This document shows, piece after piece, positions 1-64,000 of a stretch of DNA of 64,000 nt (positions within the stretch are counted from its first letter, which is position 1; the number at the start of each line of letters is the position of its first letter). Both the position numbers and the translations under genes were made by a program. The notes beneath the pieces were generated by a model that saw only the letters and a program-made list of their open reading frames with translations, did no database searches and was not told where the DNA came from. The DNA comes from Eledone cirrhosa (taxonomy: Eukaryota), in contig CAXHJY010000940.1 in NCBI GenBank assembly GCA_964016885.1, positions 25,264-89,263 on the forward strand, written 5' to 3'.

Positions 1-14147: not shown

Positions 14148-14686
14148 TTTGCCGTGTGTTGAGAAATCCCCAAGATCCAAGTTATGAATAAATGTTTTTA
14201 GTCTTCTAAATATGTGTCTTACTCTAATTTTCTCTGATAACAAGTATCGAAGAAGGGAATGTTTCGCTTTAGGTATATAAAATGACAGAAAATGAAAATA
14301 AAAGTTACTTGTTTTTGTTTTTTTTTGTGAATAGATAAAAGTAATCACATTAAATCCTGATTTTATGTGTTTTCATTGTTTCTTTTATTCTTATAAATCT
14401 GTTTCCACTGTTTTAGATAAATTACATTCTTTTATGGTATTTAAATAGAACGTGATTTTTTTTTTCCCATGTGTGACTTTTTTTTTCTTCTTGGATTCGT
14501 GTTTTTCGTTGAGGATATTGACCTTTTAAAATGATTTAAATCTATAAACCGAAAAATTTATTTGTGAACATTTTTTTCCGAATGATTTATTTTCGATTTT
14601 TTTTCTCCGATACCGACCAGCTTCCTCACAACTGACTGTTTGCAGTCAATTGCTTCCTTTCTTTGCCCCCTCCTTCTATTAATTAG

Positions 14687-14710
14687 GTCAACAAGGCGAG
14701 ACACAATCAG
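14687..14710 (+). other. Candidate 24-nt microexon
   Basis: A branch-like ACTGAC and a long pyrimidine tract precede TAG|GTCAACAAGGCGAGACACAATCAG|GTATGA. The length preserves frame. Confidence 0.4.
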
Positions 14711-15980
14711 GTATGAGTAAAAAAAAAAAAAATCTTGCCTAAGACTCTGATAAGACTATTTAAAAAAAATTCAGTTTCTTTTTATTGTAGGGTTTTCCTT
14801 TCATTTTATTGTCTGTTATTTTACATATTTAAAGCGAAACATCCATAAAACAGGTTTTAGAACCTGTAAGGGTTGTTTAACTAGAATCTGCAACAACTGA
14901 GAGACACACGAGTAAAACTTGTTAACATATGCAAAATCATTCAACAGCTGGCTTTACACGAGAGAGCCCCTCTGTGACCATATGATCTGCTAGAAATAGC
15001 AACCAAAACCTCTCAAATTCAATCCGCTCTAAAAATTATAAAAATAAAATAATGCATTTACATTGGATAATGTAGATATACATATTTGAAAAATAAAAAG
15101 ACAGATTGGTCATGTCTGGAATACCTTTGATTACAGGTCTGCTTAATCGGGACTGACCTGGAGCTAGGATTTCCTTACGTTAGACTGATCGAGGCATTTA
15201 TCAAAATTTAAATGCTTTTATGTAGTAAAAATATCGTACAACTAAATAACAAAGTTTTATTATTTTAGGATCCAGTTAAAATCTCGGAATATAGGAAAGT
15301 TTGAAATTTGCTTCACGAGTTCAAATCCTGCCGAGGTTAACTTTGCCTTTCATCCTTATGGGATCGATAACATAAAGTACCAGTCACGCACTAGGGTCAA
15401 TTTAATCGACTTTCTCCTCCTCCAAAATTGCTGGCCTTGTGCCTATATAAGAAACCATTATTTCAGGATCCAGTTAAAATCTCGGAATTTAGAAAAGTTT
15501 GAAATTTTCTTCATGAGTTCAAATCCTGCCGAGGTTAACTTTGCTTTTCATCCTTACAGGGTCAATAAAATAAAGTACCAGTAATGCACTGGGGCCTTGT
15601 GCCCCCAAAAGTAGAAACATTATTATTATTATTTACATTACCTCACAAGCATCAAGATTTAAAAATAAAAATAAAAAATAGTTAGCTGTCGAAAAAGAGT
15701 TATGTCCCTTATCACTTGCAGCAAACGCCAACAGCTTGTTTATATATCTATCTTTTCTTTTGAGTATTTTGCCAGCTTGAAATATTAACAATAATAATAG
15801 TTAAAAAAACGCGCGCACGCGCACACGCACACATACACACACACACATACACACACACACACACAATTATTTTTTTAAATAATATATTGAGAAACATAGA
15901 AGCATTTATTCTATGACTCATTTGATTTAAATATATAAATATATATTTAAACCTACTATTTACTGACTTTGGAGAGAGAA

Positions 15981-16040
<60 letters not shown>

Positions 16041-16178
16041 TATATATATATATATAGAGAGAGAGAGAGATCGTAATTATCAACAATTTTGATTAAACAA
16101 TAGGAAATAATTCGTATATCTCACAATTCGATCAGATACTTTCATTCAACTTAAGAGGATTATTAAGTTCACGTAGAT

Positions 16179-16365
16179 CAGGCATGTCAAACTGAGGGTC
16201 CCCCCCCCCCCCGAGGGCTACATGGGTCACATACGACAACTAATTGTGCACATTACAACACATTTTAAACATTTTATATTACGAAGATAAAACATGCTCG
16301 CGCTGTAAGAACGTTTGTGCGGGTCGCAACTGTGTTTGTAAAGGGCCGCATGTTTGACATGCCTG
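16179..16365. mobile_element. hAT-type MITE
   Basis: Perfect 14-bp TIR CAGGCATGTCAAAC / GTTTGACATGCCTG. Confidence 0.7.
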
Positions 16366-17277
16366 ACATAAGGTGTTGGAGTGGCAGAATTATTAGAGTA
16401 TCGAACATAATGCTTTGTAGTATTTTAGAGACGCCCCTTTACGTTATGGGTTCAAACCCCACAGAGGCCAACTTTGCCTTTCATTATTCCGAGGTCGATA
16501 AAATAAAGTTCCAGTTGATTTAATCGACTTCACCCTCGTCCAAATTGTAGTCCTTGTGTCTAAATTAGAAATCAATATTAAGTTTACGTAAGGATGATGG
16601 ATTAGTAAAATCGTTAGAGCGTCGGACAATGTTTCGTGGCATTGTGTTATGGTCCTTTACGTTCTGAGTTCAAATCCTGCTTGGGTCGATAAAATAAAGT
16701 ACTAATGTAGTGGGGTCAATATAAGAAGCTTACCCTGTGCCGGATTTAGGACAAATGAGGCCCTGTGCTAGTTAAGTTATGAGGCCCCTTACTTGGACCC
16801 TGAAAGAAGATAAAAATAATTTTTGGCAGGAAGATGACCCCCACCCACCTGCCAACGGGGTCCTGTGCTGAAGCACACCCAAGCGCAATGGTAAATCGGT
16901 CACACCCCCACCAAACTTAAATCAGAAATCATTAAGTTTACGTATTGCTAGAGCGGGTTGCAAAGAGATTTTACATGGCAGAACAAAACTGCTTTCGGGC
17001 CTCAGGGTGGGATGCGAGAAGCTCCTCTCAAAATTCAAGAGGACTGAGAGATTATTCTGAGCGTTGGAGAAGGCGGTGGAACCGTCAGATATTCACGCCC
17101 TCCTCTTTGGCTCTCCGGTGCCTGAACCGATGTACTAATTGAATACTTCTTTTATAGATCCTGCTGTTAGGCTCCATTGGATTTAGAAGAAAGAAGGAAA
17201 GGGCACTTAACTCTTGATGTTACAAGGGTGTCGTTCTGACACATGACATGTTTTGGGCGTTTAAAGCCCCGTGAAGC

Positions 17278-17550
17278 CCGTCCAGTCCAGCTGTCAAATA
17301 CAACCCCTCCCACAAAGTTGGTATTTGGCCCAGGCTAGCTGTGAAATACATCCCCCTCTCCACAGAGCAGGTCCAGACCAGATGGGAAATACAGCCACTG
17401 CCCCACAAAGGAGATAATAGATCTAGTCCAGCTGAGAAATATAACCCCTTCCACAAAGCAGGTCCAAACTAGCTGTGAAATGCAGCCCCTCCACACAAAG
17501 CTGGTAATAGGGCCAGTCTAGCTGTAAATACAGCCCCTACCCCAGACAAA
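17278..17550. repeat. Degenerate tandem repeat with alternating units of about 40 and 50 bp
   Basis: Six recurrences of YAGCTGTGAAATACARCCCC..CCACA. Confidence 0.8.
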
Positions 17551-17679
17551 TATGAAACGTAGACCCCCATTTCGAACTGTTCATTAAGTATTTTAGTCAC
17601 CAAAGCTAAATACAGATGGTTATGGTTTATATACATGTATATATATATATATAAACGACAGGAATTAATTATATCGTGT

Positions 17680-18207
17680 AATCATAAACTAAGAAAAACA
17701 TTTAAATATTATAAACCTAATTAATAACATTATTTTAGATATTAATATATAATTTAATTTAAATGTTAGTTAACCTATAAATTTAATTTAATTAAAATTC
17801 TACTACAGATGAGATTATAAAATATTGTGTAATCATAAATTGTGAAAAACTTTTAAATATTACTAATATATACTTTGTAAATTAATTTATAGATTAATTT
17901 TAATTTATTTAACCTTTTATTAAAATTCCTTTACAGATAAAATATAACAAAATATCGTGTATTCAATGACAGAGAAATATTTTTTAATATTATAGACCTA
18001 ATTAATGTACAATTTAGAAATATATTTATAATTTGGTTTTAATTTGGTTAACCTAAAAATTTAATTTAATTGGCTTAAAATTAAAATCCTAATACAGATG
18101 GATTGCAGAGTGTCATGTAATCATAGACTGAGATAGGTTTTAGATGTATACCTAGTTAATATATTCTTTGCAATTTTTGAAAAAATATGTATATGTATGT
18201 GTATGTG

Positions 18208-18255
<48 letters not shown>

Positions 18256-18640
18256 TATATGTGTGTGTATATATTAATTTTAATTTTTGTTTACCTATAA
18301 TTATATTCTACTATAGATATAATACAATATCTCTTTTAATTATTATAAACCTAATTAACATATACTATAGAAATTAATATATAATTTTTAATTTAGTTAA
18401 CCTATAATTTATATTCTACTACCGATGTAATACTTTATTTGGTTTTTTTCCCTATTATTAAATTCATTTCCTAATATTGATACCATAACGTTAATAATTT
18501 TAATTTAGTTATACTATAATTAATACTCTACTACTATTTAACTTCAAAATTCCGCTTCAAATATTATAAACCTAAGTAGTATACACCTTAGAAATCAATA
18601 TATTAACTATCTTTAATTTAGTTAACCTATAATTAATAGT
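17680..18640. repeat. AT-rich degenerate tandem repeat with a period of about 120 bp
   Basis: Recurrent TATTATAAACCTAATTAA...TTAATTTAGTTAACCTATAA...CTACTACAGAT. Confidence 0.7.
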
Positions 18641-18907
18641 CTACTTATATTAAAATGCATAATTTTGCCTTCTTTCTTACATTTCCTAATACTGAAACTA
18701 CTATGTAAACACATATTATGATCTAAATGCAGATTAATATTCTATGTTTCTTGAAACCTATATTTACTATAACCCCCCCCCCCTATTATTATTTGTATTT
18801 GTAAGCGTGGATGTATGTATGTATATGTAGATAGGTATGTATGTTTGGGTGTTTATATGTGAGTATAAAAATACATATGTGCGCATGTAAATAAGGGTGT
18901 ATGATTG

Positions 18908-18983
<76 letters not shown>

Positions 18984-19240
18984 AATATATGTATCTATGT
19001 ATTTATGTGGGTATATGTGTGTATATATATGTATGCGCATGTATACGTCTGTGTGTATATGTATATGTGTACGTATATGTGCATGTATATGTGAGTGTGT
19101 GTATATATATATATATGTATATATGTATATATATATATATATATATTTGTAGTTGATATGTGTATGTGTATATGTATATGTGTATGTATATGTATGTATA
19201 TGTATGTATATATATATATATATATATATAAGTGTATATG

Positions 19241-19272
<32 letters not shown>

Positions 19273-19682
19273 CATATTTGTCTGACTGGGTGTATTAATT
19301 AATTAATTTATTTATTTCTTTTATTTTTTTATTTCTTTATTTTTATATATATGTATATATATATGTATGTATATATATATATATATGTATATATATGTGT
19401 GTGTATGTATATGTATGTATGTATGTGTATGTATATGTGTGTGTGTGTATATGTGTGTATATATTTATATGTGTATATATATCTCTATTTATATATGTAT
19501 ATATGTGTATGTATATCCCTTTATTTATGTATGTCTGAGTTGTGTGAACGTGTGGTTGTGTTTGTATGTGTATACGCATACATGGATGTGTATGTATGTG
19601 TATATATGCGTATATGTATGTGTGTATGTGTGTGTGTATATATGTATGTCTATGTATGAGTATATATATGTATGTATGTATA

Positions 19683-19738
<56 letters not shown>

Positions 19739-19802
19739 TATTATATACGTGTGTGTATATATATATATATCTTTGTATATGTGTATGTGTACATGTGTGT
19801 GT

Positions 19803-19843
<41 letters not shown>

Positions 19844-19884
19844 GGTATGTATGTGTATATGTGTATATACATGAGTGTATTTAT

Positions 19885-19930
<46 letters not shown>

Positions 19931-19949
19931 TGTGAATGTATGTATATAT

Positions 19950-19989
<40 letters not shown>

Positions 19990-20139
19990 ATATATGTATA
20001 TGTCTATGTATTTATATGTGTATATGTATGTGTCTCTATATGTATGCGCGTGTGTGGATGTGTATGTGTATATATATGGTGTGTGTATGTATATGTATGT
20101 GTATGTATGTGTTTATGTATATGTGTATGTATATGTATG

Positions 20140-20174
<35 letters not shown>

Positions 20175-20835
20175 GTATGTATATCGATGTATATTTTATA
20201 TTTTACTTGTTTTTATATATATATATATATATATATATTTTCTTAATATTTTTCTTTTTTCTTTTTCTTTTTATTTCTAAATTTATAGATACATTTATAA
20301 ATAGGCAGTTTGCTGACACCAGTAAATACTGACCTCTTCCCCCCCCCCCACCTACTTTCTGTATCTGGATCTAAATATGTGTGGCAGTGTTTATGTGCGC
20401 GCATTAATGTCCATATGCTTATGATAATAGTATATACACATATATGTGTGTGGGAGTGTGTGTGTGTATGTATGTTCGTGGTTGTGTGTATGTTTATGCG
20501 TATATGCGCGTGTGTGTGTGAATGTATGTATATGTGTGAGTATATGAATGTGTATATATTTATTTTTATATTTATATGTTTATATGCGTATATGTATTTT
20601 ATCTGTAGATTATAAATATACAGAGACATTAGCCCTGAATTTTTGTATTTACATACATCTTTTCGGCATGCGTATGCATGTGAACATATATTTTTATGCA
20701 TATCTGTGAACGAAGTTGCTTACATATATACACACACCTAACTGTATAAACTTTTTGTGTTTCCATTGGTCAATTTGAACTCTGTTCCCAAACAGACCTG
20801 TAATTTTGAATTGTTGTTATTATCAATAAATATAT

Positions 20836-20989
20836 TTCATTATTTCTGAAGACGGCATATATATGAGTTGGTATGTATATTTGATTTTGATAGTTTGTAT
20901 AATTTTGTATAATTTTGTACATAGATCTGTTAAATATACATGCTAATTCTAACACATATATATCCCAGAAACGATCGTTAAATAATGAA
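20836..20989 (+). ncRNA. Hammerhead with greatly extended (115 nt) stem II
   Basis: TTCATTATTT-CTGAAGA-[long hairpin 20853-20967]-GAAA-CGATCG-TT-AAATAATGAA: perfect 10-bp stem I and palindromic stem III. Confidence 0.75.
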
Positions 20990-21183
20990 CTTTTTTTGTT
21001 TAATATAAGGAACTGTTTCATTGTTTTATTCATTATTTTTTTAATATTTTATCTTGACTCTGTATTCCGTTTATCTTTCACCGAAAGTGATTTTTCATTG
21101 CATCTTTTCTTTCCATGATATCCGGATTACATTGAGTTCTTCATACGGATTGGACACTACCGTAAACTCTTGGTAGATTTATC

Positions 21184-21246
<63 letters not shown>

Positions 21247-21269
21247 GACATTATGCCGCGCACGTCCAT

Positions 21270-22855
21270 TCCGACAAAACTGGCAATCTATATCAAGTGG
21301 AGCGCAGTACTTACCATCAACTACTACATAATGCTGTAACTAAGGATTACCGTAAAACTAATCGGTGCGTCATCAATGAAATCAACGATGCTGGGTTTAA
21401 AATCCCCTCTGATCTCAACATCCTGGACCGAACCGAACCTCTGGATGCAACAAGGAACATTGTCGTTTTATCCAATTCGACATCAACAATTACTACTCCC
21501 CCATCACTTTACCACTTCTCCTTAGAGCTATCAATTTCGCTAAAACACTCACAGTGGTTAAGGATTTCGAAGTTGATGTCATCCTCAATGCCCGTAAGTC
21601 GGTGATTAATTTCGACGACTCTACTTGGATAAAAAAATCCAATAGTACCCCATTCGACGTGAGTATGGGGGCCAGCGATTCTGCGGAGGTTACTGATCTT
21701 ATCGGCCTTTTCCTTCTTTTCTCTATCAAGGACGAATTCCCCAACGCGGGCGGTGGTTTGTACCGTGATGATGGTATGTTGACCATGACTAAGTGCGGAC
21801 CTCGTGCTTGCGACAGGTTCAGAAAAGAACTCACAACCTTCTTTAAAGGCTTCAACCTCTCTATACAGGTTGAGGCCAATCTCTCGGTCGTTAATTACCT
21901 CGACGTTACCCTCAATTTATCGAATGGCTTGCATTACTCGTATAGAAAGCCGAATGATACGCTTAATTACATAAGTAAGCATTCTAACCATCCTGCCAGC
22001 ATAACCAAGAACCTGGAAAGAAACGTTTCTTTGAGGCTTTCCCGTCTATCTACTAACGAGCATATTTTCAACGACCATTCCATTTATTACAATGAAGCTC
22101 TTGCTCGGAGTGGATTTGTCGATAAGGTAGCATATACAGAGTACGCAAATAGACCTAGAAGAAATAGATCCCGTCGCATTTGTTGGTATAACCCACCATA
22201 TAATATGGAGGTGGCCACACCATTAGCTAAGATCTTTCTATCCCTTATTACGAAGCATTTTCCCCCTACACATAAATATAGTAACATTTTTAATAGAAAT
22301 ACTATTAAAATTCCTTACTCTACGATTCCTAACCTTGCACATAACATCACAGCTTCAAATTTAGCTAAACTACCTAGCCATAGGAATACGTGCAACCATG
22401 TAGTTAGTACTAACTGTAAATGTAGGAATCGGGTTGATTGCCCCCTATCCGGGAAAGGCCTCTCTAGTAACATTGTCTACAAATGTAAGGTTGAAACACC
22501 CACGTCCGGTAGGGCCTACATAGGGTTAACCGCCAATAGATTCAAGCAGCGTCTTTACATGCATACCCATTCTTTTCGTTACCCTCTAAGAAGGAATATG
22601 ACGTGACTTTCAGCTTATATCTGGAGTCTAAAAGACAACCACACCCAATATAAGTTACACTGGGAGATCCTAGCTAGGGCTAGATCGTATAACGGAAATA
22701 AAAGACCATGTGACCTCTGCGCCGCTGAGGCCCTGGAAATACTCTACGCCACAGACCCCATCTTAAACAAAAAATCTGGGGCAATTTCGGCTTGTAAACA
22801 TAAATTGCACAAAACTTTCCTGTATTACAGCCCCACATTATACCCTAACGGCTAG
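21270..22855 (+). pseudogene. PLE RT + GIY-YIG polyprotein remnant
   Basis: An upstream frame (DKTGNLYQVERSTY...TEPLDA) joins the main frame at about 21449 through a frameshifting internal deletion. The main frame reads CKCRNRVDCPLSG...IVYKC...YIGLTANRFKQRLYMH, has an in-frame TGA at 22604-22606, then continues LSAYIWSLK...WEIL...CDLCAAE...ILNKK...ACKH to TAG at 22853-22855. Confidence 0.9.
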
Positions 22856-23033
22856 TACGATCTATACGTGGATATTTTACGTCTTGATGTGGTAGCTAAG
22901 TATATGTTATGTTTATACCATTACTTATTTGCACAGGGAACGTTTCCACGAACCAAAGTATCGTCTTCCTGTCTTCCTCCGGTTGCAACGTTTTTTGAAA
23001 TATCCACTTCTGCGTTTACAGATTGACTTTGTT

Positions 23034-23084
23034 AGTTTCAGAAGATCCCGTTAAGGGTGAAAGCAGCAATTCTTTGCTTAAACT
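23034..23084 (+). ncRNA. Degenerate type-I hammerhead ribozyme in the PLE 3' UTR
   Basis: AGTTT-CAGAAGA-T.CCC gttaa GGG.T-GAAA-GCA..TGC-TT-AAACT. Stems I, II and III pair. The core has one substitution (CAGAAGA for CTGAAGA). Confidence 0.65.
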
Positions 23085-23117
23085 TTAATCTGTTATTTTA
23101 ATAAATATATATATATA

Positions 23118-23330
23118 TATAGTGGACATTATGTCCATTATATATATATATAGTGGACATTATGTCCATTATATATATATATATAGTGGACATTATGTCC
23201 ATTATATATATATATATAGTGGACATTATGTCCATTATATATATATATATAATGGACATAATGTCCACTATATATATATATAATGGACATTATGTCCATT
23301 ATATATATATATAGTAAACATTAATGTACG
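23118..23330. repeat. Array of palindromic TAGTGGACATTATGTCCATTA units separated by (TA)n
   Basis: Six full units and one degenerate unit. The fifth unit is inverted. Confidence 0.95.
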
Positions 23331-23696
23331 TACATGTAACAGAACAGAATAAAAGAATAAGAACTAGAGGTAAGTAAGCCACCCTTAAATTGTAGACCAT
23401 GTTAACCAGTCTATCGGCTACCTCTTCTGCTCATGCCTGCCTGATGGATGAGTTGCATAACGTCGAGTGCTTTTTGCATATCACGCCATGGCGTAATACG
23501 AGAAAAACACTCGACGTTATGCAACTCATCCATCTTCAATGTTGAATCATGTTGGTGGTGCGGGAAGAGTAAATATATTATAAAGTGAAATGACAGAAGG
23601 CCAAATATGTTGAATTTCCTTAATTTTTTATCGTAAACACTATGCACATTTCAGTGGCCAGGATCCGTAAAAACTCAGTGACATCATCATCATCAT

Positions 23697-23886
<190 letters not shown>

Positions 23887-23911
23887 ATATATATATATAT
23901 ATAATATATAT

Positions 23912-23987
<76 letters not shown>

Positions 23988-24120
23988 CTTGAAGAAAGTT
24001 GGTTGATTAAAAACCTGCCGACTTTTTCTTAACAAATGTGAAGCATTCTACGGATTTTATTTATTCGGAGTTTTATTATGATAAACAAGAAAGACGGTTT
24101 TATTCGTACATCCCTATTTA

Positions 24121-24193
24121 TTTTGTTATACGTATTTCAGAGACGTAAGGTAGTTGTATAATAATTGCCCTATGTGTTCTCTTCAGATAAATA
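24121..24193 (-). ncRNA. Decayed hammerhead related to the 11105 motif
   Basis: Reverse complement: TTTAT-CTGAAGA-G...CTCT-GAAA-TACGTA-TA-ACAAAA, with palindromic ATACGTAT and an imperfect stem II. Confidence 0.6.
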
Positions 24194-26618
24194 TTCAAAC
24201 AAGATGTAAAGTTCCATTGATATACTTGTCATACATGTTATTTACTTCGCCGACCAATAAGTATATGTCCGAATTTCTCTAGTAGTAGTTCTTATATATG
24301 CGGGGGATTATAAATTTAAGATAGTTAATTCAGCTATAAGAAAAGAATTTGAAAAACATCCTGCCATTGGCAGTATCGCTAGAGTTGGACGCCATGCTTT
24401 GCAGTATAGAGTTATGGTCCTTTACGGTCTGAGTTCAAATCTCGCCGAGGTTAACTTTGCTTTTCATCCTTACGGAGTCGATAAAATAAAGCACCAGTAA
24501 CGTACTGAGGTCGATTTAATCGACTTCCCCCCCAAAAAAATTACTGGCCTTGTGCCTATATAAGAAACCATTATAGTCATCAAAGGTCATTTATTGAGTT
24601 GTTCCAGTTGGTATTGTTAATTATAAACTGGCTGGGGTATCAAGTTACAAGATTTGTCGCTTGATTCATAGTAAGGCATGTAATAATAATAATGAAAATA
24701 TTGTGTACAGTGCTCAGGTGCACTACAACTCATCAAAAGTGTATGTATAGTAAATATGGTAATGTACAAACGTCAGGAAAATGAACAGTGCATGAGTCAT
24801 GATATACACATGTGTGCATGTGTATGGAAGGGGGCCATCAGGTGTAGTTTTGGCGAATTTCGGGAAGCATGTGGGTTTTAAAGGATGCAGTGTCTCGGCA
24901 GCTAACAACTGATGCAGAGAGTTTGTTCCGTGCTTCAGCAACTCTAAGCGTGAAAAAATGTTTCCGAAAGTCATGGGAGCTCTGCTGTTTTCTGACTTTG
25001 TAGGCATCTCCACGTGTGTTTAACCCTTTAGCATTTACATTACTTTATATTTACCATTATATTTTCATGGAAAAGTCTTTACCTCACATAATTATCTCAC
25101 ATGATATCGAATCTATGAGATTTTGATATTATTTATTTTGAGAACAATACTTTAACATCAATATGAGTGGCCGGTTTGAACAGAAAGAGGTGAGAGAATT
25201 CTTGCCTGTTGATATGTACACAATGCTTTCTAATACCCAGTATGACATATAGCAGAATTTGTGCTTGGAATATACAGTGACTTACATAAATTACATAAAG
25301 ACATGCGAGTCTGTGAATTCACTGATTCTGCATAACACTCCCCTCCACGACTTCTAGTATTTTGTTAATGTGATAATTTCACATTTCCATTAACCCTTTC
25401 ATGACCACACTTCTAATAAAATATGCTGTATTTGAATTAATGTAGAATTTCAAGTGATTTACTGAAATCATTATCTCATTATTAAGATGGATTTGTAACA
25501 CCATAAAGGGTTCTTATATAAAATTGTGTTGGAAGATTTTCATTTATTTAGGAATGCTTTAAAATGAGTAGTTTTGGGCAGGTTTTCATGATGCTAATAT
25601 GGTAAGATATCTACTTAACCAAGCTGATATTCCATTCTACTACATTGATATAAAGAAGTGTGTTATTGTTGTTTAACTCCACGTTGTCCCTGATCAACCA
25701 GACATGTGATCAAAAGCATTCTAGCTATGAACATCTCATAATAATAATGAAATTATTGTGTAAAGTGCTCAGGTGCACTACAACTCGTCAAAGGTGCATG
25801 TATAGTACATAGAATAATATACAAATGTCAGGGAAGTGAATAGTGTATGAGTCATGATATACATGTGTGTATGTGTATGTAGGAACTGTTAGTCTATTTT
25901 ATTATTTTTTTAATATATATTCCAATATATTTTTTATATATATTCCAATTAATTTTAATTTTAGATATTTGTACTTTGATGCTGATGTTATAATGTATTT
26001 ATATATTTATGAATAAGTACACATATCTAAAATTAAAATTAATATCTAAGGGAATAAAATGCTGTGATACAGCAACGGAACCCCAATAAGTAAATGCCTA
26101 GATGAATGACAGGCATTTTGTATGATCAGATGAGAGATCCTACCCAGGTGGCGTATAAGACAACGACGTCTAGATATAGGGGTTAGCAGCAAATAAGGAA
26201 ATAAGCTCCCATGGAGCAAACAGTGGCTACCCTTTAGCAAGGATCATAGAGGAAGTCAAAGGAAGTAGCATGGTGAATGTATAATCTGGGTGAAAGAGTC
26301 ACAAATCGTCCTGAACCAAATACTGACTACTGTTTAGCAAGGACTAGCACCCGACAGCTACACGGCCTAGGGTCAAAGGTGAAGCCACGAGAAGCTTGTT
26401 GAATGTGACACACGTTGCTGGGTACATTAAGCTCTATAAGGTCAATGACCTGGACCACCAATTTCTTGAAGTGTATAATTGCCAACATCTATGGAGGACC
26501 TGACAGTCACATATACTATGTTAGACAGAGTAACCTCTCTCGAAGGTCAATAACCGGAATGTCCAACTTACTGAAGTGTGCTACTGCTAATATCTTAATA
26601 TCTATGGAGGACCTGACA

Positions 26619-27015
26619 ATCATCATCATCATCCGGCGGCCTCAGTCGAAATGGACTCAACAATTGATCTCCACGTGGGTCTGTCGTTTATTGCCGTTGC
26701 CAAGTCCTGGATTTCAATACCGGAATCTCTGGAGATGACATCGGGATAGGAGAGCTTGCGACCCCTATTATTAGTGACTGCTTGTGGTTTCCAAAGCACT
26801 AATGGGGACACAGCCTTATAAGTGGCACGATCTTACTCTCCTTTTACGTACAACGACAGATATGCATGGGAGGCTGGCATATATCTCTCTCAAAGGCAGA
26901 TGTCGCCATCTTATGTTCTGAATGCGTTGAAGCAGGCGAGTGTAAGTGCCATCAAGGTGCTTTTGTTGTTTGGATGAAAGCGTCCATGTTTCACTTCCAT
27001 ATAGCAAGATTGGTT
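26619..27015 (-). mobile_element. RTE-clade LINE 3' fragment (different family)
   Basis: LLYGSETWTL...LDGTYTRLL and LVLWKP...RGR..SYPD...DRPTWRSIV, with frameshifts and a (TGA)n tail. Confidence 0.88.
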
Positions 27016-27498
27016 GAATTGTTCTTTCATATAACAGTTATACATATACTATGTTAGACAGAGTAACCTGTCTCTAAGGTCAATAACCGGAATGTCCAAC
27101 TTACTGAAGTGTGCTACTGCTAATATCTATAGAGCGCGCGATCACAGATCTTCAGTGAAACACTCACACAATGCTGGTCAGAATAACCTATTTGGGGTCA
27201 ATGACCAAAAACCACCAAAGTCTCGAATTCCACGGCTGCTAACATCTAAAGAGACCTGGCGACAACAAATGTCATTTAACTACTGAAACATTTTTAATGA
27301 CTAATCTGGCAAGTTCGGCCAGACGAGGATAAGATAAAGGGCAGAATTTAAAAAGAAAATGAAAAAATAAACCTATGTAACGCCCCCTACTCCTCCTATT
27401 CCTCATGTCTTCTTCACACACACACACACACACACACTCATGAATCTTGATTACACACACACACACACGTGAATCCTACATTATCTCAATCTTTCATA

Positions 27499-27552
<54 letters not shown>

Positions 27553-27577
27553 ATATCTATCTATCTATCTATATATA

Positions 27578-28132
27578 TAACAAAGGAATTGTGGTAAGGA
27601 GTCAGATGGACCATAACGCACCAGAGTACTCAATACTTAGGGTAGTAGAGTGAGAAATAGGAAAAAGTATGACCCCGACGGCAGAGCTCAAGCGTTTCGA
27701 CGGCTATTTCTGGACTAAATTAGAATTTTTAGCCTGGTAAATAAATAGCCGAACTTGTCAAGGGGGTACTTCCTTATATGGGAAGATTGTAGTTGTAAAG
27801 AGGATTGGTTAAAATTTGTTGTAAACACAAATAAGTCTATCATGGCATATACATATACATATTACTTTCAACGCTTGACCGCACCACTTACTCCCCTATT
27901 GTTCTACAGGCAAGTTCAGCCACCCCTACCTCCCACCAAATGCCATGATAGACTTATTTGTGTTTACAACAAATTTTAACCAATCCTCTTGACAACTACA
28001 ATCTTCCCATATAAGGAAGTACCCTCTTGACAAGTTCGGCTATTTATTTACCAGGCTAAAAATTCTAATTTAGTCCAGAAATAGCCGTCGAAACGGCTTG
28101 AGCTCTGCCGTCGGGGTCATACTTTTTCCTAT
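27578..28132. mobile_element. Family A fold-back element (inverted arms of about 190 bp around a 90-bp spacer) in (TA)n
   Basis: 27657-27848 is a near-perfect reverse complement of 27940-28131. The left arm extends further, to the family 3' end at 27578. Confidence 0.85.
28021..28117 (+). ncRNA. Full type-I hammerhead with U3-A8 core and GUC site (family A); mirror copy at 27672-27767 (-)
   Basis: CCTC-TTGACAA-g..CGGCTATTT...AAATAGCCG.tc-GAAA-CGGC ttgagctct GCCG-TC-GGGG. Predicted cleavage is after C28112. Confidence 0.7.
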
Positions 28133-28285
28133 ATCTATATATATATAACGAAGGAAGTGTGGTAAGGAACCAGGTGCACCATACATAACGCACCAGCGTA
28201 CTCAATACTTAGGGTAGTAGAGTGGGTAATAGGGAAATGTTCAAGACCCTGACGGCAGAGTTCAAGCCGTTATACATATATAAAT

Positions 28286-28335
28286 GTGATGAATGAAGAC
28301 AGATATAAATATCTGTCTTCAAGAAACCACTGGTA
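28286..28335 (+). ncRNA. 5'-damaged hammerhead-like motif
   Basis: gTGATGA-A-TGAAGACAGATAT aa ATATCTGTCTTCA-A-GAAA-CCACTGG-TA: 13-bp stem II, with the 5' strand of stem I missing. Confidence 0.5.
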
Positions 28336-28367
28336 AATGAAATAATTATCTTATGTTGTTTATTACA

Positions 28368-28410
<43 letters not shown>

Positions 28411-28449
28411 GTTTACATATATATATATATATATATAGATATATATATA

Positions 28450-28645
28450 TAGGAACAAGTAAGACCCCGACGGCTGAGCTCAAGCCGTTTCGACGGCTAA
28501 TTCTGGACCAGAATTAGCCGTCGAAACGGCTTGAGCTCAGCCGTCGGGGTCTTACTTGTTCCTATTACCCACTCTACTACCCTAAGTATTGAGTACTTTG
28601 GTGCGTTATAGTCCACCTGGTTCCTTACCACATTTCCTTCGTTAT
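28450..28645. mobile_element. Family A fold-back; further copies at 10519-10612, 13733-13868, 28146-28271, 46338-46515 and 58394-58577
   Basis: A palindrome of about 55-bp arms centred near 28507, then the tail ...TTGAGTACTTTGGTGCGTTATAGTCCACCTGG...CGTTA-(TA)n. Confidence 0.8.
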
Positions 28646-28736
28646 ATATATATATATATATATATATATACGTGTTTTGCAACGGGTCACTTTGTGGCTC
28701 AATGGAAAGTTAATAAATTAAATAATCAGAGCTATA

Positions 28737-29027
28737 TATCGTAAAACATGTCTATAGAATCACCAGATAAATGTGTTCACTTTTCTCCTAGTTTATTTTA
28801 CACCTAATTCTGTTTAATTAACTGTATATCTGGGCGATTACGCTGTCGAAATATTCGATAAATATTCCATCGCAGCCGGCGCGAAGGGGCTGGTTTCGGT
28901 TATTTGTTGGAGATTTCTTCATAGAAGCCTTATTCTTATAGCTTGGTCTATTCGATTTTTTATATGGTTAAGTATGCTAATTGGATATGGTATATATTTT
29001 ATCTGGTGATTCTATAGACATGTTTTA

Positions 29028-29031
<4 letters not shown>
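28737..29031 (+). mobile_element. TA-flanked element with 35-bp inverted ends; second one-ended copy at 46017-46256 (-)
   Basis: TATCGTAAAACATGTCTATAGAATCACCAGATAAA at the left and its reverse complement at the right. 46017-46256 is a near-identical reverse complement of 28797-29031. Confidence 0.75.
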
Positions 29032-29078
<47 letters not shown>

Positions 29079-29261
29079 CTTACTGTACTTTCCTACACAC
29101 ATCAATTCCTTGCAATCTATCTGTTATTCATTCAGTTTCTGTTTTCTCACTCTTACCTTTATTCACTCTCCCTATCCTTCTTTCGTTATTTCTTTCTTTC
29201 TTTCATTCAGTCTCTCTCTTTCTTTCTTTCTTTCTCTCTCCCTCTTATTTTATTCAATCTC

Positions 29262-29329
<68 letters not shown>

Positions 29330-29434
29330 ACCTCCTCTCCGCACTCTCACTCCTCCCTCCCTTGTCCCTCTCTCCTCAACCTCACTCCCTCCCTCCATCT
29401 CTCTCTTCCCTCTCTCCACTCCTCTTTAAAGTGT

Positions 29435-29488
<54 letters not shown>

Positions 29489-29549
29489 GCCAGACTACAT
29501 TGGACAGTTATTGATTTTTCTTCTTCAGTATTGATACACTGAAGAAGAG

Positions 29550-29850
29550 TAACAGTCAATAACAACAACAACAGCAGCAACTGCCACAGCAACAATAACA
29601 ACAACAACAGCAGCAACTGCCACAGCAACAATAACAACAACAACAGCAGCAATTGCCACAGCAACTATAACAACAACAACTAGAACAACAATAACAGCAA
29701 CAATTTCCACCACCACCACAACAACAACAGTAGCAACAGCCACAACAACAGCAGCCACAACAACATCTTCCACCACAACATCAACAACAACAGCCACAAC
29801 AAAAACAGCCACAACAACATCAACAACAGCCACAACAACAACAACAACAG
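29550..29850. repeat. Degenerate (CAA/CAG)n trinucleotide tract
   Basis: Direct inspection. It contains a 33-bp higher-order unit three times. Confidence 0.9.
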
Positions 29851-29949
29851 CTTATCAACGACGTTTCCGAAAGGGAGTAAAGAGAGTGGACGTTTGGTCC
29901 TTACTTTCAGTTCTATTTTGTTCAGTTAATCTCTCTTCTAGTCGAAACA

Positions 29950-30052
<103 letters not shown>

Positions 30053-30125
30053 ATCGTAAGTAAGAAGTGGATGTCGTTGTTGTCTACGGTAAATTATGAA
30101 CTCCGAGGAGAGCGGTGATGGACTG

Positions 30126-30499
30126 CAGACCTGTCAACTCTCCCCGTCCGACGGGGAGATTTCCCACCCACGTTAAGGTGGGTAAGAGATGTCTTCTCTT
30201 GTGAAAATGGGTATAGCTTTCATTATGTTAAATTTCCCCATTTTGTCATATTTCTTCCCGTTTGGGGGCACTATTTTTCTTGGCAGTATCGGTAGAGGGT
30301 CGGACGCCATGTTTTCCAGCATAGTTACGTCCATTTACGGTCTGAGTTCAAATCCCGTCGAGGTTAACTTTGCCTTTCATCCTTACAGGGTCGATAAAAT
30401 AAAGTACCAGTAATGTACTGGGTAATTGCTGGCCAAAAGTAGAAACAACTATTTTTCATGGTACTCCCCATTTTGGGTTTTTAGAGGTTGGCAGGTCTG
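30126..30499. mobile_element. hAT-like MITE with nested SINE (30280-30450)
   Basis: TIRs CAGACCTGTCAAC / GTTGGCAGGTCTG, with flanks GGACTG / GAACTG. Confidence 0.55.
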
Positions 30500-31173
30500 G
30501 AACTGTGTCGGTAACAGTAGGCCTAAAGAAGAATTTGATAGTTTCAAATGGCACGGGGAACAAAAAAAAGTTTCAGGTTGTTGTCCTTGGTCAAGAAACA
30601 AAGGAAGAAAAAGTGGTTTTGTCGATCTGGGCTATAATCTAGTAAAATAGTTAATGTTTAGCTCCAGGTCAGCTTTGATAGAGTAGTCTCATGAATGGTC
30701 AAAGATATTCAAGACAGGACAACATTATCTAATGTATCCTTCCCTTCTTTTTAAAAACGAGAGCTAGCTGCATGTGATTTGAGGGAGATTTAACTGTTAT
30801 GTCTAGCACGTAGAACTGCTCTGATAACTCGTACAGCATGTTCTTTTCTCATGTAGGTAGCATTTGACATTTCAGACGAATGTTTCTGGATGAAAAACAG
30901 GCATGACGTGTGTCAGTTGTCTCCGACAATGCGATAAAATGGCGGTAATCTTAGCCGAGAGTGATTTAAACCACCTCGAGTGGTCCTCGCGTTTATTTGA
31001 AATCACACTGAAGTAACTCTCTCTCTCTCTCCCTCTCCCTCTCTCTCTCTCTCCCTCTCACCCTCTCTCTCTCTCTCTGTATATTTATGTACATACATAT
31101 ATATATATCAAAGTGACATTATTGAAAAAATGAGGGACAATTCTTTTAAAAAAGAGTTTTATAAAGTATATAA

Positions 31174-31222
31174 AGTATTACCGGTTTCGATATATTAGTA
31201 AAATTCATCTTATCAAATGTTG
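31174..31222 (-). ncRNA. Decayed hammerhead-like motif with U3-A8 core
   Basis: Reverse complement: AT-TTGATAA-GAT...ATC-GAAA-CCGG-TA-AT. Only 2 bp of stem I remain. Confidence 0.45.
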
Positions 31223-31694
31223 AGTATCACAATTAAAAAGAATTAATAAGAATTAAAAACTAAAAACTAAAAATCAAAAATTAAAAATTAAGTGTTGAGG
31301 CAAGTTTTTTCATCTTCCTTGTTGAGAAGGAGACTGGAAAAATAAACTCTTGTGTATATAGAGAGAGAGGTGTCGTCATGGTAGTAGTAGCAGCAGTGGT
31401 GGTAGGTGTGTTTTTGCACACAGAACAAAATTGTTTTTAGGGAAAAGGATATATATAAAATTATGTATGTATGTATGTATGTATGTATGTATGTATGTAT
31501 GTATGTATGTATGTATGTATGTACACTATGTATGTACTAGGAATTTCTCGAGTCGATTTATCTGGAAAAGTCTGATCAACACCCAATGATACACGAAATG
31601 AATTCTTTGTTTCAGAGTGGCAATTGATTAATTATTCGATTTTGAAATGGTTGTGGAGACATGGCAAAGACAACGTGTGGACCTCATACAAAAG

Positions 31695-31743
<49 letters not shown>

Positions 31744-31809
31744 ATACACAGGAATAGATGTAAACATGGAGAGACACTAAAAACAAGATCTAATGATATA
31801 GACATAACA

Positions 31810-32388
31810 CAGTGTTTCTCAACTGGTGTTCCCCAGAACCCTAGGGTTCTACAACAAGTCACTAGGAGTTCCGCGAGAATCAGTGATAAATAAGCTAAAT
31901 TATTTTTGAGTAATTTTTGTTAATTTTATATTCGTAATTTTACTGTACACACATGGCATATTGTTGGAAAACCCTTGGTTATTATAATAAAGGCTTCAAG
32001 GGTGGTGGATTGGCAGTATCGGTAGAGGGTCGGACGCCATGCTTTGCAGCATAGAATTATGGTCCTTTATGATCTGAGTTCAAATCCCGCCGAGGTTAAC
32101 TTTGCCTTTCATCCTTACGGAGTCGATAAATTAAAGTACCAGTCACGCACTGGGGTCGACTTAATAGACTTTCCCATCCCCCAAAATTGCTGGCCTTGTG
32201 ACTATATAAGAAAGGCAAAGTTAACCTCGGCAGGATTTGAACTCAGATCATAAAGGGCCGTAACACTCTGCTGCAAAGCATGGCGTCCGCCCCTCTACCG
32301 ATACTGCCAATCCACTATAATAACTTTTATGCAGGGGTTAAAACTATTTTAAGGGTTCCAGAAAGGTAAAAAAGGTTGAGAGACGCTG
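31810..32388. mobile_element. hAT-type MITE with a nested inverted SINE pair
   Basis: TIRs CAGTGTTTCTCAAC / GTTGAGAGACGCTG, TSD ACATAACA / ATATAACA. Confidence 0.75.
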
Positions 32389-33450
32389 ATATAACATATG
32401 TACATTGTCCGTACCGAATCTCCGGACTACGTCGCTGTCTTTGTCAGTCAACGACCATCAATTGAAATCTTAACTATAATAAAGTAAGGAGTGCGGGACT
32501 GCATCCAGAAAATATTTCTTTACCCCGTTAGTAAAATAAGTTGGATTACTTTGAATAAATAGTTGTTTCTACTTTTTGGCACAAGGCCAGCAATTACCCA
32601 GTGCATTACTGGTACTTTATTTTATCGACCCCGTAAGGATGAAAGGCAAAGTTAACCTCGGCGGGATTTGAACTCAGAATGGCAAGGGCCATAACTCTAT
32701 GCGTCAAAGCATGGCGTCCGACCCTCTTGCGATACTGCCAATCCAGAATAAATAATGAATGAATATTACACAATTTATGTGCTAAATTTCGTGGCTGTTG
32801 ATTAAATATATTTTATAGCTAATTTAAAGATCTTTAAAATTCACTTCTTTAACATTTTCAAATGTCAACACTTCCGGTTAGCGGCCGTTATATTATAACA
32901 CATATAAAAATATTGCATATATTTCCGTCGCTAATTTTCTCCTCATGCAGTGTATATATAATATCGTCTTTTTTTAAATGTATCATGGATTACGTTACTG
33001 ATTACATAAGACAGTGTAACATAGACTCCGTTCAATTTCTGTGTATATAGTCAATTACGATTTTATTTGATGTATCATATCTACATGCATATATATTTGT
33101 GTATAATATCAATATACACACTACACATGCGAGTAGAAAACCACCAGTTGGGTGGTTTTTCTGCTAGTATATGTAAGAGAACTTTATGTAGTATACGCTT
33201 GTTTGTGTATAGCACGAAACGACCATAATGTACCGGAAAACCCGGAAAAAATCGAATATGCTCTTATGAACTGTTTACAAAGCAAAATAACGACTGCTAC
33301 AGGTCATGAACTATTACAAGAAGTTACGAATGTGTGTGAATATAGTATATGAAAGTGAATATATCTTACAGTTAGACTGAGAATTAGTGAGAGCATTCAA
33401 TAAAAATGAAACATTAAGCTTTGAGCTATTACTTGTTTACTTATGTACTC

Positions 33451-33482
<32 letters not shown>

Positions 33483-34493
33483 CATGTGTGAGTGTACATG
33501 TGTGTGTGAACGTGTGTATGAGCAAATGTTATATATAAATATTGATTCTAATTTAGGCAGATGGCCAGAAGCTATTTCTTGGGAGGAAGGAAAAGGCAAA
33601 TTAAATGCTTAATTAAATCAACTCCAGTACTTGACTGCTACTTTATTTTATCGACCTCGGAAAGACGAAAAGCAAAGTTCCCTCAGTGGGATTTGAACCC
33701 AGAATATAAAGAGAGAAAGAACAAACACTCCATTGGCATTTTATCCGACGCTTTACCAATTCTGCCAATACAACACCCTTATCTTATATATGAATATTTC
33801 TAACTTAGGTACAAGGCCAGCAAATCTTTTTTTTTATGAATGAAAGATTATTTTAGGGATGAGAATAGGTCATATGCTGACCTCAGAAATAATTATATTT
33901 GTTCATTGAATAAAACCAACAAAGATTTAATATAGTAGGTTTGTTTGGGAACAGGTTTTGAATTAACCAATAGAAAGGTAATAATTGGCCAAATGGTAAA
34001 ATAGTAGTAATTGAAAATTATTTTGGGGTAGCAGAAGGCAGATTTCAGTTTTGAATGGAAGGAGTATGAAGAATGAAAAGTTTATTTTAAAATAGGTTAG
34101 GTCAGTAAAAGGTAACACGAAAAGTTGCTGTTATAAAGGAATAATGCCAATGTAAATATCTAAGGAGACTAAAATTTTACGATAAAAGTGTTAGTGAAAA
34201 AAATATATATGGAATTTACATCTATGAAAAGAATATAAATTAATTTAATTGATGGGTATATTTATATTGATAAAATTATATTAATGCATATAGATATGAT
34301 AAATAATCTTTCATTCATAATATTCTTTCCATCCTAAACTGAAATCTACCTTCCTCTACCCATAAATTAAGGTTCTTTTACTACTATATTACTATCTTGA
34401 CCTTCACTATCTTTCTATTGGTCATTTCAAAACCTGTTCCCAAACAGACCTATTGTATTAAATCTTTGTTGGTTTTTTCAATAAACAAATATA

Positions 34494-34627
34494 ATTATTT
34501 CTGAAGACAGCATATATATGTGTAGGTATGTATACTCCCTCTGATAGTTTGTAAAAATTTTACATAGATCTATAGGATATGCATACCAACACTAACATAT
34601 ATATCCTAGAAACGATCGTAAAATGGT
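34494..34627 (+). ncRNA. Hammerhead with extended (101 nt) stem II, diverged homolog of 20836
   Basis: ATTATTT-CTGAAGA-[hairpin 34508-34608]-GAAA-CGATCG-TA-AAATGGT. Confidence 0.72.
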
Positions 34628-35156
34628 GAATTTTTTAATATAAGGAACTGTTTCTTTGTTTATTCATTATTTTATTAATTTATAATTATATATATATAAT
34701 TATATATATAATTATATATATAATTATATATATATAATTATATATATATAATTATATATATATAATTATATATATATAATTATATATATAATTATATATA
34801 TATATAATTATATATATAATTATATATATAATTACATATATAATTATATATATAAATATATATAATTACATATATAATTATATATATATATAATTATATA
34901 TATATAATTATATATATAATTATATATATATAATTATATATATATAATTATATATATATAATTATATATATAATTATATATATATAATTATATATATATA
35001 TAATTATATATATATATAATTATATATATATATAATTATATATATATAATTATATATATAATTATATATATATATATATATAATTATATATACATATATT
35101 ATTATATATATAATTATATATATAATTATATATACATATATAATTATATATATATA

Positions 35157-35613
35157 ATACAGCAGCACAGACTCCACTACAGCAATGAAGAGGCGGATTT
35201 TCAGGTCTCTACGAAGGTCCGACTTCCACACCGATCTCAAGCTGTGGCACGCCGCCCAGGCCTTGCTCTTCCTCTCAACCACATCATCTTCCGTATTCCC
35301 AATCTTTGCTCCCAAATACAGGAAGTCGTCAACCAATTCCAGCGGCTTCCCGCCTACATTAGTGATCCCAACTGAGGTTGGCTGGACATGCTCACCGACA
35401 TCCAGAGTTGACATTGCACTCAGTGCTCCTTTGGGAGCCCCTACATGGACACACTAGAAGAGGAAGACCAAGGTTAACATATGTTGATGCCCTAAGGACA
35501 GACACTGGTCTGTTGGAGATGCAGGATATGGCAGCGATAATGAGGGACAGAGACCGCTGGAGAGAACTCGTTCATGGATCTCGGGAATTTTACCCGCCTT
35601 AGATAGATAGATA
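35157..35613 (+). mobile_element. RTE-clade LINE of the same young family, 5'-truncated with inversion
   Basis: 35157-35369 is the reverse complement of 53386-53597. 35371-35602 encodes the C-terminus LAGHAHRHPE...RGRPRLTYVD...DRDRW, followed by a (TAGA)n tail. Confidence 0.92.
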
Positions 35614-36119
35614 TATATAATTATATATATATATATATATAATTATATATAATTATATATATATATAATTATATATATATATATAATTATATATATATAT
35701 ATAATTATATATATAATTATATATATATAATTATATATATATAATTATATATATATATATATATAATTATATATATATATATATATATAATTATATATAT
35801 AATTATATATATATACGGAAAAAATGAAACGAAATTTCATTTCCCACTCTTAGTACGGCTGTTACTTATATGTATGTACGTGTACATACTTATATATATA
35901 TATAATTATATATATATATATAATTATATTTATATATATATATAATTATTGTTTCTACTTTTGGCACAAGGCCAGCAATTACCCACTGCATTACTGGTAC
36001 TTTATTTCATCGACCCCGTGAGGATGAAAGGCAAAGTTAACCTCGGCGGGATTTGAACTCAGAATGGCAAGGGACGTAACTCTATGCGTCAAAGCATGCC
36101 AATCCACCAAATATATATA

Positions 36120-36938
36120 CTAGCAGCAGTATCCAGCGTTGCCTGGGTAGGTAAAATAATATCTGCTTTGATGAAAAGGTGTTGATCTTAGCGACTGCTT
36201 CTCGATGACTCATCTATGGCCACACACAGGCCATGCAAGGAGGGTGGTGATGACCTCTATCACTGAGAAAAACGGGTGACTGACGAAGGGGCATGCTGGG
36301 GGAGGGAGGTAATGACCTCTAACACTAAGACAAATTTCCTCACGCTACTTGATTGGAAACCGATGAATTCTCAAATACACAACTAAAAGCTCAGACGATG
36401 TCAGTGGCCATCGTTTTGCCTTTGACCATCTATAAGATGTGCAATGATAGGTTCTATTGTAGTATAAAAGTTGAACCAAATAAATTGATTTATGTGTAAG
36501 GTGGAGCCGAGGTTTCGAATTTGAACGAATTCGCTTGTAAAATGTGGGAGCTAGAGTCGAAAAGGCGGAAATTTGAGCGAAAAGGTGGTATTTTCGAATA
36601 TTTAAGCAGCTGCCCTGAACAACAAATGCAAAATATAAAGCCATTACAGGATGTGCAATGATAAATTCTATTTTGCTTTAAAATTTGAACGAAATCGGTG
36701 GCAAAATGTGGGAGCTAGAGCTAAAAATCTTATTTTTCGATACCTAAAAGAAGGTGAACCCCCTATCGATTTTTATCTGACCCCGGAATAAAAAAAACAA
36801 CGATACGCTGTTATATAGAAAACACTCCCCAATGACTAATCTATGAGCCTGTAAAGTTTCATGAAAATCGGTCGTAAGATATAGGCCCCTATAGGTAATA
36901 CACAGACACACACATACTTAATTTTATATATATACAGA
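36120..36938 (-). mobile_element. Non-autonomous Helitron-like element
   Basis: The minus strand begins TC(TGTATATATATAAAA) and ends with hairpin CCAG gcaacg CTGG followed by CTAG. It is inserted between A and T with no TSD. Confidence 0.7.
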
Positions 36939-36958
36939 TGTATATATATAGATGAGTG

Positions 36959-37003
<45 letters not shown>

Positions 37004-37664
37004 ATTTACGTTACATTATGTATGTATGCATACATATACATACATACGTACACGTGAAGTGGGAATAATTGAGAGTAAATATATATATATATATATTTAT
37101 TTATTTACTTTCAATTATACTTAGTACACATATAACACACACATATATATATATTTAACTTTAACACTACACACACACATATATATATATTTAACTTTAC
37201 CACCACACACACACAAATGAAATACGTTTGATGTGTTTCACATTTTACCATTCCAGTTTGCATCATCATCAATTATTTCATGCAAAACATTCATATAAAA
37301 GAGCTCGGTGCAAATTGAATATTTCAGAAAAAAAACAACAACAAAAATGTAAGAGATGTAGGCAGAGGGACCTTTTCCATCCAATTTAAGATAGATAACA
37401 AAAAATATATATATTTATATTTATATTTCCTGAAATATCAGCTTCTCTATTTAATTGTGTGTGTGTGTGTGTATACACACACAGACATAAACACACACAC
37501 ACACACGCACACATATATATATTCACATACATTCATACATGTACATTGTGAAAGGATTTAGGCGGTCGCATAGTTTGCTAGAAATAGCACACACATTCTG
37601 TCGAATTACACATTACTGTTTAAAAAAGACCGAAGCGGGGAACTCTTTTCTTCCATTTTAAGAT

Positions 37665-37715
<51 letters not shown>

Positions 37716-37942
37716 TATGTGGTTGACGGCTGAGAGAAAGGAGTACTCAATACCGAAGTAGAGTTTCGATATTCGTTTTATTAAGGCTTAAATAGTGAGT
37801 AACGAGACTCACTATTTTGCTTTAATATATATATATATATATAAGTAGTTCCACAACAGTTAATTCACCATTGGGAAGTGAATTCTTCTGCACATGCGTA
37901 TTCGTACAATTGTTTTTCCTTTTCCGTACAATTTCATTTAAA

Positions 37943-37983
37943 CTGAGCCGATGATCCGACTAAGGTGAAACAATTGTTCTCGG
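37943..37983 (+). ncRNA. Minimal hammerhead, homolog of the 50193 copy
   Basis: CTGAG-CCGATGA-T.CC gactaa GG.T-GAAA-CAATTG-TT-CTCGG, with one core substitution. Flanks 37890-38005 resemble 50140-50250. Confidence 0.65.
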
Positions 37984-38739
37984 AAATGATGAATTAACTG
38001 TTGTAGAACTTCTACCAAACTCGTCCCATGGACTGAATGTTCTACTACTACGGATATAACACTCCAGTGTTCTACTATTATATCAATATATATATATATA
38101 TATGAATGTATGTATAGCATATTTTATAATATACTGTATGTTTAATTAAAAGTATTTTGAAGACCATTCGCTATGAATTTTAAAGTAGTGACTATGTCAC
38201 TTACTTATCCTCGGCAAAAACAAAGGGGAGTAATCGACAGTACTGTTTCTTGCTCGTTAGGAGTTATCAAAACTATTCATCCCTGCGCTTCCGCCGAGAA
38301 TTATAGAAGCTGGATTCTTATAGAATTCCAGTAATGTTTAAGAGCTGATTAAACAGAACGGTTGCTGGTCCAGCACAAATTAGGTATTAGTATTGGTGCT
38401 CTGAAATAGCGATGTATACATGAATGTATGTATGTATAGTATATTTGATAATTGCAAAGGTCAAATGTAGATATTCATAATTCCTTTATTCATAATAAGG
38501 AATCATGAATGCCACAGAAATATGTATTACGGTTGATTATGAAAAAAGGAATTATGAATATCTTATGTGGCCTTCGTAATTATCAATACATATATATATA
38601 TGGTTTGGCAAAGGTTTTTTTTTTTAATATGAAATCGTGTGTTGAAACAGACATTGTTATATTTGGGGAGGGTCATGTTGTTATAATATTGCCAGAAAAA
38701 TACAGTAAAATACAAACATATATATTCTCTTCATTACGG

Positions 38740-39362
38740 TTAATCAGGAGCTTGAGTCGTGTATTAATCAGGAGCTTGAGTCGTGTATTAATCAGGAGTT
38801 TGAGTCGTGTATTAATCAAGAGTTTGAGTTGTGTATTAATCAGGTGCTTGAGTCGTGTATTAATCAGGAGCTTGAGTCGTGTATTAATCAGGAGCTTGAG
38901 TCGTGTATTAATCAGGAGCTTGAGTCGTGTATTAATCAGGAGTTTGAGTCGTGTATTAATCAGGTGCTTGAGTCGTGTATTAATCAGGAGTTTGAGTCGT
39001 GTATTAATCAGGTGCTTGAGTCGTGTATTAATCAGGAGTTTGAGTCGTGTATTAATCAGGAGTTTGAGTCGTGTATTAATCAGGAGCTTGAGTCGTGTAT
39101 TAATCAGGAGCTTGAGTCGTGTATTATTCAGGAGTTTGAGTCGTGTATTAATCAGGAGCTTGAGTCGTGTATTAATCAGGAGCTTGAGTCGTGTATTAAT
39201 CAGGAGTTTGAGTCGTGTATTAATCAGGAGCTTGAGTCGTGTATTATTCAGGAGTTTGAGTCGTGTATTAATCAGGAGCTTGAGTCGTGTATTAATCAGG
39301 AGTTTGAGTCGTGTATTAATCAGGAGCTTGAGTCGTGTATTAATCAGGAGCTTGTGTCGTGT
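38740..39362. repeat. 24-bp minisatellite, about 26 copies (TAATCAGGAGCTTGAGTCGTGTAT)
   Basis: Directly visible head-to-tail array with few variants (C/T at one position, GGTG, TATTC). There are no spacers. Confidence 0.97.
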
Positions 39363-39796
39363 ATTCGTGTATAATGGAAATTCAGAGTAACAAGGCTCAA
39401 ACCTGGCCTGAACAAAGAAAATATTAATCTCTACTATGGTATTGATATACATACAGTCTCACACATACACACACACATACTGAAAGAGCAGTTTCTCCAT
39501 TTAATTATATATACATCCACATATATTCACATCATAGCTCAGAGAGGAGTGTCTAGCGACGGTCACATGGTTTGCTAGGAATAGCAGCCAAAATCTACAG
39601 TTTAAAAAAATAGTGAAGAAAGGATATACTAGCTAATGTAGTCTCAGATAAATAAAAACAATCTGGTTGGGCATTATTGGAATCTTTGAATATAGGTCTG
39701 CTCAACGAGGTCTAATTTGATGATACATTATAAGTTGCGCATAGGCATACACACACTCACACACACACACACACACACACAGACACAGACACACAC

Positions 39797-39829
<33 letters not shown>

Positions 39830-40008
39830 GTTATGTGCACCTATATATACATACAAACACACACGTACACAGACAAACACATGCTGACAGACAGACACAT
39901 AAACTTACGTAGATATAATCATACGTATACACATATACACACAGACAAGCCGTTAATTGGCTGTGATTCAACAATATTTAAATATCTGCCTATCTGTCGC
40001 CCCTTATA

Positions 40009-40044
<36 letters not shown>

Positions 40045-56677: not shown

Positions 56678-56881
56678 GCCGTAAAATAAGAAAAAATTAA
56701 AAATTAACGTACTAAAATTTTAGTAAGTAAGTTAATTTTTAATTTTTAAAATTTTCTTATTTTACGTCTTTCATATAATTGTTCTGCATCCCCCTGCATA
56801 GAACCACCTAGGTACTTTGACATAACTTATATATTTGCCAGCACTAGTGTACATCTGTACGCATATGTTGGTAGATGTACT

Positions 56882-56961
<80 letters not shown>

Positions 56962-56974
56962 TGTCCTCTCAAGG

Positions 56975-57460
56975 AAGCCTGAGTAGAGTAGTGCACACTA
57001 CACCTGAGTGGATATCCACTGAAGCAGGTAGAGAAGTTCAAGTATCTTGGGGCCGTATTTACGAGTGATGGAAGGCATGAGGTTGAATTAAGTACAAGAC
57101 TTGCTGGAGCTGGTGCAGTGATGCGCCAGCATCAGCCTTCGGTAATCAGAAGAAGGGAGGTAAGTGTAAAATCCAAACTAGTTATCTTCATTTCGGTATT
57201 TATGCCAACCCTCACCTATGCTCATAAATCTTGGATAATAATCGAAAGAATGCGATCATGAATACAAGCGGCCGAAATGGGGTTCCTCCGGGAAATGGGG
57301 TTCCTCAGGAAGTCTAGTGCCTTTACTTCTCCAAACTGAAGGATCACAGTTCCGATACTACGGACATGTGGTAAGAATGTCTCAGGAAATAATCGCTGGG
57401 AGGATTTTAACGGGCACAACCAAGAGACAAGAACCCCAGGGGTAGATCCCGAGCAAGATT
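56975..57460 (+). mobile_element. Decayed RTE/Expander-like LINE 3' fragment
   Basis: LKQVEKFKYLGAVFTSDG...KSKLVIFISVFMPTLTYAHKSW...IQAAEMGFLR, with stops and deletions. Confidence 0.8.
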
Positions 57461-57885
57461 GTTTTTTGAAGTGAAATAAAATTAATTGTTTCTACTTTTT
57501 GGCACAAAGCCAGCAATTACCCAGTGTATTACTGGTACTTTATTTTATCGACTCTGTAAGGATGAAAGGCAAAGTTAACCTCGGCGGGATTTGAACTCAG
57601 ATCGTAAAGGGACGTAACTACGCTGGAAAGCATGTCTGAGCCTCTACCAGTACTGCCAATTCACAAAATTAATAGGAATCCAGTAGGATCCATTGAAGCC
57701 GTTTGTTTTTGACAGGACAGACTAGAAGTGATTGAGGACTCAGCTCTTCCAGGAGTAAGTGGGCGAAGAAGAATTATATATATATATATAATAAGCACCT
57801 TTAATTATATATATATGTGATGGTGGCGGGGTGTGCGTGTGTGTGTGTATGTACACGTTCGCGCACGCGCATATGTGTATGTAAG

Positions 57886-57921
<36 letters not shown>

Positions 57922-57923
57922 AG

Positions 57924-57955
<32 letters not shown>

Positions 57956-57956
57956 A

Positions 57957-57998
<42 letters not shown>

Positions 57999-58177
57999 GA
58001 AACTGAATGGCCAGTCTGCTGATATGCAAATCTGGTTGATCAGTGGATCTGTTAATATGCAGATCTGACTGATCAGCCAGTCTGCTAATATGCAAATCAG
58101 GCCGATCAGTCACTGTATATTCCAGAAAATATCATATATTTTCACTAGCTTTGACAGTTGGCAAGTAAACAGTAAAC

Positions 58178-58223
58178 TGCACTGATGAAGGGTAATCACC
58201 CAGAAACTGCAGTTCTGTTTGCA
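58178..58223 (+). ncRNA. Hammerhead-like motif
   Basis: TGCA-CTGATGA-A.GGGT aatc ACCC.A-GAAA-C tgcagttct G-TT-TGCA. The stem III register is ambiguous. Confidence 0.6.
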
Positions 58224-58349
58224 TGCCAACGCACGAGCGAGAACGAGGAGCTCATTCTACTGACATAGCTTATCAAAGAGGCTGTTTGCATAATTGTAGA
58301 CGAATCGAATATTATTATTAATATTCGAAAAACTCACATTATATTTATT

Positions 58350-58394
<45 letters not shown>

Positions 58395-58699
58395 TAACAA
58401 AAAGGGTGTTGTAAGATACCAGGTGGACCATAACGCACCAGAGAACTCAATACTTAGGATAGTAGAGTGGGTAATAGGAAAAGAGTCAGGATGCCGACGG
58501 CTCAGCTCCAGCCGTTTCGACAACTAGATCCGAAATGGCCGGAGGTCAGCCGTCAGGGCCCTGCCTTTTTTCCTATATAGTTATCTTAATTCCGTATTTT
58601 GGACAATCTACAACCTACGTCCTTCGGTCTTCATATTACTAACTATGTAAAATACCGTTCGATGATGACGCGCTTGACTCATGTTATTCTTACTTAACA

Positions 58700-58732
58700 A
58701 CAGTCTGATGCCTCTGAAATGTACATAACGGT
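58700..58732 (+). ncRNA. Hammerhead relic with deleted stem II
   Basis: ACAGT-CTGATG-cCTCT-GAAA-TGTACA-TA-ACGGT, with palindromic stem III and the same CTCT-GAAA context as 11105 and 24121. Confidence 0.45.
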
Positions 58733-59814
58733 CATTATTTAATAAATTTAAATCTAGAAAAGTAGAACTGTGTCTTGATTTTTATCATCACACACACACA
58801 TGTATGTGTGTGTGTGTATTATTTCAAATGGAAGTGATTCTATTTGAAGTGAAATAAAATTAAGTATTCTGTCTACTTGATGTAATGAGTACCTTACTTT
58901 AGCTGTGGTCTTCCCTTGTTCTTTAACGGAAAACCTGACTACATACACACTCACCCACACACATACATATCGACCAAATTTGCGTGCGCTTTCTTTCAAA
59001 GATTGCAAAATGAGACAAAGAGAACAAAAACTCAGAAAGGCGGAGAAAAATTGTCGCTTCGTCATCCACCGACTATGAATCGAAACCGGGTCGTTAAGTA
59101 ATCTATAGTCGGAGGCTGAAGAGGTGAGATTTGTTTTCTGTTTGTTTGTGTCCTATGTGTTTTTGTCCTCACTGTACTCATTTTGATAAATATATATATA
59201 TGTATATACATACACACACATTCCTCCACACCTACACACATACATACATATTTACCTACCTATTTACCTATATATACACCTACCCCCCCCCCCCCACATA
59301 TATCTATATCTACATATCTAGCTACATGCACACATATACTTATATAGCTAGCTAGCTAGCTACCTACCTACATACAAATATACATGCATACTTACCTACG
59401 TACTTATCTACATGCATACATACAGACTTACTTACCTACCTACCTACCTACTTACATACTCATACACACATACATACATACATACACACACACATACATA
59501 CATACATACATACACACACACAAACATACATACATACATACATACAATGGAGATCTAATTGACCCAGACAACAACATACCGTATATTACAAATGAAATTC
59601 GGAATATCTTTTTTCTTTCTTTTTATATTTTAACCGACAATATTTTAATTAAACGAGTCTGTCCTGTTCTGTATCGCGATATCAACATATACACTCCACA
59701 TTTGTATTTCATTTATTTTTATTTTTATCTTGTATTTCTTGCTGTCACTAATCTGTATGAAAATACTTTAAAAAGCATCAGCAAGTTGTCAAATCTTATT
59801 GGTGAGGTTATTGT

Positions 59815-59993
59815 GGATTGGCAGTATCGGTGGAGGGTCAGACGCCCATGCTTTCCAGCATAGTTACGTCCCTTTACGATCTGAGTTCAAATCCCGCCGA
59901 GGTTGACTTTGCCTTTCATCCTTACGGGGTAGATAAAATAAAGTACCAGTAATGCACTGGGTAATTGCTGGCCTTGTGCCTAAAGTAGAAACA
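59815..59993 (+). mobile_element. tRNA-derived SINE, dominant family (more than 20 copies in the window)
   Basis: A box TGGCAGTATCGG, B box GAGTTCAAATCC and a central GCCTTTCATCCTTACGGGGTCGATAAAATAAAGTACCAG (Meta-domain-like). Other copies near 3745, 4720, 4950, 7461, 9700, 12183, 13400, 15317, 15514, 16375, 16595, 24367, 30280, 32005, 32210, 32562, 33545, 35949, 57487, 62125, 62552 and 62760. Confidence 0.9.
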
Positions 59994-60194
59994 GTTATTC
60001 CAGATTACCTGCTCCTTCAACGTCTATCCGCCCCTCTGTCCAGTCATGGGCCTCGAACACCGAACTCCTGATGTCGTCGTAGGGACGCCGTCCGTCGTGG
60101 TATATACTTCTTGGGCAGTTAAACGTGGTGGAGTCCGTCCGGTCCTTCTCTAGGTCAGAGCATAGGTGATTTCTCCCAGAGAGAGAAGGAGAAA

Positions 60195-60232
<38 letters not shown>

Positions 60233-61029
60233 GGGGAAGAACTGACTTCGATAAAAGGTAAAATTGACCTCAGCATGATTTGACCTCATGTGGTAGAGAG
60301 CCAGAAAGACTACCACAAAGTATTTTATCCGAGGTTCTAACGACTTTACCAATTTCCACCTCTGCTACCCCTTATCTCCCGCTAGTTTGAAATCTCGTCC
60401 AAATTACCGGAAGATAGAATGAGATCCATTTCAAATAACCCATGGGGTGGCTTGAATTTAATTTCATATTACCTTTTATAAGTTCAGATTACTTCAAAAC
60501 AAATCCCCAAAAACGTTTTTTTCTTTTTAAAAAGACATAGAGAGATCCAACAGTTTTATATAGGTGTGATATTAATAAAAAAAAAAAACAACAAAGTTTT
60601 TCACGTTTGAGGCAAACGTGTGTGTTTCACCTAAGAAGGAATTTGGATTAAGACCTTTAGAGACCTTAAAAATTATGGTACTCCAATATACTGTACTGAA
60701 AAATACTCTATAGGGTCCTTCATTACTTGAGGTCCTAGGCTCGGTCTTATTTTTCTTAATGCTTAATCCAGGAATGGTGTAGAGTTTTAGAACTTATCAT
60801 TTTAGCTAAATCAGAGAGGGAGGTTGTTTGAACAGTATAGCGGTAATTTATAAGTTCAGGCTACACGTGGTACTAATATCAAAATGATTTTCAGATTAAC
60901 GGGAGATAACTCTAAATGAAGGGATAGATCGGATTCTTTACACCGGTTTCTTCCTGTTTAAAAGAGAAGATAAACTTATCTAGCAGAATATACACTTAGG
61001 TTAATAAATTGTTCTCTTTTATTTTTAAT

Positions 61030-61340
61030 GTTTTACTGATTTCAGTCATTGGACTGTTACTGTAAGACATAAACATTATGAGTTGTTGACCGGTGTCACT
61101 ATAAATATACACACACACACGCACTCACATACATACATGCATACATACATACATGCATACCTGCATACATACATACGGCGGGCGTTCGTTCGTACAGTTT
61201 TCGCCGACAAAATTTCACTCATAAGGCATTGGTCAGCCTGAGGCTGTAGTAGATGACATTTTCCCTAAGTGCCATGTCGTGGGACTGGAACCGAAACCAT
61301 GTGTTTACAAAGCAGACTTTACAATCACACAGCTATACCT
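61030..61340 (-). mobile_element. Third SINE family with an internal microsatellite; related copies at about 63190-63600 and 6250-6430
   Basis: Shared AAATTTCACTCA..AGGCATTGGTCA block and a tRNA-like head on the minus strand. Confidence 0.55.
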
Positions 61341-62297
61341 CATAACACTTTTATAAGACATTGACAGAAATAGCCACGGGGCATTTGGTGGTTCATATAG
61401 ATTATTTCACATGGTAAATGTTTTCAGCGTTATTTTCAGTTCGGCTTATGGCGGGAAAGCATGCCATTTTCCGTCTGACTTATGGCGGGAAAGCATGCCA
61501 TTTACTACGAGAAGACACATTAGGTATGGATGTGGGCATAGCCGAATCGTTACGGCGTTTGCTTTACAATCATAAGGTTCCGAGTTCGATCCCACTACTT
61601 GGTATTTCGAGTAAGCATCTTTTACCATAGCCTTGGATCGAACTAAGCCATGTGAACGAAAATTAGGTTTGTAGATGGAAACTGTTTTGAAGCCTGTTTG
61701 GATGGACTGTACCTGTAATGCAAAAGGCCTGCCTTTTCAAACTATGTGTCATGCTGAATCTTCCTGAGAATTACGTTAAAGGTACACATCAATATTAAAC
61801 CATTAACTCCTGGTGATATCGTTGGGGTACAGTCGTAAAAAATGATGTTTCTCGAGCATCCCTCTCCAGTCGCCTTCCTCCAGTCCACAAAAGAAGAGAA
61901 AGAAAACTAGAGAGAAGAGTTAACCCCAAAACTGGCAATATTTTATTCATCTCCATATTATGTGTCGCTATCTGGTTAGGATATTGTCTTTACTGTCATA
62001 AAGTTGTAGATTCGATTCCTAGACCGGTTGGTGTATTGTTTCCTTGAGCAAAGCATATAAAATTCGGTTGAGTTTTACATTTTCATTACAATTTAAATAC
62101 GGAAAACACATATGCACACTAATTAATTGTTTCAAATGTAGGCACAAGGCCATTAGTTTTGGGTGGCGGAGAAGACAATTATATCGACTCCAGTACTTAA
62201 CTGGTACTTTATTTTAGCAATCTCCAGACGTATGGAAGGCAAAGTCAACATTGCTGGGATCTGAAACCAGGATGTAGAGGGCCGTAACAAAATACTA

Positions 62298-62469
62298 TGA
62301 GGGTCAGCTGAAAAGTTCATAGGCTGACTATGAAGGAGTGATGATAGAGCTGTGGAAATGTCAACCCTACTCATTAATTACTGCAATATTTCTTTCCATA
62401 GACTATGTTGAAAAATAAACCTTAATGTGAGTATATTGGTCAGCCTATGAACTTTTCAGTCGACACTCG
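62298..62469. mobile_element. Tc1/mariner-type MITE
   Basis: TIRs of about 31 bp (...CTGAAAAGTTCATAGGCTGAC) flanked by TA on both sides. Confidence 0.75.
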
Positions 62470-64000
62470 TATAATGCATTTCACCCATCACACAATGCAC
62501 TGGGGTCAATTTAATCGACTTTCCTCTAAAATTGCTGGCTTTGTGCCTAAATGGATTGGTAGAATCGGTAGAGCGTCGAAGAAAATACTTTGCAGTTTAT
62601 ATTCCGGTTCTTTACGTCTTGAGTTCATATCCATCGAGGTTAACTTTGTTTTTCTTCCTTAAGGGGTCGATAAAATAAAGTAGCAGTAACGCACTGGGGC
62701 CGATTTAATCGACTTTCCCCTCCACCAAATTTCTGGCCTTATGACTAAATCAGATAGTATGGCTTGGCGGTATCCATAGGGGATCGGACACTGCTTCGCG
62801 ACATAGAGTTACGGCTCTTCACGTCCTGAGTTCAAATCCTTCCGAGGTTAGTTTTGCCTTTCATCCTTACGGGGTCGATAAAATAAAATACCAGTAAGGC
62901 ACTGGGGTCAATTTAATCGTCTTCCCGCTCCCAAAAATTATTGGCCCTGAACCTAAATCAGAAACCATTATTATTAGGTGTGGCTATGTTTTGAAGGTCG
63001 AGCGACTACTTGAAAGTTCCTTAAGTATTCCCCACCAGTAAGACATGGACATGTGTTCGTTTTAATGAACTAATTCCTCTACTGTTGAACTGCTAGTCTT
63101 TAATTAAGGCTAAGCCAAAAAAAAAAAAAAAAAAAAAAAAAAAATTAAACACCTACAATGATTTTTCTCGGTTGTATTGACCCCATTATAAATATATTTC
63201 TTTTTTATAATCTGGTACTTATTTTCTCGATCTCTTTATTTGTCGAACTGCTATGTTACGGGATATATAAACAAACAGTACATGGACACACACATACACA
63301 CAGTCATGCACATTCATATACACACACACACATATACATATATACACACACACACACACACACATACACATACACATTCACATTCACAGACACACACACA
63401 TGCACTCACATAGACACATATCATACACAACACGCTCGCAGGAATGGTTTCCGTACAGTTTTCATTAACCAAATTTCACTCACGAGGCATTGGTCAATCG
63501 TAGGTTATAGCACAAGATTTTTGTCCAAGGTACCACGCGACTGAACCCCAAAACCACGTTGTTATAAAAGGTAACTCCAAAGCCACATAGCCATAGCTAC
63601 TACAGAATATTCCAAACAGTTTCATTTATTGCTGATTCATTGAATTGAATTTTTTAATTAATTTCGAGAGAAAAAACACAGCAAAGGTAAACATGCAACC
63701 AAGAAAAGTAGCCTGGAGTGACAAGACAGAAACTTGGAAAATTGAATTATTCCAAAAACGATGAATATCTATCTTCTACATATTGTAACATTGTTTAGTT
63801 CTTATTTCAATGGAAACAAATAATTTCTAAACATTTTTGTACAACATTGTTTTTATAATTATTTATAATTTAATACATACTGACCCAGAAAATATTAAAA
63901 TAAAAATAAAAAAAACAACTTCAAATTAGAATTGGTAATTTCTGTTTCTTCAATAAATAAAAGTGCATTTTTTTTTATTTCCATCTCACAAAATATTGTT

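Follow-up and report, generated by a model that had tools for sequence, protein, structure and literature searches.

A hammerhead motif with an unusually long stem II associated with Hydra-clade Penelope-like retrotransposons in Eledone cirrhosa

The window analysed here, a 64,000-nt stretch of the Eledone cirrhosa genome (contig CAXHJY010000940.1, positions 25,264 to 89,263), carries two diverged copies of a hammerhead ribozyme motif with a long stem II. The original prediction had described both copies and placed their core boxes more than 100 nt apart, and this is confirmed, the inserts measuring 115 and 101 nt. The features discussed below are as follows (the slash in motifs marks a junction).

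17653..21187, + strand: copy 1 element, a 5'-truncated Penelope-like element (PLE) assigned to the Hydra clade, (TA)n-flanked, 92–93% to other copies from ~17648
17653..17724, + strand: copy 1, last 23 codons and stop of the reverse transcriptase (RT)/GIY-YIG ORF, the translation matching the C-terminus of open ORFs
20825..20830, + strand: AATAAA, conserved in rod families, 6–9 nt before TCATT
20836..20845, + strand: copy 1 hammerhead stem I 5' strand, 10 bp with 20980..20989
20839, + strand: A of TC/ATTATTT, 5' junction hot spot, initiator-like
20846..20852, + strand: copy 1 core box C3–A9 (CTGAAGA)
20853..20967, + strand: copy 1 stem II, a 115-nt rod according to folding and pairing counts
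20871..20876, + strand: GTATGT, a predicted 5' splice donor that lies base-paired within helix C
20968..20979, + strand: copy 1 second core box (GAAA), the palindrome of stem III (ACGATCGT) and H17, reading GAAACGATCGT-T
20980..20989, + strand: copy 1 stem I 3' strand
21029..21038, + strand: decoy, repeating the 5' strand of stem I and predicted to sequester its 3' strand
21052..21187, + strand: optional tail between the short (~21052) and long (~21187) 3' ends
33834..34306, − strand: copy 2, 5' part of its 3' UTR in inverted orientation
34301..34682, + strand: copy 2, forward segment, pseudo-LTR (pLTR) and short 3' end into (TA)n
34494..34627, + strand: copy 2 hammerhead, stem I 34494–34500/34621–34627, 7 bp
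34501..34507, + strand: copy 2 CTGAAGA core
34508..34608, + strand: copy 2 stem II, 101 nt, donor-like GTATGT at 34526
34609..34620, + strand: copy 2 second box GAAACGATCGTA, that is, GAAACGATCGT-A

Both copies, which are 76% alike across 289 nt, possess the core nucleotides C3-U4-G5-A6-N7-G8-A9 and G12-A13-A14 as well as the A15.1-U16.1 pair, and GAAACGATCGT occurs exactly twice in the window. The NUH triplet is GUU in copy 1, with cleavage predicted after 20979, and GUA in copy 2. Stem III consists of the palindrome ACGATCGT and nothing longer. From its base upwards, stem II of copy 1 comprises a C.A mismatch, 2 bp, a C.C mismatch, helix B, helix C and a conserved apical internal loop; C.A, and not G10.1-C11.1 or any Watson–Crick pair, occupies the base in 186 of 190 rod copies, and part of the copies of the branched family GB have G-C there. 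Both inserts fold as rods, with z-scores of −5.3 in copy 1 (computed one base off, on 20854–20968) and −4.8 in copy 2 and 0/200 shuffles equally stable in either case. Stem I of copy 2 includes two G-U pairs, one of them private to that copy. The stem I–stem II tertiary contact of fast natural hammerheads is not recognisable in these copies; it has been reported missing from metazoan PLE hammerheads. An Rfam scan of the window yielded no hammerhead family among the matches listed (150 of 299), only AT-repeat microRNA noise, in line with standard models overlooking this type I layout with its very long stem II, which the original prediction had expected length-limited searches to miss; the repeat-finder output for the window was dominated by microsatellites.

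The motif is abundant in this 3.0-Gb, (TA)n-rich genome. Searching for the two boxes 90–120 nt apart returned 10,948 exact pattern matches, against none for a reversed-pattern control, and the two window copies each stand at the head of a young family of their own (795 candidates with 40 scored, at 99–100%; 1,591 with 40 scored, at 97–100%). With a looser first box, 128 matches have inserts of 6–36 nt and 372 of 37–90 nt, many of these being recognisable as deletion products. A further 936 and 572 matches, partly overlapping with the 10,948, come from variant patterns, which also uncover further families with 94–102-nt inserts, namely the rods F4, F5 and F6, the branched GB and the older GC, so that the insert ranges here from 94 to 116 nt, rod-shaped or branched. 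Consensus folding of six old GC copies gives no hammerhead fold, and single GC copies fold as rods. In two F5 loci (L186 and L182), stem I lies ~9 unpaired bases away from the core, and pairing is predicted for the first core box; F5 is possibly a degenerate ribozyme that would retain hairpin, donor and acceptor.

Almost certainly, as judged from sequence motifs, the hammerhead belongs to the pLTR of a Hydra-clade PLE. Hydra-type ORF sequence lies upstream on the same strand at 6/10 long F1 loci and 10/10 F2/F6 loci (all picked by length or an earlier hit), three of which have 705–778 open codons, and the F4 and F5 hammerheads are likewise found downstream of Hydra-type endonuclease ends; for GB and GC, no ORF was linked in the flanks examined. 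Among 30 loci found via the ORF start, 14 have the same hammerhead also upstream of the ORF, and its presence on both sides indicates that the unit is pLTR-ORF-pLTR. Partial tandems of this unit, inverted 5' copies, the optional tail and (TA)n targets were all found. Read by eye against section 11 of PMC8557442, the 778-codon ORF of locus L205 contains an RT plus a GIY-YIG domain at the C-terminal end, RWK-like, DKT and CxCX5C motifs, and CxxC and CxH near the C-terminus; Pfam gave no RT or GIY-YIG match to the ORF at E 1. Hydra-clade PLEs share the (TA)n targets, the RWR/DKT/CxCX5C motifs and the C-terminal GIY-YIG, and their hammerheads are likewise of type I, near the element 3' end, with a short, often palindromic stem III, as set out in the available sections of Craig et al. 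2021 (PMC8557442). The same source gives typical Hydra-clade lengths below 3 kb, whereas F1 reaches ~6 kb with a 3.3-kb 3' UTR. Copy 1 is composed of the last 23 codons, ~3.1 kb of simple-repeat-rich 3' UTR, the hammerhead pLTR and the long tail; copy 2 is truncated too, and its inverted segment includes a partial pLTR duplicate ending after CTGA.

The F1 3' UTR (window 17725–20800; L203, L205, L208) is largely conserved (TA/TG)n-like sequence, which implies that much apparent genomic microsatellite is mobile-element sequence; the 3' UTRs of related families measure 0.55–1.2 kb. After its RT core, the L205 ORF carries an asparagine/threonine/lysine-rich insert of ~110 residues, recalling the N-rich inserts described for rotifer Penelope ORFs (PMC3846280, available sections).

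The neighbouring ORF at 21243–22850 was considered as the owner of the hammerhead and rejected, as it represents a separate Hydra-type family in (TA)n with a protein only ~42–45% alike. A non-autonomous retrozyme was rejected because ORFs are found upstream of the hammerhead; pairs of neighbouring copies, moreover, are arranged head-to-head. Also rejected was a SECIS element, the core consensus of which is a tandem G.A quartet, because the ORF is open for 778 codons without a stop and the apical loop has no such quartet. The neighbour, a second 5'-truncated Hydra-type PLE inserted in (TA)n after copy 1 (21243–23095, + strand), contains at 23039 a short hammerhead-like motif with CAGAAGA replacing CTGAAGA and a U.U stem II base; this core also occurs at loci L035 and L107 and may thus be family-wide. 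The repeated and inverted 24-nt units at 23100–23310 are identical to the neighbour's 5' junction, with (TA)n in between, and look like slippage or fold-back products of a single insertion. Loci L107, L111 and L170 represent a family, often in inverted pairs, with the same stem III palindrome lengthened to CTGACGATCGTCAG, a 20-nt stem II and a possibly variant first box. Elsewhere in the window, 53190–53900 (+), 35007–35453 (−) and 41772–42200 (+) hold two fragments of an unrelated LINE-type reverse transcriptase and one of another GIY-YIG element.

The pairing of stem II is, in our assessment, very probably under selection. With positions counted from both core boxes, 80% of positions in 190 rod copies are paired in register versus 13–17% at an offset of one; pairing at an offset of two is high (55–68%) because of AT alternation. 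Pair types present in at least five copies are canonical in 13/14 cases, compared with 4/32 for single-copy types (p 3e-7; types of 2–4 copies, n=23 with 8 canonical, were set apart). Across 12 subfamily representatives, 96.7% of cells are paired and five pairs show two-sided change, with 2/500 shuffles as high, the pair and two-sided-change counts being inflated by the relatedness of copies. F4 was excluded from this 12-row count, since MAFFT misaligned it, and counted from the core-box anchors instead; in this family the A-U helix B is replaced by GGGUAGU/ACUACCC at the same place. Stem I has one two-sided change among the 12, and GB, which folds differently as a branched structure, exhibits covariation at 7 pairs among 8 copies. 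Compensatory change in a long stem II, as originally proposed, is thus borne out; in the arms quoted at the time pairing is indeed kept, but the differences there are mostly one-sided U-A/U-G swaps, and the two-sided changes fall mainly nearer the core. Of the variants shared between copies in helix C, almost all fall on the 3' strand, with GTATGT on the 5' strand remaining fixed.

Among the first 100 matches, taken from the largest contig, 49 retain upstream pLTR sequence and 43 end 3–8 nt before C3, 23 of the 100 exactly at −7, the A of TC/ATTATTT, with both arms of head-to-head pairs included in the counts. Genome-wide, the base at −8 is foreign in 3,105 matches, some of which are point changes, versus intact in 5,567. 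The same truncation point recurs in the unrelated GC family (3/5 rows), and the same fold-back junction in contigs of three other sequencing runs; in 24 GB rows no copy is truncated at the core, and the family lacks AATAAA. An extra G at −8, as a copied cap would leave, shows no clear enrichment (22 among the first 100). We consider the −7 hot spot a likely RNA 5' end, that is, a transcription start. Of the ORF-bearing non-reference copies that reach the hammerhead, 0/13 stop at −7 (p 0.002 vs 43/100), so that long copies must derive from RNA begun further upstream, and a simple one-transcript model fails. The 3' ends fall into two classes, 49/100 at ~50–79 nt and 33/100 at ~190–219 nt after the core, and tails of this pattern have been accounted for by internal priming (PMC11167929). 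In six of the 100 (L080, L089, L090, L251, L252, L260), the −7 start is joined to the 3' end of one other repeat, common to all six, via a shared ATTATT, reflecting either template jumping to the RNA of that repeat or microhomology at a favoured target.

The region between the likely RNA start and the ORF has the appearance of an intron-bearing leader. The 410–501 nt up to the start codon contain 7–15 ATGs, and a GT donor-like and a YAG acceptor-like sequence are conserved at fixed places before the ORF. The donor-like GTATGT lies at +33, in the context AG/GT in F2, F3 and F6, TG/GT in F1 and GAC/GT (weak) in F4, with GTAAAT in F5; the acceptor-like TAGTTGAGCT precedes the ATG in 15/15 listed junctions from four subfamilies, its TAG 35 nt before the ATG, and in the three cases examined the 60 nt before it are free of any other AG. 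The implied introns are 434, 403 and 351 nt long and leave one upstream ATG. No spliced junction was found among 310 loci, which fits intron retention and is no proof of splicing. Hairpins covering a donor hinder splicing, and completion of this hairpin is predicted to lift the cost of opening the donor from 5–6 to 15–19 kcal/mol in F1, F2 and F6, with a smaller effect in F4 and F5 (8.7 kcal/mol in F5). In most GB copies the donor is not clear, and an equally long covarying stem II without donor signals implies that donor burial is not the sole reason for the length.

From what is observed (the element context, the copy number, the kept pairing, the −7 hot spot, the two 3' ends and the donor- and acceptor-like sequences), the best explanation in our view, to which we give somewhat less than an even chance, is that the long stem II is a selected hairpin burying a predicted 5'-UTR donor, such that the RNA would be either spliced to mRNA or kept unspliced and uncleaved as template. 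The templates of the genomic copies had retained the intron and an uncut ribozyme. A less probable alternative, which we nevertheless take seriously, is that stem II was selected as a binding or packaging platform for the RT/endonuclease, or as a chaperone site licensing protein-assisted cleavage, the donor lying inside it only because both share a short 5' leader. The apical internal loop (GAU-A-N-UU-UGUA/UACA-UAG-AUC) hardly varies among 189 rod copies and is also present in F4 and F5, and the unrelated GB and GC maintain the insert length (94–102 nt) with other folds; moreover, cleavage by the hammerhead of PAc, a Poseidon element of Anolis, requires the element's protein (Frangieh et al. 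2024, PMC11167929). However, the RNA region required in PAc is situated downstream of the pLTR, outside it (PMC11167929), and a platform leaves the fixed 5' strand of helix C facing a drifting partner unexplained.

For the hot spot as an RNA start, the main rival, albeit an improbable one, is a polyadenylation cut after AATAAA, with the downstream fragment copied as short elements and surviving because its stable hairpin slows 5'-to-3' decay. The hexamer at 20825..20830 is possibly a polyadenylation signal: it lies 6–9 nt before TCATT in F1–F6 and GC, there is a CA dinucleotide at the hot spot, and long copies read through the site freely. But the hexamer is nearer to the cut than the usual rule would have it, and a cut after CA predicts starts at −6, whereas 26 are seen at −7/−8 versus 5 at −6 (p 7e-7, assuming a 40% chance match).

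The predicted fold of the ribozyme bears on whether it is an efficient self-cleaver, processing tandem transcripts or yielding circular RNA, with stem II stabilising a core that lacks G10.1-C11.1, a reading that we regard as slightly more doubtful still. All core nucleotides are kept in five ORF-linked families with endonuclease DNA only 67–92% alike, a conservation in part fixed by the search patterns used, and the starts of 67 copies (11 being stem-I fold-backs) coincide with or lie close to the predicted cut, against 7 for a control site placed 45 nt downstream, which spans fewer subfamilies. These 67 are dwarfed, however, by the ~3,100 junctions upstream of an uncut core, and a 3' end at the cut is seen in 0/100 copies, so that copies begun at a cleavage product are at most a minor route. 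The original prediction had stem I closing with 10 bp in copy 1 and with 7 bp including G-U pairs in copy 2; these 7–10 bp are possible, yet stem I is absent from the predicted ensemble with the tail present, and, rather than being juxtaposed, both core boxes are predicted to be locked in a rival helix in which UUUCUG pairs with YAGAAA; this goes part of the way towards what the original prediction had named as its own refutation. The active fold is predicted to lie 8–13 kcal/mol above the locked one in 8 rod representatives. The decoy downstream beats shuffled tails in 5/6 rod representatives (at most 7/300), is weak in F5 and F6, and fails to reach significance in GB and in one GC copy out of two. 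As for stem III (ACGAUCGU), the predicted self-duplex amounts to −10 kcal/mol and the pairing probability in the monomer to at most 0.02; a dimer-type hammerhead with a short palindromic stem III is known (PMC4209133, available sections). Finally, the proposal that the hairpin is a double-stranded ADAR or Dicer substrate is very improbable. In its favour, copy 1 is an A-U-rich rod with up to 21 unbroken pairs; against it, the longest unbroken helix of copy 2 has 10 bp, and single-copy changes at paired positions show no A>G excess (7/4710 A>G vs 7/5293 T>C, or 1.49 vs 1.32 per 1000), a comparison that covers edits reaching new DNA copies only.

Under donor burial by a selected stem II, the following sequence of events can be envisaged. 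Transcription would begin at the A of TC/ATT, giving an exon 1 of ~32 nt, and a 350–430-nt intron would take out what remains of the ribozyme, together with the tail and every upstream ATG but one. Once the 3' arm has been transcribed, the donor would be shut, its opening predicted to cost 15–19 rather than 5–6 kcal/mol, and the lock helix and downstream decoy would keep the ribozyme inactive, the palindromic stem III allowing cleavage only as a dimer, probably aided by the element's protein. Reverse transcription would likely prime in the tail and, on promoter-started RNA, run off at the 5' end, resulting in thousands of short and head-to-head copies. A pLTR transcription start and a 5'-UTR intron have precedents in Penelope and Chlamys-3 (PMC8557442, PMC2377424; available sections), and protein-assisted cleavage and an uncut template in PAc (PMC11167929). 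A bolder version, which we put forward tentatively and as a whole consider rather unlikely, is that stem II acts as an RNA switch, hiding the donor and, with lock and decoy, silencing the ribozyme, so that the RNA becomes either a spliced mRNA devoid of ribozyme and priming tail or a template; stem III would pair two templates, and the copies stopping at one base would be run-off cDNAs from the capped end. Overall, the original interpretation is supported in part; what it did not contain is that the motif is almost certainly the pLTR hammerhead of a Hydra-clade PLE, overlapping a likely RNA start and a likely 5'-UTR intron.

Ribozyme and element are thus of a known kind, and what sets them apart is the unusually long selected stem II. 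In the available part of File S2 of PMC8557442, Hydra stems II have 3–7 bp and 3–10-nt loops, the 26 Hydra-clade hammerhead rows have inserts of ~11–26 nt and the longest in the whole table is ~50 nt, compared with the 94–116-nt inserts here; a mismatch at the stem II base is common to both, often U.U in that table and C.A once, in PLE-X1_cBra, so that PLE hammerheads do not strictly require G10.1-C11.1. As in Drosophila virilis Penelope and Chlamys-3_cRei, there is a likely pLTR start and a likely 5'-UTR intron retained in genomic copies (PMC2377424, PMC8557442, PMC4209133; available sections). In these sources, however, the Penelope intron ends abutting the hammerhead, at helix I, whereas the intron predicted here has its start within stem II, so that most of the ribozyme would be lost with it; and most Chlamys elements, as far as the available text of PMC8557442 goes, differ in having no canonical hammerhead. 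PAc is similar in its two internal reverse-transcription starts giving a tail, in the uncleaved RNA as the dominant template and in that its coding unit has a hammerhead close to the 5' end. In PAc, however, the ORF begins within a short stem II and the tail measures 30–40 nt (PMC11167929), compared with an ORF beginning ~500 nt downstream of the likely RNA start and a ~135-nt tail here. The discontinuous Clec2 hammerhead (PMC6155905, available sections) likewise joins core boxes across a long insert and was overlooked by length-limited searches; it is, however, of type III, with a 150–1500-nt insert in helix I, in the 3' UTR of a single-copy host gene, and not a type I motif with the insert in stem II of a mobile element. 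Non-LTR retrozymes (bioRxiv 10.64898/2026.07.22.740005, available sections) are also type I, derived from PLE pseudo-LTRs and of high copy number, but they are non-coding head-to-tail tandems, in contrast to coding elements with short copies solo or head-to-head. In the literature searched, mostly open-access papers, we found no description of a comparable stem II. Luense et al. 2017 are said to have studied dimer-cleaving PLE hammerhead variants, and those data may bear on the novelty of the long stem II.

Our results indicate that stem II can reach at least 100 nt, as a rod or branched, in several families of one genome, which implies that hammerhead counts obtained with short-loop descriptors are too low. 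The more than 10,000 young genomic copies constitute a record of the start and end points of reverse transcription. Both the role of PLE hammerheads and the reason for keeping the intron are stated as open questions in the available sections of PMC8557442. With the ribozyme, the likely start, the likely donor and the priming tail all within 350 nt, the elements described here offer a direct test of that role and of intron retention, and the RNA switch, if true, would resolve the long-standing question of why Penelope-like elements retain introns.

Follow-up and report, generated by a model that had tools for sequence, protein, structure and literature searches.

A hammerhead motif with variable core positions 3 and 8 at the pseudo-LTR end of a candidate Hydra-clade Penelope-like element in Eledone cirrhosa

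TTGACAA stands in place of the hammerhead core CTGANGA in both arms of a fold-back within the 64,000-nt window (the whole stretch of Eledone cirrhosa DNA analysed here), raising the question of whether the core pair between positions 3 and 8 has been exchanged in an active ribozyme and what kind of element carries it. The preliminary description had read the motif as a hammerhead in which U3-A8 is a rare compensatory replacement for C3-G8. We located the full motif at 28023-28116 in the right arm of the fold-back, where that description had placed it, and the arms and the parts of the motif are as follows.

~27854-28132 (+): right arm, pseudo-LTR 3′ end of subfamily A, 5′-truncated and tail-less, followed by (TA)n; its 5′ boundary was set by eye against locus L002
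27577-27848 (-): left arm, inverted and more truncated, core at 27761-27755, with a tail of ~80 nt at 27577-27653
28023-28026 (+): stem I 5′ strand CCUC, pairing with 28113-28116; pair probability only ~0.2 in the free ensemble
28027-28033 (+): core U3 U4 G5 A6 C7 A8 A9
28034-28089 (+): stem II region of 56 nt, with G10.1-C11.1, a UU/U internal loop, a 9-bp helix and a 33-nt insert containing a 7-bp hairpin
G28034-C28089 (+): the G10.1-C11.1 pair
UU 28035-28036 and U28088 (+): UU/U internal loop, unpaired
28037-28045 / 28079-28087 (+): 9-bp helix of stem II
28054-28060 / 28069-28075 (+): inner hairpin of the stem II insert, 7 bp
28090-28093 (+): G12 A13 A14 A15.1 (GAAA)
28093-28097 / 28107-28111 (+): stem III, 5 bp, with a 9-nt loop containing the palindrome GAGCUC
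28110-28112 (+): GUC, with C17 at C28112; predicted cleavage site after C28112, from hammerhead numbering
28113-28116 (+): stem I 3′ strand GGGG

The motif has a type I architecture, with its three stems (I, II and III) meeting in a junction that is open at stem I, and the conserved core letters U4 G5 A6 A9, G12 A13 A14, A15.1-U16.1 and H17 are all present, in support of the type I hammerhead with a GUC site that had been proposed. Both TTGACAA cores were found (28027-28033 on the forward strand and 27761-27755 on the reverse). GAAA, the full 5-bp stem III, GUC and a GGGG pairing back were all located in the right arm; the left arm, in correction of the earlier account, is short of one G in stem III (GAAACGC). 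The 9-bp helix, previously taken to follow the core directly, is separated from it by G10.1-C11.1 and the UU/U internal loop. Stem I holds a U·G pair arising from a C>T change at 28025, where C is found in 27 of 30 subfamily-A copies. A Watson-Crick 3/8 pair is present as U-A in the window copy and is missing from sister subfamilies C1/C2, G0 and B1.

Folding places the constrained hammerhead structure 1.3 kcal/mol above the MFE and predicts that stem I extends further and contains an internal loop. G10.1-C11.1 can form in all 29 rows compared and, as a lone pair beside the UU/U loop, has a probability of 0.05. The stem III hairpin reaches -6.5 kcal/mol and a self-duplex through the palindromic loop III -26.9 kcal/mol, such that an intermolecular duplex is possible. 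The C at position 7 makes possible a competing helix between the core and the base of stem II, in which UUGAC (28027-28031) pairs with GUCGA (28087-28091) in the MFE and hides the core; this helix is found in the MFE of subfamily-A copies and is absent from the A7 or U7 copies folded. The weak stem II base, the competing helix and the low probability of stem I in these models count against efficient cleavage.

The expectation that standard searches would overlook the family was borne out by Rfam, which returned no hammerhead match over the window at the gathering score (the matches listed were AT-repeat and palindrome noise) and none at E up to 10 over 27500-28700, so such searches do miss the motif. 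Rfam also misses other PLE-type motifs in the window (23034-23075). When the descriptor was loosened to a Y3/R8 core and stems with minimum lengths of 4/6/4 bp, the sole match in the window was at 28027, while one match each was obtained in 4 of 150 block shuffles and reversed-pattern controls had no matches in the genome.

The window locus is a 5′-truncated inverted pair of copies, an arrangement common for this Penelope-like element (PLE). Positions 27935-28135 are 98-99 % identical to the top 30 genome matches, 28005-28135 matches both of the 303-bp direct repeats that flank an ORF at locus L031, and the left arm matches the right at 98 % over 196 nt, with its tail also matched. Folded together, the two arms form one long duplex that abolishes the hammerhead; as they would pair with each other the window copy is probably inert, and we consider it very improbable that it acts in vivo. 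The preliminary description had also listed diverged copies in the window in which stem III pairing is largely kept. Those at 13744, 28523, 46472 and 58518 are not hammerheads but 3′ halves lacking the core; the stem III letters are identical in 13744, 28523 and 58518, which amounts to conservation and not covariation, and 46472 has a C·A mismatch. Fold-back junctions of sister-subfamily 3′ halves occur in the window at 28449-28645, 10515-10604, 46322-46515 and 58377-58549. At 28287-28360 (+) a further hammerhead family, with CUGAUGA, a long stem II and GAAACCACUGGUA, is represented by its 3′ end, damaged at position 3 in the window and intact at loci L010 and L061. A second, more distant Hydra-type PLE (DKT, RT and GIY-YIG at the C-terminus) occupies 21250-23105 (+) and ends in a hammerhead-like fold at 23034-23075 with A at position 4 (CAGAAGA) and U10.1·U11.1; as this core was found in 12 places among the fetched loci, some of them overlapping, A4 looks fixed in that family. 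LINE-type reverse transcriptase ORF fragments appear in the ORF list at 35004-35453 (-) and 53190-54320 (-).

The identity of the motif as the end of a PLE pseudo-LTR (pLTR) is a point overlooked in the preliminary description. A search of the genome, which is 3.0 Gb in size and rich in (TA)n, gave 1,133 candidates, 40 of which were scored, with top matches at 98-99 % identity. At L031 the two 303-bp repeats (98 % alike) lie 3,096 bp apart, each ends in the motif, and between them is a broken ORF on the same strand with RWR, DKT and RT motifs. Direct pLTR repeats around one RT-EN ORF were found at L031, L032 and L033, and the motif lies at the 3′ end of the pLTR in sense orientation. The tandem or inverted 5′-truncated copies and optional tail of the PLE layout were likewise found, the window arms included. 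[quoted passage not shown] Hydra-clade PLEs have been defined by an RWK motif, DKT, a CxCx5C linker, a C-terminal GIY-YIG without CCHH, and CxxC with CxH, are generally below 3 kb and insert into (TA)n (PMC8557442). The element period of 3,096 bp is slightly above this size and its flanks are (TA)n. Since the RWR/DKT, CxCx5C, C-terminal GIY-YIG, CxxC and CxH motifs match the definition, the element reads as a Hydra-clade PLE, judged by eye from domain motifs, layout and targets, and the motif's identity as a hammerhead homologue within a PLE pLTR is close to certain.

A Naiad PLE was ruled out by DKT in place of DKA and by an EN with GIY-YIG at the C-terminus and not the N-terminus. A non-LTR retrozyme (short non-coding tandem repeats with hammerheads) was also rejected, the copies being dispersed truncated ends of a coding element. 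Beside the baits, within the fetched loci L031-L151, we observed at least eight other canonical CUGANGA hammerhead families in (TA)n-rich nests, with 35 matches in 549 kb, some of them duplicated. Other short U3-A8 hammerhead-like motifs with GAAACCGGUA occur at L037 (reverse strand, ~2175) and L149 (~2504) and are unrelated in stem II to the family of the window motif.

The states of positions 3 and 8 were tabulated with exact patterns, which cover the whole genome and are biased to young copies. U3-A8, with 2,361 exact matches, is the family norm and not a rare state as had been supposed, and position 7 takes all four letters among the first 100 of these matches listed. The first 100 of 555 matches to the subfamily singled out in the preliminary description have U3 in 99 and A8 in 99. 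Cores with a letter other than U3 gave 633 matches, and among the first 100 listed 88 were CUGAGAA (C3·A8) and three CUGAGGA; the C3·A8 subfamilies comprise roughly 560 exact-match copies. G8 was found in 72 matches, combined with U3 in 57, C3 in 13 and A3 in two. With the positions left free, two G8 groups hold up as genuine subfamilies. G8 is present in 24 of 32 copies of the U3·G8 group G0, as counted by hand after 7 B-type rows of 39 were set aside. Among the first 100 of 197 B-type matches, likewise counted by hand, 12 copies have G7, 10 of them with G8 and three with C3; the ~84 copies with U7 include 3 with G8 and none with C3. Copies with U3·G7 exist as subfamily I.

Taken across the genome, the large uncompensated C3·A8 and U3·G8 subfamilies and the scarcity of C3-G8 fail to support the tight 3/8 compensation anticipated earlier. 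U·G, U-A, C·A and C-G all occur as subfamily states in one genome, with intact natural examples at L223 (G0, U·G), L002 (A, U-A), L132 (C1, C·A) and L200 (B0, C-G), and positions 3 and 8 are without tight covariation. No subfamily was found in which position 3 is a purine or position 8 a pyrimidine. U4, G5, A6 and A9 vary only sporadically where left free: among the first 100 of 197 B-type matches, counted by hand, U4 was changed in five, G5 in five, A6 in none and A9 in six, all scattered. In the contigs of one run (X1), possibly the source of the assembly and thus no independent support, the only core substitution at 5 % or more was at N7 (28031), together with a gap of 1 nt at 28025 that we took to reflect the C3 subfamilies. 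We infer that selection weakly favours pyrimidines at position 3 and purines at position 8 and acts strongly on the rest of the core. Certain candidate results were rejected. A Fisher test in which 21 of 33 loop columns and 0 of 10 core columns varied (p = 0.0005) is circular because U4, G5, A6 and A9 are fixed by the search patterns; a group labelled B2 = U3·G8 was a selection artefact whose stem type is mostly UUGAUAA, and the choice of baits likewise enriches scattered G8 or C3 rows within clades A, E and C; and the depth in run X1, 56-fold higher for the 3′ half than for the core, was rejected as a measure of copy number.

To order these states we compared the subfamilies with an older relative, O, the family of the fragment at 13744, for which three copies with the 5′ half were present among the 40 fetched loci. 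Their cores are CUGAUGA (L288), CUGGUGA (L289) and, next to a deletion, UUGAUGA, so that C3-G8 is found in two of the three intact copies; a search pattern for intact outgroup copies had no match. The Hydra-clade motifs listed in File S2 of PMC8557442 are all CUGANGA. As both O and these motifs carry C3-G8, U3-A8 is derived from it by a true double change, as the preliminary description had held. In trees built with positions 3, 7 and 8 masked, and resting on 214-292 columns for the pLTR or 450 for the EN region, the subfamilies form a ladder (94 of 158 rows kept). The outgroup tree (44 rows, including two outgroup copies) has the outgroup outside (100/99), G0 with U·G at the base of the A-type clade with the A8 groups nested inside (100/98), and C1/C2 with C·A between U-A groups; the tree of the EN region agrees on this order, with lower support. 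The C3 rows cannot sit on one side of a branch (27 versus 37 rows, p-AU 6.6e-5), a test using the 64 of 100 rows kept after thinning the largest groups and leaving out 9 rows with inverted or chimeric upstream sequence, 7 B rows and 4 sporadic ones, and position 3 would therefore have changed at least twice while A8 stayed. An alternative root that joins the outgroup to B0/B1 also passes the AU test (p-AU 0.32). Which way some of the steps ran thus depends on the root within the family, and the U·G of G0 may be either a retained intermediate or a reversion. For the lineage that leads to subfamily A and on beyond it, we infer the succession C-G > U·G > U-A > C·A > U-A. The age gradient of the groups (rho = -0.90) is only suggestive, as the groups were ordered by the analyst.

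Selection on the fold was assessed in 29 distinct rows, in which 92 % of cells are paired with 36 both-side changes and none of 500 shuffles was as high, although the shuffle test ignores relatedness and the stem II changes amount to about three events. Compensatory changes are shown in stem II, where both sides change at 4 of 10 pairs across subfamilies, one of them (10.1-11.1) hinging on the alignment of the outgroup rows. Stems I and III have scarcely any variation between subfamilies, and RNAalifold recovers stems II and III and not stem I. Signs of cleavage were sought in the 5′ ends of 89 incidental tail-bearing copies, none of which lies at the cleavage site; 30 are intact past the core, a class inflated by partner pLTRs of the baits, none breaks in the 5′ core, and for 32 the break falls within the 3′ part of loop II or on the 3′ strand of stem II. 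This pile-up in loop II, by the 3′ strand of stem II, suggests a site of reverse transcriptase stalling or snap-back.

Tolerance at the 3/8 pair is said, from work by Przybilski and Hammann in 2007, to depend on the surrounding stems. Natural hammerheads with C3-G8 to U3-A8 covariation have been described (Perreault et al. 2011, PMC3088659), with the covarying pairs stated to be active in vitro; like these the motif here carries the natural exchange, but the text available presents isolated examples and not an evolutionary series of single-change intermediates. A screen of a type III hammerhead found low activity for every single or double mutant of the region other than G3-C8, which would include U3-A8 among the poorly active (PMC9901934). 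U3-A8 in PLE pLTRs is already in print: ~1,300 minimal hammerheads of this kind are reported from the Cercyon PLEs of Schistosoma mansoni (Cervera and De la Pena 2014, PMC4209133), which further counters the notion of rarity. The family here resembles Cercyon in the U3-A8 swap within the pLTR, in more than 1,000 dispersed and mostly truncated copies, and in a long helix II and a palindromic helix III region, and its loop III self-duplex is like that of dimer-forming PLE motifs (PMC4209133). Cercyon motifs are however minimal and thought to be dimeric, whereas the full stem III here could allow folding as a monomer, and the accessible text reports no C·A or U·G subfamilies for Cercyon (PMC4209133).

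The hammerheads of Hydra-clade PLEs share with this one the sense strand, a position near the element 3′ end and type I topology, and the hosts share the RWK-like, DKT, CxCx5C and C-terminal GIY-YIG motifs and (TA)n targets (PMC8557442, Craig et al. 2021). Outgroup O shares the U10.1·U11.1 base with many Hydra motifs. Those in File S2 have CUGANGA, a stem III of 3-4 bp and a short stem II, unlike the family here, whose core pair is U3-A8 (or U·G, C·A), whose stem III has 5 bp and a palindromic loop of 9 nt, and whose stem II region spans 56 nt and contains a UU/U loop; the 3′ signature of the family was not found in the supplement text of PMC8557442 that was searched. The Anolis PLE Poseidon similarly has a pLTR hammerhead, an optional 3′ tail, AT-rich targets and no trace of ends at the cut site, but belongs to another PLE clade and has a canonical C3-G8, with an activity that has been shown and occurs only with protein, while catalytic mutants still insert in vitro (PMC11167929). 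In the literature outside subscription journals we found no C3·A8 or U3·G8 subfamilies, no activity for them and no compensatory series, and a term search for these core states in the text available for PMC11014351 gave no matches.

We favour, as fairly probable, a hammerhead at the PLE pLTR end that is predicted to cut the RNA of the element after C28112, likely weakly or with protein assistance, and that is likely dispensable for transposition; detectable cleavage of subfamily-A RNA under some condition is also rather probable. With subfamilies carrying all four versions of the 3/8 pair, the hammerhead is likely real but loosely constrained and its predicted cutting weak or optional. The PLE transcript would fold the motif in each pLTR, the cut after GUC would be slow or occur only with the element's protein bound, and reverse transcription may start at one of two downstream points to give tail-less and tailed ends, a proposal made because the Anolis PLE hammerhead needs protein and its catalytic mutants still insert (PMC11167929). 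Optional cleavage would allow mismatched cores to spread, and weak selection would account for the return to U-A. A more ambitious reading, which we hold as tentative, is a fossil record of an evolving catalytic pair (C-G, U·G, U-A, C·A, U-A) in which the mismatched ribozymes were active, rescued by protein or by a register shift. Such a shift in CUGAGAA, with G7 pairing with C3 as G8 and the spare A preceding stem II, would leave the C3·A8 subfamilies compensated after all. C3 does occur almost only with G7 (88 CUGAGAA and three CUGAGGA in the first 100 listed), but this link may be a single inherited event and U3·G7 copies exist as subfamily I. Moreover the CUGA turn would be one base shorter, which should distort the core, and we regard the register shift as unlikely.

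A serious rival, which we rank as possible but doubtful, is that the motif descends from a hammerhead, has lost catalysis and is retained as a folded cis-element, for instance an RT binding or pausing site, in which 3/8 drifts as catalysis is irrelevant. It would fit the large C3·A8 and U3·G8 subfamilies, the lack of cleavage-site 5′ ends in the 89 incidental copies, the restriction of all 3/8 changes to transitions (the commonest neutral class) and the insertion of Anolis PLE catalytic mutants (PMC11167929), and the 32 of 89 breaks at loop II/stem II imply that stem II plausibly matters in another way; amplification of C3·A8 to roughly 560 copies fits a dead ribozyme equally well. Drift is harder to reconcile with U4, G5, A6 and A9 changing only sporadically while N7 takes all four letters, with the lack of subfamilies that carry a purine at position 3 or a pyrimidine at position 8, and with a C·A state followed by a return to U-A. 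The opposite view, that of the preliminary description, is an efficient ribozyme that works on its own, with U3-A8 as a full substitute for C3-G8 and with processing of the element RNA dependent on cleavage; the full 5-bp stem III and long stem II, the described in vitro activity of U3-A8 ribozymes (PMC3088659) and the cleavage of fungal PLE hammerheads with a large helix III as monomers (PMC4209133) are in its favour. Uncompensated subfamilies nevertheless reached hundreds of copies, the stem II base is weak and faces a competing fold, and no breakpoints lie at the cut site among the 89 incidental copies, so we judge it quite improbable. Although the region is full of palindromic junctions, a chance arrangement or fold-back by-product is refuted, at near certainty, by the recurrence of the same full motif, which is present in over 2,000 copies and in each of the two pLTRs of a full-length element, and by the canonical core of the outgroup; shuffles moreover yield only the 4 matches in 150.

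The value of the family lies in its natural series of core states and not in the U3-A8 swap, since both single-change states occur as natural subfamilies, one with hundreds of copies. Hammerhead search descriptors could be widened to Y3/R8 cores with long stem II inserts. PLE hammerheads show wide conservation, yet insertion in the one in vitro system can do without them (PMC11167929); natural copies such as these could show whether transposition success tracks ribozyme activity. Were the motif indeed a fossil record of an evolving catalytic pair, each intermediate would have been fixed in a lineage that transposed, and the natural subfamilies would form a ready-made panel on the purpose of Penelope hammerheads.
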